Origin: Planctomycetota bacterium
Lineage (GTDB): Bacteria; Planctomycetota; B15-G4; JADJEK01
Direction of reading: 5' to 3'
Length of the DNA: 64,000 nucleotides
Assembly (NCBI GenBank): GCA_016213895.1
Contig: JACQZJ010000099.1
Span: 12,481-76,480, forward strand
The position numbers and the translations under genes are program-made. The notes beneath the pieces are model-generated. The model worked only from the letters and a program-made list of their open reading frames with translations, was not told where the DNA came from and searched no databases. Shown one piece after another: positions 1-64,000 of this stretch. Positions within the stretch are counted from its first letter, which is position 1; each line of letters begins with the position of its first letter.

Positions 1-3000
1 AGGTTACCGGCGAGCCGCGCCGGGCGGGCGGCGTCGAGGGCCGCGACCACGTGCTGGCGCGAGCCCTTGATGTGCTCCATGTCTCGGCGGCGGAACTCGT
101 CGATCCGGCGCGCCTGAACCACGCCGTCGAAGTCGCGCAAGACGGGCTCGGCGTCGCGCACGAGGTCGACCCACTGAGCCAGCAGCGAGTGCTCGAGGCA
201 CGCCTCGAGATGCTCGGCCCCAACCTCACCCCGCAGGTGCGCCTCCACGAGCGCGGCGAGACCGACGTCGCGCGCCGCGTTGGACTCCCTCGCATACTGG
301 CACCACTCGCGCAGGCGGGGGAGCGCCTCGCGCCGCCGCTCGATGGCCCGGCGCAGTTCCGTGAGGAAGGACGGGTCGGACGCGGCGGGAAGGAAGGAGG
401 CTGACCGCATGAGGTCGCTGGCCGCGCGCAGGTTCTCGCGTAGCCCGCGGGCGCGGAGGCCCAGTTCGGCTGCGGCGCGGGCGACGTCCTGGCGGCGATC
501 CGCCGTTCCCCGCGCGGCGATCTCTGCGAGAGCGTCTCGGGCCTGGGGAGGCAGGCGCCGCAGTGCTTCCAGGAGGCGCGTCACGCGATCCAGCGTCTCG
601 CGCAGCACCTGGGCCGGCGACGACTCCTTCGCGGCCGGCGGCCCGAGCGCGCGCGAGATGGCGGGCTCGTCGGCGTTGATCTGCCCGCGGCGCTGCACGC
701 AGTCCGCCAGTCGCGTGAGATCTTTGGCGACACGCTCGGCGCGCTGCAGGCCTTCCTTGGCCAGCGGCTTGAGCCGGCGCCTCGCCTTGCGCAGCGCGAA
801 GAAGCGGATCAGAGCGATTGACCGCGCGTGGTGGGCGAAGCGGTCGCGCAAGTCGGCTGCTTCATCGCCGAGGGCGAAGAAGCCGGCGCTCCAGCGGCCC
901 GCCAACTGCGCGCGGTCCTGCTCATCGGCCTCCATCAGGGCGACCAGCGCCTCAACGCGCGACGCCAGCGTTTCCCATTGCGCGTCGAGCGCCGCGGGCG
1001 GGAGCGGTCCTGCGGCGAGGAGCGTCCCCGCGGCGGCGAGCGCGTCCTGGTCGTCCAGGGATCCCGCCGGGGCGCAGCCGGCGGCCTGGGCGACGCGAGC
1101 CAAAGCCTGTTCGACTTCACTGGCGCGGCGGGCGAGGTCCTCGAGCGAATGGCGGATGGACTCCTCCAGCGCGCCGCTCCACTGCGCAAGCGAGCTGTCA
1201 CGCCAGGGGTGGGCGCCCGCGGGCTCGACCTTCTGCGCGCGGAGCGCGACCTCGCGTGCGGCGCCGAGCATCTGTTCGCGCCGCGCCCGCTCCAGGTTCA
1301 CGCCCTCGGGCAGGGGCACGGCCAGGCGCGGTTTCCCGCTCAGCTCCAGAACCCGGGCCGAGGCCGCGTAGAAGCTCATGCCCAGGGGACGGACTTGGTG
1401 CAGAGCGCGAACGTAGTCGTTGAGCTGCCCGCGGAGCACCTGCAGGTGCTCGGCGTTCCCGGCGAACTCGCCGCCCGAGGCGCGTGTCGATCGCTCGAGA
1501 GAGCGGCCGAGGGACTCGAGCACTTGCTTCTTGTTGGCCTTGTGGCTGTGCAGCTCGAGGCAGAAGTCCTCGACGCCGGCCTGCTTCAGACGGCGGTACA
1601 CGACCTCGAGCGCCGCCATCTTCTCGGAGACGAAGAGCACGGTCTGTCGCTGCGCGAGCGCCGCGGCGATCAGGTTCGTGATGGTCTGCGACTTGCCGGT
1701 GCCCGGCGGCCCCTGGAGCACGAAGCTCGCGCCCCTCAGCGCGGCGAGCACGGCGCGCAACTGGGTCGAGTCGGCGTCGACCACGGTCGGCAGCGCGGCG
1801 GGCGGGACCTCCTGGTCGAGGCGTCGCTCCTCGGGCACGTCGGGGCCGCCGCTGGCGGCCGTCCTCACGCCCTTGGCGATCTGGTTGACGATGGAGTTCT
1901 GGAGCAGGGCTTCCTTGTTCTCCTCGAGGTCCACCCACATGAGGAACTTGCCGAACTTGAACAGGCCGACGTAGACCTCCTCGCGCACCTCCCAGCGCCG
2001 GCGGCTCTGGATGGCCTCGCGCGCGCGCCGCAGCACCTGCGGGACGTCGACACCGTGGTCGTCCGTCGGGGGATCCGCCAGGAACGAGAGGTCCACGCCG
2101 AAGTCGAGCCGCATCTTCTCGACCAGCGTGACGTTGCCGATCGCGTCGTCGTCGGCGCGATCGAGAATGATGCGATCGCGGGCGGGTTCATGGGCGATCT
2201 TCGCGGGAATCAACAGCAGGGGGGCGTGGCGGGGCAGCTCGCTGGATTCCGCCTCGAACCAGCGGAGCACCCCGACCACGGCGAACAGGGTGTTCGCTCC
2301 GCCCTCCTCGAGATCGGTGCGCGCCTCGCGCCCGATCTTCTTCGCGGCGGGAATCAGGTGGCTCGTCGTGATCGGCGTGTGCAGGCGATGCTTGTCGAGG
2401 TCGGCGAGAAGCCTGCGCCGCTCCGCCTCGGGATCGACGCGCTTCTCTGCGATCGCTGCGGCGCGGTGGTCGGCTGGATCCTCGTCAGGACGCGGCACGA
2501 CCTCGAAATCGACGTCTCTTGCCAGCCGGTTCTCGAACTCGGCGACGTCGGGGATCTCCAGCGGGATCACTCCGCGATCGAGCCGGAAGTTGAGCAGGCG
2601 GTTCCGCGCGGTGAGGTCGAGGAGCCGTTCGCTCCACCTGCGGAAGCGCCGGCGCACGGGATCGGCCTCGCGAGCGTGGAGGGGCTCGCTCGCCGTGGTG
2701 GAGCCGGATCGCCCCTGAGGAGCGTCGAACGCCGCGGCCAGGCGCGACGAGAGTTCGGTGTCTCCGCGGGCGGCCGGCGTTGCGGCGACGCCGGTCTGCG
2801 CTTCTTCCAGCGAAGCGCGCACCGGGAGCGGCGTGTACCGCAGCTTGCGGGCCGCCTTGACGTCGACGGCGACGTGGAACGCCTCGTCGTCCGCGAGGTG
2901 CAGGTCAGCGGCGCGCAGCGCCTCTTCGAGCGGCGGCCGCGCCGCGGAGACGGTCGTGCTCGAGTCGAACGCCAGCAGGCGCTTGAGCTGTACCTGCGTC

Positions 3001-3845
3001 CTGAGGCGCGCCGCGTCGTCGACCGTCCCGTCGTGGAACGAGTCGTCCTCCAGCCAGACGGCGGGGAAAGCGTGGCCCGCCACCAGGACGAGCAGAGGCG
3101 CGAGGCCCATTTGCTCGAGGCACGCGGCGAAGAGAATCGTGAGGTCGAGACAGTTCCCGAGGCGATCGCTCAGGAGCTGGTCCGGCAGGCGTACCTTCTG
3201 GCCTGTTTCCTCGAAGCTCGCCGGCACGCCGATGTAGGAAATGCCGAGGCGCTGAACGGCGCGGTAGAGAGCGTTGACCTGCTGCACGACGCGAGGCCGC
3301 GAGTTCGTCTGGTAGCCGCTGATGGCGTCGTCGCCGGTCTCCTTGCCGAGGATCTCGCGCGTTTCCTGCAGCACGCGCGCTATCGCGGCGTGGTTCGGCA
3401 GGACGAAGACGGCGAGCAGACTCGGGGGAGCGAGGTTGCCCGGCCATTCGTTGAACGGGAGGAGGCGGAGCGGGACTGTCTCGGTCGCGAACACCGATCC
3501 CTCGTGTTCCAGACTCCAGGTGATCGAGCCGGCCTCCGCCTCCGTGATCGCCCGCAGCCGCGCGTGCGGCAATGGCACGTCGATGGGATCGGGCTCCCAG
3601 ATCTCGCCCGGCTTGATGGCCGGAATGGAAACGGCGTGCGCCTCGCCCAGGTCCGGGCCGAGCCGAATGACGAGCGTGGCGCCCGCGAGCGACATCCTGC
3701 CCGCGTTCCGGACTCGCACGGCCGGCAGGATCGGCACGCCGCTGTGCGCCATCGCCAGGTTCAGCACGTCGCAGGCGACGATCTCGATGTCGAGGCGGTG
3801 GGATTCTCCGGCGCCGCCGGCGCCAGGCTGTCCTGGCGTGCTCAT
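1..3845 (-). CDS. Large DUF4011/DUF3320-type protein with transglutaminase-like N-terminus and SF1 helicase (Hhe-like); 3' end lies outside the window
   Basis: Absent from the ORF track because the frame has no stop in the window. ATG at 3845 with a GGAGGAG RBS. Manual translation gives LNLAMAHSGVPIL, GQKVRLP..GNCLDLTILFAACLEQMGL..GHAF, WSERLLDLTARNRLLNFR (DUF4011) and VLQGPPGTGKSQTITNLIA..VLFVSEKMAAL (Walker A). Frame checked at 1724 and 95. Confidence 0.9.
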   Translation of the reverse strand, partial: MSTPGQPGAGGAGESHRLDIEIVACDVLNLAMAHSGVPILPAVRVRNAGRMSLAGATLVIRLGPDLGEAHAVSIPAIKPGEIWEPDPIDVPLPHARLRAITEAEAGSITWSLEHEGSVFATETVPLRLLPFNEWPGNLAPPSLLAVFVLPNHAAIARVLQETREILGKETGDDAISGYQTNSRPRVVQQVNALYRAVQRLGISYIGVPASFEETGQKVRLPDQLLSDRLGNCLDLTILFAACLEQMGLAPLLVLVAGHAFPAVWLEDDSFHDGTVDDAARLRTQVQLKRLLAFDSSTTVSAARPPLEEALRAADLHLADDEAFHVAVDVKAARKLRYTPLPVRASLEEAQTGVAATPAARGDTELSSRLAAAFDAPQGRSGSTTASEPLHAREADPVRRRFRRWSERLLDLTARNRLLNFRLDRGVIPLEIPDVAEFENRLARDVDFEVVPRPDEDPADHRAAAIAEKRVDPEAERRRLLADLDKHRLHTPITTSHLIPAAKKIGREARTDLEEGGANTLFAVVGVLRWFEAESSELPRHAPLLLIPAKIAHEPARDRIILDRADDDAIGNVTLVEKMRLDFGVDLSFLADPPTDDHGVDVPQVLRRAREAIQSRRRWEVREEVYVGLFKFGKFLMWVDLEENKEALLQNSIVNQIAKGVRTAASGGPDVPEERRLDQEVPPAALPTVVDADSTQLRAVLAALRGASFVLQGPPGTGKSQTITNLIAAALAQRQTVLFVSEKMAALEVVYRRLKQAGVEDFCLELHSHKANKKQVLESLGRSLERSTRASGGEFAGNAEHLQVLRGQLNDYVRALHQVRPLGMSFYAASARVLELSGKPRLAVPLPEGVNLERARREQMLGAAREVALRAQKVEPAGAHPWRDSSLAQWSGALEESIRHSLEDLARRASEVEQALARVAQAAGCAPAGSLDDQDALAAAGTLLAAGPLPPAALDAQWETLASRVEALVALMEADEQDRAQLAGRWSAGFFALGDEAADLRDRFAHHARSIALIRFFALRKARRRLKPLAKEGLQRAERVAKDLTRLADCVQRRGQINADEPAISRALGPPAAKESSPAQVLRETLDRVTRLLEALRRLPPQARDALAEIAARGTADRRQDVARAAAELGLRARGLRENLRAASDLMRSASFLPAASDPSFLTELRRAIERRREALPRLREWCQYARESNAARDVGLAALVEAHLRGEVGAEHLEACLEHSLLAQWVDLVRDAEPVLRDFDGVVQARRIDEFRRRDMEHIKGSRQHVVAALDAARPARLAGN

Positions 3846-4131
3846 GGCTGACTCCTCCCGTAGGCCGCAGAGAGACGGCCCGGGTTCGCGCGCGGACGGA
3901 GCGGGCCGCGAGACGCGTCCGATTCCCCTTCCCGATGTCGACGAGGATCGATCCGAGGAAGTCGGGGACGATCAGGCTCGCCACCCGCAGAGCAGGAGGA
4001 TGACATCGTTGATCCCCTCACTATTCTCGAGCTCGCCGCGATGCACCGGGAACAGCAAGCCGAGCAACGTGGGGCAGTAGACCAGGAAGGCGGGGTTGGG
4101 TCAACGGGGGGCGCCGAGCGCGGCAATCCGT

Positions 4132-5382
4132 TCACGGCTCGTACGGGACGAGCGGCGGGAAGAGCTCGTCGTCGCCCGAGAAGAACTGGAGGCCGCGGAG
4201 GACCACGCGGCGGCTCGAGCCGGCCCGGAACTCGAGGCGCCACAGGCGGCCCTTCGTTCGCGCCAGGCTCACGGCGTCGTCCGCGGACTCGAGGCGGGTC
4301 TCGGCGGCCAGGGTGAAGCGATCCGCGGAGTCCCGCACCAGGACCCTGACCGCCTCGGCGCCATCGTGCTCGCCGCCGTGCTGGGAATGGGCATCGACCC
4401 GCGTCAACTCCACGTCATATGGAAACTCGACCTGCACCGAGACCCATCCCGTCGTGGATGCGGCGGAGCACCACATGGTGCTCGGGTCGAGCGGCACGTC
4501 GCTTCGGTTCCGCGCGATCAGCCCGCGCACGACGCATGCGACTTCGCTGCCGCACTCTTCCCCCGAGTCCGTGCTGGCGCGCGGTCCATCGGGGTGGCCC
4601 GGGATGGTCATCGGGCCGAGGGGAACGAGAGGCGCGAGCGCGTAGCCCGGCGGCGCGTCCCTTGCCGGATCGAAGCGCAGGCCGGGGAAGGCGCGCTGGT
4701 TCTGCGCCAACCCGCGCAGGTCCTCGGGGATGAACTCCCCGGGCGTCGGGCTCGGCGTGAAGCCGTCCGTGTGGTGCGCGGGGTTGTAGGACATCAGCGA
4801 CGCGTTTGACGTCATGTCATAGCCGTACACGTCCACGTGCGGCAGGCCGAACGCGTGCCCGAGTTCATGCTGCAATGTGGACTGGAAGTTGGGGCAGTAA
4901 TCCAGTCCGAACGAAGAGAAGATGACGATGCCGCCGCCCGTGTTGTAGCCGCCGTTCAGCGGCCGGCCGCCGCCGGCCGGGTCGCCATCGTGCGGGTTCA
5001 TCAAGACGACGAGCAGCACGTACGGGCAGTTGTACCGCGTGAAGCGAAGCTCCGTGAGCAGCTCGCTGGCGAACTGCGGCGCGGCGCCCTCGGGCTTTGC
5101 GCGGTAGTACGCCAGGTCCTCCTGCGACCGGTACACGAGCGGCACCCGCGCCGCGACCGCGAACGTGATCCGGTTCGGGAGCAGCTCTCGATACCTGGTG
5201 CGGGACCATTCGAGGTGCCGCGCGAGCCGCGCGCTCTGGTCCTCAGTGGGCGCTTTCTCGTCCCGGGGAACGAAGAAGACGGGCAGGACCTCCACCCGGC
5301 GCGGCGGAACCGCCTCCTGGCCCGTTGCGGCGCAGGCACCGAGGCCGGCCGCGAAGAGCGCCAGCATCCAGCAGGGACGCAT
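4132..5382 (-). CDS. Secreted/lipoprotein metzincin-type zinc metallopeptidase with C-terminal discoidin-like domain
   Basis: Signal peptide with LGAC lipobox; HELGHAFGLPH zinc motif followed by SLMSY Met-turn. Confidence 0.75.
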   Translation of the reverse strand: MRPCWMLALFAAGLGACAATGQEAVPPRRVEVLPVFFVPRDEKAPTEDQSARLARHLEWSRTRYRELLPNRITFAVAARVPLVYRSQEDLAYYRAKPEGAAPQFASELLTELRFTRYNCPYVLLVVLMNPHDGDPAGGGRPLNGGYNTGGGIVIFSSFGLDYCPNFQSTLQHELGHAFGLPHVDVYGYDMTSNASLMSYNPAHHTDGFTPSPTPGEFIPEDLRGLAQNQRAFPGLRFDPARDAPPGYALAPLVPLGPMTIPGHPDGPRASTDSGEECGSEVACVVRGLIARNRSDVPLDPSTMWCSAASTTGWVSVQVEFPYDVELTRVDAHSQHGGEHDGAEAVRVLVRDSADRFTLAAETRLESADDAVSLARTKGRLWRLEFRAGSSRRVVLRGLQFFSGDDELFPPLVPYEP

Positions 5383-5385
5383 CGC

Positions 5386-6486
5386 TCACTCGCCGAGCAG
5401 GCCGCGCGTCTCGCCGGCGATGTCTCCCTGCCAGAGGTCGTCGCGCGCCGTCAGCGCCGCCTTGCCTTGCTTTGCCGCGCGCTGGCGCTCCACCAGGTCG
5501 GCGTGCGTGGTGAAGAAGGGCAGGCTTCTGCCAATGAACTCCGCGACACGCTGGAAGCCGTGGCGCTCCATGAAGGCAACGAGCCCCGCGCACAGCTCCT
5601 CGATGATCTCGTAGCCGTGCAGCATGGCGCCGGTGCACACCTGCGTGGTGTGCGCGCCAAGCAGCATGAACTGCACCGCGTCCTCCGCGGTCTCGATGCC
5701 GCCCATGCCGGAGACGCCAACGCCCGGGCAGGCGCGCGCGATCTCCATGACGTGGCGCAGCGCGATCGGCCGGATGGCCGGGCCCGAATAGCCGCCCGGC
5801 GTGGAGTAGCCCTCGACCGTCGGGAGCGGCCGCAAGGTCTCGAGGTCCACGCCGATGACGCACAGCACGGTGTTGATGGCGGCGAGGCCGTCCGCGCCGC
5901 CGCGCACGGCGGCGAGCGCCGCAGCCGTCGGGTCGGTGACGTTCGGCGTCATCTTGGCGTAGACCGGCACGCGCGCCGCCTTCTTCACCCAGCCGGTCAC
6001 CTCCTCGACGATCTCCGGGTCCATGCCCATGGCCGCGCCCATGCGCCGCTCGGGCAGGCCGTGCGGGCAGGAGAAGTTCAGCTCGAGCGCGTCGACGCCG
6101 GTCTGCTGCACGCGCTCCACGATCTCCACCCAGGCGTCCTTCCGGTACTCCTCCATCACCGAGGCGATGAGCACGCGGTCGGGATAGGCGCGTTTGCAGT
6201 CGTGGAGCTCCTCGAGCCAGGCGGCGAAAGGCCGGTCGGAGATCAGCTCGATGTTCTCGAAGCCGATGACCTCCTCGGGCCGCGTCCGCGCGGTGAGCTT
6301 GCCGTAGCGCGGCACGGTGTTGATGACTTTGTTGCTGTCCAGGCTGAGCGTCTTGCACACCGCGCCGCCCCAGCCGAGCGCAAACGAGCGCTTGATGACC
6401 TTGCCGTTCGTGCCCGGCGGCCCGGACGCAAGCAGGAAGGGGTTCGGGTGGCGGATGCCGGCGGCCTGGATGCTGAGGTCGGCCAT
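5386..6486 (-). CDS. preA: Dihydropyrimidine dehydrogenase FMN subunit (PreA, plant PYD1-like)
   Basis: Start MADLSIQAAG at 6486; NPFLLASGPP, NIELISDR, ELNFSCPHG, KMTPN and QVCTG motifs; no C-terminal ferredoxin domain. Confidence 0.9.
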   Translation of the reverse strand: MADLSIQAAGIRHPNPFLLASGPPGTNGKVIKRSFALGWGGAVCKTLSLDSNKVINTVPRYGKLTARTRPEEVIGFENIELISDRPFAAWLEELHDCKRAYPDRVLIASVMEEYRKDAWVEIVERVQQTGVDALELNFSCPHGLPERRMGAAMGMDPEIVEEVTGWVKKAARVPVYAKMTPNVTDPTAAALAAVRGGADGLAAINTVLCVIGVDLETLRPLPTVEGYSTPGGYSGPAIRPIALRHVMEIARACPGVGVSGMGGIETAEDAVQFMLLGAHTTQVCTGAMLHGYEIIEELCAGLVAFMERHGFQRVAEFIGRSLPFFTTHADLVERQRAAKQGKAALTARDDLWQGDIAGETRGLLGE

Positions 6487-6488
6487 CG

Positions 6489-7817
6489 CTAGCCTCCCCT
6501 CACCACCGCCTCGAGCGACTCGCGCAGCACGCCGAGCGCCTCTTCCACCTCGCTCGCGCCGACCGTGAGCGGCGGGCTGATGCGCAGCACGTTGCCGCTG
6601 AGCCCGCCACGGCCGATGAGCAGGCCGCGCTTCTTGGTCTCCTCGAACAGGCGCAGCACCGCCTCGGGGTTGGGCGTGCGGTCGCGCGCCAGCTCGTTCC
6701 GGACGAGCTCGAGGGCCTGCATCAGCCCCATGCCGCGCACTTCGCCGACGATCTCCGGGAAGCGCTCCTGCAGTTCTTCGAGGCCGGCGCGCAGGCGCCG
6801 GCCCTGCGCTTGCGCGTTGGCCGCGAGGTGCTCGCGCTCGATCACGTCGATGGTGGCGTTGGCCGCCGCGCAGGAGAGCGGGTTGCCGCCGAACGTCGAG
6901 ATCGAGAGCTTCTTGAAGGCGTTGGCGATGCGCTCCGTGGCGATGGTGACGCCGAGCGGCAGGCCGTTGGCCACGCCCTTGGCCATCGTCATGATGTCCG
7001 GGCGCACGCCCCAGTGCTCGATGCCGAACATCTTGCCGCCGGTGCGGCCGAAGCCGGTCTGCACCTCGTCGCAGATGAAGACGCCGCCGTGCTTGCGCAC
7101 GATGTCCACGGCCATGGGGAAGTATTCGGGCGGCGGCACGATGAAGCCGCCCACGCCCATGATCGGCTCGGCCAGGAAGCCGGCCACCGCGCCGAGCGTG
7201 GTCGTCCTGATCAGCTCCTCGATGTCGGCGGCGCAGCGCACTTCGCAGCTCGGGTAGGACTGGCCGAGCGGGCAGCGGTAGCAGTAGGGCGCGAGCGCGT
7301 GCTTGACGGCGGCGACCTGCGTCGGCACCGCGCGCCAAGGCGCGTGCGCGGTCAACGCCTGGGCGAGGAGCGAGCGCCCGGAGTAGCCGTAGCGCAGGGC
7401 GATGATCTCGTGCGCGCCGGTGAAGACCTGCGCCAGCATGACCGCGGTCTCGTCCGCCTCGGTGCCGGACGCGGTGAAGAAGCTTTTCTTCAGGTCGCCG
7501 GGCGTGATGCGCGCCAGCTTCTCCGCCAGCTCCACCACGGGCAGCGTGGGGTAGAGCGAGGAGACGTGGCCGAGGCGGTCGATCTGCGCCTTCAGCGGGC
7601 CGGTCACGCGCGGATCGCAGTGGCCGATCGAGATGGTGAGGATGCCGCCGAAGAAGTCCAGGTACTCGCGGCCCGCGACGTCCCGCACGCGCAGCCCGCG
7701 GCCGCTCTCCAGGACGAGCGGCTCCTGGTAGTAGTTGGCCACGGCCGGGAGCAGGAACTCCTTGTGCTTGCGGTTCACCGCTTCCGCGGAGATGCGTTCA
7801 GCGGAACTGTCGTCCAT
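6489..7817 (-). CDS. Class III aminotransferase (beta-alanine:pyruvate / AGXT2-like)
   Basis: YLDFFGGI, SGTEADE, FICDEVQTGFGRTG, TMAKG and TFGGNP motifs; sits in the pyrimidine-catabolism operon. Confidence 0.88.
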   Translation of the reverse strand: MDDSSAERISAEAVNRKHKEFLLPAVANYYQEPLVLESGRGLRVRDVAGREYLDFFGGILTISIGHCDPRVTGPLKAQIDRLGHVSSLYPTLPVVELAEKLARITPGDLKKSFFTASGTEADETAVMLAQVFTGAHEIIALRYGYSGRSLLAQALTAHAPWRAVPTQVAAVKHALAPYCYRCPLGQSYPSCEVRCAADIEELIRTTTLGAVAGFLAEPIMGVGGFIVPPPEYFPMAVDIVRKHGGVFICDEVQTGFGRTGGKMFGIEHWGVRPDIMTMAKGVANGLPLGVTIATERIANAFKKLSISTFGGNPLSCAAANATIDVIEREHLAANAQAQGRRLRAGLEELQERFPEIVGEVRGMGLMQALELVRNELARDRTPNPEAVLRLFEETKKRGLLIGRGGLSGNVLRISPPLTVGASEVEEALGVLRESLEAVVRGG

Positions 7818-9208
7818 GGAATCGCCTCGTCTGCGCCCCGGGGGGCGCGCTTCAGGTAGCGGCCGCGCCCGGGTTTGCCCAGGAAGCGGCCCTTCTCGAT
7901 GATCACCTCGCCGCGCGCGAGCACGGTCTCAGGCACGCCCGTCACGGTTCGGCCCTCGTACGGGTTGTAGTCCACGTTCATGTGGTGCGTGCGCGCGGAA
8001 ATCGTGGCCCGGGCGGAGGGATCGAAGATGACGATGTCCGCGTCGCTCCCGGGCGCGATGGTTCCCTTCTGTGGGAACAGCCCGAAGATGCGGGCCGGCG
8101 CCGTGGAGGTCAGCTCGACCCAGCGGTTGACCGAGAAGCGGCCGCAGGCCACGCCGCCGTCGTAGGTGAGGCTCATGCGCGTCTCGATGCCCGGCGCGCC
8201 ATTCGGGATCCTGGAGAAGTCCTCGCGGCCGAGCTGCTTGTCGGTCGCGAAGTTGAACGGGCAGTGGTCAGTGGCGATGGCCTGCAGCTCGCCGTTCCTG
8301 AGGCCGCGCCACAGCTCCTCCTGGCGCGCCAGGGAGCGCAGCGGCGGGCTCATCACGTACTTCGCGCCCGCGAAGTCCGGCTCCTCGTAGTTCTCCTGCG
8401 AGAGGAAGAGGTACTGCGGGCAGGTCTCGGCCATGACCAGCGCGCCCTCGGCGCGCGCCGCGCGCACCTCATCCAGGGCCTCGGCCGCGGAGAGGTGCAC
8501 CACGTAGAGCGGCGCGCCGGCCATCTGCGCCAGGCGGATGACGCGGCGCGTGGCCTCGGCCTCGGCGAGCGGCGGTCGCGTCAGGGCGTGGAAGCGCGGC
8601 GCCACGTCGCCGCGTTTGAGCGCCGCCTCCACGAGCGCGGCGATGACCAGGCCGTTCTCGGCGTGCACGCAGATCGTGGCGCCGATCTCGCGCGCGCGCC
8701 CGAGCGCGCGGAAGATCGAGCCGTCGTCCAGGTAGAACACGCCGGGGTAGGCGGTGAAGAGCTTGAAGGAGGTGACCCCTTCCTCGACCAGTTCGGCCAT
8801 CTCCGCGCCGATCGCCGCGTTGTACTCCCTGAGGATCATGTGGAAGCCGTAGTCCACCACGGCCTTGCCCGCGGCCTTCTCCTGCCAGGTCTCGAAGGCG
8901 CGGCGCAGCGTGCCGCCCGCGTCCTGGATCGCGAAATCGACGATGCACGTCGTGCCGCCGAAGGCGGCGGCGAGCGTGCCGCTCCGGAAGTCGTCGGTCG
9001 AGAAGGCGCCGCCAAAGGTCATGTCGAGGTGCGTGTGCACGTCGACGCCGCCGGGGATGACGAGGCGCTCGCGCGCGTCGATGACGCGCGCGTCCTTGGC
9101 GTCGAGTCCGGCGCCGAGCGCGGCCACGGTCTCGCCGTCGATGAGCACGTCTCCCCGGAAGGTGTCGGCCGCGGTGACGATCGTGCCGTTTCTGATGAGC
9201 GTCTGCAT
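7775..9208 (-). CDS. hydA: Dihydropyrimidinase (D-hydantoinase)
   Basis: Start MQTLIRNGTIVTA at 9208; PGGVDVHTH, SFKLF, HAENG, ETCPQYL, MSPPLR and TDHCPF motifs. Confidence 0.93.
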   Translation of the reverse strand: MQTLIRNGTIVTAADTFRGDVLIDGETVAALGAGLDAKDARVIDARERLVIPGGVDVHTHLDMTFGGAFSTDDFRSGTLAAAFGGTTCIVDFAIQDAGGTLRRAFETWQEKAAGKAVVDYGFHMILREYNAAIGAEMAELVEEGVTSFKLFTAYPGVFYLDDGSIFRALGRAREIGATICVHAENGLVIAALVEAALKRGDVAPRFHALTRPPLAEAEATRRVIRLAQMAGAPLYVVHLSAAEALDEVRAARAEGALVMAETCPQYLFLSQENYEEPDFAGAKYVMSPPLRSLARQEELWRGLRNGELQAIATDHCPFNFATDKQLGREDFSRIPNGAPGIETRMSLTYDGGVACGRFSVNRWVELTSTAPARIFGLFPQKGTIAPGSDADIVIFDPSARATISARTHHMNVDYNPYEGRTVTGVPETVLARGEVIIEKGRFLGKPGRGRYLKRAPRGADEAIPWTTVPLNASPRKR

Positions 9209-9248
9209 GGTCCGCTCCCGGGGGAGGTGGGCCGCCCGCACGGGTGCG

Positions 9249-9277
9249 ATCGTAGCCGGCTGCGCCTTGCGCCACAA
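9249..9277 (-). promoter_or_regulatory. Putative sigma70 promoter of hydA operon
   Basis: TTGTGG-17 nt-TACGAT on the minus strand; same layout as upstream of mmsA. Confidence 0.5.
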
Positions 9278-9303
9278 CCGGCGCACGCCGCGCCTCCGGC
9301 CTG

Positions 9304-9464
9304 GCAGCACGTTGAAGAAGTCATCCTGCCTGCGGCGGCGCCTCGCGGCCGATCTCCGCGTCGCGAGATCCTCGGCGAATCCCCCAATTCGCCTCCGCTC
9401 TCGCTCCTTGATCTCGGCCGAGATGCGCTCGCCTCGGCGACGGAGCACTTCTTCAACGGGCTGC
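9304..9464. mobile_element. MITE-like element (family B, copy 1), 161 bp
   Basis: Terminal inverted repeats gcagcacgttgaagaagt / acttcttcaacgggctgc (17/18 match), internal ggcgaat/attcgcc hairpin, and a near-identical copy at 40856-41016. Confidence 0.8.
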
Positions 9465-10519
9465 TTGGGTATGGTGGGGCGCATGCCTGGCGCGAAGAGA
9501 GAACCGGGGCGGCGCACGCCCCGCTACCCGGCGGTGTTCGAGCTTGCCGCGGCAGACGCGGGCCAGCGCGTGGAGCGCTGCCTGCTGCGCCGCCTCAAGG
9601 CCGATCCTGGCCACGTGGCCAGGCTGCTGCGCGAGCAGCGCGTGCGCTTCGTGGCGCCGGGCAGCGCGCAGGAGGGCCGCGTTCTCGCCGCCGGGGAGAT
9701 CCTCGAGGCCGCGGGCGCGATTCACGTGGCCGCGGCCGCGCGCGCGGACAAGGCGGCGCCCTTGCCGAACCGCAGGATCCGCCTGCGCGTGCACCACGAG
9801 GACGCGGACCTCGCGGTCCTCTGCAAGCCCGCGGGCCTGAGCGTCCATCCCGGCCCCGGGCACGGCAGCGACACGCTGCTGAACGCGCTCGTGGCGCGCT
9901 ATCCGGAGCTGCTCGCCCTCGGCCGCGAACTCGGCTTCGGCCTGGTGCACCGCCTGGACAAGGAGACCTCCGGCCTCATGGTCGTCGCCCGCACGCGGGC
10001 GGCGCAGCGCGCGCTCGTGCGGCTGTTCGTGGAGCGGCGGGTGGCCAAGGAGTACCTCGCACTGGTCGAGCGCCTGCCGGGCGCGGCGCGCAAAGGGACG
10101 ATCACGACGCCCGTGGACGGCAAAGAGGCGCGCACCGAGTACGAGGTGCTGGAGGAGCGCGGCGCGATTGCACTGGTGCGCGCGCGGCCGCTGACCGGCC
10201 GCACCCACCAGGTGCGCCTGCACCTGGCGCGCGCCGGGCTGCCGGTGCTCCGCGACCGGCGCCACGGCCGCGGCGGCAGCAGCGAGCTGGTGCGCGGCCT
10301 CTTCCTCGAGCGCCTTGCCCTGCATGCGCACCGCCTCGCCTTCGACCATCCCCTTTCTGGCCAGCGCCAGGAGTTCGAGGAGCCGCTGCCGCGCGACCTG
10401 CGCCACGCCTGGCAGCGAGCGCGCGAGAATCGTGTTGGCGCCGCGCCGCGCTCCCGCGAGAATGACCCATCCGGCGTCCGCGAGAGACGCGGGCGGTCCC
10501 CGGCCGGTGGAGGCGCGAC

Positions 10520-10933
<414 letters not shown>

Positions 10934-10977
10934 GTTGCAGGCCGGCCTTGCCGCGCGCCACTATCCAAGGAGGACCC

Positions 10978-12411
10978 ATGAGATTCTTTTCGCTGCTTCT
11001 GTTCGTGCTCTGCGCCGCGCGGCCCGCCGCTGCGGAGGAGGAGGCGCAAGGCTCTCCCGCGCTCATGGCCAGCGTGGACGCGCGCGTCGAGCTGATGAGC
11101 GTCATTTTCCGCCTCGCCGGCAACCCGGAGTACAACCAGCCGAACTCGGCGTCGCCCTACGCCAAGGCCGTGGCGGAGCGCTTCGGCACGTTCCGCGGCC
11201 ACGCCGTCATCGAGACGGCCGCGCGCCTCAGACGCGAGCGCGGGGTGAGCTTCGACGCGGTCATCAGCATGGCGCTGCACGTCGCGGACGCCGAGACCCT
11301 GGCCGAGCGCATCCCCTTCGACCAGGAGCCGGAGCGCCTGGACGGCCGCTGGCGCCTGGACGAGGCGCGCGCTTTCCTGGAGGAGGCGCGCGCCTTTGCG
11401 CGCGAGGCGGACTTCATGGGCTTCTTCGCCGAGCACGAGGCGCTCTTCGACGCGGCTGCCTCTCGCATGGAGGCGCGGCTCGCCGAGCGCCGCTACGTCG
11501 AGTGGTTCGACCGCTTCTTCGGCGCACGGCCGGGCGCGACCTTCCACGTGTACGTCGGCATGCTCCTCGGCGGCGGCAACTACGGCTGCGGCCTCCGCTT
11601 CCAGGACGACCGCGAGGAGATCACGCCCGTGCTCGGCGTGTACCAGTTCGACGCCGCGGGCGTGCCCGTGATCGCCGAGGACGTGGCCGGAACCGTGGCG
11701 CACGAGCTGTGTCACAGCTACACCAACGCCCTCGTGGATCAGCACGCGGAGGACCTGCGGCCGGCCGCGGAGAGGATCTTCGCGCCGCGCGCCGGGGCGA
11801 TGCAGCGCATGGCCTACGGCAACTGGCAGACCATGATGTACGAGTCGCTGGTGCGCGCCTGCGTGGCGCGCTTCACGCTCGCCACCGAGGGCGAGAAGGC
11901 CGCGGCCGCGGAGGTCCGGAGCCAGCACGCCTGCGGCTTCGCCTGGACCGGCGAGCTGGCGGAGCTGCTCGCGCAATACGAGACCGGCCGCGAGCACTAC
12001 CCGGCGTTCGACGACTTCATGCCGGAGATCGTTGCCTTCTTCGAGCGCTGGGCGGACGAGCACGCCGCAGAGGACGCGGAGCAGGCCGCGCTCCGTCCGC
12101 GGGTGACGGCGATGGCGCCGGCGAACGGCGCCTTGGACGTCGACCCGGACCTGGCCGCGATCGAGGTGACCTTCGATCGGCCCATGCTGGACAAGATGTG
12201 GTCGGTGGTGGGCGGAGGCCCGGACTTCCCCGAGATAGCGGGCGAGGTCCGCTATGACGCCGAGTGCCGCGTCCTCACAATCCCCGTGCGCCTCGCGCCG
12301 GACAAGGCCTACCGCTTCTGGCTGAACAGCGAGCAGTACGACTCCTTCCGCAGCCGGGAGGGCGGTGTGCTCGAGCCGCTGGAAGTGACCTTCCGTACGC
12401 GCGCCGAGTAG
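10978..12411 (+). CDS. Secreted DUF4932-like protein with C-terminal Ig-like domain
   Basis: AGGAGG RBS, signal peptide, VDARVELMSVIFRLAG, HELCHSY (HExxH), and C-terminal P.NGA.DV..IEVTFDRPM Ig-like signature. Confidence 0.75.
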   Translation: MRFFSLLLFVLCAARPAAAEEEAQGSPALMASVDARVELMSVIFRLAGNPEYNQPNSASPYAKAVAERFGTFRGHAVIETAARLRRERGVSFDAVISMALHVADAETLAERIPFDQEPERLDGRWRLDEARAFLEEARAFAREADFMGFFAEHEALFDAAASRMEARLAERRYVEWFDRFFGARPGATFHVYVGMLLGGGNYGCGLRFQDDREEITPVLGVYQFDAAGVPVIAEDVAGTVAHELCHSYTNALVDQHAEDLRPAAERIFAPRAGAMQRMAYGNWQTMMYESLVRACVARFTLATEGEKAAAAEVRSQHACGFAWTGELAELLAQYETGREHYPAFDDFMPEIVAFFERWADEHAAEDAEQAALRPRVTAMAPANGALDVDPDLAAIEVTFDRPMLDKMWSVVGGGPDFPEIAGEVRYDAECRVLTIPVRLAPDKAYRFWLNSEQYDSFRSREGGVLEPLEVTFRTRAE

Positions 12412-12424
12412 CCGCGAGCGGGCC

Positions 12425-14146
12425 TCACTCGAGCGCGCGGCGCAGCTCCGCGCCGAGGCGCGGGTGCGCCGCCATCAAGCGGATGGACAGGTGCTCGCTC
12501 TGCGCCCCGCGCGCGCGCACGATGCGCCGGAGCGCCGTCTTGTCGCGCGCGCTCCAGCGCGGCAGCTCCGGCAGCATGGCGAGAAGCGGCGCCAGGTCCG
12601 CGAGCGCGCGGCGCTGGGTCGGCGTCCAGCGCCGCAGGTGGGGGATGCCGAGTGCGCGGTGGACGAGCGCGGCGCAGCGCTGCAGAGCCCGCGTCCGGTC
12701 GCCGCCGCACTGGCGCGCCAGGAACCGACTCACCGCGGGCGGCAGGCGCGCGAAGTCGAAGGGCCGCACGCGGCCCAAGGAGAGGTCGAGCGAGACCGCG
12801 GTGTCCGCCAGGCGGCGCAGCGTGCGCCGGTCGGAGCGCGCTCCCGGATGGGCGCGCAGCCGGTCCTCTTCCTGGCGCGCGAGCGCCTCGACCTTGGGGT
12901 TCACGGGCATGAAGCCGAGCTTGCGGTAGAACCAGAACGCGCCGGAGCGCAGTGCGTCCTCGTTGTCCCGGCCCATGCCATACGAAGTGAGGAAGAAGTT
13001 CTCGACCGCGAACACGTGGTGCAGCAGGCGCATGACCTGCGCGTAGATGTAGCGGATCTCGCCGCCGCGGAACTCGGGGAAGAGGTTGATGCCCATCTCG
13101 CAGGCGCCGAGGAAGGGACTGGCTGGGCCGTAGGCCACGGGCGCGCCGTTCTTGAACACCAGGAAGGCGTAGAGCTCGGCGAGCACGCCGCGGAACTCGG
13201 GCGGGGCGCCGATGAGCGCGATGGCGATGCCGCGCTCGGCGAACCTCCGGTCGATCCGAAAAGAACGGGCACGTACGCAGGAGGGGTTGGCCTTGATGAG
13301 CGGGTAGATCTCCAAGGAGCGCGCGCTGAGCGCGCGCAGCGAGAGGTCGATGAGCGCCTGTCCGGCGAACGGGCCGAGCAGTGGCGGCACGGCGAGCGGC
13401 CGCGTGATCTCGGGCGCGAGCGGGAAGGTCTCGCGCTCGAGGTCGCGCGTCTGGAAGGCGGCGCGCGCCACGGGCAGCTCGATCTCGCTGCGGGCACTGC
13501 CGGGCACGGCGAGGTCGTAGCGCAAGGTGAGCCCGCAGGAGTCATAGAGGAAAGCGCGCTCGCTCGGCGAGAAGCGCGAGGCGGCGAGCAGGCCGAGGAT
13601 GACGTCGAGGTCGCTTTGGCGCGCGTTCCCCTTCAGGTGCGCCGCCCACTCCGCCCACTCGCTCTCGACCGCTTCGGCGCCCTCGTTCTCGGCGGGCGCG
13701 AGCAGGAGGTCGAGGAGACCGGCGAGCGGCGAGTCCTCGTGCAGCTCCTCCCACTCGATCTCGAGCTGTCCGGGGAAGAGCTGGGCGAGGCGCAGCGCCA
13801 CCTCGTAGGAGTAGGAGTAGGCGTTGCAGGAGCCGGGGAACCCGCAATTGACCAGGGCGTCCGCGCCGCTCGCGTCCCGCATGCGCTCCAGGCGGCCGCG
13901 CAGCGCGGCGATCGCGCGGCGCACGCGCGCCAGGAGCAGCGCGCTGTCCGGGTAGGCGCGCATGAAGTCGAGCGTGTCGTCGAGGAGCTTCAAGCTGCGC
14001 ACGGACACGCGGCGCGCGGCGGCGATCTCGTCCAGCAGGCGCAGCTTCTCGCGCGCCGCCTCCTGGCCGAAGCGCTGGTGCAGGCCATGCAGGGCGCCGA
14101 TCAGGCGCGCGGCGCTTGTCTTTGCCGGGGCGCGGGCGGACGGCAT
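12425..14146 (-). CDS. Hypothetical protein, possible C-terminal GNAT-like fold
   Basis: 573-aa ORF starting 11 nt after the full-length nitrilase stop; NEDALRSGAFWFYRKLGF resembles the GNAT motif B. Confidence 0.65.
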   Translation of the reverse strand: MPSARAPAKTSAARLIGALHGLHQRFGQEAAREKLRLLDEIAAARRVSVRSLKLLDDTLDFMRAYPDSALLLARVRRAIAALRGRLERMRDASGADALVNCGFPGSCNAYSYSYEVALRLAQLFPGQLEIEWEELHEDSPLAGLLDLLLAPAENEGAEAVESEWAEWAAHLKGNARQSDLDVILGLLAASRFSPSERAFLYDSCGLTLRYDLAVPGSARSEIELPVARAAFQTRDLERETFPLAPEITRPLAVPPLLGPFAGQALIDLSLRALSARSLEIYPLIKANPSCVRARSFRIDRRFAERGIAIALIGAPPEFRGVLAELYAFLVFKNGAPVAYGPASPFLGACEMGINLFPEFRGGEIRYIYAQVMRLLHHVFAVENFFLTSYGMGRDNEDALRSGAFWFYRKLGFMPVNPKVEALARQEEDRLRAHPGARSDRRTLRRLADTAVSLDLSLGRVRPFDFARLPPAVSRFLARQCGGDRTRALQRCAALVHRALGIPHLRRWTPTQRRALADLAPLLAMLPELPRWSARDKTALRRIVRARGAQSEHLSIRLMAAHPRLGAELRRALE

Positions 14147-14156
14147 GCGCGGCCCG

Positions 14157-15029
14157 TCAGGGCAGGAGCTCGACCATGTCGCCGTAGGTCTCCGGGCGCC
14201 GGTCGCGGTAGAACTGCCAGACGCGCCGCACCTCCTCGATCAGGCCGAAGTCCAGGTCGGCGACGAGCAGCTAGTCCTGGTCCTGCGAACCCTCGGCCAG
14301 GATGCGGCCGCGCGGATCGACGAAGTAGCTCGAGCCGTAGAACTGGCCGATGTTCCAGGGCGGCTCCGTGCCCACGCGGTTGACGCAGCCCATGAAGTAG
14401 CCGTTGGCCACCGCGTGCGCGGGCTGCTCCAGCTTCCACAGGTGCTGGGAGAGGCCGGCCACCGTGGCGGAGGGGTTCAAGACCAGCTCGGCGCCGTTCA
14501 AGCCGAGGAGCCGCGCGCCCTCAGGGAAGTGGCGGTCGTAGCAGATGTAGACCCCGACCTTGCCGTAGGCCGTGGCGAACACCGGGTAGCCGAGGTTGCC
14601 CGGCTTGAAGTAGTACTTCTCCCAGAAGCCGGAGGTGTGGGGCAGGTGGTTCTTGCGGTACTTCCCCAGGTAGGCGCCGTCCGCGTCGATGACCGCCGCC
14701 GAGTTGTAGTACACGCCGGCCGTCTCGCGCTCGAAGAGCGGCACGACCATGACCATTTCGTACTTCCGCGCCAGCGGGGCGAGGGCCTCGATCGTGGGGC
14801 CGGGGATCGGCTCGGCCGCGTCGTACCAGCGCGTCGCCTGGCTCGGCGGAAAGTAAGGCGCGTTAAACAGCTCCTGCAGGCAGAGGATCTTCACCCCGGC
14901 CGCGCCGGCCCGCTCGATGAGCGGGACGTGCTTCTCGAAGGCGGCGGCCTGGATCTCGCGGATCGGCCTGGTTTCGTCATTGAGCGGGTTTCGGCACTGG
15001 ATCAGGCCGCCGCGGACGGTTCTGGGCAC
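14157..15029 (-). pseudogene. Beta-ureidopropionase / nitrilase-family hydrolase with in-frame TAG at 14271-14273
   Basis: GTG start with AGGAG RBS; catalytic LQELF, YRKNHLP and ICYDRHF. After the TAG the same frame continues LLVADLDFGLIEEVRRVWQFYRDRRPETY, the conserved nitrilase C-terminus. Confidence 0.8.
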
Positions 15030-15069
15030 GGCTCGCTCCTTTCGGCGGGAGGGACACCACGGGCGTCTG

Positions 15070-15098
15070 ATGCTAGCCGCCGGACGGGCGCGGCCCAA
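15070..15098 (-). promoter_or_regulatory. Putative sigma70 promoter of nitrilase gene
   Basis: TTGGGC-17 nt-TAGCAT on the minus strand. Confidence 0.4.
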
Positions 15099-15116
15099 TT
15101 TGCGTCTGGCCGCCTT

Positions 15117-15543
15117 GCGTTCATTCCGGGGCGGGAGCGGACCCGGGGAAACGGCTGCGATCGCTCGTCGCGCCGCGCGTCCCCGCGCGGTGCACTCATT
15201 CCGTGCGATCGCGGGTTCCACCCGCGATCGCCTACATCAAGTACGTTGAACCGGAGCGGCCCGCCTCGACCACGGGCCTCGGGAAGGCGCGTCGGCCGAG
15301 CGGAGCAGCGTTTCCCCGGCGCAGGGAGCGGCCGCGACGACGTACCACCCCGCACCGCCCGTGCCTTCACCACGCTGAGCCACCTGCTTCGCCTCTGCCT
15401 TGACGAGCCCCTGCTCGTTCGTCGCGCACGCGATGCACCGGGAGTCGCGCATCCGTTCCCGGAGGCCGGGGAAACGGCTGCGATCGCTCGCCTCACCCGC
15501 CTTCCGCTCCCCTCCGGCTCCCACTCACTCAGCCGCGACGCCG
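15117..15543 (+). repeat. Long intergenic repeat family A, locus 1
   Basis: Blocks cattccggggcgggagcgg, gttgaaccggagcggcccgcctcgacc, gttcgtcgcgcacgcgatgcaccgggagtcgcg, ggggaaacggctgcgatcgct and end cagccgcgacgccg all recur at 40826-42090. Confidence 0.85.
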
Positions 15544-15546
15544 CGC

Positions 15547-16992
15547 TTACCAGCGCGAGATGACCACCTTGCGGTCGGTGTAAAAGTCGAAGGTCTCGCG
15601 GCCGTGCGCCTTGAGGTCGCCGAAGAACGAGCCCTTGGCGCCGCCGAAGCCGAAGAACGACATCGGCGCGGCCACGCCGATGTTGACGCCGGCCATGCTC
15701 GCCTCGATCTCGTACTGGAACGTGCGCGCCGCCTTGCCGCTGGTCGTGAAGATCGAGGCGGCGTTGGCCAGCGGCTGCCGGCGCGGCAGCTCGAGCGCCT
15801 CGGCGAGCGTGGCGCGCGGCATGAGGCAGAGCACCGGACCGAAGATTTCCTCGCGCGCGATCGTCATCTCAGGCGCCACGCGGTCGAAGAGCGTCGGCCC
15901 GACGAAGAAGCCGTTCGGGTCGGCGTCGACGCTGCGTCCGTCGAGCACCAGTTCCGCGCCCTCCGCGATCCCCCGCGCGATGTAGTCGAGCACGCGCTGC
16001 TTGTGCGCGGCCGAGACGAGCGGCCCCATGTGCACGCCCGTGCGCGCGCCGTCGCCCACGCGCAGGCGGCGCATGCGCGCCACGAGGCCTTCCCGCACCC
16101 GCCCTTCGCAGCCGCCCACGGGCACGACCACGGCCGCGGCCAGGCAGCGCTCGCCCGCGCAGCCGCAGGCCGACTCGGTGATGTTGTCGAGCGCCGCCTC
16201 CATGTCGGCGTCTGGCATGACGATGATGAAGTTCTTCGCTCCGCCCAGGGCCTGCGCGCGCTTGCCATGCGCCGTCGCGGTGCGGTAGACGTGCTCTGCC
16301 ACCGCGCTCGAGCCGACGAAGGACACGCCCCTGACGCGTTCGTGCACCAGCAGCGCGTTCGCCGCGTCCTTGCCGCCGAGCACCATGTTGAGCACGCCCT
16401 TGGGGAAGCCGGCCTCGTGCACCAGCTCGAAGACCAGCTTCTGCGAGAAGGGCACCTGCTCGGACGGCTTCAGCACGAAGGTGTTGCCGCAGGCCACGGC
16501 GAAGGGGAAGAACCAGAGCGGCACCATGGCCGGGAAGTTGAACGGCGCGATGGCGGCGAACACGCCGAGCGGCTGGCGGATGGCGGCGCAGTCGATGCCG
16601 TGCGCCACGTCCTCGAGCACTTGGCCCATGAGCAGGGAGGGTGCGCCCGCGGCCACCTCGACCATCTGCACGCCGCGCCGCACCGAGCCGCGCGACTCGG
16701 CGAGCGTCTTGCCGTTCTCGCGGGTGCACGTCGCCGCCAGCTCCTCGAAATGCTGCTCGAGCAGCTGCTTCAGCTTGAAGAGGTGCTGGATGCGGTCCTC
16801 GACTGGCGTCTTGCGCCAGGGGGGGAAGGCGCGCGCCGCGGCCTGGACGGCCGCGTCCACCTGCGCCGCGCCGCCGAGCGGGCACTCGCCGAGAGCCGCG
16901 CCCGTGGCCGGGTTCCGCACCACGTGGCACGCGGCCGCGCCGGCGTCCACCCACGCGCCGTCGATGTAGTTCCTGAGTCGTTCCACCGCCAT
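15547..16992 (-). CDS. mmsA: CoA-acylating (methyl)malonate-semialdehyde dehydrogenase
   Basis: PFNFPAMVPLW, KPSE, SFVGSS, ALGGAKN, AGERCLA, EEIFGPV and GVNIGVAAP motifs. Confidence 0.92.
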   Translation of the reverse strand: MAVERLRNYIDGAWVDAGAAACHVVRNPATGAALGECPLGGAAQVDAAVQAAARAFPPWRKTPVEDRIQHLFKLKQLLEQHFEELAATCTRENGKTLAESRGSVRRGVQMVEVAAGAPSLLMGQVLEDVAHGIDCAAIRQPLGVFAAIAPFNFPAMVPLWFFPFAVACGNTFVLKPSEQVPFSQKLVFELVHEAGFPKGVLNMVLGGKDAANALLVHERVRGVSFVGSSAVAEHVYRTATAHGKRAQALGGAKNFIIVMPDADMEAALDNITESACGCAGERCLAAAVVVPVGGCEGRVREGLVARMRRLRVGDGARTGVHMGPLVSAAHKQRVLDYIARGIAEGAELVLDGRSVDADPNGFFVGPTLFDRVAPEMTIAREEIFGPVLCLMPRATLAEALELPRRQPLANAASIFTTSGKAARTFQYEIEASMAGVNIGVAAPMSFFGFGGAKGSFFGDLKAHGRETFDFYTDRKVVISRW

Positions 16993-17045
16993 GGCCTTGT
17001 CCTCCAGGCAGACGGCCGCGTCCCCGGCGCGCCGCCAGCAGGGCG

Positions 17046-17074
17046 ATCGTAGCCGGGGCTGGCCGGGCCGACAA
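17046..17074 (-). promoter_or_regulatory. Putative sigma70 promoter of mmsA
   Basis: TTGTCG-17 nt-TACGAT on the minus strand. Confidence 0.5.
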
Positions 17075-17085
17075 CCCGGCCGTGC

Positions 17086-18219
17086 TCACTCTCCCGCGCC
17101 GACCTTCTCCGCGCGGATCGTGCTGCCGCCGATCCGCAGGGTCAGCGCCACGACCGCTCCCTGGTCGTCCGCGTCGAAGACGATCGTGGCCGCGGTGTGG
17201 CGCAGGGCGAACTCGCGCTCCGCCAGGGGAACGAGGTCGAGGTACGCGTCGTTCCAGAAGAAGTTGCACTGGAGCTGCTGGCCGTCGCGGCGCACGGTGT
17301 AGACCGTCTCGCGCGCGCCGCCGGGCCGATAGCGGCCGGCGCAGCGCTCGAGCTGCTCTGCCTTGAGCGAGACCGCGGGCTGCGTACCGCCTTCCGGCGG
17401 GCCGGGCTCGGCGCTCTCCCTCAGTTCGCGCAGCCAGATGTTGCGGAAACGCACCGGCGATCCGTGATTCTGCAGGGAAAGGGGCAGGCGGTCGGGGTGC
17501 TCCTCGTAGGGCAGGTGCTGCAGCCACGCCGTGGGTCCAAGCAGCGGGACAGCGTCCTGGACCAGGATGCCGTTCTGCTGCACGGTCACGCGCGCGGGCG
17601 CGATGAGCGCGCCGTCCTCTGCGAAGCGCGGACGGCGGAAGACGATGTCGAAAGACTGCCATTCCCCGGGCGGCCGGCAGGCGTTCACCAGAGGCGGATA
17701 CTGGCCGTACACGGCCGCGGCCTGCCCGTCCGCGTAGGTGTCGTTTTCGAAGGAGTCGAGGATCTGCACCTCGTACAGGCCCATGAGGAAGACGCCGCTG
17801 TTGCCGCGGCCCTGGCTCGTGCCCGCGGCCGGCAGCGGCGCGGCCCACTCGACGTGGAGCTGCACGTCGCCGAACCCCTGGACCGTGACGATGTCCTCGG
17901 CGCCGGGCGCGGGCTGGAAGGCGCCGTCCGCGACGACCCAGTCCGCGGGCCCCCCCTTCTCGCTGCGCCACGCCTCGAGGCCTTGGCCGCAGAACAGGAG
18001 CACGGCGTCGGATGGAGGCAGGGCGGGGAGGTCCTGCGGCGCCGGGGCGACGACGGGCGGGCGCGGCCGTGCGAGGTCGTGGGTTTTCCAGCGCGGCGCT
18101 TCCTGGCCGAGAGCCGGGGCCTCGGAGCAGGCCACGGCGAGAAGGAGCGCGAGGGCCGCGGCCCTGAGCCGGGCGCGCGGCGGACGAGGAAGCTCGGGGA
18201 GGACAGGCGTTCGTGTCAT
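17086..18219 (-). CDS. Secreted DUF1080 (3-keto-disaccharide hydrolase-like) protein
   Basis: PPSDAVLLF, FGDVQLHVEW, GNSGVFL, YEVQILDS, LQNHG.PVRFRNIW motifs; signal peptide. Confidence 0.85.
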   Translation of the reverse strand: MTRTPVLPELPRPPRARLRAAALALLLAVACSEAPALGQEAPRWKTHDLARPRPPVVAPAPQDLPALPPSDAVLLFCGQGLEAWRSEKGGPADWVVADGAFQPAPGAEDIVTVQGFGDVQLHVEWAAPLPAAGTSQGRGNSGVFLMGLYEVQILDSFENDTYADGQAAAVYGQYPPLVNACRPPGEWQSFDIVFRRPRFAEDGALIAPARVTVQQNGILVQDAVPLLGPTAWLQHLPYEEHPDRLPLSLQNHGSPVRFRNIWLRELRESAEPGPPEGGTQPAVSLKAEQLERCAGRYRPGGARETVYTVRRDGQQLQCNFFWNDAYLDLVPLAEREFALRHTAATIVFDADDQGAVVALTLRIGGSTIRAEKVGAGE

Positions 18220-18349
18220 GCTGGCGAGACTCCAGGCTTTACGGGCGCGCGGCCGTTTTCGGCTGGCTCGCGCCGTGCCGCGGCATGATATAGGATCGCG
18301 GCCCGCGGCGCTTTCGCCGCGCCGGACGCCTGTTCGTCGAGTCGCGCCC

Positions 18350-19183
18350 ATGGAAGGAAACGCCTTCGTTGCCCTGGCCCTGACGCTCTTCGCCGGGCTC
18401 ACCACCGCGCTCGGCGCGCTGGTCGTGTTCTTCACGCGCGGGCCGCGCATGGGCCTCTTGTCCTTCGGTCTCGGCTTCTCCAGCGGGGTGATGGTCTTCA
18501 TCTCGTTGAAGGAGCTGCTCCCCGGGGCGGACGCCCTGATCGGCGGGGCGCTCGGCGAGCGGCAGGGGGGCTGGATCGCCACCGCCTGCTTCTTCGGCGG
18601 TGTCATCGTCTCGGCGATCATCGACCAGCTCGTTCCCGAGCCGGAGAACCCGCACGAGGCGGTCTCGTTGGCCGACATGGCGCGCGCGCGCGCCGGGGAG
18701 AGGCCGGCGCCTTCCGGTGCCGGCGGGCAGAAGCCTTCCCTGGCGCGCGTGGGCCTGCTCTCGGCGCTCGTCATCGGCATCCACAACCTCCCGGAGGGGA
18801 TGGCGACCTTCGCCAGCGCGCTCGCGGGCACGTCGCTCGGCCTGTCGATCGCCGTGGCCGTGGCGATCCACAACATCCCGGAGGGGATCGCCGTGGCCGT
18901 GCCGATCTACTTCGCCACCGGCAGCCGCAAGAAGGCCTTCCTCTACGCGTTCATCTCCGGCCTGGCCGAGCCGGTCGGTGCGGTGCTCGTCTTCCTCGTG
19001 CTCATGCCGTTCATCAACGACGTGCTGGTCGGGGCCATGCTCGCCGCGGTCGGCGGGATCATGGTCTTCATCTCGTTCGACGAGCTCCTGCCCGCGGCGC
19101 GGGAGTACGGCCGGGGGCATACCGCCATCGCCGGCGTGGTGCTCGGCATGGCGGTGATGGCGGTGAGCCTGCTGCTCTTCTGA
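18350..19183 (+). CDS. zupT: ZIP-family divalent metal transporter
   Basis: Multi-pass membrane protein; HNLPEG and HNIPEG motifs; SGLAEPVG. Confidence 0.9.
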   Translation: MEGNAFVALALTLFAGLTTALGALVVFFTRGPRMGLLSFGLGFSSGVMVFISLKELLPGADALIGGALGERQGGWIATACFFGGVIVSAIIDQLVPEPENPHEAVSLADMARARAGERPAPSGAGGQKPSLARVGLLSALVIGIHNLPEGMATFASALAGTSLGLSIAVAVAIHNIPEGIAVAVPIYFATGSRKKAFLYAFISGLAEPVGAVLVFLVLMPFINDVLVGAMLAAVGGIMVFISFDELLPAAREYGRGHTAIAGVVLGMAVMAVSLLLF

Positions 19184-19348
19184 GCGGATCGCCTTCGCCC
19201 CGCGCGCCGGCCGATTCCCGTGGCTGGAGAGATGCCGCCCGTGGTATCTTGCGCCTTCCACCGGAGGTGCCGCGCTCCGGCGGCGCCGAGTCGATGGGGG
19301 AACCCTCGCCCGCGCATCTGTCTTGCATTCTCACGGAGGGAGAAGCAC

Positions 19349-20152
19349 ATGCACGAGAATCCGCAGGTGACGCTCAAGACCGTGACCGACGTCTACGACG
19401 GACCCGAGGGAGACCTCTGGGAGCTGCTCATGGGGCAGCAGATCCACCTGGGCGGCCTGACCTCCTCGATCGACCTGGCCGAGCAGGCCGGAATCGCCGC
19501 CGGGACGCGGGGCGTCGACCTGTGCTGCTGCAACGGCGCGGGCATGCGCTTCCTGCTCAGGACGCGCGGCGTGGCGCACATGACCGGCGTGGACGCGTGC
19601 GCGACCGTGCTCACGCGCGCGCGCGAACGCTCTGCCGCCGAGGGGTTTGCCGAGCGCACGCGCTTCGTCCAGGCGGACGTCACGGCGAGCGGGCTGGAGG
19701 GCGCCGCCGCGGACTTCGTCTGGGGCGAGGACGCCTGGTGCTACATCGTGGACAAGGAGCGGCTCATCGCCGAGGCGGCGCGCATCGTGCGCGGCGGCGG
19801 CATGATCGCCTTCACCGACTGGGTGGAGGGGCCCGCCGGGCTCAGCGCCGCGGAGGGGGAGCGCTTCCTGCGCTTCATGAAGTTCCCGAGCCTGTTGACC
19901 ATGAGCGGCTACGCCGACCTGCTTGGCGCGCACGGCTGCCGCGTGGTGAGGGCCGTGGACACCGGCCGCTTCGCGGCGTGCATGGACCTCTACCTGAACA
20001 TGGTCGGCATGCAGCTCACCTCCGACGTGCTGCGCATCATCGGCCATGACCAGGAGCTGTTCCGGGCCCTGGCAGGCGAGATGAGCTTCATGCAGGAGCT
20101 GGCGCACGCCGGGAAGATCGCCCAGGGCCAGTTCGTCGCGCGGAAGCGCTGA
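19349..20152 (+). CDS. Class I SAM-dependent methyltransferase
   Basis: GGAGGGAG RBS; motif I VDLCCCNGAG; DFVWGEDAW; RIVRGGGMIAFTDW. Confidence 0.85.
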   Translation: MHENPQVTLKTVTDVYDGPEGDLWELLMGQQIHLGGLTSSIDLAEQAGIAAGTRGVDLCCCNGAGMRFLLRTRGVAHMTGVDACATVLTRARERSAAEGFAERTRFVQADVTASGLEGAAADFVWGEDAWCYIVDKERLIAEAARIVRGGGMIAFTDWVEGPAGLSAAEGERFLRFMKFPSLLTMSGYADLLGAHGCRVVRAVDTGRFAACMDLYLNMVGMQLTSDVLRIIGHDQELFRALAGEMSFMQELAHAGKIAQGQFVARKR

Positions 20153-20176
20153 GGGCAGGAAGGCGAGGAGCACGTC

Positions 20177-21436
20177 ATGAGCGGCACCTGTGGCGGAGAG
20201 AAGCCGCACGGCGATCCGGCCGATCCGTGCCGGCCCCCCTCCCCGTGCGGGGCGGCCTCCGCGCCGCCTCTCTGCGGTTCGGGCGGCGACGTCGCCTCCG
20301 GGCCGCGGGCGCGCTTCGCCCGCATGATCGAGAACGCCATCGCCTTCGCCAAGGAGGCCAAGGCCGCGGGCCGGCCGGTCGTGGGCATCATGTGCGAGTT
20401 CACGCCGCGCGAGATCATCATGGCCGCCGGCGCCGTGCCGGTCTGCCTGTGCGGCGGCTCGGCCGAGATGGCGCTCGCCGCCGAGGAGGAGCTGCCGGCC
20501 AACCTCTGCCCGCTCATCAAGTCCACGTACGGCTACCACGCCACGCGTTCGAACCCCCTGCTCGAGCTGGCCGACCTGGTGGTGGCGGAAACCACGTGCG
20601 ACGGCAAGAAGAAGATGTACGAGGTGATGGGGCGCACGCGCCCCATGCTCGTGCTGGAGCTGCCGCAGAAGCCCCTCGAGGAGGACGCCTTCCTGCACTG
20701 GCGCGCCGAGCTCATGCGGCTCTGCCGCGAGCTGGAGGCGCGCTTCCACGCGGCGATCACGGACGAGGCTCTGCGGGACGCGGTGCGCCGCATGAACCGG
20801 GAACGGGACCTGAGGAGGCGCCTCGCGCGCCTCCTGGCCGCGGAGCGCCCGCTCTTGAGCGGCAGGCAGATCCTCGATCTGAAGAGCCTCATCTCCTGCG
20901 TGCCGTGCGACCTGCTGGCGTACGAGCAGATCCTGCAGGAGTGCTCCGGCCGCCAGGCGCCCCAGGGCGCGGCGCGGCGGCCGCGCGTGCTGCTCACGGG
21001 CGTGCCGCACGTGCACGGCGCCGAGCGCGTCGTCGACCTCATCGAGCGCGCCGGCGGGCTCGTGGTCTGCCAGGAGAACTGCACCGGCCTGAAGCCGTTG
21101 CTCGAGGACGTGGCCGAGGACGCCGCCGACCCGCTGGACGCCATCGCCCAGAAGTACTTCCACCTGCCCTGCTCGGTGATGACCAGGAACACGCGGCGCT
21201 TCGATTCGCTGCGCGAGCTGGCGCGCGAGTTCTCGGTCGACTGCGTGATCGAGGTGGTGTGGCAGGCGTGCCTCACCTACGACGTCGAGGCGGTGCTCAT
21301 CAAGGAGTTCGTGGAGCGGGAGCTGCGCCTGCCCTACCTGAAGATCGTGACGGACTACAGTCCTTCCGACAGCGCCCGCATCACGGTGCGCGTCGAGGCC
21401 CTGTTCGAGACGCTGGCCGCGCGCGCGCGCCTTTGA
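20177..21436 (+). CDS. Double-cubane cluster protein (DCCP)-like member of the 2-hydroxyacyl-CoA dehydratase family
   Basis: GIMCEF.P, LCGG, NLCPLIKS, ETTCDGKKK, ENCTG, PCS and ACLTYDVE cysteine pattern. Confidence 0.8.
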   Translation: MSGTCGGEKPHGDPADPCRPPSPCGAASAPPLCGSGGDVASGPRARFARMIENAIAFAKEAKAAGRPVVGIMCEFTPREIIMAAGAVPVCLCGGSAEMALAAEEELPANLCPLIKSTYGYHATRSNPLLELADLVVAETTCDGKKKMYEVMGRTRPMLVLELPQKPLEEDAFLHWRAELMRLCRELEARFHAAITDEALRDAVRRMNRERDLRRRLARLLAAERPLLSGRQILDLKSLISCVPCDLLAYEQILQECSGRQAPQGAARRPRVLLTGVPHVHGAERVVDLIERAGGLVVCQENCTGLKPLLEDVAEDAADPLDAIAQKYFHLPCSVMTRNTRRFDSLRELAREFSVDCVIEVVWQACLTYDVEAVLIKEFVERELRLPYLKIVTDYSPSDSARITVRVEALFETLAARARL

Positions 21437-21437
21437 C

Positions 21438-22424
21438 GTGGACCTCCCCGAGTTCGCCTGCTTCTCGCCGTTCATTCCCGCGGAGTGGGGCGCGGCGCAC
21501 GGCGTACGCCTCACGCGCCTGGCGCGGCCGCCCGCCGCCGCGCAGCGCGCGCCCCGCGAGGGGCGCTGCACCTACGCGGTGAGCGCCCTCGAGTTGGCTC
21601 AGGGCTTCCTCGCCGCGGGCGGCGCGGGCGCCGTCTTCACCACGTCGTGCGATCAGATGCGCCGCAGCGCGGAGCTGCTCGCGCCCGCGGAGCGCGTCTT
21701 CCTCTTCAACCTGCCGCACACCTGGGAGACGCCTCTGCCGCACCGCCTGTTCCGCCAGGAGCTCCTGCGCCTCTCCGGCTTCCTGTGCCGCGCCGGCGGG
21801 CGCGCCTTCGCGGAGGAGGATCTGGCCGCGGCCATGCGCCGCTTCGACGGCGCGCGGCGCGAGCTGCTCGCGCGCCGGGAGACGTCGCGCGCCGCGACTT
21901 TCGCGCGCCTGCTGCTCGCCTTCCACGAGCGCGCGGATGGTTCTCTGCCCGAAACCGCAGCGCAGGAGGCCCGGCCGGCGCGCGGGCCCGGCGTCGCGGT
22001 GCTGGGCGGCCCGTTGCTCGAGCGCGACCTCTGGCTGCTCGATCTGATCGAGGAGAGCGGCGGCCGCGTGGTGTTGAACGCCACGGACACGGGCGAGCGC
22101 ACCCTGCCGCGTTTCTTCGAGCGCAGCCGCCTCGTCGCCGATCCGCTGGGCGAGCTGGCGGACGCCTACTTCGGGCACATCCCCGACGTGTTTCGGCGGC
22201 CGAACAGCGAGCTGTTCCGCTACCTGGAGCGCGAACTCAGCGCGCGCGCGGCGCAGGGCGCGGTGCTGGTCATGCCCGTGTGGTGCGACTTCTGGCGCGC
22301 CGAGGCGGAGCGCCTGCGCGGCTGGCTGCCCTGTCCGCTCGCGGCCATCGACCTGGCGGACGACGCCAACGGACGGCAGCGGGCGCGCACGCGCATCCAG
22401 GCGCTGCTGGAGACCATCTCGTGA
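21438..22424 (+). CDS. HgdB/BcrC-like 2-hydroxyacyl-CoA dehydratase family subunit
   Basis: GRCTY, TSCDQMRR and WCDFW cysteines; C-terminal RTRIQALLE. Confidence 0.75.
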   Translation: MDLPEFACFSPFIPAEWGAAHGVRLTRLARPPAAAQRAPREGRCTYAVSALELAQGFLAAGGAGAVFTTSCDQMRRSAELLAPAERVFLFNLPHTWETPLPHRLFRQELLRLSGFLCRAGGRAFAEEDLAAAMRRFDGARRELLARRETSRAATFARLLLAFHERADGSLPETAAQEARPARGPGVAVLGGPLLERDLWLLDLIEESGGRVVLNATDTGERTLPRFFERSRLVADPLGELADAYFGHIPDVFRRPNSELFRYLERELSARAAQGAVLVMPVWCDFWRAEAERLRGWLPCPLAAIDLADDANGRQRARTRIQALLETIS

Positions 22425-23812
22425 TCTCGCCCTTTCCGCCGCAGTGCATCGGCGTGGCGGACTGGGATCTGCTGCGCGAACGCCTGCTCGGCCTGGGGCT
22501 CGTGGAGCCCTGGTACGGTGGGCCGCTCGGGCGCCACGTGGAGCAGGGCGACAGCCGCTTGCTCAGGCTCTCCTTCGACAACTCGCCGGCCGCGCTGCGC
22601 CTCTGGAACTTCCTGCTGAGCGAGGAGGAGCGGCTGTTCGCCGCGCGCGCGCAGGGGTATCGCATCGTCGGCACGATGAAGGACTTAGGGATCGTGCCGC
22701 TGCTTGCCTATGCGCTGCCGAAGGCGCTTGCCTTCTACCCGGACGGCGCCTGGTGGATTCCGTGCGTGATGGAGCTGTCCGCGGGCCTCTTGCGCTTCGC
22801 CGACGAGATCGGGCTGGACGAGTCGTTCTGCCCGGTGCGCGCCATGGTCGGCGCCTTCCTCGGCGAGGGGCACTTCCCGCGCCCCGACCTGGTTACGTGC
22901 AGCGTGGGCGCGACCTGCGACGACTTCTCCGCCATTGCGCAGCGGTTGAACGGCTTCGGCGTGCCCATTCTCTGGTGGGAGATGCCGCACGTGCGCGCGC
23001 CCGACCCGGGCGAGGAGGAGGCGCGGCTTCCCTCGGGCCAGACCGTGCCGGCCGCGCTCGTGCGCCAGGTGGAGGCGGAGTTCGCGCGCATCGCACGCCA
23101 CGTCGAGGAGGTGTGCGGCGAGGCGCTCACCGGCGAGCGCCTGGCCGCGGCCATCGAGCGGGCCAACGGCATCCGCGCGCAGCTCGAGGAGCTGCGCAGC
23201 GCCGTGTTTTTCGCGCCGCGGGCGCCGCTCCCTGCCCTCGAAGTGCTCATCGCCGAGATGCTCGCGATCCACTACTGCAGCGATCGCGACGAGACCGAGG
23301 CGGTGCTGGCCGATCTGCTTGCCGAGACGCGCCGCCGCGTGGCGTCAGGCCTCGGCTACGGCGACGGTTTCGAGGTGCGCGTCTTCTGGGTCAACCCGGT
23401 CGCCGATCTGACGGCGATGAACCTGCTCGAGAGCTGCGGCGGGCGCCTCTGCGGCACGGACTTCATGTTCTGCCACGCGCTCGACCCCATCCCCGTCGAT
23501 CGGCCGCCGCTCACCGCCCTGGCGCTCATGGCGCTCTCTGACCCGCTGGCGGGGACGGCGGCGGAGCGCGCGCGTCGCGTCGCCGCCGGCGCGCGCCGGT
23601 TCCGCGCCGAGGCCGTGCTCGTGTCCCGCATCCCGGGCGCGAGCCACTGCGCCTATGAGGGCGAGTTCATCGCCGAGCGCCTGCGCAGCGACCTGGGCAT
23701 TCCGGTGGCGGAGATAGAGGTGCCGCCTCTCAGCGACAGCGTGCGGCCGATCCTGCGCACGCGCATCGAGGCCGTGCTCGAGGCCGCGAGGAAACGACGG
23801 AGCGGAAGATGA
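22421..23812 (+). CDS. HgdA/BcrB-like 2-hydroxyacyl-CoA dehydratase family subunit
   Basis: GTG start overlapping the previous stop; FCPVRA, FPRPDL, ATCDD, SHCAYE and LRTRIEAVLE motifs. Confidence 0.75.
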   Translation: MISPFPPQCIGVADWDLLRERLLGLGLVEPWYGGPLGRHVEQGDSRLLRLSFDNSPAALRLWNFLLSEEERLFAARAQGYRIVGTMKDLGIVPLLAYALPKALAFYPDGAWWIPCVMELSAGLLRFADEIGLDESFCPVRAMVGAFLGEGHFPRPDLVTCSVGATCDDFSAIAQRLNGFGVPILWWEMPHVRAPDPGEEEARLPSGQTVPAALVRQVEAEFARIARHVEEVCGEALTGERLAAAIERANGIRAQLEELRSAVFFAPRAPLPALEVLIAEMLAIHYCSDRDETEAVLADLLAETRRRVASGLGYGDGFEVRVFWVNPVADLTAMNLLESCGGRLCGTDFMFCHALDPIPVDRPPLTALALMALSDPLAGTAAERARRVAAGARRFRAEAVLVSRIPGASHCAYEGEFIAERLRSDLGIPVAEIEVPPLSDSVRPILRTRIEAVLEAARKRRSGR

Positions 23813-24579
23813 TCGTCGCGGGCATCGACGGAGGGTCGCGCACCATCAAGGCTGCGCTCTTTGATACGAGCGCGGGCGAGGTGATCGGGACGGCGCTGCG
23901 CGACCAGGGCATCGATCAGAATCGCCTGGCGGAGGAGCTGCTCGACCAGACGCTCGCGCGGTGCGGCGTGCCGCGCGCGGATGTCACGGCGGTGCTCGCC
24001 ACCGGCTACGCGCGCCACCTCATGAACTTCGCCGGCCGCAAGGTGACCGAGATCACCTGCCAGGCGCGCGGTGTCTCCCACCTCTGTCCCGGGGCGCGCA
24101 GCGTCATCGAAATCGGCGGCCAGGACAGCAAGCTGGTCCGCCTCGAGGTGAACGGGACCGTGGACGACTTCGCCATGAACGACCGCTGCGCCGCGGGCAC
24201 CGGCCGCTTCCTGGAGATGATGGCCGGCCGGCTGGAGACGTCTCTCGCCGGGCTCGACCGCCTGGTGCGGCAAAGCCGCGAGCCGGCGGTGATCAGCAGC
24301 ATGTGCGTGGTCTTCGCCGAGACGGAGATCACTGGCCTGTTGTCGTGCGGCGTGGCGCCCGCGGAGATCGTGGTCGGCGTGGAGCGGGCCGTGGCGGAGC
24401 GCGTGGTGACCATGGCCGGGCGGAGGCTCATTGACCCGGTGGTCTTTACCGGGGGAGTCGCTTTGATTCCTGGCATGAGGGAGGCGCTGGAGCGCGCTCT
24501 GGAGCGGAGCGTGATGCTCTGTCCGATGGCGCAGCATAGTGGAGCGATAGGAGCAGCGTTGATTGCCGCGGAACAATAG
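23809..24579 (+). CDS. ATP-dependent [4Fe-4S] activase (HgdC/BadF-G/DCCP-R family)
   Basis: GIDGGSRTIK, TGYAR, IGGQDSK, MNDRCAAGTGRFLE and SMCVVFAE motifs. Confidence 0.92.
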   Translation: MIVAGIDGGSRTIKAALFDTSAGEVIGTALRDQGIDQNRLAEELLDQTLARCGVPRADVTAVLATGYARHLMNFAGRKVTEITCQARGVSHLCPGARSVIEIGGQDSKLVRLEVNGTVDDFAMNDRCAAGTGRFLEMMAGRLETSLAGLDRLVRQSREPAVISSMCVVFAETEITGLLSCGVAPAEIVVGVERAVAERVVTMAGRRLIDPVVFTGGVALIPGMREALERALERSVMLCPMAQHSGAIGAALIAAEQ

Positions 24580-24596
24580 AGGGAGGAGGGGGATGG

Positions 24597-24905
24597 GAGG
24601 AAGGAGGAGCGGAGCGGCTGTTCCCCGGGAATCGGGGGCGGATGCGCGACTTCCGGTGCATCGAGTGCGCGAGGAACGAGGTGTGGCTCGTCGAGATAGA
24701 GGCGACGCCGGCGGTTCGGTGCGGTGAAGATACGGGCGGTGGGCGTGGCACGGCGTCGCGGCCGCCCCCTCTTCCAGGGAAGCAGCCGCTCCGCTCCCGG
24801 GCTGCCTCGATTCTCACGGTCAAAGCGGCGCTGCTTGGGGACAGAAGAGGCAGGAGGGCTTGCGCGGACGAGAGTCCGCGCAAGCCACTCATGCACGCGC
24901 CGAGG
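24597..24905 (-). repeat. Long intergenic repeat family A, locus 2 (diverged)
   Basis: gatgcgcgacttccggtgcatcgagtgcgcgaggaacgag is the reverse complement of the family core; flanking blocks are degenerate. Confidence 0.65.
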
Positions 24906-25014
24906 ACGGCGCCGGAGAGGGCGCGGCAGCCGGCGGGTTGAAGGAATCCTGGCGCACCCGGCCGGGCTGGGCTACCCATTACCCCTCGAGCCGCTCTTGC
25001 CCCAAAGGTGAATC

Positions 25015-25740
25015 ATGCTGCTACGCTTCATCTCGACTTCGCTCCTCGTGCTCGTCGTCTCGACGGCGAACGCTCCGGCCGCCACGCACAACGTCGGCCT
25101 GTCGGGACTCAACTTCGTTCCCAAGGACATCACCGTGGCCGAAGGGGATACGGTCGTCTGGACCCATTCGGGGGCCATGAGCCACACGGTGACCGAGGAC
25201 CTGGGGGCGTTCAATCAGCCCCTGAACTCGGCGAACCCGACGGTGACGGTGGTCTTCAGCACGGCGTTCTTGGCCGCAAACCCGCGCGTGAACAACCGCT
25301 ACGACTACCACTGCATCCCGCATCAGTCGTTCGGCATGGTCGGGTCGGTGACGGTGACGGTGGCGAGCGCCTGGACGGACATCGGCTTCGGGCTCGCCGG
25401 CTCGAGCGGGGTTCCGCAGCTCGCCGGCACCGGCACGCTCCAACCTTCGACCTCGGGGTCGCTCGACCTCACCAACGGCGCCGGCGGCGCGTTCGCCATC
25501 CTCTTCGTCACCGTCGGACCGAACACGCCGACGCCATTCTATGGCGGGGTGCTCGCCACCGTGCCCGTTTCGCTGCAGTTGCCTCTGACGCTGCCGGCCT
25601 CCGGGAACCTGCCCCTGCCGTTCGTGATGCCCGCGGGCGTCCCGCCGGGCCTCAAGCTGACCTGCCAGTGGGGCATCCAGGACGCCGGCGCGGTGCAGGG
25701 AGTTGCCCTCTCGAACGCGGTGCAGGCCACCACGCCTTGA
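25015..25740 (+). CDS. Secreted cupredoxin (plastocyanin/azurin-like) with C-terminal beta-rich domain
   Basis: Signal peptide; FVPKDITVAEGDTVVW, HTVT and YDYHCIPHQSFGM type-1 copper ligands. Confidence 0.85.
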   Translation: MLLRFISTSLLVLVVSTANAPAATHNVGLSGLNFVPKDITVAEGDTVVWTHSGAMSHTVTEDLGAFNQPLNSANPTVTVVFSTAFLAANPRVNNRYDYHCIPHQSFGMVGSVTVTVASAWTDIGFGLAGSSGVPQLAGTGTLQPSTSGSLDLTNGAGGAFAILFVTVGPNTPTPFYGGVLATVPVSLQLPLTLPASGNLPLPFVMPAGVPPGLKLTCQWGIQDAGAVQGVALSNAVQATTP

Positions 25741-25956
25741 TCGGCGCCGGAGCGACCTCGAGTCGCCCGGTCGCCAAGAGGACAGCCGGTCCGCGCGGCG
25801 GCGCCTTCTTGCGGCAGACCGTCGTCGTGGCCGGGAATGGTGCTATTGGTCCGTCGGCCCGCGTCCGACCGCCATCGTTCGCTCGATGCCGACATCGCGG
25901 CGCCGCCGCGATGTGCTGAGGTTCTCGCGGCGCGGTCTGGCGAGACCCGAGGCGCG

Positions 25957-27000
25957 TCAGAACTGCGGGTCGAGGAGCGTCATCACGGTCAGCGGTCCGA
26001 CGATGCCCGTGCCCTGCGGCGTGATGTAGCCCACCTGGAAGGGGACATCGAAGGCGGCCACGCCGATCGAGGGAATGTCGTTGAAGGCGACCGGGATGGA
26101 CAGCCCCGGGGCAGGCAGCGTTCCCAGGAGGAAGACGCCGCTGAACGGCGCGTCCAGGAGGAGGGTTCCGGTCACGCCGGGGAAATGCAGGAAGCCGGGG
26201 TGGAGCGACAGCAGCAGAAGGACGTAGTCCCCCTGCTCGCAGTCGATGCGGATCTGGCCCTGCTCGCCGCGACGCAGAGGCGAGCTGCCGGTGAGGTCGC
26301 GCAAGCCGATGTTGGTCGCGTCGTAGGCGAGGATGGTGCTGCCGGTCTGCTGGATCGGGGGGGCGTCCGGGCAACCCAGGTGGCCATGTCCGCCCGTGAC
26401 CGTGCAGTGGTAGAGCGCCACCGTCGCCCCGCCCGCGATGAGGCCGGGCGCCGGGTCGGTGCAGATGTTGTACCAGGGGCCCGTGGCCCATCCTCCGTCT
26501 GCGCCGGCGATGGTCGCGTGCACGAAGGAGACCTTGGAACAGGAGGAGATGAGGAGGCCGGGGATGGCGTCTGCGCCGTAGCCCCACTCGCCGTCGGCCC
26601 AGCCGGGCTTGCCGAAGGTGGCGCAGTCCTCGAAGCGCACGCTGCCCTGGCAGTCGCTGAGCTTGAACGAGCCCTCGATCCCCCGGATGGTGACCGCCCT
26701 GGTCGAGTTCAGGTTCTTGATCTCGTTGTACACCCAGGGGAGCAGGATGTCCTGGTGGTACGTCTCGACGTAAGCGTTCTTCTCGGCGACGAGGGTCAGG
26801 GACTTGTCGTTGATCGTGAACGGCCCGTAGAGGTAGTTCGGCGGCAGGTGCTTGATCAGGATCGTGTCGCCGTCCTGCGCCGCGTTCACCGCGGGCTGGA
26901 TCTGGGTGTAGTCGCCTCCGCCCTGAACGTCTACGACGATCACGGCGGCGGAGGCGGTTCCGGCCAGGAAGAATGCGAGCGCGAGCGGGAGGGTCTTCAT
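25957..27000 (-). CDS. Secreted protein with pectin-lyase-like N-terminus
   Basis: Signal peptide; GDYTQIQPAVNAAQDGDTILI beta-helix cap motif. Confidence 0.7.
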   Translation of the reverse strand: MKTLPLALAFFLAGTASAAVIVVDVQGGGDYTQIQPAVNAAQDGDTILIKHLPPNYLYGPFTINDKSLTLVAEKNAYVETYHQDILLPWVYNEIKNLNSTRAVTIRGIEGSFKLSDCQGSVRFEDCATFGKPGWADGEWGYGADAIPGLLISSCSKVSFVHATIAGADGGWATGPWYNICTDPAPGLIAGGATVALYHCTVTGGHGHLGCPDAPPIQQTGSTILAYDATNIGLRDLTGSSPLRRGEQGQIRIDCEQGDYVLLLLSLHPGFLHFPGVTGTLLLDAPFSGVFLLGTLPAPGLSIPVAFNDIPSIGVAAFDVPFQVGYITPQGTGIVGPLTVMTLLDPQF

Positions 27001-27114
27001 GGCTTCTGTTCCTTCTTGGACCTTCCGTCCCAGGGACGGTCACTACCCCCGGTCCGGCGGGCGCCGCCCGCCGCGACCGCTGGTCAGGATTCTAGCAACG
27101 CCGGACTCACCGCG

Positions 27115-28788
27115 CTACGGCATGATCTCCACTGGGTGGGCGTTCGTGGCGTAGTCGAGCGGCCAGTCCAGGACAGCCGCGAAGTGCATCTGCACGCCGA
27201 CCGCCGCGGGGCTGATCGGCCCGAGCGAGTCGAGCGTGGCCGTGGCGCGCCCCTGGGCGTCCAGCAGGCCGAAGAAGCTGGCGAACACCGGCGTGTTGGC
27301 GAAGATCAGCGTCAGGTTCATGAACGCGTCGTAGTTGAGCGGCAGGACCGTGGAGCCGAGCGGCGTGCCGGGCGAGGTGCCGCTCATGGATCCGAGGAGG
27401 TAGTACGGCCTGCCGGCATTCGCGCTGCCGGCGTCCAGCTCGAAGGCGACCTGGCCGCCGCCGGCTGCGGGCAGCACGGGCAGCGCGGCGTGCAGCGGCA
27501 GCCGTGCTCCCGAGAACACGAACGCCGAGCCGGTGCTGATGGCGCCGCCCGCCGTGGAACCCGGCGCGCCCGCGACGAAGTCCGGGCGGCCGTCGCCGTT
27601 GGCGTCGCCGGCCGCGGCAAGCGCCGAGCCGAGCAGATCGACCGCGGTCATGCCCTCGCACTGGTAGAGCGGCGCGTACGTCGCTCCGGAGAACACGTGG
27701 ACCATGCCGGCGTTCAGGCGGCCGCCCGGAGCGGCGCGCGGCTCGCCCACGGCGAAGTCCTTCATGCCGTCGCCGTCGACGTCGCCTGGGCAGCCGACCG
27801 AGGCGCCGAACTCGGCATAGGCTGCGTTGCCGAGGAGCGTGGCCAGGACCGCGCCGCTCGCGCCGGAGAGGATGTAGGCGGCCCCGGCATCCGTGGCAGA
27901 CCCGTTGTCCACCCCCGGCGCGCCCGTCAGGATGTCGTCCTTCCCGTCGCCGTTGACGTCGCCGATGCTGGCGAGCGCCTCGCCCATCCGGCCCCCGGTC
28001 AGCGTTCCCGAGGCCTTCCAGATCAGCGCGTGGGTCTTGCCGGAGTAGTTGTAGACGTGGCCGCCCACGTCGCGAGGCGCCGCGGTCATGTAGTCCGCGG
28101 TGCCGTCGCCATTGAGGTCGCCGGTCTTGGCCACGACCGACCCGTAGTAGCCGTACTGGTACTCGCCGTAGGTCTGCTTGAGCAGCGCGCAGTTCGCGCC
28201 CGAGTAGACGCGCACGTATCCCGTCATCGTGTTGTAGTGGGTCGCGCCGACGATGAAATCGCGCACGCCGTCGCCGTTCACGTCATCGAGCCCCGAGACC
28301 GAGGCTCCGAAGTGGTTGCCTCAGGACCCGCCCGGGGCGTAGAGCACCCCGCCGGTCAGGCCCGAGAAGACGTAGGCCATGCCGCAGTCGGTTCCGCCGG
28401 TGTCGTAGAGCGGCGCGCCCACGAGCAGCTCGGAACGGCCGTCGCCGTTGAGATCGCCCACGCAGGCCACGGCCGCGCCGAAGCGCGCGTAGGGCTGGGC
28501 GTACGACAGCTGGTGGATGAGCACTCCCGAGGCGCCGGAGTAGACCCGCGCCACCCCGTCGTTGATTCCCGTGACGTCGCGGTAGGGCACGCCCACGATC
28601 ACGTCGGCGACGCCGTCTCCATCCACGTCGAAGCCGCCGCCTACCGCCGCGCCGGCCTGGTCGTTCAGCATGTCGCCGTCGAAGCGCGCCGCGAGAGTCT
28701 GCGCGTGCGCCGGGAGCGCGTACAGCGCCGCGAGCGCGGCGAAGGCCGCCAGTCTTCCCACGGCGGCAAGAGGAGTATTGCAGCGCAT
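27115..28788 (-). CDS. Secreted FG-GAP (integrin alpha-like) repeat protein with in-frame TGA at 28321-28323
   Basis: The 28321..28848 and 27115..28281 ORFs are in one frame joined by ...YAPGGS*GNHFGASVSGLDDVNGDG...; about seven DxNGDG..D..VGAP repeats. Confidence 0.8.
28288..28307 (-). promoter_or_regulatory. SECIS-like hairpin downstream of FG-GAP TGA
   Basis: gagcctcg-gtct-cggggctc 8-bp stem starting 13 nt after TGA, with GGT 20 nt after TGA. Confidence 0.45.
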
Positions 28789-28993
28789 TTCCGTGCTCCT
28801 TGCTCCGCTCCCGGCAGCTTTGCCTTCCGGTCGCGGCTCCGTCTCCATCAGACCTGAGGACGCGCTAGAGGATACCGCGAGGTTGCGGCCCGCGTCAAAC
28901 GCTCGCCGGCGTCACGAGGCGGTCCGGCCCTCTCCGGAGCGGAGATACGGCGCGCCTTCTCTCCTGGTAGCGTAACCGGCCGCGGAGGAGCCG

Positions 28994-29785
28994 ATGCCGT
29001 TTGCCAGCATCCTGTTCGATGTCGATGAGCGCGGGATCGCCCGTATCGTCCTGAACCGGCCCGAGCGCCGCAACGCCATGACGCCCGAGATGGGCGCCGA
29101 GGTGCGCCAGGCGGTGGAGCGCGTCAACACCGACGACGCCGCGCGCGTGGCCGTCATCAGCGGCGCGGGCGGGGCGTTCTGCTCCGGCGCGGACCTCGAG
29201 AGCCTGGCGCGCGAGGCCGGCCTCAGGAAGGACGGCGCCGGCCTGGGCGGAGAGGGCAGCTTCTACCGCTCGTTCCTGTCGATCGCGTCGCTGCGCGTGC
29301 CATCCATCGCCGCGATCAACGGCCACGCCGTTGGCGCCGGGCTGTGCTTCGCGCTCGGTGCCGACCTGCGCGTCATGCATGAACGCGCCAAGGCGGGCAT
29401 GACGTTCGTGCGACTCGGCATCCACCCGGGAATGGGAGGGACGTGGAACCTGCCGCGCCTGGTCGGGCCCGCGGCCGCCGCCGACTTGCTCTACAGCGGG
29501 CGGCTGCTCGGTGCGGCCGAGGCGCTCTCCATCGGACTGGTGAACCGCGTGGCGGGCGATGACTTCGACGAGGTCGTGGGGGAGCTGGCCGCGCAGATCG
29601 CCGCCTGCGCCCCCCTGGCCGTGCGCGCTCTGAAGGAGTCGCTGCGGGACGGCGCGCTGCGCTCGCTCGAGGAGGCGCTCGACGTGGAGGCGCGGGCGCA
29701 GGCCATGACCTTCCGCACGGCGGACGCCGCCGAGGGGCTCGCGGCCCTGCTGGAGAAGCGGCCGCCGCGCTTCCAGGGGCGGTGA
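28994..29785 (+). CDS. Enoyl-CoA hydratase/isomerase family protein
   Basis: LNRPERRNA, FCSGADL, AAINGHAVGAG and GIHPGMGG motifs. Confidence 0.92.
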   Translation: MPFASILFDVDERGIARIVLNRPERRNAMTPEMGAEVRQAVERVNTDDAARVAVISGAGGAFCSGADLESLAREAGLRKDGAGLGGEGSFYRSFLSIASLRVPSIAAINGHAVGAGLCFALGADLRVMHERAKAGMTFVRLGIHPGMGGTWNLPRLVGPAAAADLLYSGRLLGAAEALSIGLVNRVAGDDFDEVVGELAAQIAACAPLAVRALKESLRDGALRSLEEALDVEARAQAMTFRTADAAEGLAALLEKRPPRFQGR

Positions 29786-29786
29786 A

Positions 29787-30240
29787 CGTCGCGGCTGTTT
29801 GGTTGGGAGCCGGAGGGGACGGGAGGGAAGGGGGGGTGAGGAGGAGCGTCGCAGCCGTTTCCCTGGCCTCCGGGGACGGATGCGCGCCTTCCGGTGCATG
29901 GTGTGCGCGACGAACGATGAGCGACTTGCGCGCGGCGGAGGCGATGCGGGCGGATCTGCGCGGCGAAGGCACGGGCGGCGTGAAGGGCGACGCCGGCGCG
30001 GCCGTCCCCTTCACCAGGGAAACGCCGCTCCGCAGCGCCCCGCCTCGATGGCTGCAGTCAAGGCGGGCCTGCTCTGGACAACATACTGAATGAAGGCGGT
30101 CGCGGGCCGGAGCCCGCTCCCGCCCCGGAATGAATGCACCGCGCGAAGACGCGCGGCGCGAGGAGCGTCGCAGCCGCTCCCGGAGCATGCCGTGCGCGAC
30201 GAACGCGGGGCGGTTTGCTTCTGGCGGAGGCGATGCGGCC
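29787..30240 (-). repeat. Long intergenic repeat family A, locus 3
   Basis: Reverse complement of family blocks (cgtcgcggctg end, gcagccgtttccc, ccggtgcat..gtgcgcgacgaac, ccgctcccgccccggaatga). Confidence 0.8.
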
Positions 30241-30317
30241 GCCGGGCGCGGATGAGCGACGGCAGGAGCCTGCTCCCGCCCTTCGCCCCGGGCCGTGCGC
30301 GGTGTAGCCTCGTTCCC

Positions 30318-31475
30318 ATGTGGACCGCCGGCATCCTGCTCTCGTTCCTGCTCGCGCCGCAGCAGCCTGCCGCGGACGCTTCCTGGCTGAGCGCCTCCGC
30401 CCGCGGCGGCCAGCACGTGCTGCTCGCCGCCAGGATCGACTTCCCGAAGTCGCTGGCGTTCACGCCCGGCCTGAAGGCCAGGCAGGTCTGCGTCGTGCTG
30501 CGCAACGACGGCGAGGATTCCGCGGTCGCGCTGCGCGCCATCGCCTGGGCCGGCCTGCCGGGCGAGGTGAACTGGCACGTGCGCATCGGCGGCGCGACGC
30601 GCGAGGACAAGGGCCGCACCGTGGTCTACGATCCCATGGTCCAGTCGCTGACCGACCTGGCGTTCGAGCGCGGCCTCCTCCTGCCCGGCGAGGAACTGCG
30701 CGTCCCGCTGCCGCTCAACGTGCAGCCGCGTCCCGCGCACGAACTCCGCGTGTCTTACGCGGTGGTCGGCGACGAGATCCGCCTGTGGCGGGACATGGTC
30801 CTGCTGCCAGTGGGGGAGGACCCGCTGTTGCAGGTGTTCGCGCCGGCTAGCGCGGAGAGCCTCGCGCGGCGCATGGGCGAGGGCGGCGGCCTGGCGCTGG
30901 TGCGCTCGACCATGAAGGAAGGCTGGCTCGTGCTCGAGGGGGAGGTCGGCTTCACCGTGGCGCTGCCGCGCGCGCCCGCGGGAGAGGCCGAGGAAACCGG
31001 AGGCTTGAGCGCGGACGACGCCTGGCGGCGCGCCGGCCTCGCGCCTGGCGAGGACGCGCTCATCTACTACGAGCCGCTGCTGCGGGCGTGGTTTCTGATT
31101 CGCTGCGCGAACGGACGCGCGGTCGCTTTGGCGAAGAAGGAGGGGGAATGGGAACCGGTGTCCTTGAACGGGCGCTGGGACGCGGCCGCGCCGGCCGGCT
31201 TCAACAGCGCGGGCGATGGCGGGACCAACGCCCTGCTCGACGCGGAGGCGTTCGGCGACCTCGCCGAGGTCAATCTCCCGAGCACGGGCTTGTACTACGA
31301 CCCCGGGGCCACGCGCCTCGAGCCGGACGCGCTGTGGGAGGTGCTGCGTCGCGCCTCGGAGCGTGCGCTCGACGTGCGCCTCGTCGCGATCGACGCGAAC
31401 GGTTTCGGCGTCGAGCGCTTGCTTGCTATCGGGGTGGATGTGGACGCGCGCGGAAGGCGGCGGGCGGAGAAGTAG
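30318..31475 (+). CDS. Hypothetical secreted protein
   Basis: Signal peptide MWTAGILLSFLLA; GC3-biased frame; no family recognised. Confidence 0.65.
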   Translation: MWTAGILLSFLLAPQQPAADASWLSASARGGQHVLLAARIDFPKSLAFTPGLKARQVCVVLRNDGEDSAVALRAIAWAGLPGEVNWHVRIGGATREDKGRTVVYDPMVQSLTDLAFERGLLLPGEELRVPLPLNVQPRPAHELRVSYAVVGDEIRLWRDMVLLPVGEDPLLQVFAPASAESLARRMGEGGGLALVRSTMKEGWLVLEGEVGFTVALPRAPAGEAEETGGLSADDAWRRAGLAPGEDALIYYEPLLRAWFLIRCANGRAVALAKKEGEWEPVSLNGRWDAAAPAGFNSAGDGGTNALLDAEAFGDLAEVNLPSTGLYYDPGATRLEPDALWEVLRRASERALDVRLVAIDANGFGVERLLAIGVDVDARGRRRAEK

Positions 31476-31488
31476 CGCGCCACGCGCC

Positions 31489-31743
31489 TCAGGAGCGCGC
31501 CGCGCGCGCGATGAACCAGTGGAGCGCGCCCGCTGCCGCGATCGCCGCGGCGGCCGCGAGGACGAACGAGGAAGTGGTCTCGTAGGCGACGGCCAAGACG
31601 AAGAGGGCCGCGAGGCCGGCGGTGCGCAGGCCCTCGGCGCGCGCAAACAGCGATCGCTCCCGAGCGGAGCCGGCCTGCGTGTCGGCGGTCCCGCGCGCGA
31701 GCTGGTCGAGAAGAACGGAGCAGTCTTCACGCGGCGCTCTCAT
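31489..31743 (-). CDS. Small hypothetical membrane protein
   Basis: Two hydrophobic segments at the C-terminus. Confidence 0.45.
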   Translation of the reverse strand: MRAPREDCSVLLDQLARGTADTQAGSARERSLFARAEGLRTAGLAALFVLAVAYETTSSFVLAAAAAIAAAGALHWFIARAARS

Positions 31744-31748
31744 GGAAC

Positions 31749-32489
31749 GTGATCCTCGCGGCAAGCGAACGGTGCGTTCGCCATGGGACGGACGGAAACC
31801 GGCCTTCTTCCCAGGAAAACGCGCGGGCCGCGTGTGATTTGCGCCTGGTCTTTCCCGTGAAGGAGATCATCCTCGCGACGATGACCGTCCACTACCCGGC
31901 CGGAATGGAGCCCTTCCGAGCCGTCGCACACCTCCGTGCCAGGTGGGGCGATGTCGTGGAAATCGACATCAAGCCCGGGGCGAGGGCAAAGGACGGCAAG
32001 GCGGTCCCGCCAGCTCCGCTGTCGCGCACCAAGCAGCTCTACTGCGCTTCGGGCCCCCACGAGGCTCTCGTCCACCCCGACCCGCTCTTCGTCAGCGAGC
32101 CGCTCGTGTGGTACGCGGGAGGCCGCGCCGACATCACGGCGGACAATCCGGCCGTCACGCTTGTCCTGATGGAGGGATCCGCGATCCGGGGGACGGGGCC
32201 CCGCCCCGGCGGCCTCGGGTTCGGCATCAGCGGCTGGAGCGACGCGCGGGGCCGCCTGCTGGACCTCTATCTGGTCAGGGCGGATGCCGCGGGGACCTTC
32301 GTGGTTCCGGGCGTGCCTCCCGGTAGGACGCTCCTGTCGAACCTGTACTTTCCCATCCGGTCGGGCGCAGGGCGAAGTCGTCTCGGTGGCGCTCTCCCGC
32401 TGACGCGTCACGGCGGCGGCCAAGGTCCATGTTGTTGCAGCGCCGGCGAGGGAGTCGACGGCCGGCTGCGTGGCCGAGGGAGCCCATGA
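31749..32489 (+). CDS. Hypothetical protein or fragment, carboxypeptidase-regulatory-like beta-sandwich
   Basis: RADAAGTFVVPGVPPG resembles CarboxypepD_reg repeats; ends are uncertain. Confidence 0.35.
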   Translation: MILAASERCVRHGTDGNRPSSQENARAACDLRLVFPVKEIILATMTVHYPAGMEPFRAVAHLRARWGDVVEIDIKPGARAKDGKAVPPAPLSRTKQLYCASGPHEALVHPDPLFVSEPLVWYAGGRADITADNPAVTLVLMEGSAIRGTGPRPGGLGFGISGWSDARGRLLDLYLVRADAAGTFVVPGVPPGRTLLSNLYFPIRSGAGRSRLGGALPLTRHGGGQGPCCCSAGEGVDGRLRGRGSP

Positions 32490-32571
32490 GCCGCGGTAGG
32501 ATTGCGGCGCCGGTGCGGTCCGCGGCGGCGGCCGGCCGCTCGGACCGCGCTGCGAGAGGCGCGGTGACGAC

Positions 32572-33222
32572 ATGAGATGGTCCGGCGTGGTCCTTGGCGT
32601 GACGCTCCTCGTCTGCCTGTGGGCGGCGTGGGAGCTGCTCCGGGATCGCGGCTCCGGCAGCGACGTTCCGGAGCGGCTCGAGCCGGCGCCGGAACCGGTG
32701 AAGGCCGCGCCGGCCGCGGACGCCGCATCCGCGGGCGACCGCTTTGCGCCCGAGGCGGCCCCGCGCGCGCGGTCGCCGCGGCCGCGGCCTCGCGCGCCAG
32801 CCGCCGCTCCATCCGAGATCGTGACCGCGGAGACGCCGCGGAGGCCCGATGCGGACTCCTTCATGGACGTGCTCAGCCCGGCGGTGCGCCAGCTCGTCGA
32901 GCAGGCGGAGGAGGAGGAACGCGTGCGGCGCTTCATCGAGCTTCTCGATTACATGCCCGAGCGCGAGGCGCTCGATCGGATCGCCGTAGTGCTCATCGAG
33001 TCGAGGCAGCGGCACGTCGCCCGCATGGAGGCGTTCGCCCGTGAGTCGTGGAAGCGCGATGACGAGGCGGCGCGCCAGGAGCGCGGCGCGCGCCGGAGGA
33101 AGTTGGATGAGGAGTGCCGCAGCGAGCAGCGCGAAGCGTTGCGTCCCTTCATCCGACCGGATGTCTTCGAGGAGGTCATGCAGCAGTGGAGCGAGGCCTC
33201 GCTCGAAGACGACGGCGGTTGA
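32572..33222 (+). CDS. Hypothetical membrane-anchored protein
   Basis: N-terminal TM helix, Pro/Ala linker and helical C-terminus. Confidence 0.6.
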   Translation: MRWSGVVLGVTLLVCLWAAWELLRDRGSGSDVPERLEPAPEPVKAAPAADAASAGDRFAPEAAPRARSPRPRPRAPAAAPSEIVTAETPRRPDADSFMDVLSPAVRQLVEQAEEEERVRRFIELLDYMPEREALDRIAVVLIESRQRHVARMEAFARESWKRDDEAARQERGARRRKLDEECRSEQREALRPFIRPDVFEEVMQQWSEASLEDDGG

Positions 33223-33318
33223 TGGGCGAGCGCGTACTGCCGCTTCCCTGTAACCCCGTTCCCTGCGCTTCGTCCCTCGTGCCGGCGGCGAGACCCTGCC
33301 GCCCGGAGCGGCTCACAC

Positions 33319-34344
33319 TTGGGAAGACGCCGGGGCAAGCCCCATGACCGCCTGCTGCGCGCGGTGCTGCGCAGTCCCGCTGATGCGCGCGCGGTGCTCA
33401 GGGAGTTCTTGCCCGCGAAAGTCCGCGACCTGTGCAGCTTCGATTCCCTGCGACGCGAGCCCGGCAGCTTCGTGGACGAGAGGCTGCGGGCGCGCTTCTC
33501 GGATGCCCTGTTCAGCGTGCGCGCGCGCGACGAGGATCTTCTCGTCTACGTGCTGCTGGAGCACGTGCGCGTGGCGCCACGGCGGCTGCCCTTCTTCGTG
33601 CTGCGCTACGTGACGCGGATCCTGGAGCAGCACGCCGAGGAGCATCCGCACGACGACGCGCTGCCGCGCGTGGTGGGGCTCGTGGTCCATCAGGGGGACG
33701 CTCCATACCGCGGGGCACTCCGCATGGCCGACCTCTATCCCTCGGGTGCGGGCAGCTCCCTCGCGCGTTTCACGCCGGAGTTCGACTTCGTCCTCGTCGA
33801 TCTAGCCCTGATTCCGGATGAGGCGTTGCTCGGCTTGCACGTCCTGGGGGCGGCCTTCGCCGCGGCGGCGCTGCTTCTGATGAAGCACGTGGGAGATCCG
33901 GAGCTCTCGCGGCGCCTGGAGGCTTGGATGGGCGTGCTGCGCGCGGCGGCCGGAGGCTCGCGGCGCGCGGCGCTGATGCGTCTGCTATCCTATGTGGTCG
34001 CCGCGGCCCAAGACGAAGCCGCGCCGCGGGCGCTGTTGGTTGCCGCGCCGGAGGCCGAGGAGGTGTACATGACCCTTGCGAAACGCTGGCTGCAAGAAGG
34101 CCGCACCGAAGGCCGTGCCGAGGGCCGCACCGAAGGCCGTGCCGAGGGCCGCACCGAGGGCCGCACCGAGGGGGAGCGTCTGGCCCAGCGCCGCGCGCTC
34201 GCACGCCTGCTCGAGTCGCGGTTCGGTCCGCTGGACGCCGCGGTTCGCGCCCAACTGGACGCGGCCGAGACCAGGACGCTTGAGGCGTGGTTCGACCGGG
34301 CCCTGGCCGCGAGATCCCTCGAGGAGATCCTCGCTTCCCCGTGA
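33319..34344 (+). CDS. Rpn/YhgA-like recombination-promoting nuclease (Transposase_31 family)
   Basis: PHDRLLR, GSFVDERLR..SDALF, VYVLLEH, MTLAKRW, EGRxEG repeats and RFG...LEAW tail. Confidence 0.88.
   Translation: MGRRRGKPHDRLLRAVLRSPADARAVLREFLPAKVRDLCSFDSLRREPGSFVDERLRARFSDALFSVRARDEDLLVYVLLEHVRVAPRRLPFFVLRYVTRILEQHAEEHPHDDALPRVVGLVVHQGDAPYRGALRMADLYPSGAGSSLARFTPEFDFVLVDLALIPDEALLGLHVLGAAFAAAALLLMKHVGDPELSRRLEAWMGVLRAAAGGSRRAALMRLLSYVVAAAQDEAAPRALLVAAPEAEEVYMTLAKRWLQEGRTEGRAEGRTEGRAEGRTEGRTEGERLAQRRALARLLESRFGPLDAAVRAQLDAAETRTLEAWFDRALAARSLEEILASP
34069..34344 (+). CDS. Putative intragenic small Rpn C-terminal protein (Rpn-S)
   Basis: In-frame ATG preceded by a GAGGAGGT Shine-Dalgarno inside rpn. 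Confidence 0.6.
   Translation: MTLAKRWLQEGRTEGRAEGRTEGRAEGRTEGRTEGERLAQRRALARLLESRFGPLDAAVRAQLDAAETRTLEAWFDRALAARSLEEILASP
34096..34167 (+). repeat. 12-bp tandem repeat x6 encoding EGR(T/A)
   Basis: ga(a/g)ggccg(cacc/tgcc) repeated six times. Confidence 0.9.
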
Positions 34345-34349
34345 GGCGC

Positions 34350-35267
34350 TCAGCCCTCCTTGCGCAGGGCCGCGAGCCCGCGCAGGTCGCGCCAGGAGCG
34401 CTCGATCGACGCGCGCACGTCCTCGGCGCGGACCTTGCTTTTCTGGAAGCGGCCCTGCTTGGCGAAGTACTGCTCCAGCGCCTCGAGCGACATCTCCGGC
34501 TCGACGTTGATCACCATCCTGTGGCCGCCGAACACCTCGTACACCGGATAGAGCCCTGACCTCACCGCGAGGCGGACCAGCTCGATGCCCTCGGCCGCCT
34601 CCGCCTTCCACCCCGTGGGGCAGGGGGAGAGCACGTGCAGGAAGCGGAAGCCCGTGCTTCCCAGGGCGTAGTGCATCTTCCTGAGCGCGTCCTCGGGGTG
34701 CGCGAGCGAGACCGAGGCCGCGTACGGCACTCGATGCGCGGCCATGATGCCCAGGATGTCCTTCTTCAGGATGTCCTTGCCGTAGGGCGTGGTGCTCGTT
34801 GAGGCGCCGAATGGGGTGGCCGACGAGCGCTGGCCGCCGGTGTTGCCGTAGATCTCGTTGTCATAGCACAGGTAGAGGATGTCCTCGTTGCGCTCGGCCG
34901 CCGCCGAGACCGTCGCCATGCCGATGTCATAGGTGCCGCCGTCGCCGGCGAACGCGATGACGCGCGTCTTCTCGCCGTTCATGTGCGCCACCTGCGCCAG
35001 GCCGCTGGCGACCGCCGCGGCCGACCCGAACGTGGAGGCCACGACCGGCGCGCCATAGGCGGAAAAGGGGTACTGCCCGGGCGCGACGATGGCGCAGCAC
35101 GCGGGGATAACGAGCTGGACCGGGTGCTGCCGCGCCGCGGCGTGCGTGAGCATGCGCAGGGTGATCGACATGCCGCAGCCGCCGCAGTTGGTGTTCCCTG
35201 GACGCAGGATCTGCTCGGGACGATCGCTCTCCGTCTTCATCGCGCCGCCGAGAAGGGGCTTGGCCAT
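34350..35267 (-). CDS. porB: 2-oxoacid:ferredoxin oxidoreductase beta subunit
   Basis: CGGCG, GDGG..DNEIYGNTGGQ (TPP binding) and SPCPTGW motifs. Confidence 0.88.
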   Translation of the reverse strand: MAKPLLGGAMKTESDRPEQILRPGNTNCGGCGMSITLRMLTHAAARQHPVQLVIPACCAIVAPGQYPFSAYGAPVVASTFGSAAAVASGLAQVAHMNGEKTRVIAFAGDGGTYDIGMATVSAAAERNEDILYLCYDNEIYGNTGGQRSSATPFGASTSTTPYGKDILKKDILGIMAAHRVPYAASVSLAHPEDALRKMHYALGSTGFRFLHVLSPCPTGWKAEAAEGIELVRLAVRSGLYPVYEVFGGHRMVINVEPEMSLEALEQYFAKQGRFQKSKVRAEDVRASIERSWRDLRGLAALRKEG

Positions 35268-36427
35268 CACGCGACCTCCATGATCATGGGCTCCGCGGCC
35301 TCTTCCCGTCCCAGAATGTCGTCAATGACCCCGGTGATGTGGCGTGGGCGGATGTCCCCGCCGCCGAGGCCAAGCATGTAGTTCTGGACGACCGCGTCCC
35401 GCGGCGTGACGCCGCGCGTCTCCGACCAGAGCACGCCGCCGTGCCCGAGGCTGATGTCGCGGTCGAGGATCGCAACGCGCGCGCAGCGGGCCAGGGCCTC
35501 CTTCAGCTCGCGTTCCGGGAAGGGGCGATACATGCGCACGCGCAGGCCGCCGGCCTTGACGCCGCGCGCGCGCGCGGCGTCTACGGCCGTCCGCACCGTG
35601 GCGGCGGTGGTGCCCATGGAGACGAGCGCGACTTCCGCGTCCTCCATGCGATAGGGCACGATGCGGTCGGCGGGGCGGCGGCCGAAGACGCGCTGGAACT
35701 CATCCTGGCACTCGCTGTAGACCTGCACCGCGCGCGCGATCGCCTCGGCGTGCTGCCGGCGGTGCACTTCCGTCCCGTGGGGGAAGTCGAGCCCGCCGAT
35801 CGTCACCGGCCGCTCCAGCACGCGATGCGGGAGATCGAGGACGGGCAGGAAGCGATCGACCAGCTCCTGGGCGGGCACGTCGATCTGCATCATCGTGTGC
35901 GAGAGCACGAAGGCGTCCTGGCAAACCAGGACCGGCAGCAGCACGCGCCTGTCCTCGCCGAGTCGGTAGCCGATGAGCACGCTGTCGAAGACCTCCTGGT
36001 TGTCCTCGCAGTAGAGCTGGATCCAGCCCGTGTCGCGCAGGAGCAGCGTGTCGCCGTGATCGACCCAGATGTTCCAGGGCGGGCCGAGGGTGCGGTTCAC
36101 CGCCATCATCACGATCGGCAGGCGATAGAAGGCCGCGGCGTAGACGTTTTCGGTCATGTAGGCCAGACCGTTCGACGACGAGGCGGTGAAGGTGCGCGCG
36201 CCGCCCACGGCCAGGCCGATGCACACGCCCATGGCGCTGTGCTCGCTCTCCACGCGCGTGACCTCGCCCTTCTCGAACTCCTGGCGGCAGAGCAGTTCAA
36301 TGCACTCGCTCTGCGGCGTGATCGGGTAGACCCCGCCGCCGAAGCCGCGTCCGGTGCGGTTGGCGCGGCCGGCGAGCGTGGCCGCCATGGCCGCGGCGTG
36401 GTTCGCGCTGAGCAGCTCGATCGTCAT
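35267..36427 (-). CDS. porA: 2-oxoacid:ferredoxin oxidoreductase alpha subunit
   Basis: YPITPQ, VESEHSAM, TASSSNGL, NRT and LSHT motifs. Confidence 0.88.
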   Translation of the reverse strand: MTIELLSANHAAAMAATLAGRANRTGRGFGGGVYPITPQSECIELLCRQEFEKGEVTRVESEHSAMGVCIGLAVGGARTFTASSSNGLAYMTENVYAAAFYRLPIVMMAVNRTLGPPWNIWVDHGDTLLLRDTGWIQLYCEDNQEVFDSVLIGYRLGEDRRVLLPVLVCQDAFVLSHTMMQIDVPAQELVDRFLPVLDLPHRVLERPVTIGGLDFPHGTEVHRRQHAEAIARAVQVYSECQDEFQRVFGRRPADRIVPYRMEDAEVALVSMGTTAATVRTAVDAARARGVKAGGLRVRMYRPFPERELKEALARCARVAILDRDISLGHGGVLWSETRGVTPRDAVVQNYMLGLGGGDIRPRHITGVIDDILGREEAAEPMIMEVA

Positions 36428-38628
36428 AGCTCTCTCATCTCCATGGCGCCGCGCGGGCACTCCTCGACGCAGAGCCCGCATCCCTTGCAGTAGCTGAAGT
36501 TGGCGGCGTAGCCCTTCGGCGTGCGGCGGATGATGCCCTCCGGGCAGTACACCAGGCAGGTGTCGCACTTCGAGCAGTGCCCGCAGGAAAAGCAGCGTTT
36601 CGCCTCGCCGGCGTCGGCGAGCCCCTTGTTGACCTCGACCAGGCTCGAGACGCGGCTCGCCGTGGGCTCCACCGCTTCTTCCGCGGACGGGATGCGCTCG
36701 AAGCACTCGAGGCGGATCTCGGAGACGTTGAGAGCGGCGTTTTTGTCCGGACGCGCGAAGACCTCGGCGCGCGCGCCGAGGGACTGCAGCGCCAGTCCGG
36801 CGCTGCGCCGGCCGCTGCCAATCGCGGCCGAGACCGTGCCCTCGCCGGTGGCCAGGTCGCCGGCAACGAAGACGCGGCCCGGTTGGCCGTCCACCAGCAC
36901 GCGCTCGCCGTCCAGCCGCCAGTGGTCCGGCAGGAACGACGCGTCTCCGGACTGCCCGAGCGCGAGGATCACCTGGTCGCAATCGATGCGCGCGCGCCTC
37001 TCGGTGAGGACCGGCTGGCGCCGGCCGCTCGTGTCGAGCGCGCCCATCTCCACCTCGGCGAACTCGATGCCGTCCACGCGCTTCTTGCCGTGGAAGGCGA
37101 CCGGCTGGATCTGGAAGCGGAACTCCACGCCCTCCTCGCGCGCATCATCGATCTCCTGCCGCGAGGCCGGTATCTCCTGCTCCGTGCGCCGGTAGGCCAC
37201 TGTCACGCGCTCCGCTCCGGCGCGCAGCGCGTTGCGGGCGCAGTCCATGGCGGTGAAGCCGCCGCCCAGCACGATGACGACGTGGCCGGACAGGCGGACC
37301 CTCTCGCCGGAGTTGATGCGCTTCAGGAAGTCGACGCCCTGATGCACGCCTTCGAGGGCGGCTCCCTCCACCTTCAACCCGAACACGGCGCGATGTCCGG
37401 CGGCCAGGATGAGGGCGTCGAACTCGCTGGCGAGCGCGGCCAGGCGGTCCTTGCTGAAGAACTCCCCGGTGCGCGCCTCGACTCCCAGGGCGAGGATGCG
37501 GCTGATCTCGCGGTCGAGGACCTCGGGCGGCAGGCGGTAGGCGGGGATGCCCGTGCGCAGGATGCCGCCGAGCTGCTTCTCGCCCTCGAAGAGCGTCGCC
37601 CTGTGCCCTTGAAGGGCGAGCGTGTAGGCGGCGCTCAGTCCGGCCGGACCGCTGCCGATCACGGCCACGCGGAACGGCTTCTCGCAGGCCGCTGGCTTCA
37701 CCTCGGCCTTGCCGTGATCGGCGATCCAGCGCTCGAGCAGGCGGATGCGCACCGTGCCGTCGTACTCGCCGCGGTTGCACCCCTGCTCGCACGGCGCCGG
37801 ACAGACGCGCCCGCAGACGCCCGGCAGCGGCGTGGTCTGGGCCAGCAGCCGGGCCGCGGCGTCCGCGCCGTCGCGCTCGAGCGCCTGAATGAAACCGACG
37901 ACGTCGTTGCCCGCCGGACACCACGCGTTGCACGGGGCGAGCTTTTCGACGTAGATGGGCCGCTGCGCGCTCCACGAACCGGTCTTCAGGCCCGAGGGAG
38001 GGCTCTCTCGGTGATCGGGGAGCGGTTCGACCTCGACCGCCGCCGCAGGCGCGGGCGCTGGCTTGGCCGCGCTGCCGGCTTCCTTCAGCGGGGCGCGCTG
38101 CGAGACCGCCTCATACGCCTCCCGCGCGGCCGGGAAGTTGTTGCTCAGGCCGAGGGCGGCGTAGGTCTCCTCGAGGAGATCGAGCGAGACGCCCATCAAG
38201 CGGGCGTAGGCACCGGCGATGCTGGTGTTGACGATGACGACCGAACGGCTGCCGATCTTGTGGCGCCTGGAGATCTCGGTCGCGTCCACGGTGGCGAGGC
38301 GGTACTCGTCGAACTGGCCGGCGAAGGCCTCGACCGGCTTGGGAGAGTTGAGCAGCAAGAGCCCGCCCGGGCGCAGCCCGGACACGATGTCCCCGGCGAG
38401 CAGCGACGGATCGAGGACGACCAGCTCGTCCGGGTTGTAGACCTTGTTCCGGTTCGTGATGGGGCTGTCGCTGACCCGCGTGTAGGCCCGCACCGGCGCT
38501 CCCGCGCGCTCGCCGGCGTAGTCGCCGAACGTCTGCACGCTCTTGCCGAGTCTGGCGTAGACGGAAGCCAGGATCTTGGCGCAGGTGACTCCGCCCTGGC
38601 CGCCACGACCGTGGATGCGAAGCTCCAT
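36424..38628 (-). CDS. Fusion of POR gamma subunit, GltD/DsrL-like FAD-NAD(P)H oxidoreductase and 2x[4Fe-4S] ferredoxin
   Basis: MELRIHGRGGQG (gamma); PCNAWCP, CGRVCPAPCEQGCNR, IGSGPAGL, GGGFTAMD, YRRT; CFSCGHCSKCDTC..CP and YCKGCGLCVEECP. Confidence 0.88.
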   Translation of the reverse strand: MELRIHGRGGQGGVTCAKILASVYARLGKSVQTFGDYAGERAGAPVRAYTRVSDSPITNRNKVYNPDELVVLDPSLLAGDIVSGLRPGGLLLLNSPKPVEAFAGQFDEYRLATVDATEISRRHKIGSRSVVIVNTSIAGAYARLMGVSLDLLEETYAALGLSNNFPAAREAYEAVSQRAPLKEAGSAAKPAPAPAAAVEVEPLPDHRESPPSGLKTGSWSAQRPIYVEKLAPCNAWCPAGNDVVGFIQALERDGADAAARLLAQTTPLPGVCGRVCPAPCEQGCNRGEYDGTVRIRLLERWIADHGKAEVKPAACEKPFRVAVIGSGPAGLSAAYTLALQGHRATLFEGEKQLGGILRTGIPAYRLPPEVLDREISRILALGVEARTGEFFSKDRLAALASEFDALILAAGHRAVFGLKVEGAALEGVHQGVDFLKRINSGERVRLSGHVVIVLGGGFTAMDCARNALRAGAERVTVAYRRTEQEIPASRQEIDDAREEGVEFRFQIQPVAFHGKKRVDGIEFAEVEMGALDTSGRRQPVLTERRARIDCDQVILALGQSGDASFLPDHWRLDGERVLVDGQPGRVFVAGDLATGEGTVSAAIGSGRRSAGLALQSLGARAEVFARPDKNAALNVSEIRLECFERIPSAEEAVEPTASRVSSLVEVNKGLADAGEAKRCFSCGHCSKCDTCLVYCPEGIIRRTPKGYAANFSYCKGCGLCVEECPRGAMEMREL

Positions 38629-38925
38629 GGTCCTGTCGGCTTCAGGTTCTCTGCTGTCAGGGGGCATGCAGCATCTCCGGATGGTCTGGCGATGTGGCGT
38701 GAAGAGGTGAATCGCCGATTCTACACGCAGCGTCCGCGGGCGCGACCGAAACTCACCGATCATCCGCGCCGAATCGGCGTGCTGGCGCCATCGCGGAACA
38801 CCCGGAACATCCGCCCGCTTCACGAGTTGGCAACAGGCGCGCTGGAGGCCTCCCGGCGCTGCCGCAGCGGCCGCTGCTCTGGAGCAGCTTGCCGTCCCAT
38901 CCGGCGTTCTTTACATGTTCCTCGC

Positions 38926-40032
38926 ATGCGTCTCCTCAAGTTCGGCAAGAAGTGGGTCCTGTTCTGCGCGGACAACGGCGTCGGAGTGGTCATGTACCGC
39001 CCGCTCGCCCAGAAGCTCGCCCTCGATCCGAGGGTGCGCCAGCTCCACGCCATGCACCTGAAGCGGGTCCGGCTCGTGGACACGTACGAGCGCGAGCACC
39101 CCAAGCAGTTCTTCGCCAAGTACGGGATCCAGAAGGGCATCACGAACTACAAGCTGGCGCGCTTCCTGCCGGTGGACCTCTTCGTCACGCCGAACTTCAG
39201 CGAGAAGCTGCACTGCGAACGCGCGCGGCGCAAAGTGCAGATCTTCCACGGCGTGTCGTTCAAGAACTACTGCATCAAGGACAAGGTGCTGCGCTACGAC
39301 CGGCTGTTCCTGCCTGGCCCGTATCACCGGCGGCGCTTCATCGAGGCCGGGCTGTTCAAGGAGGACGACGAGCGCCTGCTCCTGGTCGGCCTGCCCAAGC
39401 TCGACCGGCTCGTGGACGGCAGCCTCGACCGGCGTGCGATCCTTGAGGAACTGCGTCTCGATCCCGCGCGGCGCACGGTGCTCTACGCGCCGACCGGGGA
39501 CCGCGGGAACTCCCTGTTCCGCCAGGGAGAGGAGATCCTCGCCGCGCTCCTCGAGCTTCCCGTGAACCTGATCGTGAAGCCGCACGATCACGCCGACCGG
39601 GACGAGTGCTGCAGCATCGACTGGCCGGCGCGCCTGCGCGCCACGCGCAGGGAAGGCTTCGCCGCGGTCTTCCACTCCGACGTGGTGCCTCTGCTCTACG
39701 CCGCCGACCTGCTGATCACCGACGCCTCGTCGGTGGCGTTCGAGTACACGCTCCTCGATCGGCCGGTGGTCTTCATCGACGTGCCCGAGATCATCGAGGG
39801 CACGGAAGCGCCGATGATGGACCTCTCCACCTGGGGCCGGAAGGGCGGCGACATCGTGCGCCGGCCCTCCGAGCTGGAGGAGGTCGTGCCGCGCCTGCTG
39901 GAGAACCCGGGCGAGAAGAGCGCGATCCGCCGCGCCATTGCCGCGGATCTCTTCTTCGAGCCCGGGAAGGCCGCGCAGAACGCTGTTTCCGCCCTCTACC
40001 GCGAGCTGGAGCTGGAGCCGCCGCCGGCGTAG
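38926..40032 (+). CDS. CDP-glycerol glycerophosphotransferase (TagB/TagF) family protein
   Basis: QIFHG, GLPKLD, LYAPT, VKPH and LITDASSVAFEY motifs. Confidence 0.85.
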   Translation: MRLLKFGKKWVLFCADNGVGVVMYRPLAQKLALDPRVRQLHAMHLKRVRLVDTYEREHPKQFFAKYGIQKGITNYKLARFLPVDLFVTPNFSEKLHCERARRKVQIFHGVSFKNYCIKDKVLRYDRLFLPGPYHRRRFIEAGLFKEDDERLLLVGLPKLDRLVDGSLDRRAILEELRLDPARRTVLYAPTGDRGNSLFRQGEEILAALLELPVNLIVKPHDHADRDECCSIDWPARLRATRREGFAAVFHSDVVPLLYAADLLITDASSVAFEYTLLDRPVVFIDVPEIIEGTEAPMMDLSTWGRKGGDIVRRPSELEEVVPRLLENPGEKSAIRRAIAADLFFEPGKAAQNAVSALYRELELEPPPA

Positions 40033-40047
40033 CGGCGGCGGCGCGCC

Positions 40048-40788
40048 TCAGCGCCCGCCCAGGCGCTCGACGCGCTTCAGCACGCCGAGGAGCATGGCGT
40101 TGTCCGACGCGTCGATGCCGGCGCGGTCGAGGATGCGGCCGGCGCGGCCGACGATGCGCTCGAGCAGGCCCTGGTCGGCGTGTTCGTCGTAGCCGAGCGC
40201 CGCCAGGGCGGCGCGCATGCGGCCGCGCAGGTACTCGTGCTCCGCGGCGGTGAGCCGCGCCGGCTCGGGCTGCGTCTCGCCGGCGGCGGGCGCGGAGGTC
40301 CCGATCCAGGCCTGGCGCAGGGCGAAGGCGGCGAGCAGGACCGCCTGCGAGAGGTTGTAGACGCGCCGCGCCCCGGCCGCGGGGATGTTGACCAGGAGCG
40401 AGGCGGGGACGAGCTCCGCGCGCGTCAGCCCCCGGTCCTCGCGCCCGAAGAGGAGCGCCACGCGGCCGGACCTCTCGGCCTGGAGGATGCGGGGAACCGC
40501 CTGGCCGAGCGTGAGCACGGCGCGTGCGTCGCGGCGCGGGCGCGCCGAGAAGGCGGCCACCAGGCGCGCGTCGGCCACGGCCTCATGCACGCTCGCGCAG
40601 TGCCGCGCGGCGGCGAGCACGTCGAGGGACTTCCAGGCGAGCGCCCGCGCGTCCCCGCCGATCGCGGCGGGGCGCACCAGGCGCAGGCTGCGGAAGCCGT
40701 TGTTCTTGAGCGCCCGGCAGCAGGCGCCGATGTTCCCTTCGTGGCGCGGCTCCACGAGGACGAAGGTGATCCGGGGCGTGCGATTCAT
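40048..40788 (-). CDS. TrmJ/LasT-family SPOUT RNA methyltransferase
   Basis: FVLVEP..GNIGACCRALKN, FGREDRGL and YNLSQAV motifs. Confidence 0.88.
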   Translation of the reverse strand: MNRTPRITFVLVEPRHEGNIGACCRALKNNGFRSLRLVRPAAIGGDARALAWKSLDVLAAARHCASVHEAVADARLVAAFSARPRRDARAVLTLGQAVPRILQAERSGRVALLFGREDRGLTRAELVPASLLVNIPAAGARRVYNLSQAVLLAAFALRQAWIGTSAPAAGETQPEPARLTAAEHEYLRGRMRAALAALGYDEHADQGLLERIVGRAGRILDRAGIDASDNAMLLGVLKRVERLGGR

Positions 40789-40855
40789 GATCGAGCTCGC
40801 GCGGCGCGCGGTGGCGCCGTGCCGTGCGTTCATTCTGGGGCGGGAGCGGGCTTTG

Positions 40856-41016
40856 GCAGCCCGTCGAAGAAGTCATCCTGCCTGCGGCGGCGCCTCTCGG
40901 CCGATCTCTGCGTCGCGAGATCCTCGGCGAATCCCCCGATTCGCCTCCGGTCTCGCTCCTTGATCTCGACCGAGATGCGCTCGCCTCGGCAACGGAGCAC
41001 TCCTTCGACGAGCTGC
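40856..41016. mobile_element. MITE-like element (family B, copy 2)
   Basis: TIRs gcagcccgtcgaagaagt / actccttcgacgagctgc; flanked by TG on both sides; interior nearly identical to 9304-9464. Confidence 0.8.
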
Positions 41017-41403
41017 TGGCCCGCGACCGCCGACCTACAGCTGGCGCGGACGCGTCGCGCCGCGCCAGCTGCCGCGGCTCGATCCGACGGGCGCAGCGCC
41101 CGCGGCTCAGCCGCGGCGCGGCATGGCGCCGGTCGCGCCGCTAGGTCTCTTCGCACCTACCGTACCTCACGCCACTGAATCGCCGGCATCGCCTCCGCCA
41201 GAAGCGAACTGCTTCACGTTCGTCGCGCACGGCGCGCACAGGGAGCCGCCGCCGCTCCCGGAGGGCGGGGAAACGGCCGCGATCGCTCGTCAGACTGTCT
41301 TCCCCTCCGGCTCCGGGAAACCGGCAGCCACGCCTGTCTCACCGCGCGTCCCCGCACGGTGCACTCATTCCGGGGCGGGAGCGGGCTCCGGCCCCCGAGC
41401 GCC

Positions 41404-41446
41404 GATGCGCTCGCCTCGGCAACGGAGCACTCCTTCGACGAGCTGC
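41404..41446. mobile_element. Partial right end of family B element
   Basis: gatgcgctcgcctcggcaacggagcactccttcgacgagctgc is identical to the end of copy 2. Confidence 0.75.
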
Positions 41447-42144
41447 CGGCCCGCGAGCGCCGTCCGCAGGTGAGTTGAAACGGAGCGGCCCGCCTCGACC
41501 GCGAGCCTCGGGACGGCGCGTCGGCCGAGCGGCGCGGCCTTTCCCCGGTTCAGGGGCTGCCAGCGACGTCGTACCGCTCACGCCTGCCGCTTCTCACGCC
41601 ACGGAACCGCCGGCATCGCCTTCGCCTTGTTGAGGCCCTGCGCGTTCGTCGCGCACGCGATGCACCGGGAGTCGCGATGCGGCCCCGGACCCCGGGGAAA
41701 CGGCCGCGATCGCTTGCCACACCGAGCGTCCCCGCGCGGTGTGCTCATTCCGGGGCGGGAGCGGGCTCCGGCCCGCGAGCGCCTACCGCGAGTATGTTGA
41801 ACCGGAGCAGCCCGCCTCGACCGCGGGCGTCGGGACGGCGCGTCATGTGAGCGGAGCAGCGTTTCCCCGGTTGAGGGGCCGCCAGCGACGACGTTCCACG
41901 CTCACCCGGCGTACCTTCACGACACGGGACCACCAGCATCGCCTTCACCTTGTTGAGGCCCTGGGCGTTCGTCGCGCACGCGATGCACCGGGAGTCGCGA
42001 TGCGGCCCCGGACCCGGGGAAACGGCTGCGATCGCTCCCCAGACTTTCCTCCCCTCCCCTCCGGTTCACACTCATTCAGCCGCGACGCCGAGCGCGTGGT
42101 AAGCTCGCCTGCCTGCTCGTCCCCGCGCAGCCGGAGGCCCGCTG

Positions 42145-44586
42145 ATGCGACCCGCCCGCGTCTCCTTGCTGGGCGCGCTGCTGCTCTGCGCGCTCTCCGT
42201 GCTCGTTTGCGCGTGCGGCTGCGGGCGCAAGACGCCGCGGCAGGCCGGACCGAGCGTGCGTCTGGTCGAGCTCGCGGACGCGGCCAGGGTCGAGGCCCGG
42301 ATCGACTTCGCCGATCCCGCGGACGTGCTGCGCCAGGGAACGATCCGCGTCCTGGCCGAGCCGTTCGACGATCTCGAGCAATGCCGCGCCTGCTCCGGTC
42401 CGGCGCTCGCGCGCGTCCTGGGCGCGGCGCAGACGAGCGGCGGCGCCGCGCGCCTCGAGGGGCAGGGGCCGGCGCGCCACGCGCTCCTCGAAGGGCCCGC
42501 CGCGCTGTGGCGCGTGCTGTCCATGTCCGAGCGCGTTCCCCACCGCCTGCAGGCGCGGATCCAGGCTTCCGCGGGCGCTGACTTCCGCTTCTTCGCCTTG
42601 AACGTCAAGCAGGGCGCGGCGCTCACCGAGTTCAGCGACATGTCCTTCGCCAGGAAGCTGAAGAGAGCGCAGCACTACGAGGGGCACGAGCCGCGGCCTG
42701 CGGGCAAGCCTGGGGAGGACGGGTTCGTTTCGTACGCGCGCACCTTCCGGCCGAAGCCGGGCTGCGACCTCCTGGCGGGCGTTGTGGTGGCGCGGGGCAC
42801 GGTGCGCCTCGACGACCTCGAGCTGCGTGCGCTCCGCCCGCTCTGCGCCAGGGTCCTCCAGGAGGAGGCCGCCTCCGCCTCGCCCTGGGTGCGCCGCGTG
42901 GAGGTCGCCGGCTCCCATCGGGAGTCGCTCGTGCTCGCGGCGCCGCGGTCGTTCCGCTTCTCCCTGACGCCGCCGCCGCGCGCGCGGCGCGTGGCGCTCG
43001 CGCTCGCGCGCCTCGACGAGACGGACGAGCCGTCCCTGGAGATGGGAGTGGCGGTGAGCGGCAAGGCGGGGCGCGCCGCGGCCGCGCTCCCGGTGAGGAG
43101 CGCCGGCGCGGACGGCCTGCCCTGCTGGTCCGACCTCGAGCTCGACGTGGCTCGGTTCGCGGGCGCGGAGGTCGACGTGGAGCTGTTCGCGACCGCCCAG
43201 GGGGAAGCGGACCGCGAGCTGGGCGTGGCTTTCGGCGCGCCGGTCATCGAGAGCGACGGCGGCGCCGAGGAGATCGACCAGCCGGACGTCGTCCTCATCT
43301 CGCTCGACACGGTGCGCGCCGACCGCCTGTCGCTCTACGGCTACGCCAAGCCCACCAGCCCGATCCTCGGCGAGCTGGCGCGCCGGGCCGTGGTGTTCGA
43401 GGCCGCGATCGCGCCCGCCTCGTGGACGCTGCCCGCGCACGTCACCATCTTCTCCGGCCAGCTTCCCGACCGGCACCAGGTCACGGACACGAACCGCTTC
43501 ATCGACGCCACGACCTCGCCGCTCCTCGCCGCGGACTTCCTGGCCGCCGGCTACCACACGGCGGCGGTGACGAGCGGCGGCTACGTGAGCCCGGACTTCG
43601 GCTTCGCCGCCGGCTTCGAGGAGTACGGCACGGTCGAGCCGATCGGCGAGTCCTTGAGGCCCGAGCCGAACGCGGCCGCGGCCGCGGCCCGCTCGCGGGC
43701 GCGAATCGACGCGCTCCTCGGCGAGCCGCGCCTGCGCCCGCTCTTCCTGTTCGTGCACACGTACGCCGCGCACGAGTACCGCGCGCGCGCCGAGGACCTT
43801 GCGGCGATCGGCGGCGCGGCCGCGGGGGTCCTGCCGCTCGAGCCGCCGGTCGAGGTGAACGCCCTGCGCGAGCGCATGAAGGACGCGCGCGGTCCCGACG
43901 AGTACGCCACGGACCTGGCGCGCATGAGCGTCGCCTACGACGCGGCTCTGCGCCTGGTCGACGGCCTGGTCCTGCAGGTGCTGCGCTCCCTCGAGGCGAG
44001 CGGCCGCGCGCGGAACACCCTGGTCGTGGTTCTCTCCGATCACGGCGAGGAGCTGGGCGAGCACGGCTTCTTCGGCCACGGCCACGACGTGCACGAGGAG
44101 CTGATCCGCGTGCCGCTGCTCTTCCTCGTGCCCGGCGTCGCGCCGCGCCGGGTGGCGCAGGTGGTGACGCTTGCCGACGTCGCCCCCACGATCCGCGAGC
44201 TGGCCGGCCTGCGCAGCATGTCCGCCCTGGTCGACGGCGCGAGCCTCGTGCCGCTCCTGCGCGGCGAGAGCCTTGCGCCGCAGCCGGCCATCGCCTACGA
44301 GGGGCGCGAGGGCGCGCGCCGCGCGCTGCGCGGGGAACGCTGGAAGCTCGTGGTGCGCGAGGGAGCGGACGGCCGGTCCGCGGCGCAGCTCTTTGACTTG
44401 GCCGGCGCCGGCGGCGAGCAGGCGGACCTGGCCGCGAGCGAAGGCGCGCTCGCCGCGCGCCTGGAAGAGGCCCTCGCGCGGCGCGTCCAGGAGATGCGCG
44501 CCGCCGCCGCCGCCATCCGCGAGCACGCCCTGACCCCGGAGATGAAGAAGGAACTCGAGGAACTGGGCTACCTCCAGGGTCGCTGA
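42145..44586 (+). CDS. Exported sulfatase-family protein with long N-terminal extension
   Basis: VVLISLDTVRAD, WTLPAH, FLFVHTY and SDHGEELGEHG motifs; signal peptide. Confidence 0.85.
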   Translation: MRPARVSLLGALLLCALSVLVCACGCGRKTPRQAGPSVRLVELADAARVEARIDFADPADVLRQGTIRVLAEPFDDLEQCRACSGPALARVLGAAQTSGGAARLEGQGPARHALLEGPAALWRVLSMSERVPHRLQARIQASAGADFRFFALNVKQGAALTEFSDMSFARKLKRAQHYEGHEPRPAGKPGEDGFVSYARTFRPKPGCDLLAGVVVARGTVRLDDLELRALRPLCARVLQEEAASASPWVRRVEVAGSHRESLVLAAPRSFRFSLTPPPRARRVALALARLDETDEPSLEMGVAVSGKAGRAAAALPVRSAGADGLPCWSDLELDVARFAGAEVDVELFATAQGEADRELGVAFGAPVIESDGGAEEIDQPDVVLISLDTVRADRLSLYGYAKPTSPILGELARRAVVFEAAIAPASWTLPAHVTIFSGQLPDRHQVTDTNRFIDATTSPLLAADFLAAGYHTAAVTSGGYVSPDFGFAAGFEEYGTVEPIGESLRPEPNAAAAAARSRARIDALLGEPRLRPLFLFVHTYAAHEYRARAEDLAAIGGAAAGVLPLEPPVEVNALRERMKDARGPDEYATDLARMSVAYDAALRLVDGLVLQVLRSLEASGRARNTLVVVLSDHGEELGEHGFFGHGHDVHEELIRVPLLFLVPGVAPRRVAQVVTLADVAPTIRELAGLRSMSALVDGASLVPLLRGESLAPQPAIAYEGREGARRALRGERWKLVVREGADGRSAAQLFDLAGAGGEQADLAASEGALAARLEEALARRVQEMRAAAAAIREHALTPEMKKELEELGYLQGR

Positions 44587-44598
44587 GGCGCCGCTCCC

Positions 44599-47048
44599 TC
44601 ACTCGACAAAGCGGGCGTCGACGATGTCCACGTGGACGCCGGCCGCGCCGTCTCCGGCGTCGAGGACCTCGATGACGAGGAGGCGGCCGCCCTGCACCGG
44701 CACGGTGATGGGCGCGGCGCGCTCTCCCGGCAGGAGGGTGTCCGTGACGAGCCGCTCCTCGCCGTCCACAACCACGCGCAGCGCGGCCGAGCCCGCCGCG
44801 CCCGCCTCGGCGTCGATGCCGACCCGGGCGAGGAAGCTCTCGAAGCGCCCGTCCAGTTCGTACTCCAGGGTGGTGCCTGAGGCGCAGCCGATGCCGAAGA
44901 GGAAGGCCTCGCCGCCCACGCGCAGGACGTTGCCGTCGAGCGAGCGGTGGAAGCGCGGCGCCTTACCCTCGTGCCTGAGCGCGCTGGGAGCGAGCGAATG
45001 GAGCGGCGTGCCCGGCTTCTCCACGTAGCGCAGGAACGAGACGCGGGCCAGGGCCAGCACGCCTCCCTCCGGGACGATCGACAGGCCGATGCGGTGGCGC
45101 CCGGCGATCTGCTCAGGCAGGAGCCACCAAACGTCCTCCTGCCAGCAATCCAGCTTCTCGCCGCGCGGCGCAAGCGGCGGCCCGATTGGCGTGTTGTCGA
45201 TCAGGAGGGTGTAGCTCTCCGGCGCGGGCGCGGGCGCGCGCCGCACCACGATCGCCACCTTGTCCTCGAAGCGCGGGGGCACGTCGATGGCGAAGGGCAG
45301 CCGGTCGCCCAGGTTCACGACCTCCTCGCGCACCAGCTCGCCGCTGGAGGCGCGCAGCGCGCGGATGCTGCGCTCGCTCTGCGGCACGAACGCGGACCAG
45401 CGCTGCATGAGATAGGGATCGGCGGGCGCCAGGTCCGCCTCCCTGAAGCGCTCGAGCTTGAGCTCCTTGAGCAGGCCAGCCGGCGCCTGCGCAGCCCGCA
45501 CCGCGTGCTGCGCCGCTCCGGTCGCGCGCAGGACGTCGCCGCGCGTCTCATCGTCCGCCAGGATCTTCGCGACGCGCTCCAGCTCCGCGGCGGAGAGGTC
45601 CAGCGTCACCAGCGCCAGGCCGTTCTCGACGAGCACGCAGAAGCCGCGCGCGGCGAGGAAGTCGTCCGCCAGCACGCCCTGCAGCGGCGTGGCGAGGAAG
45701 CCGGCCTCCGGGCAGACGAGCCAGGTGTCCGCGCGCACGTCCTGGTGGGGGAAGTCGAGGAGCCACTCGACGTTCGCCGCGCGCTCGAGGAAGCGCTCCT
45801 CCGGGGCGTCGCGCGGGCTTCTCGCGGCGCGTGCCCGGCAGGGGACGATGCGCGGGGCGAGCAGCAGGTCGGCGGCGGGAGGGAGCAGCTCGAGCGGCGA
45901 GCGCTCGCGGTGGTTCAGGATCACGGCGCCGCCCGCGCGCAGGGCGCGCTGGAGCTGCTCGCCGAGGTCCGGAGCGTTCGTCTCCACGGAGCGTGCTTCC
46001 GCCGCGTGGCCCGGCCCCGGCGACTCGATGACGAGCAGCTCGAAGCGGCCAGCCGCGCGTGGCGCTTCCTCCTGCGCGGCGAGCACCAGGCGGAGAAGGG
46101 AGCGCGGGGCGAGCGGCAGCACCGCGCCGCGGCGGAACACGCCGATCTCCTGTCCCGAGACCTCGGCGACGCGATAGGCCGCGTCGTTCCGCAGACCGAG
46201 CTCGGAGAAGAGCGCGCCGCGCAGCTCGGGCTCGTGCGTCCAGTTGAAAAGCACGAGCTGTTCGGCCGCCGGTGCGAACCTGCGCCATACCGAGGGCAGC
46301 CCGTCGCCGGCGAACAGGTCGAGCGGCCGGCCGAAGCCGTTGATGGCCGGCGCGCCCGCGTCCACGACCGGCTGGAGGGCGGCCTCCAGCTCCTCGAGGC
46401 CGCCCTCCGGCAAGGCGCCCGCGGCCGGCTCGGCGCCGCTCCGTCCCTCCATCTCGTCGAAGAGCCACTCCAAGCCGACGAGGCCGTCCGCGGCGAAGAA
46501 GGCCGCGAGCGGCGGCGTCTCCAGCGTCTCGCCCGGCTCGAGCACGAGGCCCTCGAACTCGAGCCAGGCGGAAAGGCGCGCCAGGCCGCTCGGGCTCGGC
46601 TCGAGCGCCAGCCCGGGCTTCGCCCCGGGGAGCGGCGCGAGGAAGCCGGCGACGAGCGCCGCCCCGCGGTTGCCGCGTGCCGCGGCGATCCACGCGCCGC
46701 TCGCGCGGCGATCGCTGAGCGGCAGCACGCGGCAGCGCCCCGCGCTCCGCGCGTCGCGGCAGAGGACGCGCAGCGACCAGGCGGCCGCTTCCGGCCGCAG
46801 GAACACGCGGTCGAGCAGGTCGAGGCGCGCGAGCGCGACGCGCTCGCCGGAAGTGTTCCGGATGGTCGCGGCCAGCAGCAGGCCCGGCCACTCCTCGAAG
46901 TCGAGGCGCCGCACTTCGAGCGCGACCCGCTCCGCCGGTCCGTCCGCGAGCACCACGCCAGAGGCGATGTCGTGGAAGGCGAACGGCTCGAGCACGGGGT
47001 CCGCCTGCGTCTCGACCTGCGCGCGCAGGGCGGGAGCGAGGGCGGCGG
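44599..47048 (-). CDS. Secreted protein with alpha-galactosidase-like accessory domains and C-terminal NPCBM/NEW2 domain; 5' end missing
   Basis: C-terminal GIG..SGTTLEYELDG.F..F.A.VGID NPCBM signature. The frame extends upstream of 46995 as AALAPALRAQ (signal peptide end) but has no start codon before the foreign segment. Confidence 0.65.
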
Positions 47049-47183
47049 AATGGATTCGATGGCGCCGCTCGCTCCGATGGTGTGGCCGAGCAAGGATTTG
47101 GTGCTATTCACAATCACATTGCTGCCAAACTTGGCAGCAATGATCCCTGCCTCGACCTCGTCATTCACCCGGGTCCCCGTGCC
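47049..47183 (-). pseudogene. Internal fragment of a beta-ketoacyl-ACP synthase (FabF/FabB family), lower GC
   Basis: Translates GTGTRVNDEVEAGIIAAKFGSNVIVNSTKSLLGHTIGASGAIESI, matching the KAS (H)GTGT..ND and STKS..GH..GA.GA.E motifs. Confidence 0.8.
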
Positions 47184-47185
47184 AC

Positions 47186-48721
47186 GCGGCGGACCTGGTC
47201 GTGTTCCCCGAACTGACCATCACGGGCTATCCGCTCCTCGACCTCATCCACCAGCGGGCCCTGCTCGAGCGCCAGCGCCGCGCGCTCGACGAGGTCACGG
47301 CCCTCGCCGCGGGCATCACGGCCGTGGTCGGGTTCGTCGACTTCGATCCCGGGCGCGCGGGCAGCAACGGCTACCCGCTGCTCTACAACGCGGCGGCCGT
47401 GGCGCGCGACGGCCAGATCCTCGCCATCCACAGGAAGAACCTGCTCCCGGACTACGACGTGTTCTCGGAGGAGCGTTACTTCACGCCCGGCAGCGTGGCG
47501 ACGGTGGCCGACGTCCCGGGCGCGCGCCTCGGCGTGCAGATCTGCGAGGACCTCTGGGACGCGAACTACGAGAACAAGGTGACCAGGGCCCAGGTCGCCG
47601 CGGGCGCAGAGCTGATCGTCAACCTGTCGGCGTCGCCGTTCCACGTCGGCAAGGGGCGCGAGCGCCGCGAGCTGCTACTGCGCCACGTCGCCGAGTGCCG
47701 CCGCCCGATGTTCTTCGTCAACCAGGTGGGTGGCGAGGACGGCTACGACGGCGAGCTGGTGTTCGACGGCGACAGCCTGGCCTACGACGCCTCCGGACGC
47801 CTGATCGGCCTGGGCCGCGCCTTCGCCGAGGACCTGGTGGTGGCCGACGTGGACGTGCGAAGCGGCGCCGGCGTCGAGATCGCCGACCGCGAGACCGACC
47901 CGGACGCCGAGGCGCTGGACGCGCTCGTCCTCGGCGTGCGCGAGTACGCGCGGCGCGCGGGCTTCAAGAAGGCCTTGCTCGGCCTCTCCGGCGGCGTGGA
48001 CTCGGCGCTCGTCGCGGTCATCGCGGCGCGCGCGCTCGGCGCCGAGAACGTGCTCGGCGTCTCCATGCCGTCGCGCTACTCGAGCGACCACTCGCGCGAG
48101 GACGCGCGCCAGCTCGCCTTGAACCTGGGCATCGCCTTCCAGACGATCGGCATCGAGGCCGTGTTCCAGTCCTACCTCGACACCCTGGCGCCGGTCTTCG
48201 CCGGCGCGCCAGAAGACGTCACCGAGGAGAACCTGCAGGCGCGCGCGCGCGGCGCCATCCTCATGGCCATCTCCAACAAGACCGGCGCCCTCTTGCTCTC
48301 GACCGGCAACAAGACCGAGGTGGCGCTCGGCTACTGCACCCTCTACGGCGACATGAACGGCGGCTTGATGGTGATCGCCGACGTGTCGAAGACGCGCGTC
48401 TACTCCATCGCCCGCCACGTCAACCGCGCCGCCTCGCGGCCGCTCATTCCGCTCCGCACGCTGGAGAAGCCGCCGTCCGCCGAGTTGAAGGAGGGCCAGG
48501 TCGATCCCTTCGACTACGACGTGGTCAGCCCGCTCGCCGATCTCCTGGTGGAAGAGGAGCTGCCGGTGGAGGAGTGCGTGCAGCGCGGCTACGCGCGCGA
48601 GCTCGTCCTGCGCCTGGCGCGCCTGATCCGCCTGTCCGAGTACAAGCGCCGCCAGGCGGCGCCGGGCATCCGCATCACCCCCAAGGCCTTTGGCCTGGGC
48701 CGGCGCTTCCCGATCGCGTAG
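47186..48721 (+). CDS. nadE: Glutamine-dependent NAD+ synthetase, 5'-truncated
   Basis: ADLVVFPELTITGYP, ICEDLW, GLSGGVDS, ENLQAR, TGNKTE..GYCTLYGD and EYKRRQ motifs; the first ~30 residues of the nitrilase domain are absent. Confidence 0.9.
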   Translation, partial: AADLVVFPELTITGYPLLDLIHQRALLERQRRALDEVTALAAGITAVVGFVDFDPGRAGSNGYPLLYNAAAVARDGQILAIHRKNLLPDYDVFSEERYFTPGSVATVADVPGARLGVQICEDLWDANYENKVTRAQVAAGAELIVNLSASPFHVGKGRERRELLLRHVAECRRPMFFVNQVGGEDGYDGELVFDGDSLAYDASGRLIGLGRAFAEDLVVADVDVRSGAGVEIADRETDPDAEALDALVLGVREYARRAGFKKALLGLSGGVDSALVAVIAARALGAENVLGVSMPSRYSSDHSREDARQLALNLGIAFQTIGIEAVFQSYLDTLAPVFAGAPEDVTEENLQARARGAILMAISNKTGALLLSTGNKTEVALGYCTLYGDMNGGLMVIADVSKTRVYSIARHVNRAASRPLIPLRTLEKPPSAELKEGQVDPFDYDVVSPLADLLVEEELPVEECVQRGYARELVLRLARLIRLSEYKRRQAAPGIRITPKAFGLGRRFPIA

Positions 48722-48729
48722 CCGGCGAC

Positions 48730-50259
48730 TCACCGCTGCCAGGGCTTGCCCGTCACGTGCAGGTTCCGCCGGGGGATGGAGAAGATGAACGCGGTGACCG
48801 CGGTCGCCGAGATGCGCGAATCCGCGCCGTAGCCGGCGTTGTCGCGGTTCGGCTGGTAGTAGAAGCTGCCATCCGGACACTGGGCCAGGACGAACCACCA
48901 CTTGTTGGCGTCCATGAGGCGCCGGAAGCTCGGTGCGTCCGCGTGCGCGGCGAGCGCCGCGTAGCCCATTCCCATGACCGGGGAGCCGTGAGTGTCGGGG
49001 AAGCTCCCGGGGTGCGCGCCGATCACCCGGGCGTGGGCGAGGGCGCGCTCCTGGTAGCGGGGTTCCTGATACGGGCTCAGCAGGTTGGCGATGCCGGCGG
49101 CGCCGGTGCGCCCCATGTCCGCCCAGTCATCCGCGCCGGCCGCCTGGTCCTCGTACCACACGTAGCCGTTCCGGCCCGAGGCGCGGGCCAGGAAGTCGTA
49201 GGCCGCGTCGTGGCGCGCGCGGTCCACTTCGATGCCAGAGCGGCTCATGAGGGCGAACGCCAGCGCGCCCTGGCCCGTGAGCATGCTGATCGGACCGTAC
49301 CCCTCGAATCCGGGGTTGTGCCCCCAGCCGCCGTGGGAGTCGAGCGCGCCGCGGGGCAGGGCGTCGGGATGGGTCTCCTTCACCTTCTCGTTGACCTGGG
49401 CCAGGTCCACGTACTGGCTGGAGATCAGGAAGTCGTAGACCTCCTGCAGCTCCTGCTTCACCCACTTCTCGCCCGTCGCCAGGTAGTACTCGCTCATGAC
49501 GATCGCCGCGGCCATGTAGCGCCAGTTGATCAGCCCCGAGTCGTCCTGGGCAGCGGTCGTGGCGGCGTGCATCTTCACGTTCTTCTTGACCGCGGCGAGG
49601 TGCTTCTGCTCGCCGCTCGCGAGCAGGGCCAGCGGCGCGAAGGTGTCGTGCGGCGGACTGCCCCACGAACCGTCGTCGCGCTGGTGCAGGACCAAGTAGT
49701 CGAGCAGCTCCGCCAGGATGATCTCGGTCTTCCTGCAGTCCCGCGGGAAGGTCTCCGCGTAGTTCCCGTAGCGGCGCGAGACCTCGAGCTCGACCTCCTC
49801 GACCTGGCCTTCGCGCAGCAGGGTGAGCGGGAGCCGTCCTTTGCCCGCCTCGCTCTGGCTCGCCTCGAGCGCCTCCGCGAACTCCAGGATCGGCCCGTCC
49901 GGGCCGAAGCAGTCCATGCCGTAGCCGTTCTTGTGGTCGGTCGCGAAGCGCTGCCCGCCCGCGCCCACGATGAGGTCGCCGGGCCGGACCTTGTGCGCCG
50001 CGGGTGAGCCCTCGAACACGTGCTTCACCAGCAGGTGCCGCGGAGCGTCCTCCAGGAGCTTCACTCGCAGGCCCGTGATTCCCAGGTTCAAGTACCAGCC
50101 GTCCACCACGGCGTCCGGCCCGCCGTCTGCCCGCTGGGTCCACGGCCCGCCGTCGGGCTGATAGTGCACCTGGGCATGGGCCAGGGAGCAGAGCGCGGCC
50201 GAGAGGATCGCGAAGACCAGCGGGAGCTTCTTCAGTCGCGTTGGCACGGCGATCGGCAC
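48730..50259 (-). CDS. Secreted protein with PDZ-like domain and alpha/alpha-barrel (DUF6288-like)
   Basis: Signal peptide, NLGITGLR..GSPA..GD.I (PDZ), QRDDGSW, GGWGH and QCPDGSF repeats. Confidence 0.7.
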   Translation of the reverse strand: MPIAVPTRLKKLPLVFAILSAALCSLAHAQVHYQPDGGPWTQRADGGPDAVVDGWYLNLGITGLRVKLLEDAPRHLLVKHVFEGSPAAHKVRPGDLIVGAGGQRFATDHKNGYGMDCFGPDGPILEFAEALEASQSEAGKGRLPLTLLREGQVEEVELEVSRRYGNYAETFPRDCRKTEIILAELLDYLVLHQRDDGSWGSPPHDTFAPLALLASGEQKHLAAVKKNVKMHAATTAAQDDSGLINWRYMAAAIVMSEYYLATGEKWVKQELQEVYDFLISSQYVDLAQVNEKVKETHPDALPRGALDSHGGWGHNPGFEGYGPISMLTGQGALAFALMSRSGIEVDRARHDAAYDFLARASGRNGYVWYEDQAAGADDWADMGRTGAAGIANLLSPYQEPRYQERALAHARVIGAHPGSFPDTHGSPVMGMGYAALAAHADAPSFRRLMDANKWWFVLAQCPDGSFYYQPNRDNAGYGADSRISATAVTAFIFSIPRRNLHVTGKPWQR

Positions 50260-50263
50260 GGTC

Positions 50264-50683
50264 CTAGCGCGTCAGGTGCTGCCACGCGGCTTCGGCCGAC
50301 GAACTCACGTCTCTGAGCGCGGCGTCGAAGCCGGACGAGAGCTCCTCCCAGGCTTTGCCGGACCGCGACTTCAGCTCCTTCAGCCGCTCGTCCGCGCCGG
50401 CCAGCTTCTGGCGCAAGTCCTCGACCGCCTGGTCCAGCTCCTCCCTGGCCTGGCCCTGGGCCTCCGCGGCCCGCGACTTCAGCTCCTCGTAGCGTCCCCT
50501 GACCGACTCGAGCTGCGTCTCGGCGTTCTTGATGAACTCCTGCTGCGTCGCGGTCAGGTACTCGGAGGTGGCGTCGATCGCCTCGCCGATCTTCTCGCGG
50601 GCGTTTTGGGCCTTCTCGTCATCGCCGCAGGCGGGCAGCGCAGAAAGCGCGAGCGCGGCGGCGAGCAGCAAGTAGATTCTCAT
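50264..50683 (-). CDS. Helical lipoprotein of unknown function
   Basis: LPAC lipobox, coiled-coil body, GGAG RBS. Confidence 0.75.
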   Translation of the reverse strand: MRIYLLLAAALALSALPACGDDEKAQNAREKIGEAIDATSEYLTATQQEFIKNAETQLESVRGRYEELKSRAAEAQGQAREELDQAVEDLRQKLAGADERLKELKSRSGKAWEELSSGFDAALRDVSSSAEAAWQHLTR

Positions 50684-50758
50684 GGCGTTGACTCCTGATC
50701 GTACCGGTCGCGGGGCGCTCGAGCGCTCCGCCGGCCCATCAGCATAGCGCGGCCGGCC

Positions 50759-51487
50759 TCAGCGCGCCGCGCGCGCGGCCGCGAGGATCTCGTCCGGCGT
50801 GGCGCGCGCCCCCACGTTGTCGGTCGCGTGCTTCCACTTCACCGTGCCGTGCTCGTCCACCAGGAAGAGGGTGGCGTAGAAGACGTCCGAGAGGTCCGGC
50901 CCAGCCTTCCTGTGCCGCAGGCCGAGCGCGTCCATGAGCCTCCCGCGCTCGTCGCTGACCACGGGGAAGGTCAGGCCCAGGCGCTCGGCCTTCTTGCGCG
51001 CCGTGCTCGCGCCGTCGCTGCTCGCCGCCACGACGGAGATCCCCGCCGCGCGCAGGGCGTCTTGCTGCTCGTGGAGCCGGACCAGCTCCGCGACGCAAGA
51101 AGGTCACCAGAAGCCGCGGAACAGCACGATGAGCTGCAGTCCGCCCGGCGCCGCGGCGCCGGCGGCGACCAGCCCGCCGCTCGTGGCGTCGGCCAGCTCG
51201 AGACGCGGGAAGGCGCTTCCCACCCCCGGCCCCGCGGGCCGCCCCGCGCCGTAGTCATGTAGCACGGCGAGGGCGAAGACGAAGACGGCGGTGTACAGCA
51301 AGGGGACGAGCGCGGCGAGCCGCACCGCCAGGTGGCCGGAGTTCCTCAGGTGGAGAAGGGCCAGCACCGCGCAGAGCAGAAGCAGCGCGTAGATCGGAAG
51401 CGGGTGGCGGTCGAGCGCGCACCAGCGCAGCCCGACGTAGGCGTAGGTGGTGGCGGCGGCGACGAGGAGCGCGGCGATCAGGTACAC
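50759..51487 (-). CDS. Membrane-anchored AhpC/TSA (peroxiredoxin-like) selenoprotein, Sec at TGA 51104-51106
   Basis: GTG start with GGAGG RBS; three TM helices; LFRGFW-TGA-PSCVAEL forms a UxxC motif; the frame continues to the thioredoxin-fold end. Confidence 0.88.
51070..51092 (-). promoter_or_regulatory. Bacterial SECIS element
   Basis: cgcggagct-GGT-ccggctccacg hairpin with GGT 20 nt after the UGA. Confidence 0.75.
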
Positions 51488-51489
51488 GG

Positions 51490-52626
51490 TCAACCTCCCT
51501 GCTCGGCCTCGAGCAGGCCCGGCGGCAGGGCGACGCGTTGCGTGCCGCTGCCCTTGGCGCGGCGGGCGCGCACGGCCGCGACGGGAAAGGGCACGTCGCG
51601 CGGCAGCGCGCCGAGAAGGTCGGCCAGCTCGTCGAGCGACGCGGTCCGGTTCAGCCGCGCGCGCAGCGCCGCGGTGCCGGGGAAGCCCTTGGTGTACCAG
51701 GGGCCGTGGCGGCGCATGTGGCGCACGCCGATCTCCTCGCCGAAGAAGGCGCAGAGAGCGTGCGCGTGCAGGATGGCGACGTCCGCCACCTCGCCCAGGC
51801 AGGGCGGATCGGGCGGCTCCTGGCCGGAGAACGCGCGGGCCAGGTCGCGGAACAGCCAGGGCCGCCCCAGGCAGCCGCGGCCGATGATGACGCCGTCGCA
51901 GCCGCACTGGCGCATCATGCGCAACGCGTCGTGCGCCTCGAACACGTCGCCGTTGCCGAGCACCGGGATGGCGACCTTCGCCTTGAGGTCGGCGATCGCG
52001 TCCCAGTCGGCCGCGCCGTCGTAGAGCTGCGCCGCGGTCCGAGCGTGCAGTCCCACGGCGGCCGCCCCCTCCTCTTGGGCCACGCGGCCGGCGGAGAGGT
52101 AGGTGAGGTGCTCGTCGTCGATCCCCTTGCGGAACTTGACGGTGACCGGGACGCCGCGCGCGCCGGCCACCGCGGCGGCGACGAGGCTCGCCATGAGCCG
52201 CGGCCTGAGGGGGATCGCGGCGCCGCCGCCGTGCGCGGTCACCTTGCGCACCGGGCAGCCGAAGTTGAGGTCGATGTGCTCGATTCCGCCGTCCGCGACG
52301 AGCTGGCGCGCCGCCTCGCCCAGGCAGCGCGCGTCCGTGCCATAGAGCTGGATGGAGCGCGGCGCCTCGTCCGGCGCGAACGAAGCCAGGAGGTGCGTCT
52401 TCCAGTTGCCCTCGATGAAGCCGCGCGCGGTGATCATCTCGGAGACGAAGAGGCCGGGGCCGAAGCCGCGGCACAGGCGCCGAAAGGGCGAGTTCGTCAC
52501 TCCGGCCATGGGTGCGAGCACCACCGGCGGGTAGACGGCGAGCGCGCCGAGGCAGAGCGGCGGGAACTCGCCTGGCGCCGCCAGCGGCACGGCGCGGTTC
52601 ACGGCGCTCAGGTAGGCCCGGTCCAC
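51490..52626 (-). CDS. dusB: tRNA-dihydrouridine synthase
   Basis: LAPMAGVT, IDLNFGCP, HART, GNGDV and GRGCLGRPW motifs. Confidence 0.9.
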   Translation of the reverse strand: MDRAYLSAVNRAVPLAAPGEFPPLCLGALAVYPPVVLAPMAGVTNSPFRRLCRGFGPGLFVSEMITARGFIEGNWKTHLLASFAPDEAPRSIQLYGTDARCLGEAARQLVADGGIEHIDLNFGCPVRKVTAHGGGAAIPLRPRLMASLVAAAVAGARGVPVTVKFRKGIDDEHLTYLSAGRVAQEEGAAAVGLHARTAAQLYDGAADWDAIADLKAKVAIPVLGNGDVFEAHDALRMMRQCGCDGVIIGRGCLGRPWLFRDLARAFSGQEPPDPPCLGEVADVAILHAHALCAFFGEEIGVRHMRRHGPWYTKGFPGTAALRARLNRTASLDELADLLGALPRDVPFPVAAVRARRAKGSGTQRVALPPGLLEAEQGG

Positions 52627-52627
52627 G

Positions 52628-52975
52628 TCACGCGCCGCGGTAGGTCACGAACGAGGTCGGCGTCTCATAGAGCACGATCTCATGCAGCTTCACGGGCAGG
52701 GCCCCGATGAGCTTCCGCCACAGCCAGACCACGATGTTCTCGGCCGAGGGGTTCTTCATGTGGTCGTTGAGGAAGGAGTGGTCGAGGAGCCCGACGGCCT
52801 TCTCCCAGACCAGCTTCTCGAGCACCGCGAAGTCGAGCGCCAGCCCATCTTCCTGCACGGGATGGTCGATGGTGACGATCACCTTGTAGGTGTGGCCGTG
52901 CAGCCGTTCGCAGTCGCCGTGGTACTCGGTGAGCTGATGGGCGGCGTGGAAGTTGAAGATCTTCGAAACCAACAT
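52628..52975 (-). CDS. queD: 6-carboxytetrahydropterin synthase
   Basis: FHAAH, CERLHGH, LDHSFLN, PSAENI and ETPT motifs. Confidence 0.92.
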   Translation of the reverse strand: MLVSKIFNFHAAHQLTEYHGDCERLHGHTYKVIVTIDHPVQEDGLALDFAVLEKLVWEKAVGLLDHSFLNDHMKNPSAENIVVWLWRKLIGALPVKLHEIVLYETPTSFVTYRGA

Positions 52976-53006
52976 GGCTCAGAACCTGCTCGCTGCGGCG
53001 GCTCGT

Positions 53007-53579
53007 CTAGCGGCGTCCGTTCCCGGAGAGGATGAGCGACATCACCTCGCTGCGCGCCGGGCCGCTCTTGTGGAACACGCCGCGCAGGGCCGAGGTCACC
53101 ATCTTCGCCCCAGGCTTGCGCACCCCGCGCACGGTCATGCACGTGTGCACCGCCTCGATCACCACGGCGACCCCCTTGGGCGCGAGCTTCTCCATGAACA
53201 CGTCGGCGATCTGGCTGGTGAGCCGCTCCTGGACCTGGGGCCGGCGGGCGTACCCTTCGACCACGCGCGCGATCTTCGACAGCCCGACCACGCGCCCCGC
53301 CGGGATGTACGCCACGTGCGCGTGACCGGTGAAGGGCATGAGGTGGTGCTCGCAGAACGAGTCGAAGGGGATGTCCTTCACCAGGACCAACTCGTGGTGG
53401 TCCTCGTCGAAGAAGCGGTCGAGGTACGAGGCCGGATCCTCGCCCAGGCCCGCGAACAGCTCGTCGTACATGCGGGCCACGCGCGCCGGCGTGTCCCGCA
53501 AGCCTTCGCGGTCCGGATTCTCGCCCACCGCGATCAGGATCTCCCTGACGGCGGAGCGGATGCGCTCCTGATCTGCCAT
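53007..53579 (-). CDS. folE: GTP cyclohydrolase I
   Basis: [28 protein letters not shown] and HTCMTVRG motifs. Confidence 0.95.
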
Positions 53580-53609
53580 GCCCGGAGTATAGCGCGCCGC
53601 GGGCCGCGC

Positions 53610-54023
53610 TCAGAGCGCTTCCTCATCGCAGAGCTGGCTCTCGATGAGGGACCTGAGGCGTTCGAGATCCGCGCGGCCGAGGGACTCGCCGCCGACCAGC
53701 TGCAGGAGCAGCGGCTCGACCTTGCCGTCGAACAGGCGGTCGATGAGGTCGCCGACCATCGAGGTCGTGACCTCCTGGCGCGTGACCCGGGAGCGGAAGC
53801 AATGCGCGCGGCCCGAGCCGGCGCGCGACTCCACCACGCCCTTCTCCCGGAGGATGGCGAGCATGGTCTGGACCGTGTTGTAGGCGAGCGGCCGGCGCCG
53901 GCCGCGGTTCAGGCGATCGGCCACGCCGCGCACGGTGAGCGGCTCAGGCGCGGCGGCCCAGACCTCGCGCATGACCGCGAGTTCGAGGTTGGTCAGCAAG
54001 GTGCGCTTCCTGCGAACAGCCAT
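53610..54023 (-). CDS. BlaI/MecI/CopY-family repressor
   Basis: LTNLELAVMREVW, LAYNTVQTML..L.EKG and LFDG motifs. Confidence 0.9.
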   Translation of the reverse strand: MAVRRKRTLLTNLELAVMREVWAAAPEPLTVRGVADRLNRGRRRPLAYNTVQTMLAILREKGVVESRAGSGRAHCFRSRVTRQEVTTSMVGDLIDRLFDGKVEPLLLQLVGGESLGRADLERLRSLIESQLCDEEAL

Positions 54024-54024
54024 A

Positions 54025-54042
54025 CTCCTAATAGTTTAGGAG
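54025..54042. promoter_or_regulatory. Palindromic operator candidate over the blaI -10/RBS
   Basis: ctcctaa-tagt-ttaggag, an AT-rich perfect 7-bp inverted repeat directly upstream of the ATG. Confidence 0.55.
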
Positions 54043-54118
54043 ACCGCGCGCCGCGGACAAGCCCGCCGCGCGGCGAATCCGCGCCGTGATCGTCCGGCGC
54101 GGGCGTATCTTCTGTGCC

Positions 54119-55213
54119 ATGCCAGGGAACGAACGCAAGAAGCCCCCGTTGGCCGTGAGGCTCGCGCTCGCGGCCGGCGCTCCGCTGCTCCTGCTCGCGC
54201 TCGCCGAGTTCGTGGTGGCATCGCTCGACGTCGCGCCCTTTCCCGAGGATCCGATCGTGGTGTGGAACGGCCCGCGCGACCGGGAGATGAACTCGCCGCG
54301 CGGGGAGTTCCGCCATCACCCGAACTGGCTGTGGGAGCCGCGCCCCGGGGTGATCGTCTTCGGCGCGCCGATCAACGAGGGCGGATACCGCGGCCCGTAC
54401 TATCCGCCGCGCAAGGGCGCGCGCCTGCGCATCGCCACGCTCGGCGATTCCAGCACCTACGGCTTCAACGTGGCCGAGGACGTGTGCTGGTCGCGATGCC
54501 TGGAGGCGATCCTCCGCGCCTACGGCTGCGACGTCGAGGTCTTGAACTTCGGCGTCATCGGCTTCACGGCGGTGCAGGGCGAACGCCTCTATCTCGGCAG
54601 GGTCCGCGACTACCAGCCCGACGTGGTGGTGGCCGCGTTCGGGGCCGTGAACGAGGCCTTTACCACGCTGCCTGGGTTGACCGACCTGGAGAAGATCGCG
54701 CGCGTCTCGAGCTTCGGCTATCGCCTGCGGCAGTTCCTGCTGCGCTATGACTTCTTCCGCCTGCTCGATTCCCTCGGCGGGAAGCCGGCGGAGGCGGCGC
54801 CGCCTGAGGCGCCGGGCACGGCCGAGCGCGTGGCGCCCGAGGTGTTCGAGCAGACGCTCGTCGACCTGAACCGCGCGGTGACGGCGGACGGCGGGCGCCT
54901 CATCCTGGTGTCGCCGCCGCGCCGGCAGGACGGCGTGGACTTCCTGAAGGGCAAGGGGGACGAGTACACGGCCGCCATCCACCGGGTCGCGGAGCGCGAG
55001 CAGATTCCGCTCGCCGACGTGCTTGCCGAGTTCCGCAGGCTGGATCGCGAGGCCCTCGGCGAGGGCGCGGAGAGCCTCCCCCGCGCGCTCGAGTCGGAGC
55101 TGTTCACCGACGGCTGGCATCCGAGCTTGAAGGGGCACCGCGCCTACGCGGTGGTGGTCGGCCAGGCTCTGCGGGACGCGGGCCTGCTGCCGTTCCCGCC
55201 GGAGGACGGCTGA
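54119..55213 (+). CDS. SGNH/GDSL hydrolase, membrane anchored
   Basis: LGDSSTYG, NFGVIG, GAVNE and DGWHP motifs. Confidence 0.85.
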   Translation: MPGNERKKPPLAVRLALAAGAPLLLLALAEFVVASLDVAPFPEDPIVVWNGPRDREMNSPRGEFRHHPNWLWEPRPGVIVFGAPINEGGYRGPYYPPRKGARLRIATLGDSSTYGFNVAEDVCWSRCLEAILRAYGCDVEVLNFGVIGFTAVQGERLYLGRVRDYQPDVVVAAFGAVNEAFTTLPGLTDLEKIARVSSFGYRLRQFLLRYDFFRLLDSLGGKPAEAAPPEAPGTAERVAPEVFEQTLVDLNRAVTADGGRLILVSPPRRQDGVDFLKGKGDEYTAAIHRVAEREQIPLADVLAEFRRLDREALGEGAESLPRALESELFTDGWHPSLKGHRAYAVVVGQALRDAGLLPFPPEDG

Positions 55214-55237
55214 TCACCTGCCCGGGCCGCGCGCCGG

Positions 55238-58200
55238 CTACTCGATCTCCACGCGCGCCTCGCCGCCGGCGGGGACCTCGACCTCGGCGAGGACCGGCCA
55301 GGAGTCCGGACTCGCGTCGTGTCGCCGCTCGACGATGCGGCCGGGGCCGGCGGGAACCAGGCGCCTCGGGATGGTGCCGTCCTCGCCCGGCCGCAAGTAG
55401 GTCAGCATCACCGTGTCCAGGTCATGGAGCAGCAAGTGATAGATGGGGCCTGCCCCCTTCGGGGTAAGGATCCGGCCCGCGAGGAACCCGGTCTCGAAGG
55501 AGAGGTTCCAGACGTTTTCTCCGGGCGAGAGGTTCACCACGGTGCGAATCGTCGTCTGGGACAGAGGGCCGGATCCAGCGTCGATATGCAGGTCGTGGCG
55601 CCCGCTCCGCACCGAACGCAGCAGGAACGTGCCGTCCGCCGCGGCGCCTCCGTACCAGCGCTCATCGACCGACGGCAGCAGGTCTTCGTGCCGGGCTGCG
55701 ATGGTCCAGGCCTGCACACCCGGGAGGCCGGCAACCTCGATCCGTCCGTGCAGGATTGCGCCTCCGAACGTGCGCAGGTCGACATCGAAGGTCGTGATCT
55801 CGCCGGCGAGCACTTCGCAGCTCCAGTCGGCCAGCGGCTTCGGAGCAGCCTGGTCGTAGTAGGTCGCCGCCACGAGAGAGTCGGGCGACGGGCCGACCTC
55901 GTGCTCGCACGGCGCGACCTGCCACGGCCCCGGCGTCAGGTTCGTGAACTCATAGGCGCCGTCCGGACCGATCCGTTGCGATGTGGGGAAGCCGTCGCCA
56001 CAGGAGACGCCGACGATCATGCCCGTCGGATCGGCATCAGGCGGCGCAAGCACGCGGCCGCGGAGCGTTCCGCCGCGGCAGAGAATGATCTCCGCTCCCG
56101 CAACGCCGATACCCGGTTCGAAGTCGATCGGGCCGGCTTCGCCCGGCGCGAAGCCGGCCGCCTCGGCGCGCACGAAATACGGTCCTTTGCGACCAAGGGG
56201 AACGTGGAATCGCCCTTGCTCGTCCGACAACACTGCATCTCGCAGCGCGCCGGGACGCCGCCGGCTCGCGAACCCCAGGCACTCGATGCGTTCCCCTTCA
56301 CCCGCGGGCTCCGCGAGCAGGATGCGCGCGCCCGCCACGGGCCGGCCCTCGAAGGTCACCCGGCCGCTCAGTCCCGGCTGGTGCCCGAGGGTCGCGACGA
56401 TCGGCGAAGCGGTCGCGGAAGGCTCGAACGGCCCAAGCCGGACCTTCTCGAAACCAATCGCACAGACGCTGACCGTGAACGGCTGCGCGGGCCTGCGGAC
56501 CCGCCAGACACCCATGTCCGAACGGTGGTCGTACGCGTCGTCGAGAATGGCCGGGCGGTCAGCGTTGAGCTGCGCGTCGAAGCGGGTCACGGCGTTCCCC
56601 TCCTCGTCACGGACCTGGATCTCGATGTTGTCCGCGGGCTCCAGCCGGATGCGGCGCAGCGCCTCCAGCGCCGTGCCGATCCGGAAGAGCCGCTGGGTGT
56701 ACAGGCCCGCCTTGTCCTCGACCCAGACCTCGCGGTCCAGCAGGCCGGACGGCGTCTCGGCGAGGTAGAAGACACCGTTCTGGTCCGTTTCATCGAGATT
56801 CGTCCGCCAGCCGTCTGCCCTCGGCGATCGGAAGGTCAGCCGGACATCCGGCACCGGCCGGCCCTCAGGGTCCACCACCTCGCACCGCACCTGCCCTGAA
56901 TGGTCCTCCTGGGGCAGCTCGAAGTGCGTCTCGGCCACGCCGCCCGGGTCCACCGAGACCGAGCGCCTCTCCGAGCCGACCGAGAGGATCGCCAGGTAGG
57001 CCGGCACCGACTCGAGGCGGAAGCTGCCGTCCGCTGTGGTGACCGTGGTCACGCTCGCGGCGCTATCGTTGCGGTGGCGCACCGCGTTGGCGAGGGACCA
57101 GTACTCGTCCGTGTTGGGCCTGGCCATAACCGCGACGTCCGCGACCGGCTCGCCGCGATGGTCGCGCACGTGGCCGATGACCGTTCCCGCGGGTTGCAGC
57201 CGCAGCGTGCCGAGGTGCGTGACGCGGTCCGTCGAGACCACGGCCTGGATCTCGCGCGGGGCGAAGAGCGGGGATCGCGTGGCGAAGGTCGCTTCCCACT
57301 TGCCCTCGTCTCCGAGCTCCTCGTCCCGTTCCGTGCGCGGCACCGCGAGGACCACGCGGCCGTCCGCGCCGCTTTCCGCGCGCACGCCGGCATACGCGGC
57401 CGGCTGCGTGTCGGGCTCGTTGTCCCCTCTCTTCTCCACGATCCGGCAGAGCGCCACTCCGGCGCTGGGGGAGCCGTCCTCGCCGACCAGGCGAGCGATC
57501 ACCGTCGCGGTCACGAGGGTGCTTGCTTCGCCGGCCGGCGGCTCCGCGACGAGAGCCGTCCGTTCCTCCTCGGACGCCGCGGAGGCCGGCGCAGACTCGG
57601 CGCGGACGCCGTCCGGACGGGATCGAGCACCGGGCGGCGCAGCGCCGCCATCCTGCCCGCGATCGAGGAGGAGCCACGCCGCGCCAAGGATCAGGACGCA
57701 GGCGCCCGCCGCGAGCAGCGAGACCGAGAGGCCGGTCGCGGCGAGCCCTTGCGCCGCCGGCTCCCGCGCGAGGGGCAGAAGGACCGTCATCCACGCCCGC
57801 CGGTCGCCGCTGTGCGCGTCATCCATTCTCCGGCGCAGGAGGTCGAGGCCCTGGCGCACGCGCCAGCGCACCGTGGAGTCGGGGATGGCCTGGCGCCGCG
57901 CGATCTCGGCCGAGGGGATATCCTCGACGAAGTGCAGGAGCAGCGTGGTGCGGTAGGGCTCGTCGAGCGAGCGCAGCGCCGTGGCGAGACGGCGCTGCAG
58001 GTCGAGGCGCTGAACCAGCTCGTCCGTCGCCGGCAGGGCCTCCGGGAGCGCGGCTGCGACCTCGCGGCGCGCGCGGCGTCCCTGGGAACGGAAGCTTTTC
58101 CACGCCGAATGCGTGAGCACGCGCGCCAGCCAGGGGCGCGCCGGCCGGCGCGCGTCCGGCGGGGACACGAGCGCGGCGACGAACGCCTCCTGCACCACGT

Positions 58201-58306
58201 CGTCAGCAGTGTTCGGGTCGAGAACCAGGCGGCGCGCCAGGCGGCGCATCCACTCGGTCTGGGCGATCAGCCCTTCCCACGTCCCTTCGTTCGTCGATTC
58301 GTGCAT
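55238..58306 (-). CDS. ECF sigma factor fused to TM helix and carboxypeptidase-regulatory-like repeats
   Basis: ADDVVQEAF, RPWLARV and L.EPYR..SAEIAR..TVRWR sigma regions; TM segment; repeated G.V....G.PV and DG.F motifs. Confidence 0.85.
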   Translation of the reverse strand: MHESTNEGTWEGLIAQTEWMRRLARRLVLDPNTADDVVQEAFVAALVSPPDARRPARPWLARVLTHSAWKSFRSQGRRARREVAAALPEALPATDELVQRLDLQRRLATALRSLDEPYRTTLLLHFVEDIPSAEIARRQAIPDSTVRWRVRQGLDLLRRRMDDAHSGDRRAWMTVLLPLAREPAAQGLAATGLSVSLLAAGACVLILGAAWLLLDRGQDGGAAPPGARSRPDGVRAESAPASAASEEERTALVAEPPAGEASTLVTATVIARLVGEDGSPSAGVALCRIVEKRGDNEPDTQPAAYAGVRAESGADGRVVLAVPRTERDEELGDEGKWEATFATRSPLFAPREIQAVVSTDRVTHLGTLRLQPAGTVIGHVRDHRGEPVADVAVMARPNTDEYWSLANAVRHRNDSAASVTTVTTADGSFRLESVPAYLAILSVGSERRSVSVDPGGVAETHFELPQEDHSGQVRCEVVDPEGRPVPDVRLTFRSPRADGWRTNLDETDQNGVFYLAETPSGLLDREVWVEDKAGLYTQRLFRIGTALEALRRIRLEPADNIEIQVRDEEGNAVTRFDAQLNADRPAILDDAYDHRSDMGVWRVRRPAQPFTVSVCAIGFEKVRLGPFEPSATASPIVATLGHQPGLSGRVTFEGRPVAGARILLAEPAGEGERIECLGFASRRRPGALRDAVLSDEQGRFHVPLGRKGPYFVRAEAAGFAPGEAGPIDFEPGIGVAGAEIILCRGGTLRGRVLAPPDADPTGMIVGVSCGDGFPTSQRIGPDGAYEFTNLTPGPWQVAPCEHEVGPSPDSLVAATYYDQAAPKPLADWSCEVLAGEITTFDVDLRTFGGAILHGRIEVAGLPGVQAWTIAARHEDLLPSVDERWYGGAAADGTFLLRSVRSGRHDLHIDAGSGPLSQTTIRTVVNLSPGENVWNLSFETGFLAGRILTPKGAGPIYHLLLHDLDTVMLTYLRPGEDGTIPRRLVPAGPGRIVERRHDASPDSWPVLAEVEVPAGGEARVEIE

Positions 58307-59448
58307 GGCGCCTCCGCCGATGATATCCCGCGCGGGCGCGCATCGTTGGGCAGGAGCGCCTCGCCGCCCGGTGCTCCTTCCCGCTTCAGGTTCTCGATCT
58401 CCTCGAGGAGGGCATCCACCATCTCCTCCTCCCTGACCTTGCGCACCGCCTTTCCCTTGCGGTAGAGCACGCCCATGCCGCCGCCGCCGGCGATGCCGAT
58501 GTCCGCCTCGGCCGCCTCGCCCGGCCCGTTGACCGGGCAGCCGAGCACGGCGATGCGGATGGGGAGCGTCTCGCCGCGCAGCCGCTCCGTGATCGCGGCC
58601 ATCAGCTTCTCCAGGTCGATGTCGATGCGGCCGCAGGTCGGGCAGGAGATCAGCTCCGGCGAGGTGACGCGCGCGCCGGCCGCCTTGAGGATGTCGAACG
58701 CCACCGGGATCTCCACCACGGGCGGGCAGGTGAGAGAGACGCGGATCGTGTCGCCGATGCCCTCGGCGAGGAGCGCGCCGATGCCGATCGCCGACTTGAT
58801 GGCGCCGTAGCCGGGGAGCCCTGCTTCAGTGATGCCGAGGTGCAGCGGAAAGGACGTGCTCGCCGCCAAGAGCCGGTTGGCGGCGAGGCAAGTCCGCACG
58901 TCCGTGGACTTGATCGACACGACGACCTGATCGAAGTCCTCCTCGCGGCAGGTCTCGAGGTGGCGGAGCGCGCTCTCCACGAGCGCCTGCGGCGACGGCC
59001 AGCCGTGCTTCTTCAGCAGGTCCTTCTCCACCGAGCCGGAGTTGACGCCGACGCGGACCGCGGTCCCGGCCGCGCGCGCCGCGCGCAGGATTTCGCGCAC
59101 CCGCTCCTTCGACCCGATGTTGCCCGGGTTGACGCGCACCTTGCTGGCGCCCGCCTCGATGGCGAGGAGCGCCATGCGAAAGTCGAAGTGGACGTCCGCG
59201 ATGAGCGGCACGTGCATGGCTGCCCGGAGCGCCTTGAGGTTGGCCGCGGCCGCGCGGTTCGGCACGGTGACGCGGATCAGCTCGCAGCCCGCCTCCTCGA
59301 GGGAGCGAATCTGGGCCAGAGTGGCGTCGAGATCCGCCGTGTCAGTAGTCGTCATGGACTGGACGCGGATCGGGTGCCCGGAGCCGATTACCAGCGAGCC
59401 GATGCGCACGGGGACGGTCGCGCGCCGCTCGGATCGGCTCAAGTCCAT
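58267..59448 (-). CDS. ispG: 4-hydroxy-3-methylbut-2-en-1-yl diphosphate synthase
   Basis: VQSMTTT, ADVHF, RVNPGNIG, HLGITEAG, ISCPTCGR and GCPVNGPGEA motifs. Confidence 0.95.
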   Translation of the reverse strand: MDLSRSERRATVPVRIGSLVIGSGHPIRVQSMTTTDTADLDATLAQIRSLEEAGCELIRVTVPNRAAAANLKALRAAMHVPLIADVHFDFRMALLAIEAGASKVRVNPGNIGSKERVREILRAARAAGTAVRVGVNSGSVEKDLLKKHGWPSPQALVESALRHLETCREEDFDQVVVSIKSTDVRTCLAANRLLAASTSFPLHLGITEAGLPGYGAIKSAIGIGALLAEGIGDTIRVSLTCPPVVEIPVAFDILKAAGARVTSPELISCPTCGRIDIDLEKLMAAITERLRGETLPIRIAVLGCPVNGPGEAAEADIGIAGGGGMGVLYRKGKAVRKVREEEMVDALLEEIENLKREGAPGGEALLPNDARPRGISSAEAPCTNRRTKGRGKG

Positions 59449-59748
59449 GAAATGGACCACTTTGTGTCGTCCTCCGTAGCGGCGTTTCGGGCCTCGCTGG
59501 CGCCTGATCCGTGGCGATCGTGCTGGCTTGGCCCGCGATTCTCCGATATACTTCGTAGGTACACTCTAGCAGAGTCGTCGGATGGTGAGCTTCGGCGCCC
59601 CGTTCAGCTGGGATCGGCACGGCAGGTGATGCGAGTTCGAGGGGCAGGAATGAGTTCGGTGAAACCGAGTGCGGCGGGACCGGCGGAGGGTGGCGTGCGA
59701 TTGCGCGAGCGGCATGAGAAGGAGCAACCCAGCCGTGAACGAGAGAGG

Positions 59749-59865
59749 ATGGCCAAGGTGACCGAGCAGCAAGAGCCGGTGAACAGCGCCGAGCCCCTCT
59801 TCGAGAACACGGACAAGTACCGCAGGGCGAAGCCGATCCTCCGGCCGGAAGACATCCGCATCTGA
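59749..59865 (+). CDS. Putative 38-aa small protein
   Basis: MAKVTEQQEPVNSAEPLFENTDKYRRAKPILRPEDIRI; strong GC3 bias; purine-rich sequence upstream; an alternative start exists at 59650. Confidence 0.45.
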   Translation: MAKVTEQQEPVNSAEPLFENTDKYRRAKPILRPEDIRI

Positions 59866-59972
59866 TCGGTGCGGGCGCCTCTCCCTGGATCGCGCGGCGA
59901 CACCCCAGCGCGGGCGCGCCCCCGCGTTTCCTCGCGTAGCTTCATTCCTCCTTACCTCTTACGATACGGTGC

Positions 59973-62030
59973 ATGCGTGCACCGGGCGGAGCTTTTCTCG
60001 TTCCCGTCCTGACCGCGGCGCTCCTTGCCGCGTCGTGCTCCCTGCTCCCCGAGCGCGAACCCGAGGCGCCTTCCTCGCGCGAGGCCTGGCTCGATCTCTT
60101 GCTCGCGGCCGAGGACGCCCGTGACCCGGGCAGTCCGACGCTCACCCAGGCGATCGCGCGCGAGGATCCCGTGGTGCGGCGCTTCGCGTACCGCGCTCTC
60201 GGCCGCGCCGGCGGCCTGGAGGCTGTCCGTCCCATCCTCGCCGCGCTCGTCCGAGAGCCCCTCGTGGAACTGCGCGCGGAGGGCCTCTTCGCCCTGGGTC
60301 TGACGCACCACTCGTCGGTCGTGGACGCGGCCGAGCGCTTCCTCCTCGACCCGAACGATTCCGTGCGGGCAGCAGCCGTCACGGCGCTCGGCCTGGCGGG
60401 CGATGACCGGGGCCTGATCACGCTTCTCGAGGCGCTGCGCGATGCATCGCCGCAGGTGCGGTCCGACGCAGCCCTGAGTCTGGGGCGCCTGGCCGCCAGC
60501 CGAGAGGACCCGCTCGCGGGACGGCCGATCGCCGTGTTCCTCGTGCTGGGCGAGGCGCTGCGCCGCGACCCGGACGCGCGCGTGCGCTGGGCCGCGGCCT
60601 ACGCGGCCGGCCGGCTGCGGCGCGAGGAGATGCGTCCCTTCCTGGCCGAGGCGCTCGGCGACGGCGACGCGCGCGTGCGCGTCTTCGCCTGCGAGGGCCT
60701 CGGGCTCCTGCCTCCGGAAGCTGCGAGCCGGGAGGGGCTGATCCGCTGCCTCGCGGACGGCGACTGGACCGTGGTCGTGGAGGCGGTCAAGGCGCTCAAG
60801 GCCGATCCGTCCGAGGAGGTGTTCGCGGCGCTCGCGCCCTTGCTTGCCGGAAAGGGCCGCGCGGGCCACGCGTCGCTGCACGTTCGCGCTGCCGCGGCAG
60901 AGGCTCTCTCCCCGTTTCTCGGGATGAACGGCTGCCGGCCCGCGCTTCTCGCGGCCCTCGCCGACAGCGCGGAGTCCGTGCGCGGAGCCGCCCTGGAGGC
61001 GCTCGCCTCGCCGGACGATCCAGAGCAGGCGGCCGCGCTGCTCGAGGACGCCCTCGCGGGAAAGACGGCGGCGCAGCCGACGCGCTACCTGCAGAGCCGC
61101 GCCGCGCGCGCCGCGGGCCTGCTCCCCTGGGAGCTGGGTTGGCCGATCGTCGAGCAGCTTCTTCGCGATCCGGAGGTCGCGGTCCGGAGCACGGCCCTGG
61201 GCGCGCTCGGACAGTTCAAGGACGCGCCCGCGGCGCCGGAGCCGGCCCTGCGCCAGGCTCTGGCCGAGAAGGACCCGGCGCTGCGCGAGGCGGCCGCGAG
61301 CGCTGCGGGCGCGCTCGAGCTCGCCGGACTCCTGCCCGACCTGACGCGCGCTCTCGACGAATCGGCCGGCGCGGACTTCGTCGAGGCGCGGGTCTCCCTG
61401 CTGCGTGCACTGGCGCGCGCCGGCAAGGAGGAGGCCGTGGCGTGGCTGCGCGACTACCTCGACGACGAGGAGGCCGCGGTCAGGGAGGCCGCTCGGGACG
61501 AGCTGGCGCGCCTCGGGGGCATGATCCCGGCCCTGCCGCGGCCGCCGCCGCCGCGGCGCGGCGTGCTTCCCCGAGCCGGCAGGGACTTCGCCACGGGAAG
61601 GCCCAACCCGGTGGTCAAGCTCGTCACCGGCAAGGGGCCGTTCGCGCTGGAACTCCAGGCCGACGAGGCGCCGCACCATGCGGCCGCGTTCCTCGAGCGC
61701 TGCCGCGCGGGGTTCTACGACGGGTTCACGTTCCATCGCATGGTGCCGGGTTTCGTGGTTCAGGGACTGGATCCACGGGGGGACGGGTACGGCACCGGCG
61801 GCTTCTCGCTGCGCGGCGAGGTCAACACGCTGCGCTACGAACGCGGTTCGGTCGGCATGCCCGACGCCGGGCCGGACACGGGCGGCTGCCAGATCTTCAT
61901 CACCTTCAGGCCGCAGCCGCGCCTCGATGCGCGCTACACGATCTTCGCTCGCGTCGTCGAGGGCATGGAGATCGTCGAGCAGCTCGACGTGGGAGATCGC
62001 GTCGAGTACGTGGTCGTGCCGGCGGAGTAG
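59973..62030 (+). CDS. HEAT-repeat lipoprotein with C-terminal cyclophilin-type PPIase
   Basis: LAASC lipobox, many HEAT repeats, FYDGFTFHRMVPGFVVQG, DTGGCQIFI and YTIFARV motifs. Confidence 0.9.
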   Translation: MRAPGGAFLVPVLTAALLAASCSLLPEREPEAPSSREAWLDLLLAAEDARDPGSPTLTQAIAREDPVVRRFAYRALGRAGGLEAVRPILAALVREPLVELRAEGLFALGLTHHSSVVDAAERFLLDPNDSVRAAAVTALGLAGDDRGLITLLEALRDASPQVRSDAALSLGRLAASREDPLAGRPIAVFLVLGEALRRDPDARVRWAAAYAAGRLRREEMRPFLAEALGDGDARVRVFACEGLGLLPPEAASREGLIRCLADGDWTVVVEAVKALKADPSEEVFAALAPLLAGKGRAGHASLHVRAAAAEALSPFLGMNGCRPALLAALADSAESVRGAALEALASPDDPEQAAALLEDALAGKTAAQPTRYLQSRAARAAGLLPWELGWPIVEQLLRDPEVAVRSTALGALGQFKDAPAAPEPALRQALAEKDPALREAAASAAGALELAGLLPDLTRALDESAGADFVEARVSLLRALARAGKEEAVAWLRDYLDDEEAAVREAARDELARLGGMIPALPRPPPPRRGVLPRAGRDFATGRPNPVVKLVTGKGPFALELQADEAPHHAAAFLERCRAGFYDGFTFHRMVPGFVVQGLDPRGDGYGTGGFSLRGEVNTLRYERGSVGMPDAGPDTGGCQIFITFRPQPRLDARYTIFARVVEGMEIVEQLDVGDRVEYVVVPAE

Positions 62031-62049
62031 GCTGGGCGCCGCGCGGCTG

Positions 62050-62281
62050 GCCCGGACATCTCATCACCGGTGCGCGAGAATCGGCGCAGCGCATGGGATT
62101 CAGAACTGGTTGAGGCCGACAGGCGGGATGCGGCCGCAGAGCAAGGTGTCCTGGCCGAGTCATCGTCGCCGAGATCGAGGCGCGAGGAGAGAATCAACTC
62201 GGCGGAGTTCTTGACGACGAGCGACGACGAGATCGGCGACGAGGGCCGGCCAGGCGCGCACGGGTGGTGAGATGTTCGGGC
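62050..62281. mobile_element. MITE-like element (family C), about 230 bp
   Basis: TIRs gcccggacatctcatcaccggtgcgcg / cgcgcacgggtggtgagatgttcgggc (24/27 match); abuts the TAG stop of the neighbouring gene. Confidence 0.65.
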
Positions 62282-63501
62282 TACGCGAAGCGTTCGCCGG
62301 CGACCGCACAGACGGCGCGCAGGAGCGCGCCGTGCGCCGCGGGCGGCTCGAGGAAGCGGGCGGCAGCCAGGCACGCCGCGGTCACGGCCAGGGCGCGCGG
62401 CGGCTCCGGATCGGGAAGGACCGCGACCACGCGGAACAGGGCGCGGCGCACCCGGTCCGCCGCGGCCGCGTCGTGGAGGAGAGGCCGGGCGCATTCCACG
62501 GCGGCGCGCGCGTCGCAGCGCGAGAGAGCGTCCTGCAGGCGCTGTTCAAGGTCCTCTTGCCGGATTCGGCCGGGCGTCTTCTCCGGCACGGAGTTGGCGA
62601 GTCCCTCGAGCAGCGGCTCGTCGCTCTCCCGCCGCAAGAGCCCGCGCAGCACGTGGTCGAGGAGCAGGCGCTGCTTCTCCTGCGGCAGGCCGCGCATCAT
62701 CTCCGCGGCCGCGCAGGCGAGCAGGAGGTTCTCCCTCTCGCGGCCGGAGTTTTCGCAGGAGCGCTCCAAGAGGGCCGCCAGGGCCTCTCTCTCCCGCGCG
62801 GACGAGAGGAGGGCGTCGAGAGCGGCGTGCGCGGCCGGAGCGTTGAACTTCTGCAGCGCGTCGAGCAGGCCGGCCGCGGAAGAGGAGCCCGGAATCGGGG
62901 GCGAGCCCTCGCGCGCGGCAACGCGTTCGCCGGCATCGCGGCTGGAGGCGGCCAGGAAGCGCGCGGCGTGGCGGGCGAGGATCCCGCGGTCCGGCGCGGC
63001 GACCCTCTCCAGGCCGTGCAGGAGGGCGTTGACGAAGATCAGCACGCGGCCGCGTGCGCCCGCGCGCTCCACGGCGAGAGCGCGCAAGGCGCGGCGCACG
63101 TTCGCCGCGCCTTCCGGCGTCTCGATCGTGACGAGGTGGGAAGCGACCTGCTCGGCGTTTCCCTCGGCGATCGCGCCGCGCAGGTCCGGGCAGGGCGCCA
63201 GCGTCCGCGGCGGCTCCAGCGCGGCCGGATCGGCCTTCGGCATGGCGGCCAGGAAGCGGGCGACGGAGCGCCCGATCTCAGGGAACATGCGCAGGCGCTC
63301 GAGGTCCGGGACGACGCGTTCCAAGGAATGGACGAGCGCCAGCGCGCCGATGGAGGAGGTGAAGTCGACGTGGTGCGCCGCGCACACGTAGAGGCTCGCG
63401 AGGATCTCCTGAGTGGTGGCGCCCTGGGCCAGGCGCTCGTCGACCAGATGCTGGGCATCCAGCGCCCGCGACAGAAGGATGGCAGAACGAAGAGGATCCA
63501 A
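62281..63501 (-). CDS. Hypothetical all-helical protein
   Basis: Long GC3-biased ORF; likely TTG start with GAGGG upstream; no family recognised. Confidence 0.6.
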   Translation of the reverse strand: MDPLRSAILLSRALDAQHLVDERLAQGATTQEILASLYVCAAHHVDFTSSIGALALVHSLERVVPDLERLRMFPEIGRSVARFLAAMPKADPAALEPPRTLAPCPDLRGAIAEGNAEQVASHLVTIETPEGAANVRRALRALAVERAGARGRVLIFVNALLHGLERVAAPDRGILARHAARFLAASSRDAGERVAAREGSPPIPGSSSAAGLLDALQKFNAPAAHAALDALLSSAREREALAALLERSCENSGRERENLLLACAAAEMMRGLPQEKQRLLLDHVLRGLLRRESDEPLLEGLANSVPEKTPGRIRQEDLEQRLQDALSRCDARAAVECARPLLHDAAAADRVRRALFRVVAVLPDPEPPRALAVTAACLAAARFLEPPAAHGALLRAVCAVAGERFA

Positions 63502-63677
63502 CCGCTTCCCTCGCCTACTCGGGAACCTGGCCACAAGGGTTCCCAAAGGGCGCGGCGATCGCAACCGGAAAATCGCTCCCGGGAGGCGCCGGCTGGCGCG
63601 AGGGCCTGGGGCGGGCCGTCCTCAGTGGCGTTCTGTCGCCGCCGGAGCGCGGCTCGCGAGTAGAATCGGCGCCCGCC

Positions 63678-64000
63678 ATGGCGCGGCGCACTTCCATGCC
63701 GAGCGAGCGGCTCGTGTTCGTGACCGGCCTGTCCGGGTCGGGCAAGAGCGCGGCCCTGAACTGCTTCGAGGACATGGGCTTCTTCTGCTCGGACAACGTG
63801 CCGACCGTCCTCATTCCCGAGTTCCTGCGGGTGGTCAAGGCGCGCGGCGAGTCCCTGACGCGCGTCGCGCTGGTCGTGGACGTCCGCGAGCGCGACTTCT
63901 TCGACATGTTCCTGCCCACGGTCGACTCGATCCGCACGCATGACCCGCGCCCCGAAATCGTCTTCCTCGAGGCCTCCGACGAGGTCCTGCTGCGGCGCTT
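63678..64000 (+). CDS. rapZ: RNase adapter RapZ (YvcJ), runs off window
   Basis: VTGLSGSGKS..FEDMGFFCSDNVP, VVDVRE and FLEASDEVLLRR motifs. Confidence 0.9.
   Translation, partial: MARRTSMPSERLVFVTGLSGSGKSAALNCFEDMGFFCSDNVPTVLIPEFLRVVKARGESLTRVALVVDVRERDFFDMFLPTVDSIRTHDPRPEIVFLEASDEVLLRR

Follow-up and report, generated by a model that had tools for sequence, protein, structure and literature searches.

What could an operon accomplish that places a methyltransferase beside three distinct HGD-D proteins and only one activase? The question was raised by a locus within a 64-kb stretch of DNA from a Planctomycetota bacterium (the whole stretch is called the window here), which an earlier note, made from the letters alone, had described as a candidate new ATP-driven reductive system. 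It also touches on older problems. How anaerobes obtain selenide for SelD is, to our knowledge, poorly understood. As stated in part of a review (PMC7317905), the physiological substrate and role of double-cubane cluster proteins (DCCP) have been open since their discovery.

Five genes form a translationally coupled unit

The following genes were identified at the locus:
18350-19183, + strand: zupT zinc transporter (NF003243, 339 bits against a cut-off of 252)
19349-20152, + strand: SAM-dependent methyltransferase (MT), 267 aa (Pfam Methyltransf_11, E 2.9e-14)
20177-21436, + strand: double-cubane cluster protein P0002, 419 aa (NF040772, 404.5 bits against a cut-off of 350)
21438-22424, + strand: subunit B, 328 aa, divergent HGD-D protein (HGD-D, 91 bits)
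22421-23812, + strand: subunit A, 463 aa, divergent HGD-D protein (HGD-D, 107 bits)
23809-24579, + strand: HgdC-type activase (archerase), 256 aa (TIGR00241, 230.7 bits against a cut-off of 125.4)

We re-read the reading frames and their junctions and obtained the same spacings as those given in the earlier note. The MT stop codon (TGA, 20150-20152) is followed after 24 nt by the ATG of P0002 at 20177, as read directly, and the P0002 stop codon (21434-21436) lies 1 nt ahead of the GTG start codon of B at 21438. The stop of B and the start of A share GTGA, and the stop of A and the start of the activase share ATGA (-4 nt in each case). A ribosome-binding site, GGAGGGAG, stands ahead of the MT ATG. 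Translational coupling of the five genes, in the order MT-P0002-B-A-activase, is confirmed by these readings. The zupT gene lies upstream on the same strand, 165 nt from MT. Scanning positions 18000-25200 gave no promoter-like sites, and two terminator-like sites where 2.0 were expected.

As the earlier note had stated, no gene for a CoA transferase or ligase is found nearby: none was present among 41 of the 64 listed open reading frames of at least 130 aa between about 8000 and 36000 (the 41 scanned being the longer, less overlapped ones), nor among the conserved flank families of 80 related loci. Aromatic-degradation genes were not found near the operon either. An enoyl-CoA hydratase gene is located at 28994-29782, 4.4 kb downstream, and is not conserved.

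P0002 and the activase fall into known families

P0002 aligns with the DCCP structures 7yyl/6eno at E 5e-56, with all seven motif cysteines matched (C73, C92, C111, C141, C302, C332 and C365, each in 56-59 of 59 orthologues). This motif, defined for double-cubane proteins in a section of review PMC7317905, comprises six cluster ligands and one nearby cysteine, and the spacings in P0002 differ from it by a few residues. Equivalog models of dehydratases and benzoyl-CoA reductases (BCR) score only 51-53 bits against cut-offs of 421-700 (HadC 53.3 against 700; BcrC and BzdN 51 against 421-454). It is thus strongly supported that P0002 is a class-I-like double-cubane reductase, with a predicted [8Fe-9S] cluster.

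The Cys-rich N-terminal tail, which the earlier note had also pointed out, contains C5, C18, C24 and C33, conserved in 36-43 of 59 orthologues with the overall pattern CC...C...C. Four loci (L014, L018, L088 and L089) carry an in-frame TGA in place of C24, that is, a Sec/Cys pair, and a tRNA-Sec was found in L089. Hairpins starting 13-18 nt after the TGA in these loci did not stand out from shuffled sequences (z from -1.95 to +1.38) and were no better than those at control Cys codons, and an Rfam search gave no SECIS match. Sec codons were found in none of the MT, B, A and activase genes of the relatives, where other in-frame stops are terminal stops or assembly errors.

The activase matches MbdQ best among PDB entries (E 2.5e-52), followed by HgdC (1hux, 2.1e-50) and DCCP-R (7yyl_E, 1.3e-36). 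All 70 aligned sequences keep its C84, C127 and C166; the latter two, which align to cysteines of MbdQ, are presumably the bridging ligands of the [4Fe-4S] cluster known from HgdC. The assignment as an HgdC-type activase, predicted to be an ATPase homodimer whose subunits are bridged by a [4Fe-4S] cluster, is strongly supported. In the assembly, which is 95.5% complete, P0002, A and B are the only HGD-D genes and the activase of the operon is the only one; tblastn of the whole genome did not find a second copy. If both Fe-S enzymes are activated, this single activase therefore has to act on both, in line with the earlier proposal.

Subunits A and B as a predicted heterodimer of diverged double-cubane relatives

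Neither A nor B is a member of the double-cubane family proper, as NF040772 gives 38.8 bits on A and 62.5 bits on B (cut-off 350). When compared with the DCCP profile by hhalign, B was matched with a probability of 99.6 and A with 98.1. B has three invariant cysteines (C44, C71 and C283), retains the equivalents of DCCP C111, C141 and C365 only, and has no match to PDB sequences at E<=0.01. A holds seven conserved cysteines (C115, C137, C160, C166, C286, C344 and C410), its orthologues across phyla are 56-67% identical (54-67% over the related loci that carry the module), and its only PDB match by sequence is DCCP. The AF2 model of A (pLDDT 87.3; residues 112-120, a loop around C115, are disordered) has DCCP 6eno as its best fold match by E-value (7.9e-17, 19% identity), and its match to HadB 3o3m (TM 0.71/0.82, 13% identity) is similar to that with DCCP. 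As to known enzymes, the benz_CoA_red_C model reaches 18.7 bits on B against a cut-off of 421, the dehydratase and BCR equivalog models do not match A, and the HadC model matches neither subunit.

Structure prediction of the pair, proposed in the earlier note as a check, gave an A+B complex with an ipSAE of 0.89 (best of 3 controls 0.00); among solved complexes 116 of 157 reached the mark for a pass, among mismatched pairs 2 of 215. As HadBC and BzdNO complexes have been solved, likeness to them may account for the pass of A+B. The runs agree in at least 97% of contacts, the partner pLDDT is at least 89, and the predicted interface contains the conserved cysteines of both chains. We thus regard a heterodimer of two deeply diverged double-cubane relatives as strongly supported by modelling. 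The description of A and B as a divergent pair holds, while the labels HgdB-like and HgdA-like given to them were loose, both being nearest to the double-cubane protein by sequence.

The methyltransferase carries five conserved cysteines

Motif I of MT was read as VDLCCCNGAG, the unusual CCC (C59-C60-C61) reported earlier. In 60 aligned sequences C59 and C131 are present in all, C60 in 59, C61 in 58 and C197 in 57; in a further alignment of 48 rows C59 and C131 do not vary, and the other three reach at least 90%. MT proteins of related loci are 55-69% identical. The AF2 model (pLDDT 95.2) is nearest in fold to sarcosine/dimethylglycine and phosphoethanolamine N-methyltransferases (TM 0.84-0.86, identity 18-21%). 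Two of these, 3uj7 and 2o57, are the best structural matches and share with MT the class I fold and a helical lid for small polar substrates; MT differs from them, besides the low identity, by the CCC in motif I and by the conserved C131 and C197, and these cysteines point to a thiophilic substrate. A search of the protein atlas with MT returned its own family and generic methyltransferases only. MT does not qualify as an arsenite methyltransferase: ArsM family models stay far under their cut-offs (NF008823 28.9/263, NF040539 34.7/240, NF041537 31.5/510 bits), and no ArsM structure is among the listed fold matches. Overall, it is strongly supported that MT is a small-molecule SAM methyltransferase with five conserved cysteines in the active-site region.

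The module is conserved in at least nine phyla

All five genes, without zupT, occur together in 48 of the 57 related loci with enough flank, so that MT is conserved with the cluster in the neighbourhood survey which the earlier note had suggested. None of the subunits groups with characterised dehydratases or benzoyl-CoA reductases. The carriers belong to at least nine phyla: Planctomycetota, Verrucomicrobiota, Kiritimatiellota, Lentisphaerota, Armatimonadota, Sumerlaeota, Hydrogenedentota, Myxococcota and Bacillota. A double-cubane gene is absent from four loci (L036, L044, L053 and L061), which retain MT-B-A-activase.

A quick tree of A places the window and the same-genus locus L012 on a long branch, within a subgroup of 14 rows that has weak support; 8 of these rows lack selenium genes, 1 has them, and in 5 the flanks are too short to tell. 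The only flanking gene shared within this subgroup encodes a 206-aa protein without a Pfam match (L023, L048 and L052). Our literature search found no paper on the five-gene cassette; the supplements of the Haft preprint (10.1101/2022.07.06.499078) may list such loci. It is strongly supported that the five genes in the window are one free-standing copy of a module with wide conservation.

Selenium genes adjoin many related modules

In 32 of 56 related loci the activase gene is directly followed by SelD fused to an AhpD/CMD-like domain, and of the 41 loci whose flanks reach at least 3 kb on each side, 26 carry SelD or SelA there. The 64-kb window itself contains no selenium gene anywhere, and thus not the arrangement of the selenium islands, the module and then SelD-AhpD. 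Elsewhere in the genome, contigs C64, C88 and C97 carry selA, selB and two copies of selD. Since the subgroup of the window is mostly without selenium genes, the synteny evidence is borrowed from orthologues about 60% identical.

SelD is present in 10 of 10 A-positive genomes in a sample of 201 genomes of the phylum, a co-occurrence with a probability of about 0.04 by chance, though the genomes are related and do not count as independent observations. SelD occurs in most of the sample (147/201), and so the phyletic test of module against SelD is weak. As SelD is far commoner than the module, the module is not required for selenium use in general. A passage of the Haft preprint (10.1101/2022.07.06.499078) places 955 of 970 NF040772 proteins above 400 bits in SelD-containing assemblies.

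Possible substrates of the module

We give about even chances to the reading in which the module combines an ATP-driven low-potential reductase with a thiol-rich small-molecule MT and acts on selenium, a substrate that we infer. The CCC, C131 and C197 of MT, each in at least 57 of 60 orthologues, together with the tail pattern of P0002, suggest a thiophilic substrate. In this scheme, reduced ferredoxin or flavodoxin would load the activase, and ATP hydrolysis would push an electron of very low potential into the double-cubane protein and A/B. Both enzymes would then reduce a small thiophilic substrate while it is bound to cysteine thiols (to a selenol in some relatives), the flexible N-terminal tail of the double-cubane protein probably supplying some of these thiols. 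The likeliest class of substrate would be selenium, whether elemental, thiol-bound or organoselenium, reduced to selenide, which would be passed to SelD for selenophosphate synthesis. MT may methylate the same selenium pool, either as an overflow or to form a methylated intermediate; that methylation is coupled to reduction at all, we only infer. In the source genome the module stands apart from the selenium genes, which sit on other contigs. A narrower version, an ATP-boosted route from poorly reducible selenium to selenide carried on Cys/Sec arms to SelD, is put forward tentatively. The earlier guess of a metalloid substrate fits the invariant cysteine clusters and the selenium-gene neighbourhood of relatives; the MT fold, nearest to small-amine N-methyltransferases, and the window devoid of selenium genes speak against selenium.

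Vicinal cysteine motifs such as CCC and CC are typical of soft metal or metalloid binding. Both are present here, and the same reductase and MT could act on another soft substrate (arsenic, tellurium, mercury, polysulfide or a small S/N compound); the selenium genes of relatives would then be neighbours simply because some lineages make the reductase as a selenoprotein. We consider this rather unlikely. It would agree with the weak ArsM-type matches of MT (NCBIfam models, E 1e-8 to 7e-7), with the selenium neighbours mostly missing in the window's own subgroup and with a tail Sec in only 4 loci. However, the conserved flank families found in the 80 loci include no ars, mer or tellurite genes. 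A place directly before selD is also unusual for selenoprotein genes, yet SelD comes right after the activase in 32 of 56 loci, and most of these have a tail Cys, not Sec. It is improbable, too, that A/B is a NifEN-like maturation scaffold for the double-cubane cofactor, with MT (and SelD in relatives) modifying the cluster, for instance with a selenium bridge. A and B are indeed paralogues of the double-cubane protein with ligand cysteines partly retained, a single ATPase alongside two related Fe-S proteins resembles the case of NifH, and a passage of the Haft preprint (10.1101/2022.07.06.499078) names a selenium-containing cluster as a formal possibility. Yet a scaffold without its client is unlikely, and the four loci lacking a double-cubane gene would have just that; moreover, A is more conserved than DCCP (70% against 57% mean column identity), and a radical-SAM gene is absent.

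An ordinary 2-hydroxyacyl-CoA dehydratase or aryl-CoA reductase with a CoA thioester as substrate would share the HGD-D fold, an A subunit that matches HadB and BzdN/O nearly as well as DCCP, an activase closest to MbdQ and HgdC, and, as a possible neighbour, the enoyl-CoA hydratase downstream. We hold it for quite improbable given that the reading frames scanned and the conserved flank families include no CoA transferase or ligase, and given the equivalog scores far below cut-off for P0002 and B and absent for A, DCCP as the only PDB sequence match of A, and one ATPase gene rather than two. A functional link of the operon with zinc uptake would be hardly credible: zupT is close by on the same strand, and its upstream position stands as first described, but it accompanies the cassette in only 1 of 80 loci, L012. 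We therefore rejected zupT as a part of the system.

If the selenium-reduction reading is true, the module would provide the first physiological substrate for double-cubane proteins, A/B would represent a novel kind of Fe-S enzyme, and MT would control the selenide pool. With about 60% identity across phyla, a frequent position before selD and the tail Sec/Cys, the module makes both questions, of selenide supply and of DCCP function, testable in a four-enzyme system for which candidate substrates are defined and SelD offers a coupled assay. The adjacency to selD/selA in many other bacteria hints at a cellular role of the module enzymes, and the free-standing copy in the window shows this set of five genes to be self-contained.

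Comparison with known systems

Among the closest known systems is DCCP/DCCP-R of Carboxydothermus hydrogenoformans (6eno, 7yyl). P0002 resembles DCCP in family model, seven-Cys motif, long form (419 against 421 aa) and pairing with an archerase-type ATPase, and A and B are also nearest to this family by sequence. P0002 differs by the Cys-rich N-terminal tail with its Sec/Cys position, and the module differs by having in addition two diverged paralogues, predicted to form a heterodimer, and an MT of its own, and by an ATPase closer to HgdC and MbdQ than to DCCP-R. With the HgdAB/HgdC and HadBC/HadI dehydratases the module shares a heterodimer of two HGD-D subunits (predicted for A+B) and one homodimeric activase, and B has three cysteines like their accessory subunit. 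In contrast to the dehydratases, A has seven conserved cysteines instead of three, no CoA-activating enzyme is present among the reading frames scanned, and equivalog scores are far under cut-off. Class I benzoyl-CoA reductases (BcrABCD, BzdNOPQ and MbdONPQ) are alike in HGD-D fold and ATPase family; they have two different ATPase genes, whereas the module has one, and their subunit models score far under cut-off. These comparisons support the view that the module is a conserved, uncharacterised ATP-driven system of the low-potential type and not a known dehydratase or benzoyl-CoA reductase.

To this extent the proposal of a candidate new reductive system stands, while the DCCP-SelD link is already in print. 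DCCP and activases beside or co-occurring with selD and selA, as in the relatives of the module, appear in parts of the Haft preprint (10.1101/2022.07.06.499078), in the legend of Fig. 5 of the mlp-cluster preprint (PMC10418091) and in Table 1 of Lin 2015 (PMC5322559). To the neighbourhoods given in those parts, the module and its relatives add MT, the A/B pair, the SelD-AhpD fusion and the Sec/Cys pair of the tail.

The operon is compact and encodes the only activase of the assembly

The G+C content of the region is 72%, which leads to many spurious ORFs, and six genes on the plus strand were accepted on family matches:

18350-19183, +, zupT
19349-20152, +, SAM methyltransferase (MT)
20177-21436, +, double-cubane cluster protein (DCCP, P0002)
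21438-22424, +, subunit B
22421-23812, +, subunit A
23809-24579, +, activase

The DNA junctions of the five genes from MT onwards gave the same gaps as the earlier note (24, 1, -4 and -4 nt), the overlaps being GTGA (B/A) and ATGA (A/activase). The end of zupT and the start of MT are 165 nt apart, and a GGAGGGAG ribosome-binding site precedes the MT start. The assembly (5.5 Mb, 95.5% complete) contains these three HGD-D genes only, and the single activase claimed before is indeed its sole copy. A CoA transferase or ligase had been said to be absent nearby; none was found in the scanned subset (41 of the 64 listed ORFs with 130 aa or more in the approximate range 8000-36000), and an enoyl-CoA hydratase is encoded at 28994-29782. 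A 99-aa ORF (24642-24941, +) begins 62 nt past the activase, with a zinc-ribbon-like N-terminus (MRDFRCIEC...RC) and no Pfam match; the contig of the same-genus locus L012 stops there. It is followed by a gene for a secreted cupredoxin-like protein (25015-25740, +; PF00127, E 9e-11), which is not conserved with the operon.

DCCP, activase and methyltransferase belong to recognizable families

The DCCP scored above the NCBIfam double-cubane equivalog cut-off (404.5 vs 350 bits) and matched the solved DCCP (7yyl/6eno) with E ~5e-56, all seven motif cysteines (7/7) being aligned. As described in PMC7317905, six of the seven cysteines of this motif bind the [8Fe-9S] cluster. The alignment of orthologues retains the seven ligand-motif cysteines, and the tail positions are cysteines in 36-43 of 59 sequences; the Cys-rich N-terminal tail pointed out previously is present, with C5, C18, C24 and C33. 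The activase exceeded the TIGR00241 cut-off (230.7 vs 125.4) and is nearest to MbdQ and HgdC, with DCCP-R more distant; its conserved cysteines are C84, C127 and C166.

Motif I of the methyltransferase, noted earlier as an unusual Cys motif, reads VDLCCCNGAG. Conservation was complete for C59 and C131 (60/60 each) and nearly so for C60 (59), C61 (58) and C197 (57). The structural model (pLDDT 95.2) resembled most closely sarcosine/dimethylglycine and phosphoethanolamine N-methyltransferases (TM 0.84-0.86, 18-21% identity). ArsM family models score far under cut-off for this protein.

Subunits A and B stand apart within the HGD-D superfamily

Both subunits are far more divergent than the DCCP. 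Their top NCBIfam model is also double-cubane, with 62.5 bits for B and 38.8 for A. In a PDB sequence search the sole match of A was DCCP (E 4e-5), and B had no match; in profile-profile comparison both aligned over their full length to the DCCP profile, B with a probability of 99.6 and A with one of 98.1. Of the DCCP cysteines, B has equivalents of just C111, C141 and C365, and A has those of C90/92, C111, C141 and C365, with its own extra conserved C160, C286 and C344. The orthologue alignments show C44, C71 and C283 as conserved in B, and C115, C137, C160, C166, C286, C344 and C410 in A. For subunit A, the AF2 model (pLDDT 87.3) had DCCP as its top fold by E-value (7.9e-17, 19% identity), and HadB and BzdN/O gave similar TM-scores at 13-18% identity. 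From these sequence, profile and fold comparisons we conclude that A and B are a branch of their own, outside the characterised dehydratases and benzoyl-CoA reductases; the grouping with such enzymes that would have spoken against the earlier note was thus not found.

The A+B complex was predicted with an ipSAE of 0.89 (best control 0.00), and the ipSAE mark applied is one that 116 of 157 complexes with solved structures attain, as do 2 of 215 mismatched pairs. Contact agreement between runs was at least 97% and partner pLDDT at least 89, with the predicted interface at residues 160-168 and 405-413 of A and 40-44, 69-73 and 282-285 of B. A and B are therefore a heterodimer by prediction; since the HadBC and BzdNO complexes have been solved, this pass indicates likeness and is no proof of binding.

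The five-gene module is conserved across phyla

Over 120 protein clusters with 60-67% identity came up in a search with subunit A. Among contigs limited to one genome per species, a relative is encoded in 177 stretches, and the best 80 of these were used as loci (numbered with L). By tblastn of the six window proteins, the order MT-DCCP-B-A-activase was found in nearly all sufficiently flanked loci. Of the 57 loci with enough flank among these best 80 of 177, 48 have the complete five-gene set, DCCP being ahead of MT in four of these 48. The nine exceptions lack MT (L015, L035, L047, L089), DCCP (L036, L053, L061) or both DCCP and activase (L044), or consist of A alone (L038). Thus, the methyltransferase is conserved with the cluster, a point on which the earlier note had made its proposal depend. 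In the four loci without a double-cubane gene (L036, L044, L053, L061) the cassette is MT-B-A with or without activase, and their flanks contain no selenium genes.

Record titles of the loci name nine phyla. Among the 80 best loci, zupT stands beside the cassette only in L012. The module is patchy in relatives of the window genome (8/41 genomes; 10/201 in the phylum sample), which would fit lateral transfer; a YhgA-like transposase (33319-34341, +; PF04754, E 7e-39) lies ~9 kb 3' of the operon.

Selenium genes recur beside the module in relatives

Several recurrent neighbours emerged when every flank ORF was clustered and family scans were run. Immediately 3' of the activase lies a special form of SelD (~546 aa), seen at L027:9809-11446 and in a further 43 loci. 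Its N-terminal stretch is rich in Cys, its linker has a CC motif, and its C-terminal AhpD/CMD domain contains CxxC (TIGR00476 355 bits, PF02627 61 bits). SelA, upstream on the opposite strand, and a NapH-like polyferredoxin also recur. SelD is directly downstream in 32 of the 56 loci having at least 1.5 kb past the activase; among the 41 loci flanked by 3 kb or more on each side, 26 have SelD or SelA, as do 48/80 overall (best 80 of 177).

An ABC transporter like SaoA, SaoP and SaoX, members of the 'selenocysteine-assisted organometallic' locus, is found beside the cassette in seven loci (L016, L017, L024, L027, L068, L075, L081), with scores under the Sao cut-offs. A DUF3034 protein is encoded immediately 5' of MT in 16 loci (e.g., L056:4013-5026), and between MT and DCCP in L031 (4536-5546). 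Further upstream there is a 421-aa membrane-anchored protein without a family match (L062:2357-3619). These two proteins may be uptake components.

A probable selenocysteine form of DCCP

Four loci have an in-frame TGA in the DCCP tail, at the site matching C24 of the window or adjacent to it:

L014:3120, TGA in the DCCP tail
L018:5815, TGA in the DCCP tail
L088:5501, TGA in the DCCP tail
L089:5835, TGA in the DCCP tail

The tail is homologous 5' and 3' of the TGA, its M-x-x-C-C/C-G start lying on the 5' side, and the tblastn alignment crosses the TGA. The alignments point to a probable Sec/Cys pair and so to a selenocysteine form of DCCP; SECIS support is only suggestive. L089 also encodes tRNA-Sec. 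Just past its activase there is a long palindromic hairpin (L089:10207-10324); it hits unrelated miRNA models on either strand, and these family names are due to chance. A word search in a review on prokaryotic selenoproteins from 2026 (PMC13188914) gave no match for 'dehydratase' or 'cubane', so this form may be unlisted.

The window carries a free-standing copy of the module

None of the recurrent neighbours listed for the relatives was found in the 64 kb of the window. Selenocysteine machinery is encoded outside it, on other contigs (C) of the same genome, with two selA and two selD genes, plus selB:

C64:35677-38037, selA-selD (selD with TGA)
C97:39502-43691, selA-selB-NapH-like ferredoxin
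C88:46075-47001, Cys-type selD beside a GltD-like oxidoreductase

The genome has no SelD-AhpD fusion. A quick tree of A places the selenium-linked loci in two large clades. The window shares a long branch with L012, inside a subgroup of 14 rows with weak support; selenium genes are absent from 8 of these rows and present in 1, and the flanks of the other 5 are not long enough to judge. Except for one 206-aa protein (three loci), no flank family is common to this subgroup. All A-positive genomes (10/10) have SelD, yet so do 147 of the 201 phylum-sample genomes, which makes the phyletic test weak.

A proposed ATP-driven reduction and its relation to known systems

According to PMC7317905, ferredoxin or flavodoxin donates an electron to the activase, which hydrolyses ATP in transferring it, at very low potential, to its HGD-D partner; the same source describes narrow channels of long-form DCCP, fit for small molecules. 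Building on the observed gene set, family memberships and conserved cysteines, we propose that the single activase would feed both DCCP and A/B, since the assembly holds no second activase. The substrate would be a small thiophilic species, to which the tail and the CC/CCC motifs would bind. Family-wide, this species could be selenium, reduced to selenide for SelD, with the methyltransferase acting on the same pool. The potential of the Se(0)/selenide couple is very low, ~-0.7 V. That the module is an ATP-driven reductive system and not a CoA-ester enzyme is, taken alone, quite probable; for the whole reading, in which DCCP and A/B would reduce selenium to selenide for SelD and MT would act on the same pool, we see the chances as evenly balanced.

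The module is real and conserved, an uncharacterised variant among systems of the DCCP/archerase type, and our literature search found no paper on the five-gene cassette. Double-cubane proteins have already been linked with SelD in print: according to the Haft preprint, 955 of 970 NF040772 proteins with high scores come from assemblies that contain SelD. DCCP and DCCP-R are drawn in selenium neighbourhoods in the mlp-cluster preprint (Figure 5 legend), and a STRING table in Lin et al. 2015 includes, without discussion in the text available, activase and HGD subunits in a Slackia selenium island. The available parts of these three sources describe neither the methyltransferase nor the A/B pair, and neither the SelD-AhpD fusion nor the tail Sec/Cys pair. 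The window adds a free-standing copy of the module, and the comparison adds the probable Sec/Cys tail and the predicted A/B heterodimer.

Follow-up and report, generated by a model that had tools for sequence, protein, structure and literature searches.

An in-frame UGA followed by a SECIS-like hairpin marks a probable selenoprotein among the FG-GAP propellers of a Planctomycetota bacterium

We focused on an FG-GAP β-propeller gene that carries a TGA codon within its reading frame. The gene lies in a 64,000-nucleotide stretch of a Planctomycetota genome (contig JACQZJ010000099.1 of assembly GCA_016213895.1), which we refer to as the window. On the basis of sequence comparison, we consider it likely that UGA156 is decoded as selenocysteine (Sec), with SelB and a SECIS element, and that the Sec forms a pair with a cysteine on the upper face of the propeller. 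The mechanism is most likely ordinary bacterial Sec insertion. What is new would be the host protein and, with it, a selenoprotein family. An initial annotation of the window had proposed the selenoprotein. The Sec machinery of the genome, the TGA of an orthologue, the ends of fragmentary homologues, independent assemblies and a hairpin of the genome's own type all favour that proposal. The relevant features are as follows.

28788..27115, minus strand: FG-GAP propeller gene; 557 codons and a TAG stop, with the single in-frame TGA read through
28699..28788, minus strand: probable signal peptide, codons 1–30 (...ALPAHA, then QTL...), judged by eye
28384..28386, minus strand: codon for Cys135 (GGTDCG), proposed partner of Sec156; invariant in the clade
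28323..28321, minus strand: in-frame TGA, codon 156, proposed Sec codon; seen in the sequence, in genome G001 and in contig X3
28288..28307, minus strand: core SECIS-like hairpin, GAGCCUCG-GUCU-CGGGGCUC, starting 14 nt after the UGA; from folding and models
28286..28310, minus strand: possible extension of the hairpin by a U-A and a C-G pair under a bulged G, so that it would start 11 nt after the UGA; by eye

The product would be one exported protein of 557 residues, with a seven-bladed, integrin-α-like propeller and a C-terminal domain shared with paralogues. Pfam FG-GAP (PF01839) matches in six stretches, with a score of 148.6 bits (cut-off 22.1; E 3e-44). FG-GAP_3 (PF13517) is a further Pfam match, and a comparison with NCBIfam gave only one sub-threshold domain match. 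By eye and by motif we counted seven blades, with a DxNGDG-type motif in each. The blades are followed by a domain of about 130 residues that is common to many paralogues in the same genome. At the N-terminus, the QTL that follows the hydrophobic stretch is conserved in all seven members of the clade. Between genomes G000 and G001 the codons of the probable signal peptide (1–30) evolve neutrally (dN/dS 1.0). Integrin α propellers, of which the αV, αIIb and α4 head pieces have been solved, have the same repeat signature as the product, and likewise DxNGDG calcium-loop motifs. The αV and αIIb propellers matched the product with E-values of 3e-16 to 4e-15. This class has a large expansion of FG-GAP genes; we found 76 matches to the propeller protein in its own genome and 14–94 in each relative, many with the same C-terminal domain of about 130 residues.

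The initial annotation reported an in-frame TGA, at codon 156 of 557, and quoted the letters after it. Both are exactly as reported, and no other TGA is in frame. It also asked for verification against reads, and for this we aligned Logan contigs from four runs to the gene. None of the aligned contigs disagrees at the TGA. Contig X3, which comes from a different sample in the same study, shows no difference across it. Contigs X5 and X9, from two other studies, cover the gene without gaps (71 and 190 differences, respectively). Of the sequencing runs listed as containing the gene, none is recorded as RNA, which carries no weight for or against expression. We then compared the gene with that of G001, a species representative in the same genus, the orthologue of which is 87% identical. 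This has TGA at the same codon, rather than another residue or an extra codon, together with a near-identical hairpin. The 25 codons that follow differ by a single synonymous change. By the method of Nei and Gojobori, dN/dS against G001 is 0.215 for codons 31–155 and 0.198 for codons 157–557 (dS 0.31–0.33). The part 3′ of the TGA is therefore translated protein to the same degree as the part 5′ of it. No other stop or frameshift occurs across these 401 codons. From such comparisons, we regard a sequencing error and a fresh pseudogene as excluded.

It had been cautioned that the blade with the TGA is one residue shorter than its siblings, and that a deletion of 3 nt could have created the stop. 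The blade is indeed shorter by one residue. However, the TGA-less outgroup homologue L026 has the same shorter loop, which excludes that the stop arose by a recent deletion. We also rejected a changed genetic code, with UGA read as Gly or Trp, because TGA ends thousands of coding frames in this genome (2586 terminator-like TGAs).

The orthologue in G001 is the only one read as DNA; five more distant members are known as protein fragments alone. In a collection of 5.8 billion proteins, the gene is present only in pieces. C-terminal calls of 388 aa exist for its own genome and for G001. In addition, there are six further N-terminal calls of 150–156 aa, with identities of 95, 88, 63, 61, 59 and 58%. 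All six end exactly at ...GGS or ...SGS, which is the site of the TGA. One of these clusters is that of G001 itself, and the name that the source gives to one of the fragments does not include "partial". Four distant fragments are only about 53% identical to each other and hence represent deep lineages. For one fragment, P0124, there is a collinear C-terminal partner of 395 aa, P0152 (56% identical), which starts eight residues after the stop. Both are encoded on contigs of 5102 bases. A C-terminal partner was seen for P0124 only; the C-terminal piece P0080 (48% identical) is unpaired. We also looked for orthologues at the DNA level. The search of genome contigs returned a single locus, L055. 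Among 80 loci listed from metagenome contigs using patterns of the C-terminal domain there was no orthologue. All were similar at the level of paralogues, with no segment above 42% identity and E-values no better than 1e-37. The orthologue was present in G001 only, both among 42 genomes covering the whole class and order and in two phylum samples of 401 and 378 genomes, which largely overlap. None was found in viral contigs.

Confirmation of selABCD in the genome had been suggested as a check. All four components are present, each twice. Briefly, there are two copies each of selA, selB and selD, above curated cut-offs, and two tRNA-Sec genes with anticodon TCA, identified by ARAGORN. One of the two selD copies has a TGA of its own. 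The contamination of the assembly is given as 0.74%, and G001 also has two copies of selA. One tRNA-Sec gene, selA and selB lie in a row (C97:39338-42868). The second selA adjoins the TGA-containing selD (C64:35677-38037). The second selB, the second selD and the second tRNA-Sec gene are elsewhere (C82:10348-11520, C88:46075-47001, C214:11416-11509).

The genome also provides selenoprotein genes for comparison. One is in the window and had been called a clear selenoprotein. It is of a known kind, Redoxin/AhpC-TSA with the motif FW-U-PSC, and the Pfam Redoxin match (E 8e-18) spans the TGA.

51104..51106, minus strand: Sec codon of the Redoxin/AhpC-TSA gene (gene region 50700-51400; FW-U-PSC); from the Pfam Redoxin match
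51073..51089, minus strand: SECIS hairpin of the Redoxin gene, GGAGCUG-GUC-CGGCUCC, with GGU 20 nt after the UGA

We used this gene as a control for the comparison of G000 with G001 (L141). The TGA is kept, the hairpin is invariant and the codons that follow diverge. Between the TGA and the hairpin, the spacer has two synonymous changes. The Redoxin hairpin has the loop GUC, 21 nt after the UGA. That of selD also has the loop GUC, 27 nt after the UGA. A glutaredoxin gene has the loop AGUUC at 22 nt. This last gene (C179:15178-15408; L140:479-709, plus strand) encodes 77 residues (Pfam PF00462), with U-PPC replacing CPPC. A further candidate selenoprotein is encoded on contig C20, with a TGA at 10604 on the minus strand (L139:613-1425, minus strand). 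This would be an exported protein of no known family, with the context ...SGGC-U-GPKK... just after the signal peptide and a hairpin with the loop GGUGC 21 nt after the TGA.

In the FG-GAP gene, the GGU of the hairpin is at 28300..28298. The initial annotation had placed a GGT 20 nt after the TGA in this gene and in the gene with TGA at 51106..51104, each within a stem. The distance is correct in both and both stems fold. The FG-GAP hairpin has a stem of 8 bp and the loop GUCU, or 7 bp and the loop GGUCUC, with a folding energy of −14.7 kcal/mol. The core is identical in G001. The additional pairs of the extended hairpin are present in the centroid of a 39-nt fold. Here, the sole difference between G000 and G001 is C28309 to U, which keeps the pair as U-G. 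The stability is unremarkable for a genome of 71% G+C (z = −1.2 for 39 nt and −0.1 for 60 nt). Rfam gave no match in 27900..28800 at E up to 1. There is no terminator-like site in 27000..29000, and an intrinsic terminator as the role of the hairpin was rejected. The stem was also said to depend on GGA and GGG glycine codons, where sister repeats use GGC. Within the gene this stands: the FG glycine is encoded by GGA here, versus GGC in five other blades and GGG in one. However, L026 also has GGA, with no TGA. Genome-wide, 8.5% of glycine codons are GGA and 18% are GGG.

How specific is this hairpin? The consensus bSECIS model sets four constraints, including a spacing of 16–37 and an energy below −7.5 kcal/mol (legend to Fig. 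2 of PMC13188914). The FG-GAP hairpin agrees with all four, with an 8-bp stem, the loop GUCU, a spacing of 21 nt and −13.1 to −14.7 kcal/mol. However, the same is true of 492 of the 2586 ordinary terminator-like TGA stops in the genome (19%), and because of this the published model is unspecific and weak evidence here. We therefore also wrote a genome-specific rule, for which the genome's SelD, Redoxin and glutaredoxin genes were the sole source. The rule requires a stem of at least 7 bp and a loop that begins [AG]?GU[CU], 20–28 nt after the UGA. The FG-GAP gene conforms, as does one of the 2586 terminator-like TGAs; the rule was written after the FG-GAP hairpin had been seen, so this last count is indicative and not a clean test. 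For all TGA trinucleotides in the genome, the count is 190 of 96044. When the rule is applied to the 187 TGAs flanked on either side by coding signal, only those of the Redoxin and FG-GAP genes satisfy it.

We next considered the proposed partner of Sec156. A cysteine in a TDCG motif had been noted 20 residues upstream of the TGA. It is present, as residue 135, but lies 21 residues before the TGA. Cys135 is kept in all seven fragments that end at the stop. Across 404 fetched proteins, the motif G[TS]DCG is confined to the seven members and the window's own translations. In 57 full-length paralogues column 135 is most often Ala (37 sequences) and never Cys. Only 1 of 18 homologues from relatives has an equivalent of Cys135, and this is the outgroup L026. 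Encoded by G003, L026 is the nearest homologue lacking the TGA (37–39% identical) and has Gly (GGC) at the Sec site. Hence, Cys135 does not occur exclusively together with the stop. At the Sec position itself, Cys was found in 0 of the 57 aligned paralogues and 0 of the 18 homologues. Similarly, the arrangement DCG...xCG occurs in none of the 404 proteins or 2736 blades. Most bacterial selenoprotein families include Cys forms, according to the introduction of PMC12013277. We searched 1.84 billion representatives for such forms using residues 96–215. The matches were swamped by giant multi-repeat proteins and so the absence of Cys homologues is not proven.

From the repeat topology of integrin-type propellers, we take residue 135 to be in the loop before the GxAYVF strand and residue 156 to be in the one that precedes the FG strand, both at the upper face. 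In integrins, this face of the propeller binds ligands. Residue 156 aligns with a Cys of the integrin αV chain in the construct 4um8_A, which is presumably an engineered surface residue at the α/β interface. Sec156 and Cys135, if they lie in neighbouring upper-face loops as assigned here, could form a selenylsulfide. Such a bond is plausible but unproven. It might serve as a redox-active site or bind a metal, either in the periplasm or extracellularly.

Other interpretations of the TGA were weighed against selenocysteine. The codon could be read through without Sec, by a near-cognate tRNA or under another recoding signal, with inefficient insertion of one of the standard amino acids, perhaps as a means of regulation. 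This would account equally for a conserved in-frame stop with selection downstream; the Gly at the site in the outgroup and the Cys homologues that were not found also fit. We nevertheless think it improbable. The Sec system of the genome is complete and even duplicated, and in its spacing and GU loop the hairpin matches those of the SelD, Redoxin and glutaredoxin genes. Furthermore, the conserved, clade-specific Cys 21 residues upstream fits a Sec–Cys pair, and read-through by a changed code is at odds with TGA being an ordinary stop here. A little less probable again is that the TGA is a true stop of a split gene, giving an exported two-blade fragment of 155 residues and a separately initiated piece of 390 residues. 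Every public gene call examined divides the gene in this way, into ORFs of 155 and about 390 residues. Moreover, the split point is conserved and purifying selection acts on both parts, as it would for a functional gene pair. Against this, the 13 codons between the TGA and the next in-frame start stay conserved in G000 and G001. In addition, the restart points chosen by gene callers vary among lineages (residue 165, 170 or 175), so no internal start is conserved. The second piece would begin in the middle of a blade without a signal peptide, and so probably could not join an exported partner. A split gene also leaves a hairpin of the same type as the Sec hairpins of the genome to be explained.

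Least probable of all, and very much so, is a pseudogene or an error of assembly or sequencing. In its favour, the TGA is the only defect in the repeat protein, and the genome has dozens of FG-GAP paralogues (76 matches to the propeller protein). Yet independent assemblies agree, and the stop is at the same site in lineages only 53–63% identical. The dN/dS of 0.20 after the stop, and the 401 codons free of further stops and frameshifts, also oppose it. Hence, we favour insertion of selenocysteine at codon 156.

If so, SelB with Sec-tRNA(Sec) would be recruited by the hairpin that starts 11–14 nt after the UGA, with GGU in the loop 20 nt downstream. The paradigm for bacterial genes of this kind is E. 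coli fdhF, with a GGUC loop and a spacing of 11 nt to the minimal hairpin. As in other SelB/SECIS genes, the FG-GAP gene has an in-frame UGA with a hairpin directly downstream in the coding sequence (here a loop of 4–6 nt beginning G-G/U, a stem of 7–8 bp and a spacing of 20–21 nt), and selA, selB, selD and selC are present in the genome. The difference is in the host, a β-propeller and not an oxidoreductase or formate dehydrogenase, for which Cys homologues were not found. There is also a likeness to the genome's own Redoxin, SelD and glutaredoxin genes. These presumably use the same SelB, and have arms of the type GGAGC.../...GCUC with GUC in the loop. However, their products belong to well-known families, and the Sec stands for the first Cys of a redox motif, CxxC or GCxK. 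In the FG-GAP product, a surface loop would carry the Sec, and the candidate partner Cys is 21 residues distant.

Almost all bacterial selenoproteins are oxidoreductases, with Sec in place of a catalytic Cys. To our knowledge, FG-GAP has not been described as a redox fold. Among the papers listed by full-text literature searches, none links selenocysteine to propellers of the FG-GAP, VCBS or integrin type. The terms FG-GAP, integrin, propeller and Planctomycet are absent from the main texts of PMC12013277, PMC13188914 and PMC13326102. If the Sec reading is right and Cys relatives are indeed lacking, this secreted integrin-like propeller, with Sec in one of its surface loops, would add to the range of folds and compartments that use selenium. 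More speculatively, this may be a Sec-only family without Cys forms. A redox-active selenylsulfide on the ligand-binding face of exported FG-GAP propellers could then make a redox-switchable receptor of an adhesion-type scaffold, or represent a new extracytoplasmic selenoenzyme, possibly served by one of the two parallel SelA/SelB/tRNA-Sec sets. We offer this tentatively and think it rather less likely than not to hold in full.

The case also exposes a systematic annotation error, in which public gene calls cut the gene in two. Homology-based selenoprotein finders rely on Sec/Cys pairs, as described in PMC12013277. By design, such tools would miss families that have no Cys relatives. For groundwater Planctomycetota, the peptide GGS-U-GNHFGASV provides a concrete mass-spectrometric target.

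FG-GAP paralogues of another family, from genome G015 of the same order, also contain a TGA, at a different place (L028 on C17, at 1227, and L053 on C95, at 1802). The context, ...ETPL-U-CIEYGGD..., includes a U-C dyad and is identical in both copies, and G015 has selA. No hairpin was found within 37 nt of either TGA, and we excluded both genes from the support for a Sec reading of the FG-GAP gene.

We saw no functional link between the propeller gene and its neighbours. Within the window, a 2-hydroxyglutaryl-CoA dehydratase D-component with a BadF/BcrA-type ATPase is encoded at 21485-24579 (plus strand), and a cupredoxin of the plastocyanin/azurin family at 25015-25740 (plus strand). A YhgA-like transposase gene lies at 33319-34344 (plus strand). 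The enoyl-CoA hydratase gene at 28994-29785 (plus strand) adjoins the propeller gene in G001 too.
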